Below are positions 1 through 64,000 of a stretch of 64,000 nucleotides of DNA, piece by piece; positions within the stretch are counted from its first letter, which is position 1, and each line of letters opens with the position of its first letter. The translations under genes and the position numbers were made by a program. This DNA comes from an uncultured Methanolobus sp. GTDB taxonomy: Archaea; Halobacteriota; Methanosarcinia; Methanosarcinales; Methanosarcinaceae. Under the pieces are notes generated by a model that was not told where the DNA came from, did no database searches, and was given only the letters and a program-made list of their open reading frames with translations. The stretch lies in contig OY776215.1 in the NCBI GenBank assembly GCA_963675495.1, positions 2,656,001-2,720,000 on the forward strand. Direction: 5' to 3'.

Positions 1-480
1 GTGTTTACCTTGCATGGAGTACCATTCTTCTTCCGCACCGGTACTTATTACCATCATTACTTTCTTGCCTTTCAACAATCCATTCTCATAGACTCTATTT
101 TTTATAGGGCTGAAGGCAAAACCTGCTGCAAAAACTCTATCTATCCATCCTTTCATGATGGCTGGCATTGCGGTAAAATAGATGGGAAAATGGAAGATCA
201 GGATATCTGCCCATTTTACTTTTTCCATCTCTGCCATTATATCATCGGAAAAAGTACCTTCTTTACTTGCGGTGATCTGTTCAATGAATGGGTTGAATGA
301 GTCTGTCTTCTTGCGTTGTAGAAAATCCCTTTTATCTAGCACAGGTTTGAAACCCATTGTATAAAGGTCAGAATGCCTTACTCTATTGCCCTTCTCCTCA
401 AGTTCTTTTACAGCTAGCTCTTTCATGAACGAATTGAATGATTTTGGTTCAGGATGCGCAAAAATATATAAGATATTCAT
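1..480 (-). CDS. NAD(P)H:quinone oxidoreductase, flavodoxin-like fold (runs off the left edge)
   Basis: Not in the ORF track; translated by hand from ATG 480: MNILYIFAHPEPKSFNSFMKE...SDLY...ADILIFHFPIYFTAMPAIMKGWIDRVF, the NQO/Flavodoxin_2 motifs. AGGGGG RBS upstream. Confidence 0.9.
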   Translation of the reverse strand, partial: MNILYIFAHPEPKSFNSFMKELAVKELEEKGNRVRHSDLYTMGFKPVLDKRDFLQRKKTDSFNPFIEQITASKEGTFSDDIMAEMEKVKWADILIFHFPIYFTAMPAIMKGWIDRVFAAGFAFSPIKNRVYENGLLKGKKVMMVISTGAEEEWYSMQGKH

Positions 481-603
481 ATTACCCCCTATACATCTTT
501 TATTTTGTAGTACTTATGCATTTGTGTGCTGAGCACTATAGGGGTGAGCTATTCATAGCTTCTGGGATATTAGCGTCAAAATAGGATATTTATCACATTG
601 ACT

Positions 604-1515
604 TTACTTACTCATGAATTCAATGATTTCATTAAGTAATTCTACAAGCTCGTCAAGTCTGTAGTTGTCGATGTCCTCACGCGTGGAGATTGATTTAAAT
701 GAGTGTGAGCCAGGTCTCATTTTTTTGTCCATGGCTTCAAGCATCTCTATAAGATTTTCGATCGCTTCAGAATTGATGTCAATTTCTTCTTTCTTTTCTA
801 TCAGGGTTCCAAGCAATTGCCACATCTCTTTATGTGTGTTGTTCTGAAAATCATAATAAAGAGAAATCTGTTCATCAGATATTGGATGAAAATTGATTTT
901 TATAATGTCTATCAGGAGATTTCTGATCAATTCTTTTGAAAGTAAAAATGTTGCCACAAAGAAGCCACGTTTGTAACATGAGTTTATTTCTGCTTTTATT
1001 GAATTGTAATGTTCATCAGAAAACCTGATATCCATGAATCTCTCATGTTTTGATATTGAAGATGAGGTTTGACCGTATATTGGATTGATCTTAACGAATT
1101 TCTCAATTTCAAAAGAGAAATCATTGATCCTTGGTGGAGCTGTTTTTAAAATTGATCTCTGTTCTTTCAGCCGCTTATATACGATGCTGTCTGTATAGCT
1201 TTTTGGCTTATCCTTGAAATAAACCCCTTGAATATAATCCTGCACGGTATAAGTGTACTCATTTGTTCCGGAACGTTTGTTTGTGTGATATAAGCTCTCA
1301 TATCTTGGTGCCTTATCAGGAAGCACACTTCTTATGATGGGCAAACATCGGGTGTACCATTTGGCATATTCCACAACGAATATATTTCGATTCTTTTGAT
1401 ATTCGTGCTCACTTGTTGCAATTTTATATTCCAGTAGTTCCAGCATCTCATCAGCTATTCTTACTAGTTCAGCTATTTCTTGTTTCGATGGTTCACTGGG
1501 ATTTTGTCCGGTCAC
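604..1515 (-). CDS. Hypothetical protein, possibly HEPN/DUF4145-like
   Basis: 303-aa ORF; C-terminal EINSCYKRGFFVATFLLSKELIRNLL...RPGSHS resembles DUF4145-type HEPN helices. Confidence 0.55.
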   Translation of the reverse strand: MTGQNPSEPSKQEIAELVRIADEMLELLEYKIATSEHEYQKNRNIFVVEYAKWYTRCLPIIRSVLPDKAPRYESLYHTNKRSGTNEYTYTVQDYIQGVYFKDKPKSYTDSIVYKRLKEQRSILKTAPPRINDFSFEIEKFVKINPIYGQTSSSISKHERFMDIRFSDEHYNSIKAEINSCYKRGFFVATFLLSKELIRNLLIDIIKINFHPISDEQISLYYDFQNNTHKEMWQLLGTLIEKKEEIDINSEAIENLIEMLEAMDKKMRPGSHSFKSISTREDIDNYRLDELVELLNEIIEFMSK

Positions 1516-1631
1516 ATATTATATTAAGACGGTACTAATATATAATGATATATATTCATATTATCAGGAAAGAATAGTGTTTTATCACATCAATTTAAAC
1601 ATATTTTATATCTTTTAAGGAGTGTGTTTCA

Positions 1632-2612
1632 ATGGATGTCCTCTGGCTTGAACAAGCAGACGTAAAAAATGTTATTGATATGCCTTTAACCCTTTCTGCA
1701 GTAGAGAATGGTTTTCGGGAGCATGGATTGAAAAAGGTACAGATGCCTCCAAAGTCCTATCTTTATTTCGATGAGCATAACGGAGACCTGCGCACAATGC
1801 CATCATTTATGGGGGAGCAGGATATAGCAGGCGTTAAAATAGTCAATGTGCATCCTGATAACAGGGAAAAAGGTCTTCCGACTGTGATGGCTGTCATCGT
1901 TCTCAATTCTACAGAAACCGGCGCTCCACTTGCTATTATGGATGGTACCTATATCACTGATATGAGGACTGGTGCTGCCGGTGGGGTTGCTGCAAAATAT
2001 CTTGCACGTCCGGATTCTCATGTAGTGGGGCTGGTAGGAACAGGTGGTCAGGCCCGAACCCAATTAATTGCACTTTCCGAGGTAATGGAAATTGAGGAAG
2101 TGAAGGTCACATGCAGGGATATGTCTCATTGTGAGTCTTTTCAAAAGGATATGCAAAAGGTTCTAAGTTGTGACTTTACACCGAAAGGGACTATAAAGGA
2201 TGTGTGTGATTGTGATGTTCTTGTGACGACCACGCCGGTTAGGGAACCTATTGTTATATCTGAGTGGGTTAATGAAGGCACTCACATCAATGCCATAGGT
2301 GCTGACGCCATGGGTAAGCAGGAACTGGACTCTGCTTTGTTGAAGAGGTCAAGGATAATCGTGGATGATATTGTCCAGGCATCGCATTCAGGGGAGATTA
2401 ATGTTCCTCTTTCAAAAGGAGTGATCTTAGAATCTGAGATTCATGCTGAACTTGGTGAAATTGTTGCCGGAGTGAAACAGGGAAGGCAGTCGGATGAGGA
2501 GATTACAATATTTGATTCCACAGGACTTGCTGTTCAAGACCTTGTGACTGCCAATATTGCTTATACAAAGGCTGTTGAAATGGGGATTGGGAAGAAGATA
2601 AAGTTATTCTGA
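1632..2612 (+). CDS. ala: Alanine dehydrogenase (ornithine cyclodeaminase/mu-crystallin family)
   Basis: GVKIVNVHPDN, TDMRTGAAGGVAAKYLAR, GTGGQA, HINAIGAD and FDSTGLAVQD motifs. Confidence 0.9.
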   Translation: MDVLWLEQADVKNVIDMPLTLSAVENGFREHGLKKVQMPPKSYLYFDEHNGDLRTMPSFMGEQDIAGVKIVNVHPDNREKGLPTVMAVIVLNSTETGAPLAIMDGTYITDMRTGAAGGVAAKYLARPDSHVVGLVGTGGQARTQLIALSEVMEIEEVKVTCRDMSHCESFQKDMQKVLSCDFTPKGTIKDVCDCDVLVTTTPVREPIVISEWVNEGTHINAIGADAMGKQELDSALLKRSRIIVDDIVQASHSGEINVPLSKGVILESEIHAELGEIVAGVKQGRQSDEEITIFDSTGLAVQDLVTANIAYTKAVEMGIGKKIKLF

Positions 2613-2671
2613 TGCTCAGGTATAACTCAGGAGCAGGCAATTCATATACAAAAAAGAAAATAATGTTTTAA

Positions 2672-3298
2672 GTGGAAGAATCTGAAGAAGAATTTGAAAC
2701 TGAGAATTTCTCAGAACTAATCAAATATACACTTCCCGGATACATTGTCGGCCTGTTCACAGGCGTATTATTGGATATGTATGGGTATCAGCGCAGTCCA
2801 ATAGGTCAGTGGCTGGTGCGTACACTTGCAGGTGAAGGGGAAAGTATATTCGAGGGATTCTATTCCATACGCCAGCACTTCAAACCTAGCGCTCAGACAA
2901 TGGCAGAAGCATATGGTTGGGGTAAACTCTTCGGTATTGCTGTTCCTTGGATAATTGACCTTGGAAGCCGGCTTGCGGGGGTTGATGTTTATGGTGTAGA
3001 AGGATTCTATATACCATTTTTCTATTCACTCAGCGACCAGATCGGAGCCAACATTTCAGGTCTGCTTTTTTTGAAGAGAAAAGAAGGTTCGTGGGAAGCT
3101 GCTTTTGAAAGGTATATTCATCATCCTGTTATGCTTGCAAGCCTTGCAGTTATATTCATTGTACCAATAGGTCTTTTAAGTGCACGTTTTCTTGGTTTTA
3201 GTCCAACAACGCAAACTTTCACTGCATTTGAAGCAATTGCCGCAAACCTCTGCTGGATACCTCCTCTTGTCGGATGGTTCAACGAAAGGAGAAAATAA
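2672..3298 (+). CDS. Hypothetical membrane protein
   Basis: 208-aa ORF with several hydrophobic segments. Confidence 0.75.
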
Positions 3299-3438
3299 AA
3301 GCTTTTTTCAGTACTGCTAAAAACCAGCCAATATCTGAAGTTGAACAAAAATTTTAAATACAAATCTTTCATACATATGTAGTGTTAAGGCTACATATGC
3401 AGGACAAGATTCTTCCTGCAATTCAGGAAGGTGTAAAA

Positions 3439-3918
3439 ATGAAAAAAACAACATCAATACTCCTTGCCGGTATGCTTGTTGCAACCATTGCAGGGATAGG
3501 TATCGTAAGTGCAGCGGTCGATGAAACAGATGATACGACTTTCTTCGGACAGATGCACAGATGGGTAGCGAACAGAATGGGATATGGATATGAGCACTGT
3601 CCCGTTAACGGAGCATATGCATCTGATGGGACAACAGTTGCTGGGTTTGAAGTCGGAACAATTGATGAGGCAATAAAGCTTGCAGAAGATTCAACCGGTC
3701 AGAATATAGCAGAATCCAATATCTATCAAATGGGGCGATGGTGGGTATTCAGCTACGTGGATGATGAAGGCACCATCACTCAGGGACGTATCGATGCATA
3801 TACAGATGAAGTCATCGATGATTTCTACGCAAACCAGAGATCACAGTACTATCAGAGTGGACGCAGCATGCGCGGTAGTGGATATGGTGGCTGTGGCGGA
3901 GCCGGATACAGATATTGA
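3439..3918 (+). CDS. Exported hypothetical protein with Gly/Tyr/Cys-rich motifs
   Basis: Signal peptide MKKTTSILLAGMLVATIAGIGIVSA after a GAAGGTG RBS; GYGYEHCP and GYGGCGG segments. Confidence 0.8.
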   Translation: MKKTTSILLAGMLVATIAGIGIVSAAVDETDDTTFFGQMHRWVANRMGYGYEHCPVNGAYASDGTTVAGFEVGTIDEAIKLAEDSTGQNIAESNIYQMGRWWVFSYVDDEGTITQGRIDAYTDEVIDDFYANQRSQYYQSGRSMRGSGYGGCGGAGYRY

Positions 3919-4025
3919 TTATTGTCCATGTGACTTAATAATCGGGTGTGGAAGGTCGAAAAGTAATAATACATGCCTTCCCATATACTCTTTATTAAAA
4001 ATATAACTTTTAGGGTGAATATAAT

Positions 4026-4238
4026 ATGATGGGCAGTAGCATGTATGGTTATGGAATATGGGGCCTTCTTTTGAACATACTTATCATCTTTTTAGTTGTT
4101 TGGGTAACAGTCACACTTCTTAACAGGTCTGATTCCGGAAACTCTGGAAGCAACGAACGTCTGGCAAGGGTCGAAAAGGATGTGGAAGATATCAAAAAGA
4201 TGGTTCAGGATATAAAAGAAAAACTTGATGATATCTAA
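4026..4238 (+). CDS. Small membrane protein (one TM helix plus coiled coil)
   Basis: MMGSSMYGYGIWG, a TM helix, then heptad pattern LARVEKDVEDIKKMVQDIKEKL. Confidence 0.8.
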   Translation: MMGSSMYGYGIWGLLLNILIIFLVVWVTVTLLNRSDSGNSGSNERLARVEKDVEDIKKMVQDIKEKLDDI

Positions 4239-4294
4239 ATCCGGTAATAGGGTAAAATGCTTCAAAAACGGAATTAAAGATAGCAGGTTCCCAT

Positions 4295-4588
4295 ATGACA
4301 AAGACACTTCAGCAAATAATATCAGCCGGTGAAGCGATTTCCCATCCGGTAAGATTAAAGCTCCTGTATTTGCTCTCTGAAAGGGAGAGATACATTTATG
4401 ATCTTGCAAAGGAACTTCAGCTTTCCCGTCAGGTCATACAACTACATCTGAAGAGGCTGGAAAAAGCAGGATTTGTTGAAAGTGACCTGAGACTTGAAGC
4501 TAATGATAACAGGGCAAAGAAATTCTTCAAACTGAAAGAGTTCGATGTCGACGTGGGGATTGAAGATCTGGTCAAAATATTTGATTGA
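4295..4588 (+). CDS. ArsR-family winged-helix transcriptional regulator
   Basis: AISHPVRLKLLYLL...DLAKELQLSRQVIQLHLKRLEKAGFV. Confidence 0.9.
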   Translation: MTKTLQQIISAGEAISHPVRLKLLYLLSERERYIYDLAKELQLSRQVIQLHLKRLEKAGFVESDLRLEANDNRAKKFFKLKEFDVDVGIEDLVKIFD

Positions 4589-4589
4589 A

Positions 4590-5189
4590 TCAGGGTTTAG
4601 AACGAACCAGCCTGAAAACATCCCATATAGCCATATTCTTTACATCAATAACATTGAGACCTGCTTTTTTTATATTCTTCACCGTTTCACGGTTTATATT
4701 GACACCAGTGATTGCCGTGGTCAATGGGTTAAATATGTCTTCAAAGAACGCTATTAACCTTTTTTCACTTTTCATGTGTTCAAGGTTTATGACCGTACCT
4801 TCAGGTTTGCAGACACGTTTCATCTCTTCTAGTGCACCAATGGGCTCTGGAATAGAGCACAATACAAATGTTGTCACCACAAAATCAAAGCAGTTGTCCT
4901 TAAATCCAAGATGTTCTGCATCCATAAGGAAGAGGGAATGATTCTTCTTTCCAGTTGAGCGCTTTTTCGCATGTTTAAGCATCCCGGAACTTATATCCAT
5001 TCCGACAACATCGCAGTCTTTTGGATAATATCTTATGTTCTTGCCAGTTCCGACACCCACCTCAAGGACTCTCCCGGATATGTTGCCAAATATCTCTTTT
5101 CTCCATTTACTGTACCAGAAAAATTCGATTGGAATTTCCATAAGGTCATACAAGTAGGAGAAACGGTTGTATTTGGAAATGATTGACAT
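4590..5189 (-). CDS. Class I SAM-dependent methyltransferase (PmtA/UbiE-like)
   Basis: VLEVGVGTG motif I, FDFVVTTFVLCSIP, EMKRVCKPEG. Confidence 0.9.
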   Translation of the reverse strand: MSIISKYNRFSYLYDLMEIPIEFFWYSKWRKEIFGNISGRVLEVGVGTGKNIRYYPKDCDVVGMDISSGMLKHAKKRSTGKKNHSLFLMDAEHLGFKDNCFDFVVTTFVLCSIPEPIGALEEMKRVCKPEGTVINLEHMKSEKRLIAFFEDIFNPLTTAITGVNINRETVKNIKKAGLNVIDVKNMAIWDVFRLVRSKP

Positions 5190-5386
5190 ACATTTTTCTT
5201 TGATGCTATTTGCTTAAACAATCTATGGTTATCTTTGATCAGTTGATATTCCATTTATTTTTTCAGGAAATACTTTCTGTATCTTTGTTCTCGTAGCAAG
5301 TCTGCATTTACATGTGTGCTTTCTTTAAAAGCTCTCATATACCATGAGCTATTAACTTCCAGAAGGAAGTATAAAGGAAGGATAGC

Positions 5387-5815
5387 ATGGTCACGAAACA
5401 GGAAAAATTCTGGGAAAGGGATAATTATCTGGTTGTAACCGATGGTACAAAGCCTGCCATAAAATGGACGATAGCTGAACTCAAAAAAAGGGGAAAAACA
5501 CTTACTGTGCTTGACTACTCCGATAAACCGCTTGAAGATTCAATTCAGGATATATCAGCAGTGCCCGATAGTACGGAAAATGTCGTAATAGGTGTCACAA
5601 AAAGAGAACCTGCCAGAATCATTGAAAAAATGGCTGAAAGAGGCACCAGTGATTTCTGGGTACACTGGAAGACCGATACATGTGATGTCAATCATCTTGA
5701 ATATGAACCAGGACTTAACATAATCACCGGACGATGCCCCATGATGTATCTTGGTAGCAGTGCAAGTATACATGGTTTTCACAGGTTTGTTGCAATGGCT
5801 CTTGGAAAGTACTGA
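5387..5815 (+). CDS. CoA-binding domain protein (YccU-like)
   Basis: C-terminal GRCPMMYL...IHGFHR typical of the CoA_binding_2 family. Confidence 0.7.
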   Translation: MVTKQEKFWERDNYLVVTDGTKPAIKWTIAELKKRGKTLTVLDYSDKPLEDSIQDISAVPDSTENVVIGVTKREPARIIEKMAERGTSDFWVHWKTDTCDVNHLEYEPGLNIITGRCPMMYLGSSASIHGFHRFVAMALGKY

Positions 5816-5829
5816 AAACTAACTTTGAT

Positions 5830-5851
5830 CAGGATGGAATTTAGCATCCTG
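5830..5851 (+). terminator. Hairpin after the CoA-binding protein gene
   Basis: CAGGATG...CATCCTG inverted repeat just after the stop codon. Confidence 0.4.
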
Positions 5852-5904
5852 CAAAAATATAATAAGAATGATAACCTCATCTTAAGTGGAGTGAGGGTAG
5901 CAGG

Positions 5905-6987
5905 ATGGTAAATACTCTGTCCCATCTGGGTATTGGGCTTTTGATAGCATCAGTTGCAGGATTGAACAGCAGGCAGGTAAAGATAGTTGCTTTCATGGCA
6001 ATTCTTCCTGACCTTGACTTCATACTGAATGCACTGCTGTTGGCAATTGATCAGAACCTGAATCATCAGACTTACAACGGTCTGTATTACCTGATGGGCC
6101 ATCGAGAGTTCATGCATTCGATTATTTTTGCATCTTTTGTGATTCTATACATCTGGTTCAAAGAGAGGGACAGAACATTGACAATGGCTTCTGGTATTGC
6201 AATATTCAGCCATATATATCTTGATTATGTAACAAGCTGGAAAATGAGACCTTTCTTTCCCTTCGTAACAGATGCTTCTACCATAGGAGCAATTGATTTC
6301 TTTGATCCTGTTGTCACAATTATTTCTTTTATACCTATTGTTTACATTTTAGCGGAACATGCTAAGAATAACGGCAAGAACAAAAAAAATGGTATCAAAA
6401 GGATTAATGAGATCCTGAAAGACAGGGACAACTGGTTCAACGGTCTTTCAACAGGTAAACACAAAGCTCTTTACAGGAATCTTCTAATAATATTCACTAT
6501 CTGGTGTTTGTTTAATCCTCTTGCAAAAGTATTGTTCGTAGATCATCTTGAGGAATTTGAAGGGCATAATATAGATTATCAGGGTTCTTATCCGATATCT
6601 CCAGGTAAGTTCCTTTCAGCTTATTCTTACAATGACACACATTATCGAATATTCACTTCAAGCTACTGGAACGGAATAGAGAAAGCTACATTTGTCCCAA
6701 AGTATCCTGAAGATCAAAGTGAGTTTATGGAATATTTGTCAAGGGCTGAACTATTATACAAAAGCAGTCTTCCAGGAGAAATTGATTATCTGGTATACAA
6801 CGTTTCTGCTTCACAGGATAATGTAACGGTAACTCTTAGCGATGCAAGGAACCCTTTTGCACAATATTGGGCTTACTTTAAAACAGAATATGTATTTATT
6901 TTTGAAGTAGATTCTGAAAACTATCAAGTGTATTTGAAAAGGAATGCTGGGTATGGTAAAGTCGTACCTGTGAGTCTGTTTGAATGA
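5905..6987 (+). CDS. Membrane-bound metal-dependent hydrolase (YdjM/DUF457-like)
   Basis: SHLGIG, LPDLD, HREFMHS and SHIYLDY motifs; TM segments. Confidence 0.85.
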   Translation: MVNTLSHLGIGLLIASVAGLNSRQVKIVAFMAILPDLDFILNALLLAIDQNLNHQTYNGLYYLMGHREFMHSIIFASFVILYIWFKERDRTLTMASGIAIFSHIYLDYVTSWKMRPFFPFVTDASTIGAIDFFDPVVTIISFIPIVYILAEHAKNNGKNKKNGIKRINEILKDRDNWFNGLSTGKHKALYRNLLIIFTIWCLFNPLAKVLFVDHLEEFEGHNIDYQGSYPISPGKFLSAYSYNDTHYRIFTSSYWNGIEKATFVPKYPEDQSEFMEYLSRAELLYKSSLPGEIDYLVYNVSASQDNVTVTLSDARNPFAQYWAYFKTEYVFIFEVDSENYQVYLKRNAGYGKVVPVSLFE

Positions 6988-7143
6988 GTTTATGAACATA
7001 AAATTATGTATTAAGTACACGTCGAGCCAATTTGTGTTCATCTCTCTAAAAATATGCACGAACTCCTTATATACGAGTTCACAATTACTTTCAAATGCAG
7101 TCAATTAAAGGAGATTGTTATTTTGAGGGAAAATGAAAGCAAT

Positions 7144-7461
7144 ATGGTTATGGATATTAAAATCCATGAATTCGTTAACAAGGACACATGGCATCTGCAT
7201 CTTGCCCTGCACGCAAACAATGTGTTGCTAGGAGTAGCATTTGCAAATCTTGGTAACTCTAAGTACGATAATGAAACCGTGATAGCAGCAATACAAAGCC
7301 TGAAGAATGAATATTACAAGGCTATTGGTTCTCCAATGAGATACAAGGAAGGAAAACTTGTATTCCTGCCTGCTGATCAGGGTTTAATTGTAAAAGAGTC
7401 ACAGAAGCATCCTGGAGTGGAGATTACACATGTTTCTAATACAGGTAGATCAGTGGCTTGA
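7144..7461 (+). CDS. Hypothetical protein
   Basis: Open frame filling the intergenic space; start chosen at ATG 7144; no recognisable motif. Confidence 0.55.
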   Translation: MVMDIKIHEFVNKDTWHLHLALHANNVLLGVAFANLGNSKYDNETVIAAIQSLKNEYYKAIGSPMRYKEGKLVFLPADQGLIVKESQKHPGVEITHVSNTGRSVA

Positions 7462-7675
7462 TCATATTAATATGGATGCTGGCAACAACGATTCCCTCAG
7501 ATAAATGCATCCTCTTGAATTAATAACTTGTTTGCTTTCAACACGCCAGCATTTATATTTTCTTTAAAGAAAGCAAGCATCCGATTTAATTTTTAATTTT
7601 ATCCATTTTTAGTTCCATTTGGCACAATACTTTTAATATTGTACTTTTATAGTTAATTTAAGGAGGAGTTGGGTA

Positions 7676-7972
7676 ATGCTGGATGACGATGAATTAGATG
7701 ATTTTATAACTGCAAGACCTTCTGAAAGGGAGCGTGTAAAAGCTGAGCATGTGATAATACACAAAGCAGCTTCACATCCGGTAAGAAGACAACTCATAAA
7801 AGAAATAGGTGCTTTTGGAGCCACAAAGGCGAACCTTCTTGAAAAAACAGAACTTGATGAGAAAGTCTTTAAATACCACACTGAATTCCTGATAAACGGT
7901 GAGTTTCTGAACATCAGCGAAGACAAGTATTTTTTAAGTGACAAAGGGCTTGAACTTCTGGCTAACATCTAA
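7676..7972 (+). CDS. Small winged-helix protein, ArsR-like (resembles methanosarcinal Msr-type regulators)
   Basis: AASHPVRRQLIKEI...FKYHTEFL...YFLSDKGLEL; GGAGG RBS. Confidence 0.75.
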   Translation: MLDDDELDDFITARPSERERVKAEHVIIHKAASHPVRRQLIKEIGAFGATKANLLEKTELDEKVFKYHTEFLINGEFLNISEDKYFLSDKGLELLANI

Positions 7973-7990
7973 TATTCAGGAGATTGCCAG

Positions 7991-8665
7991 ATGAATGATA
8001 GAATGACTGCAAGGGCTGTATTTATTTCAGTTATTTCCATTTTCTTCTTATTTATGCTTGTATCCGGTTGTCTGGAAGATTCTCAGGAAGATATCAATAT
8101 TTCCGGAGAAGCAACGGAGTTTGAGGGGATGGAACTAACTCCGATCTCAGAGCAACGCAACAATGGCATTAAAGGTACTCAATACATAGATCAGGACACA
8201 TATGAACTTCGTGTTTACGGACTTGTAGACGAACCTCTTAATTTTACCTATGACCAGTTAGTTGCCTATCCTTCAGTAACAAGATTTGTGCGTATGGATT
8301 GTGTGGAAGGTTGGGGGTTCGATGCGAAATGGACAGGTGTGGCCTTGAATACGCTGTTTAATGAAACCGGCGTCGATAGTAGTGCAACCACCGTTATCTT
8401 CTATTCCGCAGATGGCTATTCAACAGGACTTGAACTTGATTACCTTGTGGACAACGACATTATTCTGGCTTATGAGCTCAACGATATCGTATTGCCTGCA
8501 GACAGGGGATTTCCTCTGCAGCTCGTTGCAGAAGTAAAATATGGTTACAAATGGGCTAAGTGGATAACAGCCATCGAAGTCACTGATGAACCATACAAGG
8601 GTTACTGGGAAAGTGCGGGGTACAGTAATAACGCAGATGTTGGCGGACCTGCTTTTGAGAAATAA
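7991..8665 (+). CDS. Molybdopterin-dependent oxidoreductase (sulfite oxidase/MsrP-like) lipoprotein
   Basis: LVSGC lipobox; MDCVEGW, RGFPLQLV, YGYKWAKWITAIE and GYWESAGY motifs. Confidence 0.88.
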   Translation: MNDRMTARAVFISVISIFFLFMLVSGCLEDSQEDINISGEATEFEGMELTPISEQRNNGIKGTQYIDQDTYELRVYGLVDEPLNFTYDQLVAYPSVTRFVRMDCVEGWGFDAKWTGVALNTLFNETGVDSSATTVIFYSADGYSTGLELDYLVDNDIILAYELNDIVLPADRGFPLQLVAEVKYGYKWAKWITAIEVTDEPYKGYWESAGYSNNADVGGPAFEK

Positions 8666-9050
8666 CTATTCTCTACTATTTTTTTAGGCCAATCACTGGT
8701 GCCAGATTATTACTTTATAATTGTATTTGGAAGTCGTTCTATTAAATTTGATCAACATATGTACACATTTCAATTTCACAAAAATATGTTCATTAGCTAT
8801 TTTGAGGTGATAATTTGGTGGGTACACTATATATAATAACTACTACTGGCCTGGTCAAAAACAACATTCTGAATATATTGTGCGTGTATGCTGGAATGAT
8901 GTCGACTTAGTCACATAACATTTTTAAAATTGTAAATATATACATATTTATAAATAGTATACATTCATTTTTATAAAAATATACGGTGTTAAAATACACA
9001 TTACTATCTTCCAATAAGGCATCACAAATCAGGAATTATGAGGTTATATC

Positions 9051-12000
9051 ATGAAAATACCATCACAATATTTTCACATTAACAAGATTCACAGATTAAA
9101 ATTCAAACACATCATTCTGAACATATCAATATTATTGCTGATTTGCATGTTCCTCAGCGTACCTGCATCAGCCGTTTTATCCGTTGTTCCTTACTCCGGC
9201 GGCAGTGGTACAAGCGGAGACCCATATCTGCTATCATCTGACAGTGATATTTATGCATTATCCTTAACTTCTGCTGACTGGGATAAGTACTTCGTACTGA
9301 CCCAGAACATCACGCTTGTGGGCAATCACATTCCAATTGGTGATGGCAGCACTCAGTTCACAGGTAACTTTAACGGAAGCGGATTCGCAGTTAAGAACCT
9401 GACCGTTAATCAGACCACTGACTATGCCGGATTCTTTGGTAAAACGGGTTCCGGTGCTAACATTCATGATATTGGTGTAGAGGCAAGCTCAGATGGTGTT
9501 GTTTCAACAGGAGTCCGTGTCGGTGTTCTTGTTGGGTTTAATTATCATGGTGCTGTGAGCAACTGTTTTGCCACTGGTAATGCAACTGGTAGTCGTTATG
9601 TCGGCGGTCTTGTTGGGTTTAATCATCATGGCGCTGTGAGCAACAGTTTTGCCACTGGTAATGTCGCAGGTTCTAGTAGTTCTGTGGGCGGTCTTGTAGG
9701 CTATAATGATGACACTGTGAGCAACTGTTTTGCCACTGGTAATGTCACAGGTTCTGGTAATTATGTCGGCGGTCTTGTAGGCTTTAATAATGACACTGTG
9801 AGCAACAGTTATGCCACTGGCAATGTCACAGGTTCTGGCAATGTTACCAGTACTGGTTCTGTGGGCGGTCTTGTAGGCTATAATGTTGACACTGTGAACA
9901 ACAGTTTTGCCACCGGTACTGTCTTCGGTAGTTATTATGTCGGCGGTCTTGTAGGCTATAATGTTGACACTGTGAGCAACAGTTTTGCCACCGGTACTGC
10001 CTCCGGTAGTAGTTCTGTGGGCGGTCTTGTCGGGAGGAATACTGGCACTGTGAACAACAGTTACTATTCTGGCAGTCCGACTGATGCTGCCGGTACTTCT
10101 ACTTCCTATGACAACTTCACCAGTTTCACATTCGTTTCGGGAAGCCCGGGGCTGAACTGGAATTCAGGCGGCAACATCATCACAACGGAAGATAATTCAA
10201 GTGTCATATGGAAAATAGACGATGGCTCCAGTCTTCCGTACTTCCAGTGTCAGGATGCAACAACTGGCCCCTACTCCGGCGGTAGTGGTACGGTCGATGA
10301 CCCGTATCTGCTATCATCTGACAGTGATATTGATACATTGTCCATCACTTCTGCTGACTGGGACAAGTACTTCGTACTGACCCAGAACATCACACTTGTG
10401 GGTAATCACACGCCAATTGGTAATGGTAGCACCCAGTTCATAGGTAACTTTAACGGAAGCGGGTTTGCAGTAAAGAACCTGACCGTTTATCAGACAACTG
10501 ACTATGCAGGATTCTTTGGCTATGCAGGTTCTGGTGCTAACATCCTTGATCTTGGAGTAGAGACAAGCTCGGAAGGTGTTTTTTCAACTAGTAACTATGC
10601 CGGCGGTCTTGTCGGACGTAATTCTGGCACTGTGAGTAACAGTTATGCCACAGGTATTGCCACTGGTTATTCTTCTGTCGGCGTTCTTGCCGGGTATAAT
10701 TACCAGGGAACTGTGACCAACAGTTTTGCCATTGGTAATGCTACTGGTAATGCTACTGGTAGTAGTTCTGTCGGTGGTCTTATCGGGAATAATTACCAGG
10801 GCACTGTGACCAATAGTAATGCTAGCGGCAATGCTACAGGTAATAATCATGTCGGCGGTCTTGTCGGGTATAGTTACCAGGGTACTGTGACCAATAGTTA
10901 TGCTAGCAGCAATGCTACAGGTAATGATTATGTCGGCGGTCTTGTTGGGTGGAATTACAAGGGTACTGTGACCAATAGTTATGCTAGCGGCAATGCTACA
11001 GGTAATAATCATGTCGGTGGTCTTGTCGGGGATAATTCTGGTACAGTGAGTAGCAGTTATGCCACAGGTATTGCCACTGGTGTCAGCTGGGTAGGCGGTC
11101 TTGTCGGATATAATAGTCTTACTGTGAGCAACAGTTTTGCCACAGGCAATGCAATTGGTAGTAGTAATGTCGGTGGTCTTATCGGGTTTAATTGGGCTAC
11201 AGTGAGCAATAGTTTTGCCACTGGCAATGCTGCTGGTGTTGACCGTGTTGGCGGTCTTGTCGGGTATAATCGGGGTACTGTAATCAACAGTTATGCCACT
11301 GGTAATGTTACTGGTAGTAGTTCTGTCGGTGGTCTTGTCGGGTATAATTATGTTACTGTGCTCAACTGTTTTGCCACTGGCAATGCCATTGGTAGTAGTA
11401 ATATCGGCGGTCTTGTCGGGTATAATGATGGTACTGTAAGCAGCACTAGTTATTATTCCGGCAGTCCGGCTACTGGTGCTGGCACTTCTACTTCCTTTGC
11501 CAATTTCACCCGTTTCACATTCGTTTCAGAAAGTTCAGGTCTTAACTGGAATGCAAATGGCAATAATATCACAACAGTCGACGATTCTGACTTTATATGG
11601 AAGATTGTGGACGGCTATACTCATCCATACTTCCAGTATCAGGATCTGCCGTCACCGCTTGCACCATACGTAGAGACCATATCCCGGAGCAGTGGAATCA
11701 ATAACAGTGCAGGAAGTACATCATTCTGGTTGAACGTTACAGGAAGCTGCTTTAACATTACAGATCCTGTCGGTGTAAACCTTACAATGAACGGTCAAAC
11801 TCCGATAAACGGAACAATTGACAGCATCACTCACACCACGATCAATGCTACATTCAACCTGACACAGGCTATTGCCGGTGACTGGTCACTGTATGTCATA
11901 AACCCTGACGGACAGACCTCAACAGCGAAGACATTTGCAGTTGGATCACTTTTCATGTCGGGAACTCCTGAAAGTTTCATAAACTCCACCGGCAATTCAT

Positions 12001-13451
12001 GGGTAAACCATAGCTGGAATGCAGGTGTTGGAGATATCACCGATTCCTATAACGTAAGCTATAACGGAAACTGGCAGAACGGTACGGCAAACAGTTTCAA
12101 TCATACCGGACTTTCTGCCCATGCATGGTCCAACATCACTGTCTATGCATACAATGCCACGGATTCCACACTTTCAGCAGGAGCCAGTGACAACGTCCGG
12201 ATACCAAACAACACTATCGCCATCCTCAATGTAACGGACATCACTGTCAGCGAAGGAGAAAATGTCACCTTTGACATCAACTTCACAGATGCAGACGGCG
12301 ATACACCGACATTTGACTGCAACAGGAGTTCCCTGTTCGACAGCTTCAACACCAGCACCGGTGAAGGTGTATGGACGACAGATATCAGTGATGCAGGAAG
12401 CTACTACATTAAGTTCAACGTAAGTGACGGTTATGGTTCGTTTGATTCTCAGGTAATGCACATCATCATAAACGACACCATTATCCCGGTTGCCAATTTC
12501 AGTGCAAACACTGTAACAGGGTATGCTCCGCTAAGTGTACAATTCACAGATAACTCCAGCAATATCCCAGCAGCCTGGTTCTGGGACTTTGGTGACGGAA
12601 CGAACTCCACTGAGCAGAATCCTGTTATTCATACCTACAATGTTGCAGGTATCTATAATGTAAGTCTGAACGCAAGCAACTTTGCTGGAAGCAACCTCAG
12701 CAGTAACCTGAGCATCACCGTGACAACAGCACCAAGTTCAGGATCATCCGGTTCCGGTGGTGGAAGTGGAAACTCCGGAAAGTTATCCATCCGTGAGGTG
12801 GATGGATTGGATGAACCTGAAGATAGTATCAGTGAAGATAACACAGAAGGAAAAAGCACAGAAAATATTGGTTCAGTAAGTTTTGAAACAGATACTGGCG
12901 GTGAAACTCTAGGTGATATTACGGCTTGGTCAAGTGAAAAGACCGCACGTCTCAGCGTTAGTGCCGGTACAAAGGTCACTGATGCGTCAGGTGGATCTGT
13001 TCACAGTATTAGAATACGGGATATCCCGGCATCTGCTGTTCCGGCAGCAACTGGTGTTCCTGATATGGATAGTGCGATTACCTTGCAGTCTTATGAGTGT
13101 ACACCTGACGGAACAACATTCTCTCCGGCCATTCAACTGACATTTGAACTGAGCGAGGAAGAATGGGAACAATACGGAGAAAGTGCAAAGGTCGGCTGGT
13201 ACAATGATGACACCGGTCAGTGGGAAATCATCCAGGGGACGGCAGATGCCAGTGCAAGGACCATTAGCATTCAGGTCTCACACTTCAGTAAATATGCTCT
13301 CTTCGGAGCTGATACCAGTGAACCTGTGACAGAAACACAGGATGCAGAGACACAGAGCGGTATGTCCATGTCCTGGCTGTGGATGCTTTTGCTTCTGGCA
13401 ATTGTCGGAGGAGCCGGGTATTATGTTACACAGGTAAAGAAAAAGGAGTAA
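9051..13451 (+). CDS. Large cell-surface protein: two GLUG-repeat modules, Ig-like domains, PKD domain, C-terminal TM anchor
   Basis: Signal peptide; many VGGLVGYN repeats; WDFGDG PKD motif; C-terminal hydrophobic helix plus KKKE. Confidence 0.92.
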   Translation: MKIPSQYFHINKIHRLKFKHIILNISILLLICMFLSVPASAVLSVVPYSGGSGTSGDPYLLSSDSDIYALSLTSADWDKYFVLTQNITLVGNHIPIGDGSTQFTGNFNGSGFAVKNLTVNQTTDYAGFFGKTGSGANIHDIGVEASSDGVVSTGVRVGVLVGFNYHGAVSNCFATGNATGSRYVGGLVGFNHHGAVSNSFATGNVAGSSSSVGGLVGYNDDTVSNCFATGNVTGSGNYVGGLVGFNNDTVSNSYATGNVTGSGNVTSTGSVGGLVGYNVDTVNNSFATGTVFGSYYVGGLVGYNVDTVSNSFATGTASGSSSVGGLVGRNTGTVNNSYYSGSPTDAAGTSTSYDNFTSFTFVSGSPGLNWNSGGNIITTEDNSSVIWKIDDGSSLPYFQCQDATTGPYSGGSGTVDDPYLLSSDSDIDTLSITSADWDKYFVLTQNITLVGNHTPIGNGSTQFIGNFNGSGFAVKNLTVYQTTDYAGFFGYAGSGANILDLGVETSSEGVFSTSNYAGGLVGRNSGTVSNSYATGIATGYSSVGVLAGYNYQGTVTNSFAIGNATGNATGSSSVGGLIGNNYQGTVTNSNASGNATGNNHVGGLVGYSYQGTVTNSYASSNATGNDYVGGLVGWNYKGTVTNSYASGNATGNNHVGGLVGDNSGTVSSSYATGIATGVSWVGGLVGYNSLTVSNSFATGNAIGSSNVGGLIGFNWATVSNSFATGNAAGVDRVGGLVGYNRGTVINSYATGNVTGSSSVGGLVGYNYVTVLNCFATGNAIGSSNIGGLVGYNDGTVSSTSYYSGSPATGAGTSTSFANFTRFTFVSESSGLNWNANGNNITTVDDSDFIWKIVDGYTHPYFQYQDLPSPLAPYVETISRSSGINNSAGSTSFWLNVTGSCFNITDPVGVNLTMNGQTPINGTIDSITHTTINATFNLTQAIAGDWSLYVINPDGQTSTAKTFAVGSLFMSGTPESFINSTGNSWVNHSWNAGVGDITDSYNVSYNGNWQNGTANSFNHTGLSAHAWSNITVYAYNATDSTLSAGASDNVRIPNNTIAILNVTDITVSEGENVTFDINFTDADGDTPTFDCNRSSLFDSFNTSTGEGVWTTDISDAGSYYIKFNVSDGYGSFDSQVMHIIINDTIIPVANFSANTVTGYAPLSVQFTDNSSNIPAAWFWDFGDGTNSTEQNPVIHTYNVAGIYNVSLNASNFAGSNLSSNLSITVTTAPSSGSSGSGGGSGNSGKLSIREVDGLDEPEDSISEDNTEGKSTENIGSVSFETDTGGETLGDITAWSSEKTARLSVSAGTKVTDASGGSVHSIRIRDIPASAVPAATGVPDMDSAITLQSYECTPDGTTFSPAIQLTFELSEEEWEQYGESAKVGWYNDDTGQWEIIQGTADASARTISIQVSHFSKYALFGADTSEPVTETQDAETQSGMSMSWLWMLLLLAIVGGAGYYVTQVKKKE
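9192..11646 (+). repeat. Internal duplication of the GLUG module (9192-10257 and 10272-11646), each with tandem GLUG units
   Basis: Both modules begin TACTCCGGCGG(C/T)AGTGGTAC...TATCTGCTATCATCTGACAGTGATATT and end TTCCAGT(G/A)TCAGGAT. Confidence 0.9.
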
Positions 13452-13626
13452 TGCCGTAATCGTCGGCATTTTTTATTTTTTATTTTGATGTGTTTTTTGC
13501 AGGTTCTATGGATAACGTATCAGAAAATTAATACATATAGGTAGAATGCTTCAATCTAATACTCACATTAGAAACCGCTATTTCAGCACAAAACGTTAAT
13601 CTATATAAGTTCTAAATATAGTTCCA

Positions 13627-14373
13627 ATGGATAGTATCATCTCAATAAATGGTCTTTCAAAGAGCTTTGGTCATAGAAAGGCACTGAAGGATATTCACCT
13701 TGAGATTCGAAAAGGTGAATTTGTTGTCATATTTGGTCCAAACGGTGCGGGGAAGACCACTCTTTTTAAGGTGATATCCACAATTATTGAACCTACCAGG
13801 GGAAATGTGCTGATAAGTGGGATTGACAACAAAAAAGACCCTTCTAAAATTAGGGGGATGATGGGCGCTATTTCCCACGAAACATATCTCTATGATGAGC
13901 TTACAGCAAGGGAAAATCTGGTTTTTTTCTCACGTATGTACGGTGTTGAAAAAAGCATTATTGATGAAAGGGTTGACGAGATTCTAAAGAATGTCAACCT
14001 CCTCCAGCGTGCTGACGAGAGAGCCGGGTCATTTTCACGGGGAATGAAACAGAGACTTTCAATTGCAAGAGCACTGTTACATCGTCCTGAGATTCTGCTA
14101 ATGGATGAACCCTACACCGGCCTTGACCAGCATGCAGCTGCAAATTTTGAACGTGTCCTCATGAATACTGGCAATTCGGATGTAACCCGGATAATGATAA
14201 CCCATAACATTGAGAGGGCTTTTGAGCTATGTGATCGCATGCTCATTATGGACAGGGGAGAGCTACGTTTCGATAAACAAAAAAAAGATGTTGCAAGTGT
14301 AGAAGAGTTCAGGAAAGCATACCTTTCCATAGTGGAAAAGGATACGGACTTCGAGGGTAACAGCAACTTTTAG
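13627..14373 (+). CDS. ccmA: Heme exporter ATP-binding subunit CcmA
   Basis: GPNGAGKTT, FSRGMKQRL, LLMDEPYTGLD; lies upstream of ccmB and ccmC. Confidence 0.88.
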   Translation: MDSIISINGLSKSFGHRKALKDIHLEIRKGEFVVIFGPNGAGKTTLFKVISTIIEPTRGNVLISGIDNKKDPSKIRGMMGAISHETYLYDELTARENLVFFSRMYGVEKSIIDERVDEILKNVNLLQRADERAGSFSRGMKQRLSIARALLHRPEILLMDEPYTGLDQHAAANFERVLMNTGNSDVTRIMITHNIERAFELCDRMLIMDRGELRFDKQKKDVASVEEFRKAYLSIVEKDTDFEGNSNF

Positions 14374-14395
14374 GACAGCATAATTGGTGGAATAG

Positions 14396-15070
14396 ATGAT
14401 GAAAAGCCTCTACATTGCAGCAAAAGACCTGAAGTCAGAGTTTCGCACAAAGCAGATGCTCAATTCCATGCTTATATTCTCATTGGTAGTCATTGTTATC
14501 TTCAGTATCTCATTTGGTGACCTCCTCAGCCAGCCGGAAATCGTTGTAAAACTTGCTCCGGGTGTGCTCTGGATAGCTTTCACCTTTGCAGGCACTCTGG
14601 GACTTTCACGTTCCTTTGCAGGTGAGATGGAAAACGGATGCCTTGAAGGTTTGAAACTCTCACCCATTGACAGAAGCTCGATCTACATCGGGAAAACAAT
14701 ATCAAATGCAGTACTCATGTTTATAGTGGAATTGATTACAATTCCAATTTTTATTGTGCTTTTCAACTACAATATAACAGGAATCATCGGACTTGTAATA
14801 GTTATCTTCCTGGGAACCTTCGGTTTTGTAAGTGTGGGTACTCTGCTCTCAGCACTCTCAACTAGCACAAGAGCAAGGGAAATCATGCTCCCGGTGCTTT
14901 TGCTTCCGCTTATCATCCCGGTCTTAATTCCTGCGGTAATGGCAACCGGAAAGGTACTTGTGGATGGGGATATTGGAAATATAGGTTCGGAACTGCGATT
15001 GCTGCTGGTATATGATCTCATCTTCTTTGTTGCTGGTCAGCTTGTGTTTGAATATACTATAATGGACTGA
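14396..15070 (+). CDS. ccmB: Heme exporter permease CcmB
   Basis: KDLKSEFR, APGVLW, ENGCLEGL and LLLPLIIPVLI motifs. Confidence 0.9.
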   Translation: MMKSLYIAAKDLKSEFRTKQMLNSMLIFSLVVIVIFSISFGDLLSQPEIVVKLAPGVLWIAFTFAGTLGLSRSFAGEMENGCLEGLKLSPIDRSSIYIGKTISNAVLMFIVELITIPIFIVLFNYNITGIIGLVIVIFLGTFGFVSVGTLLSALSTSTRAREIMLPVLLLPLIIPVLIPAVMATGKVLVDGDIGNIGSELRLLLVYDLIFFVAGQLVFEYTIMD

Positions 15071-15148
15071 AATTAGCAGGTCAGACTGGAATACGGGATT
15101 TATGAAAAGCATTTAAACCAGGAGTTTTAATAAGGCAGAGGAACAATC

Positions 15149-15859
15149 ATGCTCATCGACAGGAAAAAAGAGAGAATAATTGCAGCAATCACATTCCCTG
15201 TTATGCTAATTGCCATATGGATGGTCTTTTTTTATGTGCCCCAGATGAAAGGAAATGCCGGTGAGGTACTTGACAGTAGTTTTAAGATATTCTATTTCCA
15301 CCTGCCAATAGCAATGGTGGCATACCTGTCATTCACAGTGGTTTTTATTGCCAGTATAATGCAACTTAGGGGAAACAGCAGAAAATGGGACATTGTTGCT
15401 CACTCCGCCGCAGAAGTGGGAGTTGTGTTTGCTTTCCTCGTACTTGCAACGGGGTCCATATGGGCAAAAGCCACATGGGGATGGTACTGGGTTTGGGAAC
15501 CTCGGCTCACTACATCTCTTGCCCTCTTTCTCGTTTATCTTGCCTACCTGATGCTTCGGCAGGCACTTGAAGAACCTGAGAAGAGAGCACGTCTTGCAGC
15601 TGTCTTTGGAATTGTGGGTTTTCTCTCTGTTCCGCTTAGTTTCTTCTCAATAAGGCTGTGGCGTTCAGCTCACCCCCTTATGTTCGGTGGCTCCTCCTAT
15701 GGAGACAGTGGCGGAGGGCTTGAAGGCACTTCATTGCGTCTAGCGCTTCTGGTCAACATGCTGGCCTTTGCGCTGTTATTTGCATCAATGCTTATCTACC
15801 GGGTTAACAACGAAGCCCTAAAGGAAGAGCTGGATGAAGCAAAGTATAAGTCTGCATGA
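15149..15859 (+). CDS. ccmC: Cytochrome c biogenesis protein CcmC
   Basis: IFYFHLP, TGSIWAKATWGWYWVWEPRLT (WWD-type motif), RSAHP. Confidence 0.93.
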   Translation: MLIDRKKERIIAAITFPVMLIAIWMVFFYVPQMKGNAGEVLDSSFKIFYFHLPIAMVAYLSFTVVFIASIMQLRGNSRKWDIVAHSAAEVGVVFAFLVLATGSIWAKATWGWYWVWEPRLTTSLALFLVYLAYLMLRQALEEPEKRARLAAVFGIVGFLSVPLSFFSIRLWRSAHPLMFGGSSYGDSGGGLEGTSLRLALLVNMLAFALLFASMLIYRVNNEALKEELDEAKYKSA

Positions 15860-15901
15860 GGCTAAGAAAAGCATATAAGCCACTGGCATCAATATTCCTG
15901 T

Positions 15902-16993
15902 ATGTTGTTCGAATCGATAGAACTTGGGAATATGGATGTTCCAAATCGTTTTGTACGCTCGGCTACCCATGAGTGGATGGCAGAACCTGATGGCACACCA
16001 ACTGAAAGACTGGGTGAGCTCTACGAAGAACTTGCACGCAATGATGTCGGGCTTATCATAACAGGATATGCATACGTCAATCCTAAAGGTAAAAGTGACC
16101 GCCTTCAGCAAGGAATCTACGATGACAGGTTCATAGAACCTTACAGGAAAATGGTTTCCAGGGTTCATGAGCATGGGGGCAAGATCGTAGTTCAGATAGT
16201 TCACGGTGGCAGGCAGACCATGTTAAGCGCCGAAACTCCAATTATACTTGCACCATCAGCCGTTACAAATAAAAGAAACGGTATAACTCCCGAGGAAATG
16301 ACCGAAGAAGAAGTCCTTGAGACAATAGAGGACTTTGCCAATGCTGCAAGAAGGGCAAAGGAAGCAGGTTTTGATGGTGTGCAATTGCACTGCGCTCACG
16401 GTTTTTTGCTCAGCAATTTTATTTCTCCCTACACAAACAGACGCAAGGACAGGTGGGGTGGTTCAACAGAAAAGAGGACACAGGTAATCCTGGATATCAT
16501 TACGAGGATACATGAGATGATCGGTAATGATTTTCCGATCCTTGTCAAATTGAATGCTACTGATGGATTCCCGAAAGGCAAGAAAAACGTCCTCGATGCT
16601 CCTGAATGTGTTGAGATAGCAAAGATACTGGCTGCAAATGGTGTGTGTGCCATTGAGGTCAGTGGCGGTATTGTTGAAGCCGGGCAGGAGATGTTCAGGA
16701 CAAAAGTAGACAGACCTGAAGACGAGGCATATTACAGGGACTACTCGAAAATGATAAGAGAAGCTGTTGATGTGCCTGTTATAGTGGTAGGTGGCATACG
16801 TTCCAAGGCTGTTATGGAGCAGATGCTTGCAGAAGGGTATGCGGATATGGTATCCCTGTGCAGGCCGCTCATATGTGAACCTGACCTTGTTGCAAAAATA
16901 AGGGATGGTGACACAGAGGTTGTGAAATGCGTATCCTGCAACCTGTGCTCTGATGAGAGAGGCATAAAATGTAATTATGATTTCGGCAACTGA
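15902..16993 (+). CDS. NADH:flavin oxidoreductase (old yellow enzyme family)
   Basis: NRFVRSATHE, AGFDGVQLHCAHGFLL, NRRKDRWGGS; C-terminal CVSCNLC. Confidence 0.92.
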   Translation: MLFESIELGNMDVPNRFVRSATHEWMAEPDGTPTERLGELYEELARNDVGLIITGYAYVNPKGKSDRLQQGIYDDRFIEPYRKMVSRVHEHGGKIVVQIVHGGRQTMLSAETPIILAPSAVTNKRNGITPEEMTEEEVLETIEDFANAARRAKEAGFDGVQLHCAHGFLLSNFISPYTNRRKDRWGGSTEKRTQVILDIITRIHEMIGNDFPILVKLNATDGFPKGKKNVLDAPECVEIAKILAANGVCAIEVSGGIVEAGQEMFRTKVDRPEDEAYYRDYSKMIREAVDVPVIVVGGIRSKAVMEQMLAEGYADMVSLCRPLICEPDLVAKIRDGDTEVVKCVSCNLCSDERGIKCNYDFGN

Positions 16994-17649
16994 AGACAGT
17001 TGTATGAGGGGTCAAGCTTTCGCAGGAACTCTACCAGGTGTATGTGGTCTTTTATGACCATATCCGCCTGTTGGAATTTTTCAGGGCCAAGGTAGGTTGG
17101 TATTGCTACACAACACAAGCCTGCCTTTTTCGCAGCCTCCACACCCATGGGGGCATTTTCTATTACAATACCTTCATGACTGGAAATACCAAGCATTTCC
17201 ACCGCTTTGAGGTATGGGTCTGGTTCAGGTTTTCCACGTTCAACATCATCGGCAGTTACAATTCCCTTAAATGTTCCGGGGTACTGGGAACTGATAATAT
17301 CATTAACAATTGGTTTGTCTGAACCCGACACAACAGCAAGGTCAAATTTCTCCTTCAGGTCAGTAAGGCATTCCTGCATGCCGTCAAAGACCTTAAGCTC
17401 CACTATCCTGTTAAACTCGGAAATATATCTCTCAACAATATCTGATATGTCATAATTTGATGCATTACCAGTTCCCTTATCGAGCAGGAATGCAACGATG
17501 TCCACGGTTCTTTCTCCTTCTCTTTCAAAGATATCCTGTTGATCCATTTCCACACCTATCTCATCGAAGATATTATTCACAGCTTGTGCGTGATAGGACA
17601 TCGAATCAACAAGCACACCATCCATATCGAATATTATTGCCTTTAACAA
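16975..17649 (-). CDS. HAD-superfamily phosphatase
   Basis: FDMDGVLVDS, GKPEPDPY, IENAPMG; TTG start after a GGTGA RBS. Confidence 0.9.
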   Translation of the reverse strand: MLKAIIFDMDGVLVDSMSYHAQAVNNIFDEIGVEMDQQDIFEREGERTVDIVAFLLDKGTGNASNYDISDIVERYISEFNRIVELKVFDGMQECLTDLKEKFDLAVVSGSDKPIVNDIISSQYPGTFKGIVTADDVERGKPEPDPYLKAVEMLGISSHEGIVIENAPMGVEAAKKAGLCCVAIPTYLGPEKFQQADMVIKDHIHLVEFLRKLDPSYNCLQLPKS

Positions 17650-17684
17650 ATCATCACCACTAGGAGGAAGCATCGTTTCGCATT

Positions 17685-18605
17685 CTATAAACCATTTTTG
17701 TCTTTTCTGGATGACCAGTATGTGGCAAGGGCGGAGCCCATGATGTTATGCCATATGCTGAATAAAGCCCCCGGAAGAGCTGCTAGTGGAGAGAAATACT
17801 TAGCAGCAAGAGCCACACTCAATCCTGAATTCTGCATTCCGACCTCAATTGCCAGGGTTCTTGCATCCTTTTCATCGAGTCCCAGTGCTTTTGAAAGGAA
17901 ATAACCGCTTGCAAATCCAAATCCATTGTGGAGGATGACTGCAATAATTACAAGTTTTCCGGCAACAAGGATGTTATCTTTATTCAGGGCAATGATAATA
18001 GCAATGATAAACACTATTGTGGCTACTGACAGTGCCGGGAAAGCATGTCTGAATCTTTCAATATGTTTATCGAAGAGTGTGCTCACGATGACACCAAGCG
18101 CTACCGGGACAAGTACTATCTTTACAATGCTTAGCATCATGCTCCCGACTTCCACAGGTACTGCCTGTCCGATATAAAGCCATGTAAGTGCAGGTGTCAG
18201 GAAGAAAGCCAGTAGTGTGGAAACAGATGTAAGTGTTATTGAAAGTGCCACATCCCCCTTTGCAAGATAACAGATGACATTTGAAGCTGTACCTCCGGGA
18301 CAGGATCCCAACAGTACCATTCCTGCCATTATCTCAATGGGAAGGTTGAGCAGATAAGAAAGGATGAAGGCAATGAGTGGCATGAGTATGTATTGCATGG
18401 CAGTTCCAAGGGCTATAACACGAGGTCTTTTGAGCACAAGTAGAAAATCGTTTGCTGAAAGTGTAATTCCCATTCCAAACATTACAATTCCAAGCAGGGG
18501 AGTTATGGCATTTTTATAAGGGGAAAATACAGATGGGTAGGCAAAGGCTATTATTGAGAAAATAATTGCCCACAGGGGGAAAAGAGAGTTGAATCTTTTA
18601 ATCAT
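17685..18605 (-). CDS. Bile acid:sodium symporter family transporter (PanS-like)
   Basis: MFGMG, CPGGTASNV and IEVGMQNSGL motifs. Confidence 0.92.
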   Translation of the reverse strand: MIKRFNSLFPLWAIIFSIIAFAYPSVFSPYKNAITPLLGIVMFGMGITLSANDFLLVLKRPRVIALGTAMQYILMPLIAFILSYLLNLPIEIMAGMVLLGSCPGGTASNVICYLAKGDVALSITLTSVSTLLAFFLTPALTWLYIGQAVPVEVGSMMLSIVKIVLVPVALGVIVSTLFDKHIERFRHAFPALSVATIVFIIAIIIALNKDNILVAGKLVIIAVILHNGFGFASGYFLSKALGLDEKDARTLAIEVGMQNSGLSVALAAKYFSPLAALPGALFSIWHNIMGSALATYWSSRKDKNGL

Positions 18606-18701
18606 TATCTGTTCCTGAAAACTGGGGTTTAAATAACTACAACTTGACCATGTAGTTTGGAACTGATAATATAAATAGTACAGTTTCTTATTACTTGAAC
18701 C

Positions 18702-19370
18702 ATGAGACTGGATGCATACCTTGTGGAAATGGGTTATTTTAAGTCAAGAGCCAGGGCAAAAACCGCCATACTCAATGGAAATGTCAAGGTAGATCGCACT
18801 ATTGTAAAAAAACCTTCCAGGGATATCAATACAAATGTTGAGGTTGATGTAGAGGAAGGGCTTGATATGCCCCGGGGTTATTTCAAGCTCAAAAATATAC
18901 AGGATGCAACAGGTCTGATCTCAGAAGGTGACAGGGTACTTGACCTTGGTTCAAGTGCCGGGGGCTTCCTGATGCTTGCATCTGAGATTGCATCTTCTGT
19001 CAAAGGTGTGGAATTCAGCAGGGATTTTAGCACGGAACTCGAAAAAGTAGCGGATGAGAAAGAAAATGTTTCCTTTATATTCGGGGATGTATTCAATATC
19101 CCTTTGCAAGAGATGTCTCGTGATAAGGTTGATGTGATACTCAGCGATATGACACTTGAACCTCTGGATTCTCTGGCAGCTCTTGAGAGGGTGTTGCCAC
19201 TGTTGAGGCATGAAGGCAAACTGCTTCAGGTGATCAAGATGGGAAAGCAGAAGAACAGCAAACCAGTTCTTGCAAAAGCAGAATCAATGGGGCTGAAAAT
19301 TATCGAGGTTCGGGAATCTGAAAAGCAGGAGATATATATAATTGCACAAAAAATGATGCAGTTAGAGTAA
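18702..19370 (+). CDS. TlyA/FtsJ-like RNA methyltransferase with S4 domain
   Basis: MRLDAYLV...SRARAK (S4); VLDLGSSAGGF; DVILSDM. Confidence 0.85.
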   Translation: MRLDAYLVEMGYFKSRARAKTAILNGNVKVDRTIVKKPSRDINTNVEVDVEEGLDMPRGYFKLKNIQDATGLISEGDRVLDLGSSAGGFLMLASEIASSVKGVEFSRDFSTELEKVADEKENVSFIFGDVFNIPLQEMSRDKVDVILSDMTLEPLDSLAALERVLPLLRHEGKLLQVIKMGKQKNSKPVLAKAESMGLKIIEVRESEKQEIYIIAQKMMQLE

Positions 19371-19413
19371 GAATTATGGATGAATTTAAGTTTAAAACAA
19401 AGATTAAATCGAG

Positions 19414-20016
19414 ATGAACATGTCGTACCGTATACTTGGAGAGGGGAAGCCTGTCAGGTTGTTTGTGGCAGGTCTGCACGGCAAAGAATGGATGGATACT
19501 TCAGATATCCTTGAGAACATAGCAGCTCCAAAGAAGGGGACTCTGGCAGTTATTCCCCTTGTGAATAAAGGCAACTATGTCTCTACACTGGATGATAGCT
19601 ATTTTACTGAAATTGGGAGGCCTATAATAGAGGCGGTTGAAGAGCTCAAACCTGAAGTTTATATTGAAATTCACTCTTACTCTGCGCAAAACCTTGGAAA
19701 ACTCACAGGTGCTGAAAGGTTGGAACAGGTAGGAGTACCGGCATTCAGCAGGCTTGATCATGATGTGCTTCTGGGTTCTGTTGCACCATACATCCGCAGA
19801 GAGTACTTTCCTCAGGATGCGCTATGCCTGACTTTTGAGATACAGAAAGGAAATGCCCTTTCAAAACAGTACGCAACAAGTCTTATAAACAGGATGAAGG
19901 AATTCACATCCAGAGATGAGTTCCTAAGCTGTATGCTTGAACGATATCCAAAACAGGCAAGGAAAGCCATTGAGGACTATAAGAACTTCTATGGCTTATC
20001 AGATGATGAAATTTAA
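19414..20016 (+). CDS. Conserved methanogen protein, DUF2119-like (Zn-exopeptidase fold)
   Basis: GLHGKEW, YVSTLD, YIEIHSY motifs. Confidence 0.75.
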   Translation: MNMSYRILGEGKPVRLFVAGLHGKEWMDTSDILENIAAPKKGTLAVIPLVNKGNYVSTLDDSYFTEIGRPIIEAVEELKPEVYIEIHSYSAQNLGKLTGAERLEQVGVPAFSRLDHDVLLGSVAPYIRREYFPQDALCLTFEIQKGNALSKQYATSLINRMKEFTSRDEFLSCMLERYPKQARKAIEDYKNFYGLSDDEI

Positions 20017-20099
20017 TCCTATAGATATTTTGAATTATAAATATAAAAGCATGATTAGAAGAAAAAATTGTATTCTAATAACAAGGGAAATAAAAACTT

Positions 20100-20130
20100 C
20101 TCATGGCATATACTCCGATCATGCCATGAG
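20100..20130 (-). terminator. Hairpin overlapping the 3' end of small peptide gene 1, followed by a U-rich tract
   Basis: CTCATGGCAT/ATGCCATGAG 10-bp inverted repeat; minus-strand RNA continues AAGUUUUUAUUU. Confidence 0.6.
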
Positions 20131-20223
20131 GGTATAGTATGCCATCATTGTAGCAGCAAGTCCGGTCAGGATCGTAGCAAACTTCGTAAGATCTATGTTG
20201 TTGTTGTAGTATTGTTCTGTCAT
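20119..20223 (-). CDS. Small hydrophobic peptide, 34 aa (copy 1): MTEQYYNNNIDLTKFATILTGLAATMMAYYTLMA
   Basis: Not in the ORF track; paralog at 22774-22893 differs mostly at synonymous third positions; TATA box about 30 bp upstream. Confidence 0.8.
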   Translation of the reverse strand: MTEQYYNNNIDLTKFATILTGLAATMMAYYTLMA

Positions 20224-20291
20224 GATTTATCATGATATACAAGTGCATTACTCTATATATAGCTATGGGTCATCTATCATGATTAATCATG
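20221..20291. promoter_or_regulatory. Dyad-symmetric operator-TATA-operator element (copy 1)
   Basis: CATGATTTATCATGATA (20221-37) and TATCATGATTAATCATG (20275-91) are 16/17 inverted repeats around palindromic CTATATATAG (20253-62). Confidence 0.7.
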
Positions 20292-20349
20292 TGTGAACTG
20301 TAAAAGAATGTATATGAATAAGTATGAAGTGACTGTTAACTTTCTGATT

Positions 20350-22590
20350 TTATTTCTGTTTTCTGCCCCAAAGGGCTGTAATACATACGATGGTAATCCC
20401 TGCAATAAATGTAAATCCTGGGGTAGTACGAACTTCCATAACCTCTGTTTCTGGTTCAGGCTCTTGAGTATATTGAGACATTGATAGCCTTGTTTCTTCG
20501 TCTAATGGCATTTCGCCTGATTTGAAGCCTACAATACTAAAAAATGAAAAACCAAGTGTTTGTGTGGTGAAGTATATTGATTCATCATCTTCATCTACAT
20601 GTATAGTTGGCAGGTCATTCCATTGATCATCATGGTATCTTGTCATGCGTATTGTGGATGTATCTATTTTATTCGCAGCTGCCCATTCCTTACTGACCCT
20701 GAAATGAATGTTAATATTGTCAGCATTGTCTGTTGATATTGTACCTTCATTCCCTACATCTATGCGCATGAGATTATAAGAAGTGCCTGAGGGGGATGAT
20801 ATTTCGTCAGGTACCTCTTTGAGGACCTCTACTCTGGCCATAACAAGGCCTTTGTTGTTCTTTGAATCAAAGGTTATTCCTGTAATTGGTGTACTACTCT
20901 CTGAGAAGTCAAATTCAACTTCAGCACCGTTATTAACTCTTATAATTGATGAGACCGTGGTTTCCATGACCTTTTCTTTTTGATCTGGGATAGTTTGTTC
21001 AGAGCTTTCTGAGTTACTGTTCGCCGGAATTGGTGAGAAAGGCGCATTTACTGTAATTGTTGTCGATGTGCTGTTAGATAAGCCCCTTGCACTAACAGTA
21101 AGTGTTGCAATATATATTCCAGAATCAGTGTATTCATGTGTGGTGTTAACTGCTGATTTATCTGTTGTATTATACCATTGTCCATCACCAAATGACAGGT
21201 TCCACATAGTTGGGCCATCTGTGGATATATCTGTGAATGCAACATTTAGCGGCGCAGTTCCAGATGCTGTATTTATTGTGTAATCAGCTTCTGGTGAGAT
21301 TGGTACCATTGAAAATTCTATTGCAGGATTTGATTCGTTAATAGTGACCATCTGATGTGTAGGTGTTTCATAGAAATCCTTTACCACAGTTATGTTGTAT
21401 GTTCCGACTTCAAGCACCAGGGTTGTGTTGGTCTGAATAGCCTGTTTAGTTTCATCTACATATATTATAGCATCTGGTGTGGAAGAATTGACTGGAAGAA
21501 AACCTGGCTTCAAAATAGTGGCATATTTGAGTGTCATCTCAGTACTGTCGTAATAACTAATAGACACTTCATCTGAAGAATTAAAAGCAAGGGATGTGTA
21601 TCGTCCAACATCTCCAATGCTGTCAATTGTTTCAGTCTTCCATCTGTTGCCATTGTAATAGGTATACTTAAGGTCTCTGTTAGTAACATCGTAGTAGCTT
21701 ATTGCTGGTTTATCTTGCAAATCAAATGCAAGGGATGTGTATTGTCCAACGTATGCGCTGTTGTCTATTGTTTCCACATTCCATGTGTTGTTGTCGTAAT
21801 AAGCAAATTTGAGATGGTTGTGAACACCAGCATCCAGATAGCTTATTGCTGGTTTATTTTCTGAATCAAATCCAAGGGATGAGTATTGGCCAACGTAACC
21901 ATTGCTGTCAATTGTTTGCACATTCCATGCGTTGTTGTCATAATAAGCATATTTGAGGCTATAGTTCGTGTTGTCTGCATAACTTATTGCTGGTTTATTT
22001 ATCAAGTCAAATGCAAGTGAAGTATATAGTCCAACATCACCACCATTGTCTACTATATCTATCTGCCATCCATTACCATCGTAATGGGCATATTTGAGAG
22101 TCCCGTTTGTGTCATCATGATAGCTTATTGCTGGATTATTTGAGAAGTCAAATGCAAGAGATGTGTACCTTCCGACATTGTCTATGCTATCAACAATCTG
22201 CACTTTCCATTGGCTGTCATCGTAATAAGCATATTTGAGGTCTCCATTATTGTTATCGTAATAGCTTATTGCTGGTTTATCTGCCAGGTCAAATGCAAGG
22301 GAAGTGTAGTATCCAACAGATTCATTGTTATCAATTGTTTCAATGATCCATTGGTTACTGTCATAACAAGAATATTTAAGATTTCCATTTGTGCTATCGT
22401 AATAACTTATTGCTGGTCTGTCGGCTGAATCAAATGCAAGGGATGTATAGTATCCAACAATGCTATTGTTGTCAACTGTTTCCACATGCCAGGATGATGC
22501 AGTGGCAGATGTTGATAGCAAAATTAATGATAAGAATATGATGGTTGGAAACTGATATTTTTCCAACAAGATACATTTTAAGGATGGCAT
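20350..22590 (-). CDS. Cell-surface protein: 7-repeat beta-propeller, PEGA-like, PKD, PGF-pre-PGF, PGF-CTERM
   Basis: Seven repeats of W..ET.D...VG.YTSLAFD...PAISY.D; C-terminal TPGF, TM helix, RKQK. Confidence 0.9.
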   Translation of the reverse strand: MPSLKCILLEKYQFPTIIFLSLILLSTSATASSWHVETVDNNSIVGYYTSLAFDSADRPAISYYDSTNGNLKYSCYDSNQWIIETIDNNESVGYYTSLAFDLADKPAISYYDNNNGDLKYAYYDDSQWKVQIVDSIDNVGRYTSLAFDFSNNPAISYHDDTNGTLKYAHYDGNGWQIDIVDNGGDVGLYTSLAFDLINKPAISYADNTNYSLKYAYYDNNAWNVQTIDSNGYVGQYSSLGFDSENKPAISYLDAGVHNHLKFAYYDNNTWNVETIDNSAYVGQYTSLAFDLQDKPAISYYDVTNRDLKYTYYNGNRWKTETIDSIGDVGRYTSLAFNSSDEVSISYYDSTEMTLKYATILKPGFLPVNSSTPDAIIYVDETKQAIQTNTTLVLEVGTYNITVVKDFYETPTHQMVTINESNPAIEFSMVPISPEADYTINTASGTAPLNVAFTDISTDGPTMWNLSFGDGQWYNTTDKSAVNTTHEYTDSGIYIATLTVSARGLSNSTSTTITVNAPFSPIPANSNSESSEQTIPDQKEKVMETTVSSIIRVNNGAEVEFDFSESSTPITGITFDSKNNKGLVMARVEVLKEVPDEISSPSGTSYNLMRIDVGNEGTISTDNADNINIHFRVSKEWAAANKIDTSTIRMTRYHDDQWNDLPTIHVDEDDESIYFTTQTLGFSFFSIVGFKSGEMPLDEETRLSMSQYTQEPEPETEVMEVRTTPGFTFIAGITIVCITALWGRKQK

Positions 22591-22758
22591 TCAAGTTGTA
22601 TATTATGTCTACATATATAAATAATGTTTTCATTATTTATTTAAAAGAATCATAGGATCAATTTTTCCTTAATCTTGCACATTTAAACAGCAAGGTAGTT
22701 TTATTTCAAATAGGCAATAAATATTAAAAACAGAAAAGTACTGAGGAAAGATACTAAT

Positions 22759-22791
22759 TATCATGGCAGAATTTTAGATTACACCATGATA
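22759..22791 (-). terminator. Hairpin overlapping the 3' end of small peptide gene 2
   Basis: TATCATGG/CCATGATA 8-bp inverted repeat. Confidence 0.5.
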
Positions 22792-22893
22792 GCTGAAGAG
22801 TGAATAATATGCGATCATTGCTGCTGCAAGTGAGGTCAGTATCGTTGCAAACTTCGTGAGGTCTATGTTGTTGTTATAGTATTGTTCTGTCAT
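22774..22893 (-). CDS. Small hydrophobic peptide, 39 aa (copy 2): MTEQYYNNNIDLTKFATILTSLAAAMIAYYSLFSYHGVI
   Basis: Not in the ORF track; first 20 aa identical to copy 1 despite 5 synonymous changes. Confidence 0.8.
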   Translation of the reverse strand: MTEQYYNNNIDLTKFATILTSLAAAMIAYYSLFSYHGVI

Positions 22894-22961
22894 GATTTAT
22901 CATGATATACAACATGCACTTTATATATAATGTTTTTGGTTAACTATCATGATTAATCATA
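22891..22961. promoter_or_regulatory. Dyad-symmetric operator-TATA-operator element (copy 2)
   Basis: CATGATTTATCATGATA and TATCATGATTAATCAT with the same spacing as copy 1, around palindromic TTATATATAA (22921-30). Confidence 0.7.
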
Positions 22962-23120
22962 ACATTACATGTGATCTCTAATTGCAGATTATTTCGGAAC
23001 ACTAAACGTGAAAATAAATTGGAAATAAAAACCTGCAAGGTGATAGTTTATCAACTGCTAAAAAAGTCTAATCAAATAAATTTGATAAGAAAAAAGAATG
23101 AAAAGAGGTTTCAATCCTCT

Positions 23121-24749
23121 TTACATCATTCCGCCCATGTCATAATTATGGATGTTATGCTCTGGAGCTACATCCATCATGGCCTGTTCTCTTGCACGGA
23201 GCATGTCATCAACACGCAGAACCAATACTGCTGATTCTGATGCTGATTTGATGGCCTGGGTCTTAACTCTCAGTGGGTCTACGATGCCTCTTTCAAGCAT
23301 ATCTACAACATCACCAGTGTCAACGTCAAGACCTGCATTCTTAATAGTTCCGTGTTTTGCACGCAGGTTTATAAGTGTGTCAATAACATCAAAGCCACAG
23401 TTTTCTGCAATAGTTCTCGGGAGTTCTTCAATAGCCTCTGCAAATGCTACTATTGCAAGCTGTTCACGGCCTTCAACAGACGCTGCATACGTTCTTAATG
23501 CCTGTGCAACCTCTATCTCGGATGCGCCGCCACCAGGTACTATCTTTCCATCCTCATACACAGTTTTTACTACATGCAATGCATCATCAAAAACACGTTC
23601 AATGTTGTCGGTGACATGTTCTGAACCACCCTTTATGAGAATGGTCATGGTTCTTGCCTCTTTGAATCCCTTTATGTAGGTCTTCTCTTCATGCTCATCT
23701 TCCTGCTCGATAAGTTCAGCATATCCAAGGTCATCAGCTGTCATCTCACTGACATTTCTTACAAGAGCTGCACCGGTTGAATGGGATAGAACGGACATAT
23801 CCTCATCTCTTACACGCCTTGTAGCATACATGTTTGCTTCTTTGAAGAAATGAAGTGCATAGTCATCAATTTTCTTAGAACAGAATACTGCATTTGCTCC
23901 AGTGTCAATTATTTTCTGAATTTGCTTCCTGAAGTTTGCTTTTTCCTGCTCCTTGAAATCAGCTAACTGTTCAGCGCTATCAACTTGGAGCTTGGATTTT
24001 GTAGTCGTCTGGGCAAACGTGAGTTCAGTATCAATAAGGATTATCTTCGCATTTTCTATGCGGCGTGGCATTTCGTTATGGAGTGCCTCTTTTCTTATTG
24101 CTATGCCGTTAATGAGTTCAGTATCGTGGATAATGCCACCTACTTCCTTTGCCATTACAATGTCCTCATCAACATTGACCTTACCCTCGTATTCAATGGC
24201 ATAGATCGCATCCACACAGATCTTAGCAAGTTGTTCCCCTGCCATCTCTGATGCCTTTCCTGTGATGGAGGTGGTTGCTATCTTCTCAAGCATTTCGCTG
24301 TCTGTCTTATCTACGGTGATGGCGTAATCATCGAGAACACTTAGAGCCTTCTCGGTTGCCATTGTATAACCTTTTATGAGGACTGTTGGGTGAACACCTG
24401 TTTCAATGAGTTTCTGTGCTTTATCAAGAAGAGCACCTGCCATTACCACTGCGCTGGTTGTTCCGTCACCAGCCATCTTTTCCTGGGTTTTGGCGATCTC
24501 CACGATCATCTTTGCAGTAGGATGTTCGATATCCATTTCATCAAGGATGGTTGCGCCATCGTTTGTGAGGGTTATGTCACCCATAATGTTAACCATCATC
24601 TTGTCCATACCTTTAGGACCAAGGGTGGTTTTCACAATACTTGCAACTGCTTTTGCAGAAGCGATGTTCATTGACAATGCATCTTTTCCTGTAGTGCGCT
24701 GTTTACTTGGATCAACAATGATTATAGGCTGATTACCATATCCTGCCAT
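23121..24749 (-). CDS. ths: Thermosome subunit (group II chaperonin)
   Basis: TTLGPKGMDKM, TNDGATIL, GDGTTS, PGGGASE; GGMM tail. Confidence 0.97.
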   Translation of the reverse strand: MAGYGNQPIIIVDPSKQRTTGKDALSMNIASAKAVASIVKTTLGPKGMDKMMVNIMGDITLTNDGATILDEMDIEHPTAKMIVEIAKTQEKMAGDGTTSAVVMAGALLDKAQKLIETGVHPTVLIKGYTMATEKALSVLDDYAITVDKTDSEMLEKIATTSITGKASEMAGEQLAKICVDAIYAIEYEGKVNVDEDIVMAKEVGGIIHDTELINGIAIRKEALHNEMPRRIENAKIILIDTELTFAQTTTKSKLQVDSAEQLADFKEQEKANFRKQIQKIIDTGANAVFCSKKIDDYALHFFKEANMYATRRVRDEDMSVLSHSTGAALVRNVSEMTADDLGYAELIEQEDEHEEKTYIKGFKEARTMTILIKGGSEHVTDNIERVFDDALHVVKTVYEDGKIVPGGGASEIEVAQALRTYAASVEGREQLAIVAFAEAIEELPRTIAENCGFDVIDTLINLRAKHGTIKNAGLDVDTGDVVDMLERGIVDPLRVKTQAIKSASESAVLVLRVDDMLRAREQAMMDVAPEHNIHNYDMGGMM

Positions 24750-24913
24750 GACTTCGGACCTCCAATAATATATGAATTTAATTTATCAGTATAATGTATG
24801 AGTGAAACTAACTGTATGTAGTTCTATAAAAACATTGCGAGTCTTGCCTTTGTTTGCTATCATTCTACTATCCTTCTTAAAGCATTTAACCCATAAAGGC
24901 ATATTTGCGGACT

Positions 24914-25717
24914 ATGCTCACTTTCATAGGACTTGGCCTTTTTGATAAGAATGATATCTCTCTGAAAGGACTCGAAGCTATAAAAAATGCTGATATGGTA
25001 TTTGCAGAATTCTACACCTCCCGTTTGATGGGTAGTACTATAGAAGAACTTGAAGCGCTCTATTGCAAACCTGTCCATGTGCTTTCCAGGGAAGATGTGG
25101 AGATATCTCCTAACTGGCTTGCTGAGGCGCAGGAAAAGAATGTTGTCTTCCTTACAGGCGGGGATACCATGGTCTCTACGACCCATGTTGACCTGCGTCT
25201 TCGTGCAAAGGACATGGGCATCGAAACAAAGCTCATACACGGATCATCTATTGCTTCAGCTATCTGTGGTCTTTCCGGTCTGCAGAATTATCGATTTGGA
25301 AAATCATCCACCGTACCTCACCCATACACCAGTATCCGTGGAAATACTATCATTTCCGAAACACCTTATGATACTATTAAACTCAATAAGGAACACGGCA
25401 TGCACACCCTGGTCTTTCTGGATATAGACAAAGATAAGGGCTATATGACGGTTAATCAGGCATTAGGACTTCTCCTTGAGATTGAGGGGAGACGTGGGGA
25501 AGGTGTTATGGAAAATGCCATTACTGTTGGTATTGCCAGGGCAGGTTCTGATAAACCAGTTGTAAAGGCTGGATATGCACGTCACCTTCAGGAGGAAGAC
25601 TTTGGTGAGCCACTGCACATACTTGTTGTTCCTGCATCGCTTCATTTTATAGAAGCTGAAACACTTGTCAAACTCTTAGGTGCACCACAGGAAATACTGG
25701 ATGAACTTGATGACTGA
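24914..25717 (+). CDS. dph5: Diphthine synthase
   Basis: MLTFIGLGL, EFYTS, STTHVDL, GLQNYRFGKS, HTLVFLDI motifs. Confidence 0.95.
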   Translation: MLTFIGLGLFDKNDISLKGLEAIKNADMVFAEFYTSRLMGSTIEELEALYCKPVHVLSREDVEISPNWLAEAQEKNVVFLTGGDTMVSTTHVDLRLRAKDMGIETKLIHGSSIASAICGLSGLQNYRFGKSSTVPHPYTSIRGNTIISETPYDTIKLNKEHGMHTLVFLDIDKDKGYMTVNQALGLLLEIEGRRGEGVMENAITVGIARAGSDKPVVKAGYARHLQEEDFGEPLHILVVPASLHFIEAETLVKLLGAPQEILDELDD

Positions 25718-25779
25718 GGGAAGATATAATAATACATAATAAACATAAAAGAAAAGACCATGAAATTGAGGGATGAAAA

Positions 25780-27567
25780 ATGGTAAGAGGTTCAGTAGGC
25801 GTAATTTTTGGAGAAACCGGGACCTTTGAGTTCAAAGTAATGGTTTTTGATAGCTCAAAAGTGTACAGGGGCGCATATGTTAAAGTCTGGCATGACGCTT
25901 CTTCAGATGAGAAAGACCACACATGGGTCCTTGGTCAGGTAATGGCGATCAAGAGATACAGTGATTCATTTTCTATTGAAGAGGCAATGAAAGGACAACG
26001 TGCGGATAAAAGTGATGACAAGATAGTTGCTGAGGTCATTATTATCGGTTCAAGGGATGAGACTGGAATGCTCAGGTCACCTGTAATACCATTCAGTCCG
26101 GGAAGCCCTATATTTGCAGCTGATGAAGGACTAACAAGAGCTGTACTTGGACTTACCGGTAATGAAATGGATATTGGTCTGCTCGAAGGAACGAATATCA
26201 AAGTACAACTTAGTGTCAATAGTCTTGTACAGAAACACTGCAGTATACTGGCAAAGACTGGTAGTGGTAAATCCTACACGGCTTCCGTGCTGCTTGAAGA
26301 GTTGCTTGATCAGAATATTCCGCTTCTTATTATAGACCCGCACAGTGAGTACTCTTCCTTAAAAGTTGCCGGAGAGGGTGACAAAGATGATTTCTCACGT
26401 TTTGGTGTTGCTCCTAAAGGCTATGGCACCAAGATCAAGGTGTACACACCTGCAAACAAGTCACTAAATCCGGATGTAGATGAGCTTTTCAGACTGAACG
26501 GGATGAATCTTACTGTCAAGGATCTGACATCCATTTTCCCTGATAACTTCTCCACAACACACACGGGAATATTGTATGAGGCAATACAGAAAATACGTTC
26601 AGAAATGGAAACGTACACTATTGAAGATATAATCTTTGAAGTTGGCAACGATAAGAGCAAAGCCAAGTGGAATGTGATAAGTGTTCTTGAGCAGATACGG
26701 GACACAGGTATATTGTCACCTAATCCAACTTCTATTGAGGAACTATTCCAGAAAGGAAAAGCATCTGTTATTGATTTTAAAGGTGTTACACCTGAATTAC
26801 AGAGTATGATAGTAGCAAGTTTGTGTTCCAGTCTCTTTGAGGCGCGCAAACTTAATCGAATCCCACCGGGAATGCTTGTTGTAGAGGAAGCCCACAACTA
26901 TGCTCCTGAAAAAGGATTCAGTAAAACAACAAGCACTGATATTCTCAGGACAATAGCGTCCGAGGGACGAAAATTCGGTCTTGGTATGATGGTTATTTCC
27001 CAGAGACCTGCAAGGATAGATAAGAACGTACTTTCACAGTGCGGTACCCAGGTCATCATGAAAGTCACAAATCCCAATGACCTTAAGGCTATAAGCAAAG
27101 GTCTTGAAGGAGTTACTTCCTATGTAGAGGAAGAGCTCATGCGCCTGCCACCCGGGGTTGCCATGCTGGTAAGTAATGAGATTGAAAGACCTGTTCTTGT
27201 GGACATCAGGATAAGAAAATCAAAGCATGGCGGTGAGTCCGTAAACGTGCTAAAGGCAGCAAGGACGGTGTCGCCTCCTCCACCCGCAGAAATGCTTGCT
27301 GAGAAACACGAAGCATCAAGACCGGCTCCTGTTCGCAGACCGATGCCGGAGCTTCAAACTTCAGCGAGTGTGCCTGAACCGGAGATAATGATGGATGTAC
27401 CGGTTGTAGATGTACCAATTATAGATGTGCCAGTTGTGGATATGCCTGAACCGGCTTCTAATATTGCTCCACCTCCAAAGAGACAACCTTCCAGGAAACC
27501 TAAGGTTGAGAATGAAAGTGAAAGCGGAGGCAAATTGTTCAAGAAGTTGTTTGGGGCGAACAGATAA
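25780..27567 (+). CDS. HerA/FtsK-family ATPase (DUF87) with N-terminal barrel and Pro-rich tail
   Basis: AKTGSGKS, IIDPHSEY, VEEAHNY, SEGRKFG and SQRPA motifs. Confidence 0.9.
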   Translation: MVRGSVGVIFGETGTFEFKVMVFDSSKVYRGAYVKVWHDASSDEKDHTWVLGQVMAIKRYSDSFSIEEAMKGQRADKSDDKIVAEVIIIGSRDETGMLRSPVIPFSPGSPIFAADEGLTRAVLGLTGNEMDIGLLEGTNIKVQLSVNSLVQKHCSILAKTGSGKSYTASVLLEELLDQNIPLLIIDPHSEYSSLKVAGEGDKDDFSRFGVAPKGYGTKIKVYTPANKSLNPDVDELFRLNGMNLTVKDLTSIFPDNFSTTHTGILYEAIQKIRSEMETYTIEDIIFEVGNDKSKAKWNVISVLEQIRDTGILSPNPTSIEELFQKGKASVIDFKGVTPELQSMIVASLCSSLFEARKLNRIPPGMLVVEEAHNYAPEKGFSKTTSTDILRTIASEGRKFGLGMMVISQRPARIDKNVLSQCGTQVIMKVTNPNDLKAISKGLEGVTSYVEEELMRLPPGVAMLVSNEIERPVLVDIRIRKSKHGGESVNVLKAARTVSPPPPAEMLAEKHEASRPAPVRRPMPELQTSASVPEPEIMMDVPVVDVPIIDVPVVDMPEPASNIAPPPKRQPSRKPKVENESESGGKLFKKLFGANR

Positions 27568-27599
27568 TTAACTATGAGCACTGTTGAGGCAAGTATAAC

Positions 27600-27881
27600 A
27601 TGGCTGCTGACCTGAATGAAAAAGTTAAGAGATATGAAAGACTATTAAGGGAAGCACTTGAAAAGGCGAAATTTGCCCCAATACCTCAATCTCATATGTA
27701 TAAAGCTGCCAGTGACTACCATAATATGGCAAGTTCATACTATAATGACGGTCTTCACTTTGTAAAGTGTGATGATCCTGTCAATGCGCTTGTCTGCTTT
27801 AGTTATGGGCATGCATGGCTTGATGCAGGAGCAAGACTTGGTCTTTTCGATGTTGATGACGATGTGTTATTTACTATATGA
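27600..27881 (+). CDS. DUF357 domain protein
   Basis: MASSYYNDGLHF...DPVNALVCFSYGHAWLDAG. Confidence 0.9.
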   Translation: MAADLNEKVKRYERLLREALEKAKFAPIPQSHMYKAASDYHNMASSYYNDGLHFVKCDDPVNALVCFSYGHAWLDAGARLGLFDVDDDVLFTI

Positions 27882-27929
27882 AGACAAATTTATTTGAAGA
27901 AGAAATGAAGTATAAACTGGAGATATCTA

Positions 27930-28271
27930 ATGTCAAATTATCATGTTACACTTGAAGCTGCCTGGTTGGTAAGAGATGTAAAATCAGCAGATGACGCAAT
28001 AGGCGTTGCAATTTCTGAGGCAGGAAAACGCCTCAATCCACAACTTGACTATGTTGAGGTGGATGTAGGAACAACATTCTGTCCTGCCTGTGAAGAACCC
28101 TTCAGCAGTGTATTTTTAGCTGCAAATACCGCAATTGTAGGTCTCGTTCTTGAAATGAAAGTGTTTGATGCAGAAAGCCCTGAACATGCCGCAAGAATTG
28201 CAAAATCCGTAATTGGAAAAGCATTAAGGGATGTTCCTCTTGATGTGGTAGATGTCGGAGAATTCGAATAA
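27930..28271 (+). CDS. UPF0212/DUF555 protein
   Basis: [29 protein letters not shown]. Confidence 0.9.
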
Positions 28272-28285
28272 AGGATGTATCGGAC

Positions 28286-29185
28286 ATGGACAGGACGATC
28301 ACCGTTGTAGGACATGCTGCCATAGACCTGCTCTTTGATGTTGAGAATATCGCAATTCACAACGAATCACATCCCATAATCAACTATGATCAGTATTATG
28401 GAGGCGGGGCTGCTAATATTGCAATTGCAATTGCCATACTTGGTGGTGAGGCCCAATTGATATCAGCAGTTGGAGGAGATTTTGCATCATCAGGCTATGA
28501 GGCTGAACTTGAAAAACACGGTGTTGACCTATCCCTGTTATACAGATTCCCTGAAGAGAAGAGCACCCGGGCTTTTGTGTTCACTGACAGGGAGCATCAG
28601 CAAAGTACATATTTCCACTGGGGCGCATCTGTAAAGCTCAAGGAATTAGACCCCCGTGAAGTTGATTTTGTACATCTTGCAACATCTGATTCCGCATATA
28701 ATGCGAAGATAGCTAAAAAAGCAGGTTTTGTTTCCTTCGATCCTGGACAGGATCTTGTAACTTATTCCGTCGAAAACCTTGAAAGTATACTTGAAAACAC
28801 TAACATCCTTTTTACAAACAGGCATGAAATAGAGCGTGTATGTGATATGACCGGTAAGTCATTTGATGACATTCTCAGTATGATAGAAACTGTTGTCGTC
28901 ACCTATGATGCCAGTGGCAGTAAGATCTACAACAGTGGCAAGGAAATCACTATTCCTGTGGTTACTGTAAAAGCTCTTGACCCAACAGGTGCAGGCGATG
29001 CTTACAGGGCAGGATTCCTGCTTGCATACACACGCAACTACTCACTGGAAGCCTGTGGCAAGATAGGATCAACTGTCGCTTCTTTTGCTGTTCAGAACAT
29101 TGGTTGCCAGACGGACCTTCCTACATGGGATGTTATGAAGACAAGATATGAAAAGAATTTTGGTAAGTTTCCTGAAAGTATATAA
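28286..29185 (+). CDS. PfkB/ribokinase-family kinase (nucleoside kinase-like)
   Basis: GGGAANIA, FDPGQ, DPTGAGDAYRAG. Confidence 0.92.
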   Translation: MDRTITVVGHAAIDLLFDVENIAIHNESHPIINYDQYYGGGAANIAIAIAILGGEAQLISAVGGDFASSGYEAELEKHGVDLSLLYRFPEEKSTRAFVFTDREHQQSTYFHWGASVKLKELDPREVDFVHLATSDSAYNAKIAKKAGFVSFDPGQDLVTYSVENLESILENTNILFTNRHEIERVCDMTGKSFDDILSMIETVVVTYDASGSKIYNSGKEITIPVVTVKALDPTGAGDAYRAGFLLAYTRNYSLEACGKIGSTVASFAVQNIGCQTDLPTWDVMKTRYEKNFGKFPESI

Positions 29186-29431
29186 TTGACTTTCCTGATG
29201 CAGCTAGTGCCGTATCAACAAACTTTAAGTATTTGCTAGGTATCCCATTAAACAAAGTTTAAATAGGAATTCCATATTTCCAATCTGACTCAAACGTAAT
29301 TATCCCTTTGTATTCTCTGTGGTAAGCGATACTCAGGGGATTTGTCTTTTTTAAATTATTGTGTTAGAATAAAATGAAAATTATTTTTCTACAAAATCGA
29401 AATATCCTGCATATTAATAAAACCACGGATA

Positions 29432-29454
29432 ACTCATCTTTTGTGGAGATGAGT
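29432..29454 (-). terminator. Hairpin downstream of the corrinoid protein gene
   Basis: ACTCATCT/AGATGAGT 8-bp inverted repeat. Confidence 0.45.
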
Positions 29455-29516
29455 ACCCGCTTTATATTTGATTCAGGATCAATTGGCAAATCGAATTCCC
29501 ACAATTCCGAAGAGCT

Positions 29517-30167
29517 TCATTTCATAAGCTGTGTTGCAATACGAGCAGCATCCGCTGCGTTCTTTGCCGTCGCATCAGCTCCAATCTCTTTTATCCAGTT
29601 TTCAGAAACCGGTGCTCCACCAAACATGATCTTCACAGAATCCCGCAGTCCTTCTTCTTCAATAGCTTCCACGGTATCTTTCTGACCCTGCATTGATGTT
29701 GTCATGAGTGCAGAACCTGCAAGAAGTATCTTGCCACCATTGAGCTTTTTAATCTCATCAATGATGTTTTCGTTTGACACGTCTACACCAAGATCGACTA
29801 TATTGAAACCATTTACACCCAGCATTATTGTGACCAGTCGATGTCCGATCTCATGGATGTCCCCTTCCTGTACAAAAGTGAGAGCAGTTCCAACACTTTC
29901 AGCCGTCTTGTCTTTTTCAAGCTCAGGGGTGAGTATTTTCATGGCACCATCCATAGCCTTTGCAGACATCATTATATGAGGGAGGTAAAGTTCTCCTAAT
30001 TCATACTTGTCACCAACTATCTTCATGCCTGCTGCAAGACCTGCGTTTATAGCATCAAAAGCACTAATACCTGCTTCAAGGGATTCTTTTGCAGCTGCTG
30101 TACAACCCTTTATGTCCTGAGTTACAATTGTATCCCGGAGTTTGTCCAGGATTTCCCGGTTTGGCAT
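29517..30167 (-). CDS. mtmC: Methyltransferase cognate corrinoid protein, MtmC-like
   Basis: DIHEIGH (DxHxxG), GSALMTTSM, MFGGAPVS; the GHRLVT segment is characteristic of MtmC. Confidence 0.88.
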   Translation of the reverse strand: MPNREILDKLRDTIVTQDIKGCTAAAKESLEAGISAFDAINAGLAAGMKIVGDKYELGELYLPHIMMSAKAMDGAMKILTPELEKDKTAESVGTALTFVQEGDIHEIGHRLVTIMLGVNGFNIVDLGVDVSNENIIDEIKKLNGGKILLAGSALMTTSMQGQKDTVEAIEEEGLRDSVKIMFGGAPVSENWIKEIGADATAKNAADAARIATQLMK

Positions 30168-30222
30168 ATTTATCCTCCTTATAGTGGTTTAACCCAAAAG
30201 AATATTGGATTTTACTGATTAT

Positions 30223-31299
30223 TTATTCATACTTTCCATATTTTTCTGCAGCATCCAACATGGCCATTAATTTAATAGGTGCCACGAAGGGAGGGAATTC
30301 ACAACCTGCTGCCAGTATAAATCCTGATGGGGAATTCATTCCTTCTAGTATGTTCTGTCCGCATATTTCCACTAGATCCTCGTATGATTCGGTAAGGAAG
30401 AGCGATGGATTTACATTACCGCAGACGACATCGTGGTCGCCGAATGCTTCTACCTGAGTCTTTACGGGTGTTTCCGGACCAAAGAGCCAGACGTATTTTC
30501 CAGACCATCCCATCTCGTTCCTTAATTTGACATAGTAGGGGATATTCTTGTTCTGGTCAGAACACGGATGCATAAGCACAGAATTCACTCCCAGGTCTTT
30601 CAAATGAGTATGGATCCTTTTCATGTAGGGATAGGCAAATTCTCCAAACATATCAGCCGATATCATAGTATTGGATTCAGAAGGTCCTCCATCGAAGGGC
30701 ATCATGTTCTCTGCACCATATTTTTCTGCAAAATAATCTACAGCATTAATGAGCATGTTACATACTTTATCGAGTAGTGAATGTGTGGCTTCAGGTTCCA
30801 TGATAAGCCAGCTCACAAATTCAGATGTATCTGCAATAACTGAGGCTGCAGTAAAAGTACTACCTACCTGTATAGAAACAGGCAAACCAAGTTCAGCACA
30901 TCTGGAAGCCAATCTGTCTGCTTGCTTATATGCACCAGGTAATTCTTTTTTAAAATCAGGTACTTCAAGTTTTTCGATGTCTTCTATATTTTCCACTGGG
31001 TGTTTTTTGACAAAAGGTGCACCCTGTCCTTTTCCATATGGATACTCGATCTCGCCACCAAATTCCAAAGCACCCATTGAGGCGTATCCATACATTGGAG
31101 TCTGTTCATAGCCGTGCAAGCGCATTGAAGTGAACTGCGCTTCAAAACATTTATCCCCATCCGCATAGAAATCACCAAGAGATATGCCCGTGATCTGTGC
31201 AGAATATCCCAGAACAAAAGGAACTACTGGTACACGGTCGGGTTTTTGTCCGGTCATTACCGCCATCATTCTTTCAGGTGGTGTCATTCTCTGTGTCAT
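30223..31299 (-). CDS. Methylcobamide:CoM methyltransferase-like protein (URO-D/MT2 family)
   Basis: PDRVPVVP, HPC (H-x-C) and GFILAAGCE Zn-ligand pattern; GGAGG RBS before ATG 31299. Confidence 0.85.
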   Translation of the reverse strand: MTQRMTPPERMMAVMTGQKPDRVPVVPFVLGYSAQITGISLGDFYADGDKCFEAQFTSMRLHGYEQTPMYGYASMGALEFGGEIEYPYGKGQGAPFVKKHPVENIEDIEKLEVPDFKKELPGAYKQADRLASRCAELGLPVSIQVGSTFTAASVIADTSEFVSWLIMEPEATHSLLDKVCNMLINAVDYFAEKYGAENMMPFDGGPSESNTMISADMFGEFAYPYMKRIHTHLKDLGVNSVLMHPCSDQNKNIPYYVKLRNEMGWSGKYVWLFGPETPVKTQVEAFGDHDVVCGNVNPSLFLTESYEDLVEICGQNILEGMNSPSGFILAAGCEFPPFVAPIKLMAMLDAAEKYGKYE

Positions 31300-31955
31300 C
31301 AATGTTCTCCTCCATCTTGTTCGATTTAATTGATCTGTCATTGTTTGTCTTGTTGTTGCGATGTTCGTTTCTAGGACAAAAACCATTTTTTTGATTCACA
31401 GGAGTTAATTCTTAGGTATGCATTTTAGCTCTCCCTTTTGTCCACATAAAAGCATGTTCAAAAACTATTATATAGCATTTTCGTAGCGTTTTTATACCAA
31501 TATGTTTAAATATAACTCTTTTACAGATAGCAGGTGTACAATATATAAAAAAAATACACTAGTTATATTCTATTTATTTAAAAGTAGCTTAAACAACATG
31601 CATAGCCGTCATATTTTTCTTGGAATATTAAACGGTTGTAATAAACTTTTTATATGTGTTTTTTTAGAAAATAATAGTGAACAATGTTAAGGAAATAAAC
31701 GGAATTGAAAACTATTAAATCTGTATAAGGTAAAAATAATTTGTCTGTCAAAACTGGTTATAATATTTCTGGTCGAAAAACTCTTAAATTAGCACAAAAT
31801 GCTGGTTTTGAGCAAAAAATGGTTTAACCAATCATTTCATTATGGGCAACATTGGGTGTAATTACTTTTTAAAAATTTATATTTCTATATTAATATAGCA
31901 AATACAATGTATATTTAATATAGGAACTGTCATATATTTCTTATATATAATGTAG

Positions 31956-33995
31956 GTGGTAAAAATGGATTCCAGTGGGTTTGAAACGTATATCACAGGA
32001 CATAGGTATTTTGAAAACGATTTACTCCTTTCAAAATATTCAATTGAGAATTGTATAGATTCCATTTCATGGATAGCCCCAGATGCCAGTTTTTTATACG
32101 TCAATAAAGCATTTTGTAGAGAAATAGGTTATTCTATGGAAGAACTGTTTTCAATGAAGGTCTTTGACATAGATCCGTATTTTTCGGAAGATATGTGGGA
32201 AGGGCATTGGAACAAAATGAAAAAATCACAGATTGGTACAGTAGAAACTGTTCATGTTTCAAAAACGGGTCAAATGATCCCTGTAGAGATTACTTATAAC
32301 CATTTGCAGTTTGATGGCATGGAGTATGTTTTTACTTTTAGTCGCAACATTATCAAGCGTAAAGAAGCAGAAAAAAATTTACGTCTCACACAACATTCCA
32401 TAAATCACAGTATGGAACCTGCTTTCTGGATAGCTCCTGATGCCAGTTTCATGTTTGTCAATGAGGTTGTATGTGAGAATTATGGTTATTCTCGGGAAGA
32501 ACTGCTTTCAATGAATGTCTTTGATATCAGCCATGGTTTTCCAGAGAACAAGTGGAATGAACTGTGGAATAAGGTAAAAAAACATGGTTCATTCCAAATG
32601 GAATCAATACATTACACAAAAAATGGGAGAAGTTTTCCTGTAGAAATTTCACTAAGTTATCTGGAATTTGAAGATATTCAATATCTTTTTGCCTTTGTCC
32701 GCGATATTACTGAACGCAAGAATTCAGAAGTTGCTCTCAAAAAATATACAAATGAACTGAGGCATTCAAATGAAATGCAGCAAGCACTTGGCAATATTGT
32801 GAACAGTAGCCCCATGATTGTTTTTTTATGGAGAGTGGAGCACAATTGGCCAGTAGAATTCGTATCTGAAAACATCAGGCAATTTGGTTATTCATCAGAT
32901 GAGTTCATATCAGGCGCACTCCTTTATGGGGATATTATCCATCCGGATGATCTGAAAAAAGTTCAAGCCAGATCAACTGACTTTATAGGATCAAAGCAAT
33001 CAAGTTTCAATCATGAATATAGGATTCTGACAAAATCTGGAGAAGTACGCTGGGTTAATGAAAGAACTTTTATCCAACGTGATGAGGATAAGATCGATTT
33101 CATCCAAGGTATCATTGTTGACATCACCAGTAGTAAGCAATCGAATGAATTTTTGCAATTTCAATGTGAACTTGGAAATGTTCTTGCTTTACCCGACAAT
33201 CTGCAGGAGACTTATGAACAATTGCTGGAACTGACTCTCCAGATTGATCCATTCGATTCTGGTTGTCTGTATATTGTTGATACATCGACAGGCAATCTGG
33301 ATATTGTAGTGCATAAGGGATTATCTTCTGAATATGTAACGAAGGTATCACATTACGATGCAAAATCTTTGTTAACAAAAATGGTCATGATCGGTAAACC
33401 TGTCTACAAAAACCATTCCGAAATATGTGCTATGACTGCTACAGAGTCACCAACTGAAAAATTAAATGTTACAGCACTTGTTCCGGTGAAATGCGGAGAC
33501 GAAGTTATTGCTATGCTTAAACTCATGTCTCACACTCAAAATGAGATTTCACCAGATTCTAAAAACTCTCTTGAAAACATTGCTTCTCAAATTGGGGGAT
33601 TCATTAATCGTACGATTTCCGAAATAGAACTTAAGAATAACAATAATGATCTTCTGGGTATTTTTGAGTCATTGGAAGATCTCTTATTTATAGTGGATCT
33701 AGAAGGCTGCATTATCAATTACAACTCAGCAGTTCCAACAAGATTGGGATATTCGAAAGAAGAGCTTTTGGGTACCAACATAATTTCAATCATACCTCAT
33801 AAACTATATTTAAAAGCTGCCAAAACCTTTTTTGATATAATAGATGGAAATTTTTCATATTTCACCTTTCCACTAATAGCTAAAGACAAATCGCTAATTT
33901 CAGTAGCTATAAGGTTTACTAAAGGTAAATGGAAAGGGCAGGACGTGATGATAGGAATTTCTCACGATGTAACAAATGGTAAATCCGATCAATAA
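31956..33995 (+). CDS. Multi-PAS/GAF sensor protein with no output domain
   Basis: Two similar PAS repeats (WIAPDASF...GYS.EEL.SM.VFDI), a PAS with IIHPDD, a GAF and a final PAS; TAA stop with no HisKA/HATPase. Confidence 0.85.
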   Translation: MVKMDSSGFETYITGHRYFENDLLLSKYSIENCIDSISWIAPDASFLYVNKAFCREIGYSMEELFSMKVFDIDPYFSEDMWEGHWNKMKKSQIGTVETVHVSKTGQMIPVEITYNHLQFDGMEYVFTFSRNIIKRKEAEKNLRLTQHSINHSMEPAFWIAPDASFMFVNEVVCENYGYSREELLSMNVFDISHGFPENKWNELWNKVKKHGSFQMESIHYTKNGRSFPVEISLSYLEFEDIQYLFAFVRDITERKNSEVALKKYTNELRHSNEMQQALGNIVNSSPMIVFLWRVEHNWPVEFVSENIRQFGYSSDEFISGALLYGDIIHPDDLKKVQARSTDFIGSKQSSFNHEYRILTKSGEVRWVNERTFIQRDEDKIDFIQGIIVDITSSKQSNEFLQFQCELGNVLALPDNLQETYEQLLELTLQIDPFDSGCLYIVDTSTGNLDIVVHKGLSSEYVTKVSHYDAKSLLTKMVMIGKPVYKNHSEICAMTATESPTEKLNVTALVPVKCGDEVIAMLKLMSHTQNEISPDSKNSLENIASQIGGFINRTISEIELKNNNNDLLGIFESLEDLLFIVDLEGCIINYNSAVPTRLGYSKEELLGTNIISIIPHKLYLKAAKTFFDIIDGNFSYFTFPLIAKDKSLISVAIRFTKGKWKGQDVMIGISHDVTNGKSDQ

Positions 33996-34144
33996 AAGTA
34001 ATCATATTAATCGTTTAATAAAAAAACGGCTATTATAAATTCTCCAAATAATGGGACAAATAATTGTGTACAACTACTCAGAATAGTTATTATATAAATA
34101 AAATATCAAAGGGTTTTTATATAGATGTTTCTATATAATAATCA

Positions 34145-35836
34145 ATGATAGGTCCGGAATCTGAAATCAAAAATGCAGATGAGATCAGCCCTGGTATTGT
34201 GTCCGGGTCAAATGCGAGAAACCCTGCTAAGTTTTCTCAATTATTAGACAACATCAAGTCCGGACTTCACCAGTTAAGACATCCCCGAAATAAATTTCCG
34301 GAATATGATCCTGACTTACATGGTTCACTTGTAGATCTTGAAATTCCCGATGGGTTCAAAGAAGTTGAGCGCTATTGGGTAAATGAGCCATATTCTTTTA
34401 TTTCAATCCTTGTGAAAGGGAATGTATATCTCTACTATGTTGCTGAGCCAATGCTTACGTTATACGAAAAAGATATTCTTGAAAGAGTCTATGATGACCT
34501 GCAGGATATTCTGAGTATTGGTGGAGTAAATTCCTCGAGGGATAAAGAAACAGTATTAATGGAACAGGCATCCTTACTTTTCAATCGCTATCATGCGAAT
34601 CTGGAAATAGCATCTGCCTATCGTATCCTCTATTATCTGAAACGCAATTATCTGGGTCATGACCGCATAAATTCACTAATGCTTGATCCTAATATAGAAG
34701 ATATTTCCTGCGATGGCATAAACGTGCCAATTTTCATGTACCATAATAAGTATCGCAATATTAAGACAAATGTTTCTTTTGGGGAAGAGGAAATTAATTC
34801 TCTTGTAATAAAACTGTGCCAGAAAAGTGGCAAGCATATTTCAGTAAGCGAACCCATGGTGGATGCAACCCTGCCTGATGGTTCCCGTTTACAGGCAACC
34901 CTTGGTAAAGAGATAACTACCAGAGGGAGCTCCTTTACTATCAGGAAATTCAGGGGAGATCCGATCACTCCTATAGATCTTATTAACTACAAAACCTGTA
35001 GTATTGAAATGATGGCTTATTTCTGGCTTGCCATTGAAAACGGCGATTGTGCTATATTCGCAGGAGGCACAGCATCCGGTAAAACATCCCTTCTAAATGC
35101 AGTTTCTCTTTTCATACCTCCGCTCTCAAAGGTTGTATCTATAGAAGATACACGAGAAGTGACATTACACCATGACAACTGGATTGCAGGTGTCACACGT
35201 AAACCGTTGAATGTCAATAGTGCCGGCGAAGTTTCCATGTATGACCTGTTGCGATCAGCTCTGCGACAAAGACCTGAATATATACTTGTAGGCGAGATTC
35301 GGGGTGAAGAGGCACTGACACTTTTCCAGGCCATATCCACAGGACATGCAACCTATTCAACCATGCACGCAGGTGATGTGCAGACCGTTGTCAACAGACT
35401 TGACAGTCCTCCTCTTAATGTACCACACGTCATGCTTCAATCATTGGATATACTTAGCATACAGGTCCAAACTTTTGTGAATAACCAGAGGGTGCGCAGA
35501 ACGCAGAGTCTTGTAGAATTTACAGGGATAGATACAAAGACAGGCTACATACGTATAAATGAGCTCTACAGATGGGATCCTGTAACAGACACTTTCATTC
35601 GCAACGGAGATTCATATACTCTTAACAAGGTCATGACTTCAAGGGGCTGGGATAGGAATAAACTCTCAGAGGAGCTGAACAGGAGAGAACGTATTCTCAA
35701 ATATCTCTGCGAGAAACAAATGAGGGACTATGTGCGCATATCCCTGATTGTACAGGCGTATGATGCAAATCCGGAAAATGTTCTTGCTGCAATTGAAAAT
35801 CATAGTCTGGATGAACTGATAGAACAGAGCATGTAG
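34145..35836 (+). CDS. Type IV pilus/type II secretion ATPase (PilB/TadA/ArlI-like)
   Basis: GGTASGKTS, SIEDTRE, ALRQRPEYILVGEIRG, TGH...TMHA. Confidence 0.93.
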   Translation: MIGPESEIKNADEISPGIVSGSNARNPAKFSQLLDNIKSGLHQLRHPRNKFPEYDPDLHGSLVDLEIPDGFKEVERYWVNEPYSFISILVKGNVYLYYVAEPMLTLYEKDILERVYDDLQDILSIGGVNSSRDKETVLMEQASLLFNRYHANLEIASAYRILYYLKRNYLGHDRINSLMLDPNIEDISCDGINVPIFMYHNKYRNIKTNVSFGEEEINSLVIKLCQKSGKHISVSEPMVDATLPDGSRLQATLGKEITTRGSSFTIRKFRGDPITPIDLINYKTCSIEMMAYFWLAIENGDCAIFAGGTASGKTSLLNAVSLFIPPLSKVVSIEDTREVTLHHDNWIAGVTRKPLNVNSAGEVSMYDLLRSALRQRPEYILVGEIRGEEALTLFQAISTGHATYSTMHAGDVQTVVNRLDSPPLNVPHVMLQSLDILSIQVQTFVNNQRVRRTQSLVEFTGIDTKTGYIRINELYRWDPVTDTFIRNGDSYTLNKVMTSRGWDRNKLSEELNRRERILKYLCEKQMRDYVRISLIVQAYDANPENVLAAIENHSLDELIEQSM

Positions 35837-35845
35837 GTGCCTTAA

Positions 35846-37792
35846 ATGAATATCATAGATTCTGCTTCACATTTGATATTTGGAAAATATGTAAGAAAAC
35901 ATATTCACCGATATGAAGCGCAGAGGTCCATGGTACGTAAAGCAGGCATGGGAGTTCTCATTGAGCAATATATTGCTCAAATATACTTTTTTTCTCTTTT
36001 AATGGCTCTTTTAGCTGGTCTGGTTGGAATATTGGCTGGATATTACTTTTTAAGTGATTTCAGGCCATTTATGCTGGGTATTGAAAACACCCCTCTCTGG
36101 ATTGCAACCAATTTTCATTTGTTGATAAGTTGCGGACTTGGTGCTGTTTTTTTCATAATAGCTGCGTACCTTACTTACTATATCTTTATGTCATTACCTG
36201 AAGTGCAGGCTAATGTCAGAAGCACACTCATAAACCAATCACTTCCCCACACTACGGCATATCTTTATGCCATGAGTCGTGGAGGTGGACTAAATCTTCT
36301 TGACATCATGAAATCACTTGCAGAGAACTACCATATCTATGGTGCTTCTGCAGAAGAAATAGGATTTATGGTTAAAGATATGGAGTATTATGGTACTGAC
36401 CTGCTAAAAGCAATTGACAGGGCAGGACAACGGACTCCTTCTAAGAAATTCAAGGATTTTCTGGATGGGCTTACATCAATTGTCTCAAGTGGAGGGGATG
36501 TCGGTTCTTATCTCAAGGCAAAAAATGATCAATATCGTCTGACCGCTACTAAGGAACAGAAAATATTCTTCGAAACACTGGGAGTACTGGCAGAAGTTTA
36601 TATCTCTGCTTTTGTTGCAGGCCCCCTTTTCCTGATTACTATACTTGTGGTTCTGGGGCTTATGAATCCGAGTGCATCCGGGATGCTGGACTTTATAGTA
36701 TACATTGTGATTCCAATAGGGACGGTTCTTTTTCTGGTGCTTCTTAATTCGCTAACAAATGATAACCCCAAAATACCTGATTTTTATGTGGTCGAGAAAA
36801 AATTAAATAATTTTCCATATGTGCCAATAAAAGAAGGAGATAAGAGTGAAGAGCAAAAGAGAAGAATGATCAAATACTACTCCCATTTCATCAAAGTGGC
36901 GGATAAGTTCCTGCATCCTTTTAACTTTTTTGCAAACAAACCCTCATACGTCCTGATTATCACTATTCCACTGGCATTAGCTTATTTCTTTTTCACGATA
37001 AATGATTACATCAATATTGCAAACATTATCTACTTTAATAATTTTAATATTTTAACAATAAGTATCATCGATGACCATGTTTTCATTGCTTTGCTAGTAA
37101 TGTTAATTCCTTTTATTATATTTGATGAAGTGCGCAATTACCGTGTGAAGCAAATTGAATCAAATATTCCTGATTTTCTTTATAACCTTGCAAGTATCAA
37201 CGAAGCCGGTATTCTTCTTGTGGATGCTATCGTAATGAGCATGCAGCTAAAAGTAGGAGTTTTGCATTCTGAGGTGAAACGTCTTGTAAATGACATATCA
37301 TGGGGAACAAAACTGGATGATGCACTGCAAAAATTTGAATTCAGAATTCGCACTGATATGACAAGGCGTATGATCAATCTCATCATCAAGGCCAATGAAG
37401 CTACAAGTGATATCAAAAGCGTGCTGACAATAGCAGCACATGATGCTGATATGCAGAGACAGCTTAAGAAAGAGCGCAATGCAGAAATGTTTGTTTATGT
37501 GTTTATAATCTACATATCATTCATGGTCTTTTTGTTCATCGTTTACATTCTTGCAGCCTACTTCCTGCCTGCTATGCCTGCGTCTACAGCAGGTGGGCTT
37601 GAAGGGGTTGCTTTTATAGTCGATTTTGATCTTGAAAAGTACACATTGTTATTTTTCCATGCAGCTATGCTCCAGGGTTTTGGTTCCGGACTTGTCGCAG
37701 GAAAAATGGGTAGTGGAAATATTCATTCGGGTTTCAAGCATTCTATAATCATGATGTCTATAGCTTACCTGTTATTCGCATTTTTCATATGA
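35846..37792 (+). CDS. Type IV pilus platform protein (T2SS F/TadC-like, two repeats)
   Basis: Two T2SSF-like cytoplasmic domains with TM bundles; GLVAGKM...GFKHS C-terminus. Confidence 0.9.
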   Translation: MNIIDSASHLIFGKYVRKHIHRYEAQRSMVRKAGMGVLIEQYIAQIYFFSLLMALLAGLVGILAGYYFLSDFRPFMLGIENTPLWIATNFHLLISCGLGAVFFIIAAYLTYYIFMSLPEVQANVRSTLINQSLPHTTAYLYAMSRGGGLNLLDIMKSLAENYHIYGASAEEIGFMVKDMEYYGTDLLKAIDRAGQRTPSKKFKDFLDGLTSIVSSGGDVGSYLKAKNDQYRLTATKEQKIFFETLGVLAEVYISAFVAGPLFLITILVVLGLMNPSASGMLDFIVYIVIPIGTVLFLVLLNSLTNDNPKIPDFYVVEKKLNNFPYVPIKEGDKSEEQKRRMIKYYSHFIKVADKFLHPFNFFANKPSYVLIITIPLALAYFFFTINDYINIANIIYFNNFNILTISIIDDHVFIALLVMLIPFIIFDEVRNYRVKQIESNIPDFLYNLASINEAGILLVDAIVMSMQLKVGVLHSEVKRLVNDISWGTKLDDALQKFEFRIRTDMTRRMINLIIKANEATSDIKSVLTIAAHDADMQRQLKKERNAEMFVYVFIIYISFMVFLFIVYILAAYFLPAMPASTAGGLEGVAFIVDFDLEKYTLLFFHAAMLQGFGSGLVAGKMGSGNIHSGFKHSIIMMSIAYLLFAFFI

Positions 37793-37799
37793 GGTAAAT

Positions 37800-39581
37800 A
37801 TGTGCATACGAACAAGGGCACGAATAAATAAATTCGTAAGGGACGAAAATGCAGTTTCCGAGATTATCGGAGAGATTCTTATGACGGCCATAGCTGTGCT
37901 TGCATTTTCAATAATTGCCGTGTTCGTGTTCTCTTATATGGATGCAGGTGAAAAAGTGCATGCTAACATTGACGGGTGGGTGGATGTGGATTCTGATACG
38001 ATCCATATCAGGCACTTAGGTGGGGAGCATATCGATATTAATGATGTCAAAATAATCCTGAACCTCAATGGAACGCGCAGGGAACTTTCATCGTCCCAGG
38101 TGGTGCAACTGCTTGGAAGTAATGGCTGGCATCTGGGCGAAACTATACTAATTGATGCAGATCTGCTGTGGAACACAACGATCAATGAAACTGATTATGT
38201 AGGTCTGATATTGCTGCAAACCAGTTCCAATATCGTTATAGAAAGTGGTTCTCTCCTTGGCGATGAAATTGGCATGAATTCAGATCAAGCTCCATCTGGG
38301 TCAAATGACTCTTCAACAGGTGGAAATCTTGCATGGTGGAAACTCAATGAGAATTCAGGTACAATTGCTGTGGATTCTATTAGTGGGTATGATGGAAGCA
38401 TTTCCCAGGCCAGCTGGACAACAGGTATCAATGGAAGTGCATTGGAATTCGATGGCAGCAATGACTATGTGGAGACCAATGAGCGCATAGTCGATGATTA
38501 TCCGTTTACCATTAGTGTATGGCTAAAAACAACGGATTCAGGGACTGATCAGGCAGTTGTCAATCTTGCAGACTCTGATTTGTCGAATTCTTATTATGGA
38601 ATATATGTGAGACCAGATGGAAGGGTTCGACTGATGGCAAGAAATACTCAGAGCAGGACTATAGCGGGAGATGTTGTTAACGATGGTGAATGGTACAATG
38701 CCGTTGCAGTTTTCAATTCTTCCACAGATAGAAAACTCTATCTTAACGGTATAATTAATGGAACCCAGTCAACGGAAGTTACATTCAATAGCGATGCTGA
38801 CAGGTGGTCCATGGGAAGATGGGGTGACAGTTCTCCTAACAGATACTTTGAAGGAAGCATTGATGAGGTAAAACTATGGGACAGAGCACTTGATTCAGCT
38901 GAGATACTACAGCTTTATGAAGATTCAGCTCCGCAAACGGTGCCTGTTGAAGAAGTTCCACTGACTCCTGTATCAAGGTGGAAGTTCGATGAGAATTCTG
39001 GTTCAATTGCTTACGATGGTGTTGGGAGTAATGATGCACAGGTCATTAACGCACACTGGAGTAATACCGCTATAAACGAAACTGCTATCCGGTTCGATGG
39101 AAACGGAGATTATCTTACAGTTAGTGACCATGACTCACTTGACTTTGATCAGAATATGAGTATCCTTTTCTGGATGAGGCTTAATACAGACAATGATGTT
39201 GCGATAATTGGAAAAGGCCAGAATGATCAGGATAATTTTGATCTTTTTGCAGGCAATGGGGAATTGTACTTTGAATGGGATAATAGCGGTTCAAATTATG
39301 TTCAAACCACGGGAATGGACCTGCAAACCAACACATGGTACCAGATCGGAGTGGTGGTTGATGGAAGTAATGTGAACTTCTATAAGGATAGCACTTTCAT
39401 TGAGGATTACTCTATGAATGGTGTTCCACTGGCTTCTAACAACAACGAACTCTGGATTGGCAGACAGAACTACGGTAGCAATAATTATTATCTTAGGGGA
39501 TACCTCGATGAGGTGGAGATCTATAATGTTACACTAGCCGGCTCAGACATTGCAGAATACTACACAAGGACAAATCCGTAA
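37800..39581 (+). CDS. Type IV pilin-like protein fused to two LamG (concanavalin-like) domains
   Basis: Class III signal peptide RDENA/VSEIIGEILM; HLGGE; two WK(L/F).ENSG...G.(I/L)DEV LamG repeats. Confidence 0.85.
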   Translation: MCIRTRARINKFVRDENAVSEIIGEILMTAIAVLAFSIIAVFVFSYMDAGEKVHANIDGWVDVDSDTIHIRHLGGEHIDINDVKIILNLNGTRRELSSSQVVQLLGSNGWHLGETILIDADLLWNTTINETDYVGLILLQTSSNIVIESGSLLGDEIGMNSDQAPSGSNDSSTGGNLAWWKLNENSGTIAVDSISGYDGSISQASWTTGINGSALEFDGSNDYVETNERIVDDYPFTISVWLKTTDSGTDQAVVNLADSDLSNSYYGIYVRPDGRVRLMARNTQSRTIAGDVVNDGEWYNAVAVFNSSTDRKLYLNGIINGTQSTEVTFNSDADRWSMGRWGDSSPNRYFEGSIDEVKLWDRALDSAEILQLYEDSAPQTVPVEEVPLTPVSRWKFDENSGSIAYDGVGSNDAQVINAHWSNTAINETAIRFDGNGDYLTVSDHDSLDFDQNMSILFWMRLNTDNDVAIIGKGQNDQDNFDLFAGNGELYFEWDNSGSNYVQTTGMDLQTNTWYQIGVVVDGSNVNFYKDSTFIEDYSMNGVPLASNNNELWIGRQNYGSNNYYLRGYLDEVEIYNVTLAGSDIAEYYTRTNP

Positions 39582-39612
39582 AATATGATGACAAACGGGA
39601 GAGATAATAAGA

Positions 39613-40503
39613 ATGATGACTAAAAGGTTGATATCTTCTGAAAGTGCTATTTCGACTGTAGTCTCTGCTGTGCTTCTCCTGGGTATATTTGTATCTGTCA
39701 TCACAGTTATCAATGTGCAGTATATCCCGGAGTGGAAAACCACTTCAGAACAATCTCATATGGACGATGTCTTCTATGATATGGCAGAGATGAAAAATGA
39801 AGTTGACATTCTGTCCGCTTATGCCAGGACCGAGCCTTCTACAAGTCTTTTAGTGAGCATACCCATTAAAATGGGAGGTGGGTCTTTGCCTATATTCAGT
39901 TCCGGCAAGTCAAGCGGAAGATTAGCAATAAATGAAGATGAATTTGGTATGGACATTCGGGCAACTACGCCTGGTCTTACTTACAACAGTGATTCAATGC
40001 TTCTGGATCTGGGTTCTATTAGTTATATGTCTGATAATAATTATTTTGTTGACCAGAAATTCGTTTATGAGAACGGAGCCCTGTTAATCTCACAAAATGA
40101 CTATTCTTTAATGCGTCTTGCACCTCAGATCGATGTAAAAATGACAGACACTGGTACAAATATAACTATGGATATTAACGTAATAGACATCAATGGTCCA
40201 AAGAGAAGTATCAGCAGTAATTCTGTGGAAGAACTGAACATCAGGACGAATGGGTCTGATTCTTTATATTGGGATGGCATACTTTTCACAGATGTGACCA
40301 TGACAATGGAAACATCCTATCCGTCTTCATGGGAAACTTTCTTTTTGAGCATGGTGGATAATGCGGGCATAGATCCTGCAGATTATTCCATTACCTCTAA
40401 CGATACTGCCGTTGTATTATTCCTTGAAGGCAGTGCCGGAGAAGACATTAAGCTCAATGTGACCAAGACTTTTTTTGATGCAAGGATGAATCTGATGCTT
40501 TGA
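39613..40503 (+). CDS. Pilin-like protein with class III signal peptide
   Basis: SESA/ISTVVSAVLLLGIF; E.SHM and YENGAL motifs of archaeal minor pilins. Confidence 0.75.
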   Translation: MMTKRLISSESAISTVVSAVLLLGIFVSVITVINVQYIPEWKTTSEQSHMDDVFYDMAEMKNEVDILSAYARTEPSTSLLVSIPIKMGGGSLPIFSSGKSSGRLAINEDEFGMDIRATTPGLTYNSDSMLLDLGSISYMSDNNYFVDQKFVYENGALLISQNDYSLMRLAPQIDVKMTDTGTNITMDINVIDINGPKRSISSNSVEELNIRTNGSDSLYWDGILFTDVTMTMETSYPSSWETFFLSMVDNAGIDPADYSITSNDTAVVLFLEGSAGEDIKLNVTKTFFDARMNLML

Positions 40504-40589
40504 GAACCGTTTCATACTTTGCATTCTTTTGCATAAATTTTGAAGCTTACATTCATCAATGATAAAGTCACATTTTTAACCAGGGGTTC

Positions 40590-41609
40590 TTGATGATAAA
40601 AGAAGCAATGTTTTATGAGAAACTTGATGGTGGCAAGGTACAGTGCAACCTTTGCAGTCACAGATGTAAAATATCATCTGGAAGGAGGGGAATCTGTGCG
40701 GTGCGGGAGAACAGGGAAGGCACTCTTTATACACTTAACTATAATGTTGTTTCAAGCGAGGCACTGGATCCTATAGAGAAAAAACCACTTTTCCATTTTT
40801 ATCCGGGTTCGTTGGCCTATTCTCTTGGGACGATAGGTTGTAATTTTAGGTGCAAGCACTGTCAGAACTGGACGATATCACAGATTGATATAGATGAGGC
40901 AAATGCCATTGAAATGAGTCCTGAAATGGCTGTTGAAAGAGCTGTAAACTCTGGAGCAAAAGTTATTGCCTGGACCTATAATGAGCCAACTATCTGGTTC
41001 GAGTATACTTATGACTGTGCCAGGCTGGCAAAAGGGGCGGGGATGGCAACTGCGTATGTGACCAACGGATACATTACCAGGGAAGCATTGGAGATTATAG
41101 CTCCGTATCTGGATGCTTTCAGGGTTGATATAAAAGCTTTTACGGAAGAGTTCTACAGGGAAATTGCAAGTGCAAAACTGGCCCCAGTTCTTGAGTCTGC
41201 AAAGTATGCAAGAGAACTTGGTATGCATGTGGAAGTCGTGAACCTTGTTATACCAACGCTCAATGATGCACCTGAGGAGATCCGTGAAATGTCAAAATGG
41301 ATATATGATAATCTCGGTGCTGACACTCCTGTTCATTTTACCCGTTTCCATCCTTATTATAAATTGCAGGATATCCCTTCTACTCCGTTGGCTACCCTTG
41401 AGATGGCACATAGTATTGCCAGGGAAGAAGGCCTTAATTATGTTTACTTAGGAAATATTGCTGGAACTGATTATGAAGATACGTTCTGTCCCAAATGCGG
41501 GGAACTACTCATCAAGAGAGAAATGTTCGGCATTGAAGTGAATAAGCTGGACAATAAACAAACGTGCCCACAGTGCGGTGAGTTCATTAATGTCCGGGTC
41601 GGGCAGTAA
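40590..41609 (+). CDS. amrS: AmmeMemoRadiSam system radical SAM enzyme
   Basis: CNLCSHRC, DPIEKKPLFHFYPG, CNFRCKHCQN, TYNEP, FTRFHPYY. Confidence 0.9.
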   Translation: MMIKEAMFYEKLDGGKVQCNLCSHRCKISSGRRGICAVRENREGTLYTLNYNVVSSEALDPIEKKPLFHFYPGSLAYSLGTIGCNFRCKHCQNWTISQIDIDEANAIEMSPEMAVERAVNSGAKVIAWTYNEPTIWFEYTYDCARLAKGAGMATAYVTNGYITREALEIIAPYLDAFRVDIKAFTEEFYREIASAKLAPVLESAKYARELGMHVEVVNLVIPTLNDAPEEIREMSKWIYDNLGADTPVHFTRFHPYYKLQDIPSTPLATLEMAHSIAREEGLNYVYLGNIAGTDYEDTFCPKCGELLIKREMFGIEVNKLDNKQTCPQCGEFINVRVGQ

Positions 41610-41871
41610 GGCAGGGGCTGTAGAAACTATGCAATGTCCAAATTTATAAGATATTGCAGATGTAACTGTTGGATGTGACTGTATATAAAAGGTCCAAACA
41701 TTGTAACCCCTCCGTTTCTACTGGAACGTATACAATCAACGATATATTATCATCATCATTATGATGTGGCTTTGAATATTGTCAAAAAAAGGGTGAAAAT
41801 GTAGGTGCAATCAAAAGGTTTAAAAGCAATAACTGCATTAGAAGGATTCGCGCGTGAGCGCCATGCTGAGA

Positions 41872-41944
41872 GCCGCAATAACTCAGTTGGTAGAGTGTCT
41901 GGCTGTTAACCAGAATGTCACAGGTTCGAGCCCTGTTTGCGGCG
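41872..41944 (+). tRNA. tRNA-Asn(GTT)
   Basis: GCCGCAA/TTGCGGC acceptor stem; CTGG-CT-GTT-AA-CCAG anticodon arm; GGTTCGAG T-loop. Confidence 0.97.
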
Positions 41945-41965
41945 CTTCAAATCTTTTTTCATACT

Positions 41966-42040
41966 GGGCCTGTAGCTTAGCCAGGTTAGAGCGCTCGGCT
42001 CATAACCGAGCGATCACCGGTTCGAATCCGGTTAGGCCCA
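41966..42040 (+). tRNA. tRNA with CAT anticodon, most likely tRNA-Ile2 (agmatidine-modified)
   Basis: GGGCCTG/TAGGCCC acceptor stem with A discriminator, typical of Ile tRNAs; CTCGG-CT-CAT-AA-CCGAG anticodon arm; no intron. Confidence 0.9.
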
Positions 42041-42146
42041 CTTAATAATTTAGGGCTAATAATTTCTTGCTAACTAGTATTTTTTCCGGGTAGAAACTAC
42101 TCCCGTCTCCAGTTAAAAATAACTTTTCTTCTGGATAAGCGTTTGA

Positions 42147-42818
42147 TCAGACAAAAGCAGAGATATTATTGTAATTGGTCAAAAACCAGAGACCGAAGAC
42201 TGCCATAAATAATCCGCAGAAGTAAAGTATTTTCTCATGTGTTCTTGGTGAAAACAATTCTTTTCCCCTGGAAAATGATGATGATACAGCTACAAGGATT
42301 CCCAGGTCTGCCATCCAGTGTCCCAGGATGAATGCAAGCACCGCAAAGATGCCTAGTAGATATTCCTGAAGGATGATTGCACTGCCAGCTGTCAGCCACC
42401 ATATGATAAGTGTAGGGTTCAAAGCAGAGGTTATAACTCCGGCAGATACAGGACCTGCTGTCAGTTCCTTTTCATTGGATGATGCGGAAATATCCATCGC
42501 AGATACTTTCTTTGCGCTTTTTATAAGTACTATTCCGAAAAGTATCATTATCAGGCCGCCTATTATGGAGATATACGACATGATACTCTCTCCTAAGAAA
42601 GACGCAGCACCTGCCAGGATGAGCAGAAAAATGGCAGATTCTACAAGTGCATGTCCCAAGAATACTGATGGCCCGGTTCTCCATCCCTTTTTCATAGATA
42701 TGCCGATAGTTGCGAACATCATGGGACCTGGTATGAGGGCTGCAGATATACCTACTGTGAATCCTAGGATAAGAGCTTGTATTAATTCTATAATGGCTAT
42801 CACCTGATTAAAAAACAA
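42147..42818 (-). CDS. LysE-family translocator
   Basis: PGPMM, LGHALVE, SALNPTLIIWW; start codon uncertain. Confidence 0.88.
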   Translation of the reverse strand: MFFNQVIAIIELIQALILGFTVGISAALIPGPMMFATIGISMKKGWRTGPSVFLGHALVESAIFLLILAGAASFLGESIMSYISIIGGLIMILFGIVLIKSAKKVSAMDISASSNEKELTAGPVSAGVITSALNPTLIIWWLTAGSAIILQEYLLGIFAVLAFILGHWMADLGILVAVSSSFSRGKELFSPRTHEKILYFCGLFMAVFGLWFLTNYNNISAFV

Positions 42819-43015
42819 TGATTTTTAATATACAATGCTGGTTATATATTTAACAGATTTGGATGGCAAAGGTATAGTATACTGATGGTAATTTCTTTTA
42901 TGCATCATGTATGAGGCATTTCTGTTTGTTGGCTTGGTATAATGTTGAGGTACTTATAAATATCTTAAAATAAATATACAATTCATAGCTTTGTTATATA
43001 CTTTAAGTGATCCCC

Positions 43016-43390
43016 ATGAAAAGAATATTAGTAGTCGAAGATAATCCCATGAATATGGAATTAGTGGCAGAACTTCTTGAATCAAATGGGATGGAGGTCA
43101 CAAAAGCTGCAGATGGGCCTGAGTCATTAGAGATCATCAAAAATAATGCTTTTGACCTTGTATTACTGGATATCCAGTTGCCTGGGATAGATGGGTTGGA
43201 AGTTCTTAAAATCATCAAAGAAGATTCATCCTTGCAGCAAACGCCTGTTATTGCCCTGACTGCCCACGCCATGCAAGGTGATGAACAGCATTTCATTGAC
43301 TTAGGTTGTGTAGGCTATATTTCAAAACCCATAGATGTGTTCCAATTCATGGATCAAATTCACCATTTCTTAAACCAGATGGGAGAATGA
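43016..43390 (+). CDS. Single-domain response regulator (receiver)
   Basis: ILVVEDN, LLDIQLPGIDG, ALTA, YISKP. Confidence 0.93.
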   Translation: MKRILVVEDNPMNMELVAELLESNGMEVTKAADGPESLEIIKNNAFDLVLLDIQLPGIDGLEVLKIIKEDSSLQQTPVIALTAHAMQGDEQHFIDLGCVGYISKPIDVFQFMDQIHHFLNQMGE

Positions 43391-43393
43391 AGC

Positions 43394-45805
43394 ATGACAA
43401 ATTCCCGGAAGAATGTTTCAGGACCATGCGAAGAAAAAGAGTATTTTAGTTCTGTAACGGATCAATCACCTATTGGTACTATTATTGTAAACCAAGGCTG
43501 CAAGATTGATTACTTTAACCATGCTATTCTTGAAATGTTTGGGTATCAGGACACAAGATTATTTATGCAGGATTGTTGTAGCACATTGTTTCCACTTTCA
43601 CTTAAGGCAAAAATACAAAAAAGTTTCAAAGAACTCCAAAGCAGCAGCGACTATGCAGAATTTGAACAAACTTGTACAACCAAAGATGGTACTGAATTTG
43701 TTGCAAGGTTTAAAACAGTTCCAATGGGGGATATTGTTCATGAGAATTCTAAATTAATATGCTACATAGAAAACGCTTCAAAATTTGGTCGTCCAATAGA
43801 AAATAGTGAATATGACAATAAATATGTGAAATTGATAGAAGATGTTAGCGATGGAATTGTAATTATACAAGATCAATTGATCAAACACTTCAACAATACT
43901 ATAATGAATATCACAGGCTATAAGAGAGAAGAAGCTCTTGGCAAAAGCTTTCTTGATTTTGTATCGCCTGCATACAAGAAAATAGTTATTCAGAACCACT
44001 TGGATAGATTAGAAGGGAAATCTGTACCCACTATTTATGAGATTGACATAATTTCCAGTCAGGGGACTGACATGTCGATGGAAATTTCAACTTATATGAC
44101 CGAGTTTGCCGGAAGACCAGCAGTTCTGATAATTCTCCGTGACGTAGCAGAAAGAAAGGAAGCAGAGCAAAATCTTATCCAGGCAAAACTAGTAGCCGAA
44201 TCTGCCAACCGTGCGAAGAGTGATTTCCTTGCCACCATGAGCCATGAATTGCGCACACCTCTTAATTCCATCATAGGATTCTCTGATCTAATGCTAAGTG
44301 GCAGTATTGGAGAAATGAATGAAAAGCAGAACAAATTCATGGGTAACATTTCTTCAAGTGGCAAACATTTGCTTTCTCTCATAAATAATGTTCTTGACCT
44401 TTCCAAGATAGAAGCATTAAAAATGGATCTGGACTACGAACACCTTAATGTTTGTTGTATCATTGATGAAGTAAAGCAGCTTGTATCTCCACTTGCAGAC
44501 AAAAATGCGCTAAAAATTGAGTTTTGCAGGGATGAAAACCTTGAACATATATATGCTGACAGAGTAAGGTTCAAGCAGATTCTTTTCAACCTTGCAAGCA
44601 ATGCTATTAAGTTTACTCCTATGGGTGGTAAAATAACTATCTCCGCAAAACAAGTTGGTAGTATGGCACAGTTTTCTGTGGAGGATACAGGCATAGGGAT
44701 AGCCGAAGAGGACAAAAGTAAGCTCTTCCAGCCTTTTGTGCAACTGGATTCTGCTACAAACCGTTTTTACGAAGGAACAGGACTTGGGCTTTCTCTGGTG
44801 AAACGATTCGTAGAACTTCATCAGGGGCGTATATGGTTTGAGAGCGAAATTGGAAAAGGTACATCTTTTACATTCGAATTGCCTTTACAAGTCAATGAGA
44901 ACAGTGAGATTACTGCAGGGGCAAAGTTTGAAGAAGCTGTGGCTTTTCGATCAAAAGTGAAAAGGATAAAAACGATTCCTGAAATCACTGTTTCTGAAAC
45001 AAATGAATTTCAATCTGGGACAGTTGTCCCGCAAATAATGGAGCCTCAAAATGCCAGAGGTGATGAGCTACTTATACTTGTTGTAGAGGATGATGCTGCT
45101 TCCAGGGAACTGCTTGAGGTTACATTGTTATGCGAAGGATATCGTGTGGCATCTGCAGCCAATGGAAAAGCAGCTCTTGAGCTTGCCAACGAGATCAAGC
45201 CCTTTGCCATTACTCTGGATATAATGATGCCGGGTATGGATGGCTGGGGTGTGCTAAGGCAGTTGAAAGAGAAAGAACAAACCCATGAAATTCCTGTGAT
45301 AATCACTTCAATGCTGGATGAAAGGGAATTAGGTATCGTCTGGGGCGCTGTGGATCATTTCATTAAACCTATTAAGAAGAACATATTACTTGGTACATTG
45401 GATAAAATAAAGTATAATGTGTCTAAATCATCACTCAGTGTTTTGGTTGTGGATGACGAAACAAATGCAGTTGAACTAATAGCTGCGATGCTGGATGATG
45501 AAGAGTTTGACGTACTGACGGCTTATGGGGGACAGGATGCCATAGATATTGCATTTGCAAAGCACCCCGACGTAATCGTGTTGGATCTAATGATGCCTAA
45601 TGTCAGTGGTTTTGATGTAATAAAAGAGCTAAAAGCGAATCCGGATACAATCGATATTCCTATTATTATCTGTACTGCAAAGGACCTTAACTTGAATGAC
45701 AGGGAAGTATTGGATAAGAATGTGTCAAATATAATGCATAAGGGCATGTTCACCAGGGATGATCTTATTGGCTTTATTGAATCCGTTCAAAAACAGGATG
45801 TCTGA
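43394..45805 (+). CDS. Hybrid sensor histidine kinase (PAS-PAS-HisKA-HATPase-REC-REC)
   Basis: MSHELRTPLN, NAIKFT, DTGIGI, GTGLGL and two receiver domains. Confidence 0.95.
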   Translation: MTNSRKNVSGPCEEKEYFSSVTDQSPIGTIIVNQGCKIDYFNHAILEMFGYQDTRLFMQDCCSTLFPLSLKAKIQKSFKELQSSSDYAEFEQTCTTKDGTEFVARFKTVPMGDIVHENSKLICYIENASKFGRPIENSEYDNKYVKLIEDVSDGIVIIQDQLIKHFNNTIMNITGYKREEALGKSFLDFVSPAYKKIVIQNHLDRLEGKSVPTIYEIDIISSQGTDMSMEISTYMTEFAGRPAVLIILRDVAERKEAEQNLIQAKLVAESANRAKSDFLATMSHELRTPLNSIIGFSDLMLSGSIGEMNEKQNKFMGNISSSGKHLLSLINNVLDLSKIEALKMDLDYEHLNVCCIIDEVKQLVSPLADKNALKIEFCRDENLEHIYADRVRFKQILFNLASNAIKFTPMGGKITISAKQVGSMAQFSVEDTGIGIAEEDKSKLFQPFVQLDSATNRFYEGTGLGLSLVKRFVELHQGRIWFESEIGKGTSFTFELPLQVNENSEITAGAKFEEAVAFRSKVKRIKTIPEITVSETNEFQSGTVVPQIMEPQNARGDELLILVVEDDAASRELLEVTLLCEGYRVASAANGKAALELANEIKPFAITLDIMMPGMDGWGVLRQLKEKEQTHEIPVIITSMLDERELGIVWGAVDHFIKPIKKNILLGTLDKIKYNVSKSSLSVLVVDDETNAVELIAAMLDDEEFDVLTAYGGQDAIDIAFAKHPDVIVLDLMMPNVSGFDVIKELKANPDTIDIPIIICTAKDLNLNDREVLDKNVSNIMHKGMFTRDDLIGFIESVQKQDV

Positions 45806-45943
45806 TTAAGCTCTTCTTAATAAAATTGAATTATTTAGTAGTGAATGACATTATCCTTGTCACCAAAAAACCTAAGTAATGTCCACCCGTCAACTGGATA
45901 AAAATGAGTGGGAACTTGTTTTCGTATAAACCGAGTTGATATT

Positions 45944-46366
45944 TTGGTAATAAAAGACGGAGATACAATAAAGATAGACTATACCGGCACGCTTGATGAC
46001 GGTACTGTTTTTGATAGTTCGGAGAACCATGACGAACCTCTTGAATTTACTGTAGGTGCAGGGCAGGTCATACCAGGTTTTGAGGAAGCTGTAAGAGGTA
46101 TGGAAGTAGGGGAAGAGAAGAAGTTCAGAGTAGAGGCTTGTGAAGCCTATGGCGAGGCAAACCCGGCTCTCACACAGACAGTTCCAAGTTCACTGCTTCA
46201 GGCTGATGCAGAGATTACGGAAGGAATGATGATAATGGTAGGAACAGCTGACGGTCAGCAGATGCCTGCAAAGATAACTGAAGTGACTGATGAGAACATC
46301 ACACTTGATATGAATCATCCACTCGCTGGCAAGGCACTGACTTTTAGCATTAAAGTTGTCGAATAA
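45944..46366 (+). CDS. slyD: FKBP-type peptidyl-prolyl isomerase (SlyD-like)
   Basis: YTGTLDDGTVFDSS, GQVIPGFEEA, DMNHPLAGK. Confidence 0.92.
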   Translation: MVIKDGDTIKIDYTGTLDDGTVFDSSENHDEPLEFTVGAGQVIPGFEEAVRGMEVGEEKKFRVEACEAYGEANPALTQTVPSSLLQADAEITEGMMIMVGTADGQQMPAKITEVTDENITLDMNHPLAGKALTFSIKVVE

Positions 46367-46467
46367 TAATTACTATTCTGAGCTCGTTATCGGGCTATCT
46401 CTTTTTTTCTAAAAGTATCAATTACTTTAGAAGTATCATTTTGAGTTGAATGTTCATAAAAAATAAT

Positions 46468-49272
46468 TTATTTCATTTTGTTAATTGCCTTTTTTCTGAG
46501 TTCCTGTAACTTAGCATCATCCTGCTTTTCAATTAATGCTTCATCGAACATCTCAACAGCTCCACTGTAGTCACTAAGTCGATGCAGGGCAATACCCTTA
46601 TGCTTCCAGACCACACTTTTTCCATAGCCCATGCTTATCAGCTTGTTGAAACAAGTTAAAGCCATCTGGTTCTGACCAAGACGGAGGCAGGTTATTCCTT
46701 TATTCATAAGGGCAGTGGCATTAGAAGGCTGTAATTGCAAGGCTGCTTCAAAACACTCATATGCAAGCTCCTGATCATTTTGCTCTCTTCCAGCCTTAAT
46801 GCCTTCCTTTACCCACTCAGCTGCACTTTTCCTGTCTCGTTGCCTGAGTTTTCTTCTTGCTCTGTTAAGAGCAGCAGAATGGTCAAATGGCTTGTCTTTT
46901 CGCTCTGTGGGTGTGGGTGCAATGGTTGAACGCCTCTCTGTCTTATCAGACTTAACATGAGATATTTTCTTTTGAGGAATATAAGCGGGTTTACCAAGCA
47001 TCTTTCTCAGCATCATTATGGCTGCATCCTTGTCAAGAGGATTATTGTTGTTTCCACATTTTGGGGACTGGATACACGATGGACAGCCTTCGATGCAAGG
47101 ACAGCTTTCAATAGACTTCAGGGTCACTTCCAGCATTTCAGTGATTTTACCGTATCCATTTTCAGCATAACCGACACCACCGGGATGTCCGTCATACACG
47201 AATATCCCGCAGTTTCTGGAAAGATCATCATGCTCCGGTGTGGAAACACCACCTACATCATTCCTATCCGCCAGCAAGTGCAGTGGGTACATTGCTATCA
47301 TGGCATGCTCAATGGCATGTATACCACCTGCAAAATCACGTTCGTGTTCGTTTACCAGTTCGGTGAACATATAAGGTAGTTCAAGCCACAGGGCTTCGGT
47401 CTCCAACCTGAATTCCGGCATATCCAGGGACAACTGTCCAAGCTCAGTGTCGGTACGCTGCTGAATTTTTTTATATCCTGTAACTTGCTGCGTGACATCC
47501 ACATCCCCAAAGCCCACTTTTACATCAGGAAATGTTGCCAGAGCTTTTGTTTCAACAACTTCTCTGATGACTATGTCCGATGATACAAGGGACCTTGTAT
47601 AATAGCCATCTTGCGCCTTCTCAACATGTATCTCTCTTTCATCGTGGTCCTGTTTTGTAACACAGTAAGGAGTACCTTTGTTGATGTACACCGCACCTTC
47701 GAATGCTTCCCTGTAGGCACGTAGTCTCTCTATATTCTTTTCAAGAGGTTTTCTGCTTGTTTTGTCAATGATTGTATAGCTTTCACTGTCAATACTGCGT
47801 ATGGAAACTTTCATGTGTGGGGCAGGATCCAGCGATTTCTTTTCATCAATTCCTCCCAGCAATCCTTCTTCTTCAAGTACTTCAACTATGGTCTCAAACT
47901 CAGAACCGAAATATTCGTTGTCCTCAGGTCTTAATGGTAGCTCCTTTGCAGCACAGAGTAAATGACCTGCCTGTATGTAGCGGTTCGATACATTGATAAC
48001 TGCTTCCTCACAATTTCGCCTGAAGAAGTCTTCGGGATTTCTCATGTAGTACTGGTCAAGTGCATTTGAATCTGCAACAAGGGTGACTATACTTTCCCGG
48101 GTTCCACGACCTGCACGTCCTGCCTGTTGCCTTGCACTCATGATAGTTCCCGGGAATCCGTCCATGATACAGGCGTCAAGCCCACCGATGTCAATTCCCA
48201 GTTCAAGAGCATTGGTGGATATCACACCTTCAATATTTCCCTGTGCAAGCTCTTTTTCGATGGCTTCGCGCTCGTCGCCGTGATAGCCTCCTCTGTAGGA
48301 GCTGATTTTTTTCTCTATTCCCCTGCTGGCAAGTGTGTTCTTTGCCTGGACATACATTCTCTCGACTTTTTGTCTCGACCTTGCAAAAACAATGGTCTGA
48401 AGATCGCTTTGCACGAAAGTTGCGAAAAGGTCTACTGTTTCCCCGAAGCTGGCTTTTCTCTGGGTGAAGTTCCTGGATCTTGAATAAAGTGGAGGATTCC
48501 AGAATACGAACTTCTGGGCGCCCTGTCCGGAACTGTCATTGTCTATCAGGTTGACATCTTTTCCTATCAGTGATGAGCTATGTTCAACCGGGTTTCCAAT
48601 GGTTGCAGTACAGCATATATATTGAGGGTTTGAACCATAGTGGTCACAAATACGGTTCAAACGTCTTAGCAGATTTGCCATGTGGCTTCCCATGACTCCG
48701 CTGTATGAATGGCTTTCATCCAGGATTATAAAGTTGAGATTCGAAAGGAAATGCTTCCATTGATGTTTCCATTGCAGGAAACTCAAATGCAACATTTCGG
48801 GATTTGTAAAAATTATCTTGGTATTTCCGTATTTGACGTTATCTTTTTCAGCCTTGCTCATGGAACCAACGAATCTATCGATATTCACATTCAATCTCAT
48901 TGTGTGGCTAAGTTTCCTGAAGGTATCAAGCTGGTCATTTACAAGGGCATTCAGGGGTGATATGTAAAGTGCCGTGGCATGTGGCTCTTCCAGCAAACGC
49001 TCAAAAACAGGTAGCATATAGCACAAAGATTTGCCACTGGCAGTACTGGTGGAAAGAACAATGTTCTTCTTTTCCCGTGCGGTGCTAACTGCTTCGGCCT
49101 GATGGGCATAGAGTTGTTCAATTCCATTTTCCTTTAAAGCATATCTGATCAGTGGATTAAGTTCTATATTCCTGTATTCTGCTTCTCTGATGGGCACATC
49201 CTCAATATGGGTGATCTGCCCCTCATATTTCCTCGAAGATTTTATTTTACTGATCAGTTGGGAAATTTCCAT
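46468..49272 (-). CDS. DEAD/DEAH helicase with DUF1998 (MrfA/Hrq1-like) and C-terminal TPR repeats
   Basis: TASGKS, DESH, ALELGIDIG, QQAGRAGR, CPCIEGCPSCIQSPKC; TPR-like tail. Confidence 0.92.
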   Translation of the reverse strand: MEISQLISKIKSSRKYEGQITHIEDVPIREAEYRNIELNPLIRYALKENGIEQLYAHQAEAVSTAREKKNIVLSTSTASGKSLCYMLPVFERLLEEPHATALYISPLNALVNDQLDTFRKLSHTMRLNVNIDRFVGSMSKAEKDNVKYGNTKIIFTNPEMLHLSFLQWKHQWKHFLSNLNFIILDESHSYSGVMGSHMANLLRRLNRICDHYGSNPQYICCTATIGNPVEHSSSLIGKDVNLIDNDSSGQGAQKFVFWNPPLYSRSRNFTQRKASFGETVDLFATFVQSDLQTIVFARSRQKVERMYVQAKNTLASRGIEKKISSYRGGYHGDEREAIEKELAQGNIEGVISTNALELGIDIGGLDACIMDGFPGTIMSARQQAGRAGRGTRESIVTLVADSNALDQYYMRNPEDFFRRNCEEAVINVSNRYIQAGHLLCAAKELPLRPEDNEYFGSEFETIVEVLEEEGLLGGIDEKKSLDPAPHMKVSIRSIDSESYTIIDKTSRKPLEKNIERLRAYREAFEGAVYINKGTPYCVTKQDHDEREIHVEKAQDGYYTRSLVSSDIVIREVVETKALATFPDVKVGFGDVDVTQQVTGYKKIQQRTDTELGQLSLDMPEFRLETEALWLELPYMFTELVNEHERDFAGGIHAIEHAMIAMYPLHLLADRNDVGGVSTPEHDDLSRNCGIFVYDGHPGGVGYAENGYGKITEMLEVTLKSIESCPCIEGCPSCIQSPKCGNNNNPLDKDAAIMMLRKMLGKPAYIPQKKISHVKSDKTERRSTIAPTPTERKDKPFDHSAALNRARRKLRQRDRKSAAEWVKEGIKAGREQNDQELAYECFEAALQLQPSNATALMNKGITCLRLGQNQMALTCFNKLISMGYGKSVVWKHKGIALHRLSDYSGAVEMFDEALIEKQDDAKLQELRKKAINKMK

Positions 49273-49592
49273 TTTTGGCTAGCTCCGCTGTCCATTAATG
49301 AATTCATCCTTTAAAGACTATATTGCACTTTAAAATATCTCATATTGAATTCTACATTAAAGTTACACGGGAAATATGTTCCATATTTATTTTAAAAGGA
49401 TTTAATGTTTCCAAAATTGTTTTTTAATCAAATTCAAGCTTTCAATTAAATTTAAGCACTCATAATGTTATTATACGAGAATACGTTTTCAGTAATAATT
49501 GTGAAATAGATAAAATCAATTTATGTTTAAGAGCATGAAAAACGAAAAATCTCTGGAAATCCAGATTAAACCTAATAAACGAGATAATAAAA

Positions 49593-50135
49593 ATGGTTCC
49601 AAAAAATTGCTTTTTGACTAAAGGTGTTGGTGTACATAAAGATAGATTAGCATCTTTTGAATTGGCACTGCGCGATGCTAAAATAGAAAAATATAATCTT
49701 GTCACCGTTTCCAGTATACTTCCACCTAATTGTAAATTAGTATCCAGGGATGAGGGCATCAAGCAATTGCCAGCTGGAGAGATCGTATATTGTGTTCTTG
49801 CACGTAATGAGACAAATGAACCGCAAAGGCTTGTATCGGCAGCCGTCGGAACAGCAGTTCCGGTTAATGAAAATAACTATGGATACATCTCTGAGCACCA
49901 TACTTTTGGTGAGGATGAACTTACAGCAGGAGAGTATGCTGAAGACCTGGCGGCAACAATGCTTGCAACTACTCTGGGAATTGAATTCGATGCTGACTGT
50001 GCGTGGCATGAAAGGGAACAGGTCTACAAAGCAAGTGGTCATATAATAGACACGACTCACTATTGCCAGACAGCAAATGGTGACAAGGACGGAAAGTGGA
50101 CTTCTGTCATAGCAGCGATGGTTTTTATTGAATAA
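49593..50135 (+). CDS. pdaD: Pyruvoyl-dependent arginine decarboxylase
   Basis: SFELALRDAKIEKYNLVTVSSILPP (Ser-Ser cleavage site), YGYISEHH. Confidence 0.93.
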   Translation: MVPKNCFLTKGVGVHKDRLASFELALRDAKIEKYNLVTVSSILPPNCKLVSRDEGIKQLPAGEIVYCVLARNETNEPQRLVSAAVGTAVPVNENNYGYISEHHTFGEDELTAGEYAEDLAATMLATTLGIEFDADCAWHEREQVYKASGHIIDTTHYCQTANGDKDGKWTSVIAAMVFIE

Positions 50136-50172
50136 AAAGGATTAAAGATATCCTTTTTTATTTTGTTTCTAA

Positions 50173-50613
50173 TTATTCTTGTTTTTGCTCACTGAATTTT
50201 CTAAGCATTGCTATGTGTTCGATACCTGCATCATCATAAGTATCTCCATATTCCTCAAAACAGAATTTTCTGTAAAAACTCGTAGCATAGACCTGTGATG
50301 ATAAATGAAGCTCTTTCGCTCCCATTGTAATGGCCTTTTCAATCAGTTTTTCCATGAGCAAGCTTCCAAGATGCATGTTACGGTATTCTTTGACAACACA
50401 TATTCTCCCGATAGTAAACTTACCACTGTGTTCAAATATTCTCCCAGTGGCAACCGGTGTTCTATTGTTGTAAATGACCAGATGCAGAGCTATGCTGTCA
50501 TATTCATCAAATTCAAGGTTTTCATCGATGCTTTGTTCCAGCACAAAAACATTAATTCGTACTTCGCAGGCATCATTAAATTCCTCTGATCCTTTGATCC
50601 ATTTTATTTGCAT
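50173..50613 (-). CDS. GNAT N-acetyltransferase (ElaA/YjcF-like)
   Basis: RINVFVLEQ, IGRICV...YR, FYRKF, DAGIEH. Confidence 0.9.
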   Translation of the reverse strand: MQIKWIKGSEEFNDACEVRINVFVLEQSIDENLEFDEYDSIALHLVIYNNRTPVATGRIFEHSGKFTIGRICVVKEYRNMHLGSLLMEKLIEKAITMGAKELHLSSQVYATSFYRKFCFEEYGDTYDDAGIEHIAMLRKFSEQKQE

Positions 50614-50808
50614 ATTGATATTTGAAGGTGTGAGTTATTCAAAGGATATTATAACATGGAGTTAAATATTTTTCTGGTAGTTACTATGCCACTATTTATA
50701 TAAAAAGACGTTATCAAGAAACATCCTTTATGGAAAAACTTAAGTAGCTTATGGCCTATCGGTAGGCGTCTATAGAATATATAGAAAACTATCAATTGGA
50801 GATTCAAT

Positions 50809-51090
50809 ATGAAGAAATTCTTAAGCTTACTCATGGTTTTACTGATGGTCGGACTTGTTGCCGTATCAGGATGTGCAGACACAGCAGAAGATGTTGCTGA
50901 AGACGCAGGACATGCAGCAGAAGATGTTGCTGAAGACGCAGAACATGCAACAGAAGATGTTGCTGAAGATGTAACAGATGTTGCTGAGAACATGACAGAG
51001 AATATGACTGACATGGCAGAGAACATGACAGAGAATATGACTGACATGGCAGAAGACATGACAGAGAATATGACTGACATGACAGAATAA
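50809..51090 (+). CDS. Small acidic lipoprotein made of 11-residue repeats
   Basis: VAVSGC lipobox followed by six 11-mers; GGAG RBS. Confidence 0.8.
   Translation: MKKFLSLLMVLLMVGLVAVSGCADTAEDVAEDAGHAAEDVAEDAEHATEDVAEDVTDVAENMTENMTDMAENMTENMTDMAEDMTENMTDMTE
50884..51087 (+). repeat. 33-bp tandem repeat (about 6 units) within the lipoprotein gene
   Basis: GCAGAAGATGTTGCTGAAGAC-type units x3, then GAGAACATGACAGAGAATATGACTGAC-type units x3. Confidence 0.9.
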
Positions 51091-51142
51091 GTTGCTGGCA
51101 AAACAGTAACAGAGTAATACATTTAATAATTTATATCATACT

Positions 51143-51181
51143 CTGACAGTCTTCTTGAATGAAAATTCAGTTGATTGTCAG
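51143..51181 (+). terminator. Hairpin downstream of the repeat lipoprotein gene
   Basis: CTGACA...TGAAT-GAAA-ATTCA...TGTCAG, followed by T-rich sequence. Confidence 0.45.
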
Positions 51182-51410
51182 GATCTATGATCAATATCTA
51201 TTTCTTATTTTGATATTTTTTAATGCTTGATGTTCAATGTTTATTAAAGATACAAAGTCTTTAATGCATATATTAGATCAGCATATTTCGACTGTTTTTT
51301 AATAATAGCTTAGGAGCTTGAAATAGAAAGCCTTAAGTTGATTGCTAAATTATGCATAATAGCCTATACTTTCTATAGGAATATAGATAATTGTCCAGGG
51401 AAGATCAATA

Positions 51411-52214
51411 ATGAAGAAAATAATGAGTTTTTTAATAATAGGAATATTAATGCTAGGATTAGTTGCTGTTTCCGGATGTGCTGATAGCACAGAAGAAGAC
51501 AGTGCAGATGATGGAATGGTTGAAGAAACAGCTGAGGTACCAATTTATATTGTAGGGACAGAACCTTATTTCCCACCATTTGAATATGCCGATGCGAACA
51601 ACAGCAATGAGATCATAGGTTTTGATGTGGATCTTATCAACGCAATTGCAGAGGACCAGGGCTTTGAAATTGAATGGAAGGATCTTGAATTTGATGCACT
51701 TATCCCTGCTCTCCAGTCAGGACAGATCGACCTCATAGCCTCTGGTATGACAATTACTGCAGAAAGAGAAGAGTCTGTAGACTTTAGTGAACCATACATC
51801 AATGCAGGTCTTTCCCTTGCTGTTGCCGCTGATAACGAGGATATTATGAGCCTGGATGATGTTCAGGGTAAGGTTGCTGTAGTCCAGCAAGGTTCCACAG
51901 GAGCTTTGAAAGCTGATGAACTCAAAGCAGAAGGCATAATTGATGAAGTTATTTATCTTGCACACGTCAGTGACATTGTTATGAACATCCAGAGCGGACG
52001 TGCAGATTTCATGATCAATGACCTGCCAGTTACAAAATCTTATATGGTCCAGAATCCAGGTGTCATAAAGATAGTTGATGACGATATACAGAGTGATTCC
52101 TATGGTTTTGCAGTAAAGAACGGAAATACCGAGCTTCTTGAAATGCTCAACGCAGGTCTTGCTAATGTTCAGGAAGATGGTACATACGACCAGATAATGG
52201 GAGACTATTTCTAA
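51411..52214 (+). CDS. Polar/basic amino-acid ABC transporter substrate-binding lipoprotein
   Basis: SGC lipobox; FPPFEY, GFDVDL, SGMTITAER, VDFSEPY. Confidence 0.93.
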   Translation: MKKIMSFLIIGILMLGLVAVSGCADSTEEDSADDGMVEETAEVPIYIVGTEPYFPPFEYADANNSNEIIGFDVDLINAIAEDQGFEIEWKDLEFDALIPALQSGQIDLIASGMTITAEREESVDFSEPYINAGLSLAVAADNEDIMSLDDVQGKVAVVQQGSTGALKADELKAEGIIDEVIYLAHVSDIVMNIQSGRADFMINDLPVTKSYMVQNPGVIKIVDDDIQSDSYGFAVKNGNTELLEMLNAGLANVQEDGTYDQIMGDYF

Positions 52215-52228
52215 ATACTTTAATATTC

Positions 52229-52257
52229 TGAATATGCAATTCCCATTTGCATATTCA
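52229..52257 (+). terminator. Perfect 11-bp hairpin between the binding-protein and permease genes
   Basis: TGAATATGCAA-N7-TTGCATATTCA. Confidence 0.6.
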
Positions 52258-52384
52258 CTAAATTTTATATTTTCTCCTGCCGAAAAACGAAAAAATCTGT
52301 AGCGATATATTTATATGTCGTTCATGTGTGCCTACTTTCATAACAATATACTGATTATTTTCACAAAAAACCGAGGTAATATCC

Positions 52385-53077
52385 TTGTCCCTTTTATCTA
52401 CATATCTGGAACACATAATCAAAGTCTTACCTGACCTGGTAGCAGGGTCAATGATAACAATTGAGATAACATCTTTTTCTCTGTTTTTCGGAATGATACT
52501 TGGTACGATCAGCGGCCTTGGTAAGTTGTCCCAAAAGAGAATATTCAGATATCCAAGCATTGTTTACATTGATTTTATAAGGGGAACTCCCCTGCTGGTT
52601 CAGATATTGCTATTCTACTATGGTATTCCCGGTCTTTATTCCAATGCAACAGGGAATCCGTTGCAGATAGATCCGATACTTGCCGGTATTATTGTATGTA
52701 GTATAAACAGTGGAGCTTATATTGCAGAGATCGTACGTGCAGGTATACAATCAATCGACAAAGGACAGACGGAGGCAGCAAGGTCACTTGGTATGAATGA
52801 AAGGATGGCAATGAAAGAGATCATCCTCCCACAGGCATTCAGAAGAATAATACCTCCTCTTGGGAATGAGTTCATTGCTCTTTTAAAAGATTCATCACTT
52901 CTTGCTGTAATTGGCGTGCATGAACTGCTAAAGACCGGGCAGTTATATATTTCCAGGACATTTGCAGCTTTTCCGGTATATATTGCTGTGGCACTGATGT
53001 ATCTGATACTGACAATTGTAATCTCACGTGTAGTTGCATATTCAGAAAGGAGGCTTGGTGTCAGTGATAGAAGTTAA
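52385..53077 (+). CDS. Amino-acid ABC transporter permease (HisM/GlnP family)
   Basis: [36 protein letters not shown]. Confidence 0.95.
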
Positions 53078-53786
53078 AGACCTTTACAAGAGATTTGGAG
53101 AGCTTGAAGTACTGAAAGGTATTTCTGTGGACATAAAGGAAAGTGAGGTGGTCTGTGTAATAGGTCCTTCAGGTTCAGGCAAAAGTACTTTCCTCAGGTG
53201 TCTTAACCTTCTGGAAATGCCGACATCCGGTGAGATCACCATTGATGATGAAAAGATAACTGATAAAAATATCAACATTAACCGGATACGTGAGGAAGCT
53301 GGCATGGTATTCCAGCATTTTAACCTATTTCCCCACAAAACCACACTTCAGAATGTTGCCATGGCACCAATGAAGGTCAGGAAACTCTCAAAGGAAGAAG
53401 CTGAGAAACGTGCTCATAACCTGTTGAAGAAAGTGGGTCTTGAAGATAAGGCAAATGTGTATCCATCATCTCTTTCAGGAGGGCAGAAACAAAGGGTTGC
53501 AATTGCAAGGGCGCTTGCTATGCATCCGAAAGTTATGCTCTTTGATGAACCAACATCAGCACTTGACCCGGAGATGGTGGGTGAGGTTCTTGGAGTTATG
53601 AAAGACCTTGCAGAGGCAGGCATGACCATGGTGGTTGTCACTCATGAAATGGGATTTGCCAGGGAAGTTGGTGACAGAGTTCTTTTCATGGATGATGGAA
53701 TGATAGTTGAAAGGGGAACGCCTGATGAAATATTCTCCAATGCCCGGCACGAGCGGACACAATCCTTCCTTAGTAAGATACTATAG
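53058..53786 (+). CDS. Amino-acid ABC transporter ATPase (GlnQ family)
   Basis: [36 protein letters not shown]. Confidence 0.95.
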
Positions 53787-53850
53787 GTCAAATGGCAAAA
53801 ACGAATGCCCTTTTATTGAAAAATGATTGCAGGATATTGAAATAATTCGT

Positions 53851-54351
53851 TTACTTCTTTCCTGCAAGTTCTTTTATGCCCTTCTCGTCCAACCTGTATA
53901 GTACCCATTCTTTCTGGACTTCAGCACCAAAATGCTCATAGAACTCCTTTGCAGGATTCCATTCTAACATACTCCACTCTATTCTTCCACAGTTACGTTC
54001 TTCTGCAATCTGTCCGCAACGGAGCATAAGTGCTTTTCCAATACCCATGCCTCGGAATTTTGGATAGACAAATATGTCTTCAATATACAAACCGGGTTTA
54101 CCAACAAAGGAAGAGAAGGTATGGAAGAGTATAATGAAGCCTGCAGGTTTGTCATCAAGTTCAACTATTATCGCCTCAGCATATGGTCTTTTTCCAAACA
54201 AGGCAGTATAAAGATTTCCTTCCGTCGAAAGGACCTGTTCTTCGAGACCTTCAAATTCAGCAAGTGACCGTACAAAGTCCATAATGATGGGAATATCACG
54301 TTCATTTGCCTGCCTGATAATTATTCCATTTTTCTTTGAGATGGTTTCCAT
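53851..54351 (-). CDS. GNAT N-acetyltransferase (diamine/SSAT-like)
   Basis: LAEFE, FSSFVGKPGLYIEDIFV, RGMGIGK, CGRIEW. Confidence 0.88.
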   Translation of the reverse strand: METISKKNGIIIRQANERDIPIIMDFVRSLAEFEGLEEQVLSTEGNLYTALFGKRPYAEAIIVELDDKPAGFIILFHTFSSFVGKPGLYIEDIFVYPKFRGMGIGKALMLRCGQIAEERNCGRIEWSMLEWNPAKEFYEHFGAEVQKEWVLYRLDEKGIKELAGKK

Positions 54352-54476
54352 GTTCTCACCTTCAACATTTTTAAATCATACAACAAATGTATTTTTAAAG
54401 AGCGTCAACTTCTCATTCTATTAAGATACTAGTATTTTTAATAAACCAGTGAAAGCTGTTCCCGCGGAATGAAAGG

Positions 54477-54650
54477 ATGCAAGTTGCAAAAATCGTAATA
54501 ATAAGTCTTGTTATTTTTATGCTGGTGACTATAATCGTTACTCAGGCCTTACAGGATAAGATATTCTTTTCGCTGTTTGTTGGGATACCTTCCGGAGCTG
54601 CGGCTTTTGCTATCAGTTTTGTTTATCTGTACATGCAAAAGAATGAATAG
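54477..54650 (+). CDS. Small two-TM membrane protein, 57 aa
   Basis: Not in the ORF track; MQVAKIVIISLVIFMLVTIIVTQALQDKIFFSLFVGIPSGAAAFAISFVYLYMQKNE; ends 23 bp before the next gene. Confidence 0.7.
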   Translation: MQVAKIVIISLVIFMLVTIIVTQALQDKIFFSLFVGIPSGAAAFAISFVYLYMQKNE

Positions 54651-54673
54651 CAAATAGTGAATAAGGTAATAAT

Positions 54674-55460
54674 ATGCCATTGTTGACAATATTATCATGC
54701 AAGATCCTACAAGATGAAGTTGTGCATATCCTGGAAAACGATTCCTCAGTAAATGAGGCACTGGTTGTTGCCAATGGGCAGGAGGATGATTTTACTTCCA
54801 AACTTCAAAAAGTAGGTATAAGCTATTGGCTCTTATCCGCCGATAAACTTCCGGTTGATACTGAAACTTACAAGAACGATTCTCATAGTTATACTGTAAT
54901 GGTGTACATGGTTGAGCTTGCATTGCACGAGCTTCCAAAAACACTTAAAACAGAAGTGTACAAATTACTTGAAAAACTAAGTAAATATTCCAGCGGCATT
55001 CTCCTCTTTTACGGACTTTGCGGAAACGTATTCGATAAGATCAAAACCGATTTCGAGCATCTTGAAAAATCATGTCCTGTGAGAATACTTCAGGATGATA
55101 CACGAACAGTTGATGATTGTGTAGGTGTTACACTGGGTGGTTGTAGTGAATATCTTTCGACTCTCAAAAAGTTCAGTGATCAGGGGGACATTTTTATTTA
55201 CACCCATGTTTGCACACACCTGGAGGGAGATTATGAGAGTTGATCCTGAAAAACCCGAAAAAACGATTAAGATGCTCCGAAAGGTCAATGAAATTACTGG
55301 ATACAAGCGGATTGCCAAGATCAGAACTGGACTACTGCATACAGATAATTTTGATGAAAAAGTGGCTGAATTTGCAGAGATATTTGATTTTGAGGTTCTG
55401 GAAGTAGAAGGTTGCCAGAACATATTTGAGAACTGTTATGAATCGATTAAAAAGAGATAA
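54674..55460 (+). pseudogene. DUF1638-like protein split by a frameshift
   Basis: ELALHE, LFYGLCGN and DDCVG in the first frame; the expected GTFLFTPMFA...W continuation is in another frame after GGGGG at 55183-87. Confidence 0.8.
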
Positions 55461-55677
55461 CATGTTGCTAGTCGCTACTTCCTGATTTTTAGTGAGTTGT
55501 TCTGTTGTAGAAAGATTTATACCGTATGGAATCCCAGTTTTTAATGGGGGCAGGTCTTTATCGCTAATGCAGGCTGCAAGAATCAGAACTATGTTAATAT
55601 TTTTACTGACGTTTGTTTATGCAGGTATATCATGTGATTAGAAAAGGATAGTGCTTACCAGTTCTATAGGTGATGCG

Positions 55678-56190
55678 ATGGAATCAAGGGAAGAATTACT
55701 CAATAAAGGCTACGAAATAGCAACGTTTGCAGCAGGTTGTTTCTGGGGTGTGGAATCGACGTTTAGAAAAGTAAAAGGTGTGGGCTTCACTCAGGTGGGC
55801 TACACCGGTGGAACTACGGAAAATCCAACTTATAAAGGGGTATGTACAGGAACAACAGGTCATGCTGAAGCTGTAGAAGTTGTTTTTGATCCTTCTGTTG
55901 TACCTTACGAAAAATTATTGGAACTTTTCTGGGCTTTGCATGACCCTACCACTCTTAATAAACAGGGGCCTGACGTTGGTACACAATATCGTTCTGCTAT
56001 ATTTTATCATAATGCTGAACAGAGGAATGTTGCTATAGCATCAAAGATGCATCTGGAAAAATCCGGAGAATATAGTGGGGAGATAGTAACCCAGATACTA
56101 CCTGCAGGAGTGTTTTATCGTGCAGAGGAATACCATCAACAATATTTCGAAAAAATGGGTACTGATGGGGGATGTATTATAAAACATTAA
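55678..56190 (+). CDS. msrA: Peptide methionine sulfoxide reductase MsrA
   Basis: [32 protein letters not shown]. Confidence 0.96.
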
Positions 56191-56281
56191 GCAACTTGTG
56201 GGTCTTTCCAAAATCAGTGGAAAATGAAAACAAGACCCAAAAGCCTATAAGCTTAAAATTAAATGTATAAGTGGTGATGAT

Positions 56282-56518
56282 ATGCAGGAATTCACATTTG
56301 AAGAAGTTGCAAAATACAATGGTAAAGATGGAGAAAAGACATATGTTGTCTACGACGGTAAAATTTATGATGTAAGTGATAGTGACTTCTGGGACGGTGG
56401 AGAACATATGGGTTTGCATGAGGCGGGAGCTGATTTAACTGAATCTCTTGATATGGAAGCCCCCCATGAGACAGATGCACTGGATAATTACCCCGTAGTT
56501 GGTACGATTAAAAAATAA
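56282..56518 (+). CDS. Cytochrome b5-like heme/steroid-binding protein
   Basis: YVVYDGKIYDVS, HMGLHEAGADLT, APH. Confidence 0.9.
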   Translation: MQEFTFEEVAKYNGKDGEKTYVVYDGKIYDVSDSDFWDGGEHMGLHEAGADLTESLDMEAPHETDALDNYPVVGTIKK

Positions 56519-56560
56519 AATATAGATGCATTCTGGCACACTTTGGAATTAAGGCAGGTT

Positions 56561-57307
56561 TTACAGAGGTATTTCGAATATGAATGATGAACCATTACCG
56601 GTTTCACTCTCAACTCGAATGCTTCCTCTGTGCATTTCAACATATTTCTTGACAATTGCGGGACCTAGTCCTGAACCTTCATAATTTATGCTAAGTGCTG
56701 AGTCTACCTGTCTGAAAGGTTCAAACAGGTCTTTCTGATCATCCGGATGTATGCCTATGCCCGAGTCCTTTACCTCAATCTCTATATTGTTTAGAACCTT
56801 TTTTGCATACACGTGGATATAACCACCTTCCGTGGTAAATTTAATTGCATTGCCTATCAGATTATAGGGTATTTGTTTTAACTTGATCCTATCAACCGTT
56901 ATAGCTGCGATATCATTGTCAATGTCAAATTCAAGGGAAATATCTTTTGTTATTACAAGAGTTGAGACCGTTCTCTTTACTTCATTAAATACATCAAATA
57001 CATTTACCTCTCCTGTTACAAGGTCCGTTTTTCCAGCTTTTATCCTGGAAAGGTCAAGAATATCATTTATGACTTCTAGTAGATGTTTTCCACTGTTGGA
57101 TATATTTGAAAGGTACTTTTCCTGCTTATCGCTAAAAATATCGTTTTCGCTATACTGCAACATATCTGAAAATCCAATGATGGAATTTAGGGGTGTGCGA
57201 AGTTCATGGCTCATATTCGTAAGGACTTCACTTTTTGCCATATCAGAAACCTCAGCAGCGAGTTTTGCTTTAATAAGTGCTTCCTTTTTGCAATCTCTTT
57301 TATAAGT
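56561..57307 (-). pseudogene. Truncated histidine kinase (HisKA-HATPase only)
   Basis: MSHELRTPLN and HATPase boxes; homology extends upstream of the ATG (EALIKAKLAAE) to an in-frame stop; no sensor domain; prolines in KQIPYNL and GLGPAIV. Confidence 0.7.
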
Positions 57308-57505
57308 TCATTTTCCTGGGTTATTCTTTTCTGGAAGGTGAATGTTATGCTATAGTGCTCCATGAATCAGGCATCTATTTTTGATGTGTAATTTGTACAT
57401 TTTATATTAGTTACATTACTATATAATATTTTATATATAGTGTATATATTGTGTGCATAAAAAATTGTAAGCGGATATTGCTATTTGTAGCATGTAAATC
57501 CTAAT

Positions 57506-57832
57506 CTACCTTTATAATGGATGCTTGTTTACAGGGAGCAGCATACAGGTGATGTTCTTTGGTAAAATATTTGCAACAGGAACATTTGATCTGCTTCATC
57601 AGGGACATATTCTTTACCTCAGTGAAGCTAAAAAATGGGTGATGAACTTTATGTGACAGTTGTCAGGGAATCCAGGATAAAACACAAACCAAAATCCATA
57701 ATTCCAGACAAGCAAAGGGTGGAAATGGTCAATTCCCTGAAAATAGTCGATAAAGTTATTCTTGGAAGTGCTTCTGATATTTTCGACCCTATTAAGAAAA
57801 TAAAACCTGTTATCATAGTACTAAGACATGAT
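57506..57832 (+). pseudogene. ribL: Degenerate partial duplicate of the ribL 5' region, including its promoter and RBS
   Basis: Aligns to 59771-60099 with two 1-nt deletions, HPGH changed to HQGH, and loss of the 3' third. Confidence 0.9.
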
Positions 57833-58370
57833 TCTATTCTTTGAAATACTGCAGATGAATGTAGATTTTGATACCCTGTTTATTATATATGCATGTTTAT
57901 TTAACAAGTAATCAATTCTGAAAGAGATGATGTATCTGCGTTCTTCTGTAATTTATAATTGGATTTTACATTTGTTTTCTACAAAGCTACGTTGTCATGA
58001 AGATCAAGTTACAGTAATTAGTCATTGGTTGAATTAAATTATGGAAATAAGGGTAAAATATGCAGGAAAAAAGACCATTTCATCATATTTTTTTATGAAC
58101 AGAAAATGAATTAAAAGAGATGAAGATAAATCAAAAATTAAAATATTATATATGTAATTTTTTTCATATTGTATGATATGATGACATTATATGAGTAATA
58201 TGTGATGATTTAAAGAAGTTAATGAAATTTACTCTCTGCTTGTCGAAATCATTTGAAAAAGGTTAAATATCATCAGTTGACATAAAACGAACTTATTCTT
58301 TAAATTCAGGAAGAATGATCTTGTAAGTTAATCAGGTTATATGTTGAACCTGATTGATAGGTGGTATGAT

Positions 58371-59576
58371 ATGAACAAAATAAAAATATTTATGACAATG
58401 TTAGTACTAATGTTGCTTGCTGCTCCTGCAGCTGCGATTGAGACAACCGATCTTAATACTCTTACTGATGAACAACTTGTTTCAAGTCTGCTTGGATCTG
58501 GTGTTACTGTAACAGATGTGAGGATTACCGGTGCAAATGTAGCTGCCGGTACATTCAGTGATTCTGAGGCAGTTACTGGAATTGATCAGGGAGTTATTCT
58601 TAGCACAGGTGATATTGCAAATGTAACTGGCCCAAATACTGCTGATGACACCACAACAGTAAATGGAGAATCCGGTGATTCCGATCTTGATCTCTTGATA
58701 CCAGGATTTTCAACGCAGGATGCCATCATCCTTGAGATCGACTTTATTCCAGAAGGAACACAACTTGAGTTCAATTATGTCTTTGGTTCGGAAGAATATA
58801 ATGAGTATGTAGACTCAGAATTCAACGATGTTTTCGGATTCTTCCTCAACGGTGTGAACATTGCACTGATTCCAGGAACAAATGAACCAGTAGCTATCAA
58901 TAATGTAAATAATGTAAATAATCCGGTTTATTTCCTGGATAATGATTTTGGTGATTTGAGCCCAATTCCTTACAATACTGAACTCGATGGTTTCACAACA
59001 GTTTTTAAAGCTGTAGGTGAAGTAGCTCCTTTAACTACAAACACGATTAAAATAGCAATAGCAGATGCCGGTGATTCTGCATTAGATTCTGCTGTTTTTA
59101 TCGAGGCTAAAAGTTTCAGCTCAGCAGATTTCTTCCTGACACCTGAAACTGCAACTAATAATGTTGGAGAGACACATACCTTAAGCGCAGAACTTAAAGA
59201 GGTCACAGAAAATGGTGTATCTCCAATTGTAGGAGAAACTGTGAACTTTGTTGTCACAAGCGGTCCAAATTCAGGTATTTTCGGATCAGGTGTAACAGAT
59301 TCTGATGGTATTGCTACATGGAGCTACAGCAGTTCTGTTGATGGTACAGACACAATTGAGGCTTTTGTAGGCTCTGAGGCAAATCCGGAAATGGTATCTA
59401 ACGAAGTTACAAAAATATGGGAAGGGGAAGTAATTGATGAACCTGATGAACCTGATGAACCTGATGAACCAGATGAACCAGATGAACCATCTGAGCAGAT
59501 TCCTGAATTCCCAACGATTGCTCTGCCAGCATTGGCAATAATCGGTCTGGCCTTTGTATTCCAGCGTCGTGAGTAA
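58371..59576 (+). CDS. Cell-surface protein: choice-of-anchor L-like domain, Ig-like domain, PEF-CTERM
   Basis: Signal peptide; GVILSTG, YVFGSEEY, FNDVFGFF, IADAGDSALDSAVFI; IPEFPT, TM helix, RRE. Confidence 0.9.
   Translation: MNKIKIFMTMLVLMLLAAPAAAIETTDLNTLTDEQLVSSLLGSGVTVTDVRITGANVAAGTFSDSEAVTGIDQGVILSTGDIANVTGPNTADDTTTVNGESGDSDLDLLIPGFSTQDAIILEIDFIPEGTQLEFNYVFGSEEYNEYVDSEFNDVFGFFLNGVNIALIPGTNEPVAINNVNNVNNPVYFLDNDFGDLSPIPYNTELDGFTTVFKAVGEVAPLTTNTIKIAIADAGDSALDSAVFIEAKSFSSADFFLTPETATNNVGETHTLSAELKEVTENGVSPIVGETVNFVVTSGPNSGIFGSGVTDSDGIATWSYSSSVDGTDTIEAFVGSEANPEMVSNEVTKIWEGEVIDEPDEPDEPDEPDEPDEPSEQIPEFPTIALPALAIIGLAFVFQRRE
59436..59489 (+). repeat. 9-bp tandem repeat x6 encoding a (DEP)6 linker
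   Basis: GATGAACCT x3 then GATGAACCA x3. Confidence 0.95.
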
Positions 59577-59823
59577 GGCATGCATTAAATGATTCAAAGA
59601 CTTCATCAAAGTTCTTGAATCATATTTTCTATTTTTTGCATTTATTATTTATATCCATATAAGAGTAAAATCACTTATGTTAGCATGACTTTAATTTAGT
59701 CACAAGTGATAATTTTTTACGGATTCATAGTCACTTGAAATATGGGTATTTTGAGTATGTCGATCTGGAGCTATCTTTATAATATATGCTTGTTTATAGG
59801 GAGCAGCATACAGGTGATGTTTT

Positions 59824-60243
59824 TTGGTAAGAGTACTTGCAACAGGAACATTTGATCTGCTTCATCCGGGGCACATTCTTTACCTTAGTGAAGCTAAAAG
59901 AATGGGTGATGAACTTTATGTGATAGTTGCCAGAGAATCCATGATAAAACACAAACCAAAGCCCATAATTCCAGATGAGCAAAGGGTGGAAATGGTCAAT
60001 TCCCTGAAAATTGTCGATAAAGCTATTCTTGGAAACGATTCTGATATTTTTAATCCTATAAAAGAAATAAAGCCTGATATCATAGTACTTGGGTATGATC
60101 AGGGTTTTGATATAGACAAACTTCAAAAACAGTTGCAGGACAGGGGTTTTCATTCTAAGGTGATAAGGCTGGAACGGTCATTGATCTGTCCTCTTTGCAG
60201 CACTGGAAAAATCATCAAAAAAGTGCTTGAACGCTATAAGTAA
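59824..60243 (+). CDS. ribL: FAD synthase (cytidylyltransferase family)
   Basis: ATGTFDLLHPGH, PDIIVLGYDQ, C-terminal CPLCSTGKII; close to ribH and ribC. Confidence 0.9.
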   Translation: MVRVLATGTFDLLHPGHILYLSEAKRMGDELYVIVARESMIKHKPKPIIPDEQRVEMVNSLKIVDKAILGNDSDIFNPIKEIKPDIIVLGYDQGFDIDKLQKQLQDRGFHSKVIRLERSLICPLCSTGKIIKKVLERYK

Positions 60244-60288
60244 AACAATTCTAATTCATAATAAAAAAGTAAAATGAAAACGGAAAAG

Positions 60289-61431
60289 TCAGACCAGTAC
60301 TGCTTTGATCCTTTCCAATCCTTCCTGTATTCTTTCCAGTGATGTAGCATAGGATATTCTTATGAAGTCCTTACCACTTTCTCCGAAAGCAGAACCTGGA
60401 GTGACTGCAACGTGGGCGTTTGTAAGGAGCTTTCCTGTAATGATGTCACCGTTTCCGTACTCGCTAACATCTGCAAAGGCGTAGAATGCACCACCTGGTT
60501 TCTGGCATTTGATGCCAATAGTATTTAGACCGTCCACCAGCAGATCCCTTCGTGCTTTGAACCTGTCAACCATCTCAGTTACTGGTTCCTGTGGACCTTC
60601 AAGGGCCGCGACACCACCATACTGTACAAAGCTTGTTGCACTGCTGACCGAATGGGATTGTATCTTTAACATGCCTTTGAAGATATCCGGACTTGCGCAC
60701 ACATAACCTAATCTCCATCCGGTCATTGCATAAGCTTTGGAAAAACCATTAACAGTGATGGTCCTGTCCTGCATGCCTTCAAATGAGCCAATGCTGAAAT
60801 GTTCTTTGCCGTAGATGATCTTTTCATATATTTCATCTGAGAGCACAAGAATATCATTATCGATCGCTAAGTCTGAAATATGCTTTAAGGTCTGTTTATC
60901 ATAAACAGCTCCTGTAGGATTTCCTGGACTGTTAACGACGATAAGCTTTGTTTTATCAGTGATATATTCTTCCAGGTCAAGAGGTTTAAATCCATCATAT
61001 GGGTCTGTAGGTACCCATGTGGTATTCGCACCTGCAAACTTTATCGCAGGATCGTATGAGACCCATGCCGGGTCAAAAAGAATTGCTTCATCACCATCGT
61101 TAAGTACTGACATCATTATCTCAAAAATTGCCTGTTTTGCACCGGGTGTAACAAGTATGTCCGAAGCCTTTGCATCAATTTTGTTCTCTTTACGGAGCTT
61201 TTCAGCAATTGCATTTCTTAGTTCCGGGATTCCGGCTGATGGCGAGTAATGCGTTTCACCTCTGTACATTGCATCTGCTGCTGCATCACATATGTGCTTC
61301 GGGGTGTCGAAATCAGGTTCACCAAGGGTGAAACTAATGACATCTATACCTTCCTGTTTCATTTTATTGGCAACATTAGCGGCTTTTATCGTTGCCGATT
61401 CTTCCACACGCTCTAGTCTTGACGATGCCAT
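60289..61431 (-). CDS. PLP-dependent class I/II aminotransferase (aspartate aminotransferase-like)
   Basis: GEPDF, NSPGNPTG, SDEIYE, FSKAYAMTGWRLGY. Confidence 0.93.
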   Translation of the reverse strand: MASSRLERVEESATIKAANVANKMKQEGIDVISFTLGEPDFDTPKHICDAAADAMYRGETHYSPSAGIPELRNAIAEKLRKENKIDAKASDILVTPGAKQAIFEIMMSVLNDGDEAILFDPAWVSYDPAIKFAGANTTWVPTDPYDGFKPLDLEEYITDKTKLIVVNSPGNPTGAVYDKQTLKHISDLAIDNDILVLSDEIYEKIIYGKEHFSIGSFEGMQDRTITVNGFSKAYAMTGWRLGYVCASPDIFKGMLKIQSHSVSSATSFVQYGGVAALEGPQEPVTEMVDRFKARRDLLVDGLNTIGIKCQKPGGAFYAFADVSEYGNGDIITGKLLTNAHVAVTPGSAFGESGKDFIRISYATSLERIQEGLERIKAVLV

Positions 61432-61470
61432 GGAAATACCCAACCATTTTTCAGTTCAATACTCTCAATA

Positions 61471-61875
61471 TTAAAGACGTTGTACAAGTTTGACTGCTGC
61501 TTCAACAGCACGCTTTGCATAGTCCACACGTTGGTGTGCTTCCATTCTGGTCATGCCCGGACCGGCAATTCCCAGAGTCACAGGTTTGTTATATTCAAGG
61601 GAAAGGTCAGTGATCTTTCTTGCAGCCTGTTGTACAACGATCTCATCGTGCTTTGTTGCACCTTCAATGACAATTCCTACTGTAACTACAGCATCAATAT
61701 CATCACGTTCACAGAGTTTTTTGATTGCAAGAGGCATATCATATACTCCTGGTACCAAAATCTTTTCGGCTACCTCTACTCCAAGGAATTTCGCATGCTC
61801 CTCACCGAGCAGCTCCATCTGGAATGTAAGATCTCTGTTAAATTCAGCTATTACAAATCCCAATTTTATAGTCAT
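61471..61875 (-). CDS. ribH: 6,7-dimethyl-8-ribityllumazine synthase
   Basis: [25 protein letters not shown]. Confidence 0.93.
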
Positions 61876-61933
61876 AACAATCACTTAAGATTTTTATATT
61901 AATTTATATTTTCCATCGTTTCTTTATACGATA

Positions 61934-63566
<1,633 letters not shown>

Positions 63567-63737
63567 ATTAATCTCCTGATTATTTTTGACCTGTAAATTA
63601 TGATTTAGTTAATCTGATTTATTGTGCAATCATGGGATATAACTTTCATGATATACATTTTGATTGTCCGCAATGGGCAACTTCCGCCTTCTATGCAACC
63701 CTATTATTTAACCTTAGCCAGTCTCAATCCTGAAACT

Positions 63738-64000
63738 TTAGTCACTCAACAATTTCAGTATATCGTACTTGGTCACAACACCAGCAACATGACCCTTTTC
63801 CAGTACCACCACAGCTGGATATTTCTCGAGCATATAAGATGCTGTTTTGACATCTGTGTTAGGGGAAAGCGTAGGGAACGAATCACCCATTATATCACCG
63901 ATCTTCATGTTGGACACAACTGATGTCTTTTTGTCTGCCATTGACCTGACGATCATGTCTTCGGATAAGCTTCCAACAGAAATTCCATCCTGTATGACAG
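63738..64000 (-). CDS. CBS-domain protein, C-terminal part (runs off the right edge)
   Basis: Frame open to the window end: VIQDGISVGSLSEDMIVR...DIMGDSFPTL...GVVTKYDILKLL. Confidence 0.85.
   Translation of the reverse strand, partial: VIQDGISVGSLSEDMIVRSMADKKTSVVSNMKIGDIMGDSFPTLSPNTDVKTASYMLEKYPAVVVLEKGHVAGVVTKYDILKLLSD

What the first reader, a model, noticed from the sequence alone, without database searches (positions are those of the whole stretch)
20119..22893. Two unannotated paralogous micro-peptide genes (34 and 39 aa) showing a purifying-selection pattern
Seen: minus-strand ORFs 20119-20223 (MTEQYYNNNIDLTKFATILTGLAATMMAYYTLMA) and 22774-22893 (MTEQYYNNNIDLTKFATILTSLAAAMIAYYSLFSYHGVI). 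Over the first 32 codons I count 8 synonymous differences and 4 conservative replacements (G/S, T/A, M/I, T/S), with no indels. The first 20 residues are identical despite 5 third-position changes. Each has a polar N-terminus and one hydrophobic helix, its own TATA box and a 3' hairpin. I do not recognise the family. Inference: a real single-pass microprotein family, such as a membrane-complex modulator, a signal-peptide precursor or a type I toxin-like peptide. This is the best candidate for an undescribed system in the window.
Basis: partly seen in the sequence, partly recalled or inferred. Interest (0 to 1): 0.85.

Follow-up and report, generated by a model that had tools for sequence, protein, structure and literature searches.

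The report
Conserved methanogen membrane microprotein gene family
The two tiny genes are real and belong to a conserved family of 33-53-residue, probably membrane-embedded proteins found only in two related methane-producing genera, each gene with its own tightly conserved control sequences; their function is still unknown.

Summary
Both minus-strand ORFs exist, and I count the same 8 synonymous and 4 replacement codon differences over 32 codons.

They are real genes, not chance ORFs:
- A third paralogue lies elsewhere in this genome.
- Open-frame homologues occur in 23 of 34 other Methanolobus genomes and 11 of 11 Methanomethylovorans genomes. None was found in 105 genomes of 14 other genera of the family.
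- All 45 evaluable copies are intact.
- Third codon positions vary most, and median dN/dS is about 0.2.

Each gene is its own transcription unit:
- one 7-2-7 palindrome upstream of the BRE/TATA;
- a second copy of the palindrome over the predicted transcription start and the ATG, so the mRNA is near-leaderless;
- a 3' hairpin spanning the stop codon.

Weaker versions of the upstream element are conserved in front of the cdhA and UPF0058 genes across the genus. That points to a genus-wide transcription factor.

The product is predicted to be one helix with a hydrophobic C-terminal half. There is no Pfam, NCBIfam, PADLOC or Rfam match. Some homologues are deposited only as 'hypothetical protein'.

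Best reading: a tightly regulated single-pass membrane microprotein that modulates a larger membrane protein. I found no expression data, partner or inducing condition. It is a new family of a known kind.

The parts
20119..20223 (-). Copy A coding sequence, 34 aa (short 'S' form ending ..TLMA), stop codon included
   Evidence: The S form arose from the long form by a 10-nt deletion and frameshift. 25 distinct S-form copies in relatives have median dN/dS 0.20.
20220..20235 (-). Copy A element 2: the 7-2-7 near-palindrome TCATGAT-AA-ATCATGA, lying over the predicted transcription start and containing the ATG
   Evidence: Present in 44 of 45 distinct copies.
20254..20261 (-). Copy A TATA box (TATATATA, -38..-31), preceded by an A-rich BRE-like stretch
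20277..20290 (-). Copy A element 1: the palindrome ATGATTAATCATGA at -67..-54, upstream of the BRE/TATA
   Evidence: Present in 45 of 45 distinct copies at -67..-65. The exact 14-mer occurs only 3 times in the 2.87-Mb genome, at the three paralogue promoters.
20100..20130 (-). Copy A 3' hairpin spanning the stop codon, followed by a U-tract (about 20087-20099)
   Evidence: -15.7 kcal/mol in a 59-nt window; no shuffle control was run
22774..22893 (-). Copy B coding sequence, 39 aa (long form ending ..YHGVI), stop codon included
   Evidence: The orthologue in the nearest relative G001 is 87% identical.
22890..22905 (-). Copy B element 2 (TCATGATAAATCATGA), over the predicted transcription start and the ATG
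22921..22930 (-). Copy B TATA box (TTATATATAA, -37..-28)
22947..22960 (-). Copy B element 1 (ATGATTAATCATGA)
22759..22791 (-). Copy B 3' hairpin. Its 5' arm is the Tyr-His-Gly codons and it spans the stop codon.
   Evidence: Methanomethylovorans copies keep the hairpin through a compensatory U-A to C-G change.
22726..22749 (-). Copy B 3' tail: a decayed TTTCCTCA version of the family's TTYCCTCC motif (22742-22749), then the U-tract CTTTTCTGTTTTT (22726-22738), the likely terminator
   Evidence: conserved with G001 up to about +80 after the stop
23121..24749 (-). Context: thermosome subunit gene directly upstream on the same strand, with its own terminator-like hairpin before copy B
   Evidence: A thermosome gene is the upstream neighbour in 20 fetched family loci.
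20350..22590 (-). Context: 746-aa surface-type protein (tandem repeats, PEGA, PKD, PGF-pre-PGF domain) lying between copies A and B
   Evidence: It lies between the copies only here and in G001. In 8 other genomes the tandem copies are 290-826 nt apart.
19414..20016 (+). Context: convergent DUF2119 gene downstream of copy A
   Evidence: It is the neighbour in 20 fetched loci.

Best explanation
Copies A and B are two of three paralogous genes for a family of 33-53-residue proteins confined, as far as searched, to Methanolobus and Methanomethylovorans.

Product (shown and inferred). Each protein is predicted to be one helix: a short polar, acidic-to-neutral N-terminal part (Met-Thr/Ile-Glu, then Tyr/His/Asn-rich), followed by an 18-20-residue hydrophobic stretch rich in small residues, ending in Tyr-Tyr. 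The ancestral long form ends in a conserved Tyr-His-Gly-Val-Ile/Val/Phe tail. The 34-aa form lost that tail through a 10-nt deletion and was then kept and amplified in tandem. I infer that the protein inserts into the cytoplasmic membrane as a single-pass microprotein. I infer further that it acts by packing its small-residue face against a larger membrane protein, changing that partner's activity or stability. The tail-less short form may act as a variant of the long form.

Transcription unit. Each gene is a separate unit. A BRE/TATA promoter is flanked by two copies of one 7-2-7 palindrome, one about 13-15 bp upstream of the BRE/TATA and one over the predicted start site and the ATG. The mRNA would therefore have a leader of only about 8-15 nt and no Shine-Dalgarno sequence. 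A hairpin spans the stop codon and a U-tract follows.

Regulation (inferred). The palindrome is most simply the binding site of one transcription factor present across the genus, because weaker versions sit at the same place in the cdhA (CODH/ACS) and UPF0058 promoters. With its two best sites at these promoters, the factor would hold the microprotein genes under tight on/off control.

Shown: gene reality, conservation, anatomy and distribution. Inferred: membrane insertion, a partner, the factor, and the sign of regulation.
For: Coding:
- 45 of 46 promoter-bearing sites are followed by an intact family ORF; the 46th is cut by the locus end.
- Variable columns by codon position are 15/12/27 of 32 and 17/14/28 of 34 for S forms.
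- dN/dS is 0.11 for the window pair. The medians are 0.19 (328 pairs), 0.20 (288 of 300 S-form pairs) and 0.32 (77 of 78 pairs of 38-aa forms).

Distribution:
- 3 copies in this genome.
- 23 of 34 other Methanolobus and 11 of 11 Methanomethylovorans genomes; 0 of 105 genomes of 14 other genera.
- Only 6 hits, all 34-54 aa, among 1.84 billion representative proteins.

Fold:
- AlphaFold2 with 25 aligned sequences gives one helix, residues 2-36, mean pLDDT 82.6.
- The best 17-residue hydropathy is 1.27-2.35.

Own transcription unit:
- Element 1 in 45 of 45 copies, element 2 in 44 of 45, and a TATA at -38..-36 in at least 34 of 45.
- The hairpin window folds at -10 kcal/mol or lower in 37 of 45 copies, and one base pair shows a compensatory change between genera.
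- Conservation between orthologues stops about 105 nt before the ATG and about 80 nt after the stop.
- Li et al. 2015 (PMC5378194, passages seen) place the BRE/TATA about 19-22 nt from start sites in M. psychrophilus, and report 15.6-16% leaderless mRNAs.

Factor site:
- The exact 14-mer occurs 3 times in this genome, only at the paralogues.
- In 5 other Methanolobus genomes it occurs 0 times in the 2 that lack the family. In the 3 that have the family it occurs at family loci plus one extra site, which lies upstream of UPF0058.
- Related elements lie at -144..-161 of cdhA in 27 of 30 genomes. These include 3 of the 6 family-less genomes; 2 more have one at -264 and 1 has none.
- Related elements lie at -165..-180 of UPF0058 in 29 of 30 genomes with up to 4 mismatches in 16, and in 18 of 30 with up to 3.

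Stable chromosomal genes:
- Synteny is fixed, either thermosome/DUF2119 or thioesterase/PaaK-like ligase neighbours.
- No match in plasmid or phage collections.
Against: - No transcript, ribosome or peptide evidence was available.
- Hydrophobicity of the short forms (1.27-1.82) is borderline for a stand-alone membrane helix.
- There are no basic residues to fix topology apart from one Lys before the helix in the Methanolobus forms.
- No candidate partner is encoded next to the genes. The two loci have unrelated neighbours, unlike operon-encoded small subunits.
- 11 of 34 Methanolobus genomes lack the family, so it is dispensable.
- The transcription factor is not identified.
- The cdhA upstream region is conserved well beyond the element, so its conservation there is only moderate evidence for a shared site.
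- The UPF0058 criterion (up to 4 mismatches in 16) is loose.
Confidence: 0.55

Rival explanations
1. Type I toxin-like or otherwise self-acting membrane peptide. The protein is kept off by the operator over its start site. When induced, it perturbs the membrane by itself (depolarisation, growth arrest or persistence), possibly countered by an antisense RNA.
For: It is a small, hydrophobic, single-helix product. It occurs in tandem multi-copy arrays of 2-3 genes in 8 genomes. It is a stand-alone gene in an intergenic region with an operator over the start. In many short-form copies the opposite strand downstream reads like a BRE/TATA (GGAGGAAA followed by an A/T-rich run) that could drive an antisense RNA.
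Against: Net charge is -4 to +1, without the basic termini usual in such toxins (the norm is recalled). There is no match to any Pfam toxin family at E up to 1. The possible antisense TATA is missing in the long forms and in Methanomethylovorans. Synteny is stable over two genera and no plasmid or phage copies were found. The mRNA is near-leaderless rather than carrying the long structured leader usual in type I toxin mRNAs (recalled).
Confidence: 0.12
2. Dual-function RNA. Besides encoding the microprotein, the roughly 190-nt transcript acts as a riboregulator. Its 3' tail (hairpin, then a single-stranded TTYCCTCC anti-Shine-Dalgarno motif, then a U-tract) would pair with ribosome-binding sites of other mRNAs.
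For: TTYCCTCC lies within 80 nt after the stop in 23 of 45 copies, against 2 of 1915 long ORFs of this genome. CCTCC lies at +28..+55 in 27 of 45 copies, against 3.6% of random 80-nt windows. The motif occurs in both genera. Its predicted unpaired probability is 0.73, against 0.53 transcript-wide. There is no conserved ORF on the opposite strand to explain it as a ribosome-binding site.
Against: None of the three copies in this genome has an intact CCTCC. Copy B has a one-base deletion relative to G001, and copy A and the third paralogue have none. The motif is therefore dispensable here. No target was sought. The coding signal shows that the protein itself is selected.
Confidence: 0.1
3. Exported peptide, such as a signal, a leaderless bacteriocin-like antagonist or a modulin-like surfactant, made from tandem paralogues.
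For: The size, the tandem paralogues, the absence of a leader peptide, and the conserved aromatic/His C-terminal tail.
Against: The helix is uniformly hydrophobic rather than amphipathic, and the peptide is acidic to neutral. No exporter, immunity or modification gene is conserved next to either locus.
Confidence: 0.05
4. Non-coding element or chance ORFs. The conservation would reflect only DNA or RNA signals.
For: The control elements are more conserved than the protein. Codons 2-3 are almost invariant at the nucleotide level.
Against: There is a third-position excess, dN/dS is about 0.2, the frame is open in 45 of 45 copies, and synonymous changes occur inside the conserved Tyr-His-Gly-Val tail.
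Confidence: 0.02

Closest known systems
MttS, the 49-aa small subunit of the MttP trimethylamine transporter of Methanosarcina mazei (bioRxiv 10.64898/2025.12.02.691841; abstract and passages seen)
   Same: A single-pass microprotein of a methylotrophic methanogen. It has Tyr/Trp-rich residues outside the helix and acts by binding a larger membrane protein.
   Different: MttS is encoded in the mtt operon directly after mttP and mttQ, and is conserved in Methanosarcina and other genera. The present family stands alone between unrelated genes and was not found in 105 genomes of 14 other genera. I had no MttS sequence, so I made no direct sequence comparison.
Bacterial small membrane-protein regulators such as AcrZ, MgtS, KdpF, CydX and MntS (recalled; no call)
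   Same: Under 50 residues, one helix, act by binding transporters or respiratory complexes, and often sit under a specific stress regulator.
   Different: There is no sequence relation (0 Pfam families at E up to 1). Several of those are operon-encoded with their partner, whereas here no partner is adjacent. These genes are archaeal, with a near-leaderless mRNA.
Type I toxins such as TisB, Ibs, Ldr and Hok (recalled; no call)
   Same: Small hydrophobic peptides, sometimes in tandem copies, kept tightly off.
   Different: See the rival explanation: the charge, the lack of a conserved antisense gene, the stable synteny, and no family match.
Dual-function RNAs such as RNAIII/delta-haemolysin and SgrS/SgrT, and the anti-Shine-Dalgarno sRNA41 of M. 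mazei (recalled; no call)
   Same: A short ORF plus a C/U-rich motif in an unpaired tail, in 27 of 45 copies.
   Different: The motif has decayed in all three copies of this genome. No target is known.
[quoted passage not shown] 2015, PMC5378194; passages seen)
   Same: Small, highly conserved intergenic transcripts of the same genus, with a shared motif upstream of the promoter.
   Different: Their identity is given only in Supplementary Figure S7 and Table S6, which I could not read. The copy number (nine) exceeds the 1-4 family copies per genome seen here. Whether they overlap is untested.

Membership tests
Type I toxin peptides | Small (under 60 aa) hydrophobic single-helix peptide | tested here: met
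   33-53 aa; one helix, residues 2-36, pLDDT 82.6; hydropathy 1.27-2.35
Type I toxin peptides | Conserved overlapping or adjacent antisense RNA antitoxin | tested here: inconclusive
   An antisense BRE/TATA-like sequence occurs in many short-form copies but not in long forms or Methanomethylovorans. No strand-specific RNA data were available.
Type I toxin peptides | Sequence match to a described toxin family | tested here: not met
   0 Pfam families at E up to 1; 0 NCBIfam; 0 PADLOC
Type I toxin peptides | Toxicity on overexpression | not testable with these tools
   needs an experiment
MttS small transporter subunit | Encoded directly downstream of mttP and mttQ in the mtt operon | tested here: not met
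   The neighbours are thermosome/DUF2119 or thioesterase/PaaK-like ligase/JAMM genes.
MttS small transporter subunit | Conserved across Methanosarcina and other methylotrophic genera | tested here: not met
   A profile of 25 sequences found nothing in 105 genomes of 14 other genera of the family. Those genera are unnamed in the tool output.
Small membrane-protein modulators (functional class, not a homology family) | Single-pass microprotein under 50 aa | tested here: met
   The short forms are borderline in hydrophobicity.
Small membrane-protein modulators (functional class, not a homology family) | Physical binding to a larger membrane protein | not testable with these tools
   No candidate partner is adjacent; needs pull-down or cross-linking.
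Dual-function sRNA | Translated short ORF | tested here: met
   By inference from the codon pattern and dN/dS; no ribosome data.
Dual-function sRNA | Conserved accessible base-pairing motif | tested here: not met
   CCTCC is present in 27 of 45 copies but intact in 0 of the 3 copies of this genome.
Leaderless bacteriocins / modulin-like peptides | Cationic or amphipathic helix, with an adjacent exporter or immunity gene | tested here: not met
   Net charge -4..+1 and a uniformly hydrophobic helix; no such neighbours.
Rfam RNA families | Covariance-model match | tested here: not met
   0 matches at E up to 1 in window 19000-24000

The most novel reading that the evidence does not exclude
The loci are archaeal dual-function genes. 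A near-leaderless mRNA encodes a membrane microprotein. In most relatives its 3' tail (hairpin plus an unpaired TTYCCTCC anti-Shine-Dalgarno motif) would also silence ribosome-binding sites of other mRNAs. The genes would sit at the top of the regulon of a genus-wide transcription factor whose weaker sites stand before the CODH/ACS (cdhA), UPF0058 and perhaps ATP-synthase operons. That would link a microprotein and riboregulator switch to central carbon and energy metabolism of methylotrophic methanogens.
Probability: 0.1. Interest if true: 0.75.

Novelty: new member of a known kind. Interest (0 to 1): 0.5.

Why it matters
Very few archaeal microproteins have a known role, and almost all of those come from Methanosarcina mazei or Haloferax. 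This family comes with features that make it easy to attack experimentally:
- a clear coding signal;
- natural knock-outs, since 11 of 34 Methanolobus genomes lack it;
- a natural truncation series, with long forms carrying the Tyr-His-Gly-Val tail, tail-less short forms, and 53-aa forms with a doubled N-terminal module;
- an unusually sharp cis-regulatory signature that can be used as bait to find its transcription factor.

If the palindrome is a factor site shared with cdhA and UPF0058, the family also gives a handle on transcriptional control in obligate methylotrophic methanogens, which is largely unknown.

Tried and rejected
Expression:
- The look-up of sequencing runs listed no RNA holder. 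It returned 4 runs of one study, kind unknown.
- Laying them showed three runs with long contigs that break at the repeated 36-nt promoter/5' coding sequence, which is the usual assembly behaviour at a repeat. The fourth run gave short, very deep contigs of unknown library type. None of this says anything about expression.

Binding:
- Complex prediction with four copies of the 39-aa protein gave 'no answer' (score 0.08, mark 0.42). It is not used as evidence either way.

Leads that gave nothing:
- ESM Atlas: best scores 0.85 or lower, below the tool's own level for a lead.
- PHROGs: one hit at E 0.11, ignored.
- Literature: searches for the two motifs and for two peptide fragments found one unrelated mouse paper. 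'UPF0058' found 0 papers. 'Methanolobus' with 'small protein' gave 19 papers, none on this family judging from the 15 listed titles and abstracts. Nothing in print on this family was found.
- The supplements of Li et al. 2015 (Tables S6, S10, Figure S7) may show transcription start sites or cold induction for these loci, but they were closed.

Rejected readings:
- A conserved antisense ORF behind the GGAGG on the opposite strand. The candidate starts and peptides differ from copy to copy.
- Distant homologues in two other families of the order (L028, L029; E about 0.001 in a small local search). They lack the palindromes and sit in a different conserved element. They were dropped from all counts, as were L030 and L031.
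- A one-mismatch copy of element 1 beside a DtxR-like regulator and znuABC-like operon. It lies inside the regulator's coding sequence and is probably chance.
- An RNA stem between elements 1 and 2. There is no conservation upstream of element 1 that could provide a promoter for such a transcript.

Rows dropped before counts: copies with N or with incomplete flanks were left out, taking the set from 69 family ORFs to 45 distinct complete copies.

One correction: my note says '4 of 6 family-less genomes' for the cdhA element. The correct count is 3 of 6 at -144..-161.

Full report
**Observation**

An in-frame TAA lies just before each ATG, so the starts are not in doubt. Over 32 codons there are 8 synonymous and 4 replacement differences, and the first 20 residues are identical despite 5 third-position changes. 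Nei-Gojobori gives dN/dS 0.11 for the pair. After codon 32 a 10-nt indel shifts the frame. The DNA that the 39-aa copy reads as Tyr-His-Gly-Val-Ile-stop is read in the 34-aa copy as Leu-Met-Ala-stop. Both copies keep the hairpin formed by this stretch.

**Are they genes?**

The own genome (one 2.87-Mb contig) holds a third, more distant paralogue of 37 aa.

A search of 61 related genomes with the 39-aa protein found open frames of 33-39 aa in 25 of 35 genomes of the same genus. Elsewhere it found only weak chance-level matches. A profile of 25 sequences (alignment A2) found:
- the family in 23 of 34 other genomes of the genus;
- the family in 11 of 11 genomes of one further genus;
- nothing in 105 genomes of 14 other genera of the family.

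Record titles and deposited names identify the two genera as Methanolobus and Methanomethylovorans. Among 1.84 billion representative proteins the profile found only six hits, all 34-54 aa and plainly the same family.

I collected 69 family ORFs from the fetched loci and reduced them to 45 distinct complete copies from 34 loci. Of 46 distinct sites carrying the start-region element, 45 are followed by an intact family ORF. The last is cut by the end of its stored locus. Third codon positions vary in 27 of 32 columns, against 15 and 12 for positions 1 and 2. Median pairwise dN/dS is 0.19 to 0.20 for the Methanolobus forms and 0.32 for the more divergent 38-aa forms. This is the signature of a translated gene under purifying selection. 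No transcript or peptide data could be obtained.

**The protein**

Invariant residues are Met1 and Glu3. Thr2, Tyr6, Asn8 and Phe15 are nearly invariant. The N-terminal 12-15 residues are polar and differ between subfamilies: Tyr/Asn-rich in Methanolobus and His/Glu-rich in Methanomethylovorans. Two 53-aa Methanomethylovorans variants carry this module twice.

An 18-20-residue hydrophobic stretch rich in Ala, Thr, Gly and Met follows, then Tyr-Tyr. In the long forms a conserved Tyr-His-Gly-Val-Ile/Val/Phe end follows. AlphaFold2 with the alignment predicts a single helix, residues 2-36, with mean pLDDT 82.6.

Hydropathy is clearly membrane-like in the Methanomethylovorans forms (up to 2.35) and borderline in the short forms (1.27-1.82). 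Net charge is -4 to +1.

There is no match in Pfam, NCBIfam or PADLOC. PHROGs gave nothing meaningful, and the ESM Atlas gave only sub-threshold leads. A few homologues are deposited as 'hypothetical protein'. Five of the 12 exact sequences I looked up are not in the protein collection at all, so gene calling for the family is patchy.

**The locus**

The most conserved parts are not in the protein:
- Element 1 is a palindrome of two 7-nt half-sites separated by 2 nt. It starts at -67 to -65 in 45 of 45 copies.
- A BRE-like A-rich stretch and a TATA box follow 13-15 nt later. The TATA lies at -38 to -36 in at least 34 of 45 copies by a strict pattern.
- Element 2 is a second copy of the same palindrome with one central change. 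It ends inside codon 2, so it contains the ATG. It is present in 44 of 45 copies.

Li et al. 2015 place the BRE/TATA about 19-22 nt from start sites in M. psychrophilus (passages seen). On that basis transcription should start about 8-15 nt before the ATG, within element 2. The leader has no Shine-Dalgarno sequence, so the mRNA is leaderless or nearly so. This is an inference.

At the 3' end a hairpin spans the stop codon. It folds at -10 kcal/mol or lower in 37 of 45 copies in 59-nt windows, though I ran no shuffle control. In Methanomethylovorans one base pair has changed on both sides, and the change on the coding side is a synonymous His codon change. Both the peptide tail and the RNA stem are therefore kept.

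Between the orthologues of this genome and its nearest relative, conservation runs from about -105 to about +80 after the stop. It ends after a U-tract. That outlines a transcript of roughly 190 nt.

**The palindrome**

The exact 14-mer of element 1 occurs three times in this genome, only at the three paralogues. I checked five other Methanolobus genomes:
- In the two that lack the family, it is absent.
- In the three that have the family, it occurs at family loci plus one extra site. That site lies upstream of a UPF0058 gene.

A weight matrix built from the 45 sites ranks the orthologous UPF0058 site fourth in this genome, after the three paralogues. A related sequence stands at -165 to -180 of UPF0058 in 29 of 30 Methanolobus genomes with up to 4 mismatches in 16, and in 18 of 30 with up to 3.

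Half-site-plus-BRE/TATA modules of the same geometry stand before cdhA, the first gene of the CODH/ACS operon. They lie at -144 to -161 in 27 of 30 genomes, including 3 of 6 family-less ones. That whole promoter region is conserved, however, so the element is not an isolated island of conservation. Similar sequences lie before a second cdhA paralogue and before the ATP-synthase operon of this genome. I did not check those in relatives.

The simplest reading is a transcription factor present across the genus. Its two best sites flank the microprotein promoters, one in the position typical of archaeal activators and one in the position typical of repressors (the position rule is recalled). The factor and the signal it senses are unknown.

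**History and context**

The locus next to a 4HBT thioesterase, a PaaK-like ligase and a JAMM-domain gene is shared by both genera, so it is probably the older one. In Methanolobus, further copies sit between the thermosome gene and a convergent DUF2119 gene, in 20 fetched loci. Eight genomes have 2-3 tandem copies there, 290-826 nt apart.

The short form dominates these arrays. In the genomes I examined it is accompanied by at least one long form somewhere in the genome.

In this genome and its nearest relative, a 746-aa surface-type protein gene has come to lie between the two copies. No copies were found on plasmids or phages.

**Mechanism**

I commit to a single-pass (or membrane-embedded) microprotein that works by helix packing against a larger membrane protein, expressed only under a specific condition set by the palindrome-binding factor. 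My confidence by step is:
- about 0.95 that these are translated genes;
- about 0.8 that the product is membrane-embedded;
- about 0.4-0.5 that it acts through a partner rather than by itself.

The toxin-like, dual-function-RNA and exported-peptide readings are set out as rivals. The 3' TTYCCTCC motif is real and unexplained. It occurs in 23 of 45 copies, against 2 of 1915 long ORFs of this genome. It has decayed in all three copies of this genome.

**Comparison and novelty**

The nearest functional analogue in a methanogen is MttS of M. mazei. It differs in operon context and in distribution. No sequence family, structure or paper found here describes this family.

It is a new family within a known kind of gene, with an unusually well-defined regulatory signature. 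It is a good experimental target rather than a surprise in kind.

Noticed in passing
Relatives: 28-55 nt after the stop codon of family copies (e.g. L004, L011, L024, L034); decayed at window 22742-22749: A TTYCCTCC (anti-Shine-Dalgarno-like) motif lies between the 3' hairpin and the terminal U-tract in 23 of 45 copies, against 2 of 1915 long ORFs of this genome. There is no conserved ORF on the opposite strand. Its function is unexplained.
   Followed up: partly
G000:C1:1812792-1812817 (outside the window; L059/L060): The fourth-best genomic match to element 1 lies upstream of the BRE/TATA of a UPF0058 gene (PF01893). Its closest solved relative is PDB 2gf4, of unknown function. A related sequence is kept at -165..-180 in 29 of 30 Methanolobus genomes, including family-less ones.
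   Followed up: partly
G000:C1:2730777-2730930 (outside the window; L090/L091) and G000:C1:417845: Two half-palindrome-plus-BRE/TATA modules stand before cdhA (CODH/ACS). The proximal one is kept at -144..-161 in 27 of 30 Methanolobus genomes. A similar sequence stands before a second cdhA paralogue.
   Followed up: partly
G000:C1:2387994-2388095 (outside the window): A palindrome of the same type (TAATGAT-AA-ATCATTA) lies upstream of the BRE/TATA of the ATP-synthase (ahaH/ahaI-like) operon, with a second weaker copy near the predicted start. Relatives were not checked.
   Followed up: no
window 20350-22590 (-): A 746-aa protein with about nine tandem 'YTSLAFD...PAISYYD' repeats, PEGA and PKD domains, a PGF-pre-PGF domain and a PGF-type C-terminal anchor lies between the two microprotein genes. 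This arrangement occurs only here and in the nearest relative (91.6% identity over residues 1-405).
   Followed up: partly
L037:2495-2656(-) and L038:2495-2656(-) (Methanomethylovorans): These are 53-aa family members in which the N-terminal His/Glu-rich module is duplicated in tandem. Their promoters also carry an extra palindrome-like copy further upstream.
   Followed up: no
L028:1429-1593(-) and L029:1378-1578(-) (two other families of the order): Two 54-66-aa ORFs share an 'NNID..KF...NYYT' pattern with the family. They lack its promoter elements and sit in a stretch that is highly similar between distant genomes, possibly a mobile element. I judged the similarity to be chance.
   Followed up: partly
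window 23095-23120 (-): A short G+C-rich hairpin followed by a T-run lies directly after the thermosome stop codon. This fits separate transcription of the thermosome gene and copy B.
   Followed up: no
Literature: PMC5378194: Li et al. [quoted passage not shown] Whether any of them is a member of this family could not be checked because the supplements are closed.
   Followed up: partly
G000:C1:2170859 (L058): A one-mismatch copy of element 1 lies inside the 3' end of a DtxR-family regulator gene that precedes a znuABC-like operon with a His/Glu-rich binding protein. It is probably a chance match caused by the coding sequence.
   Followed up: partly
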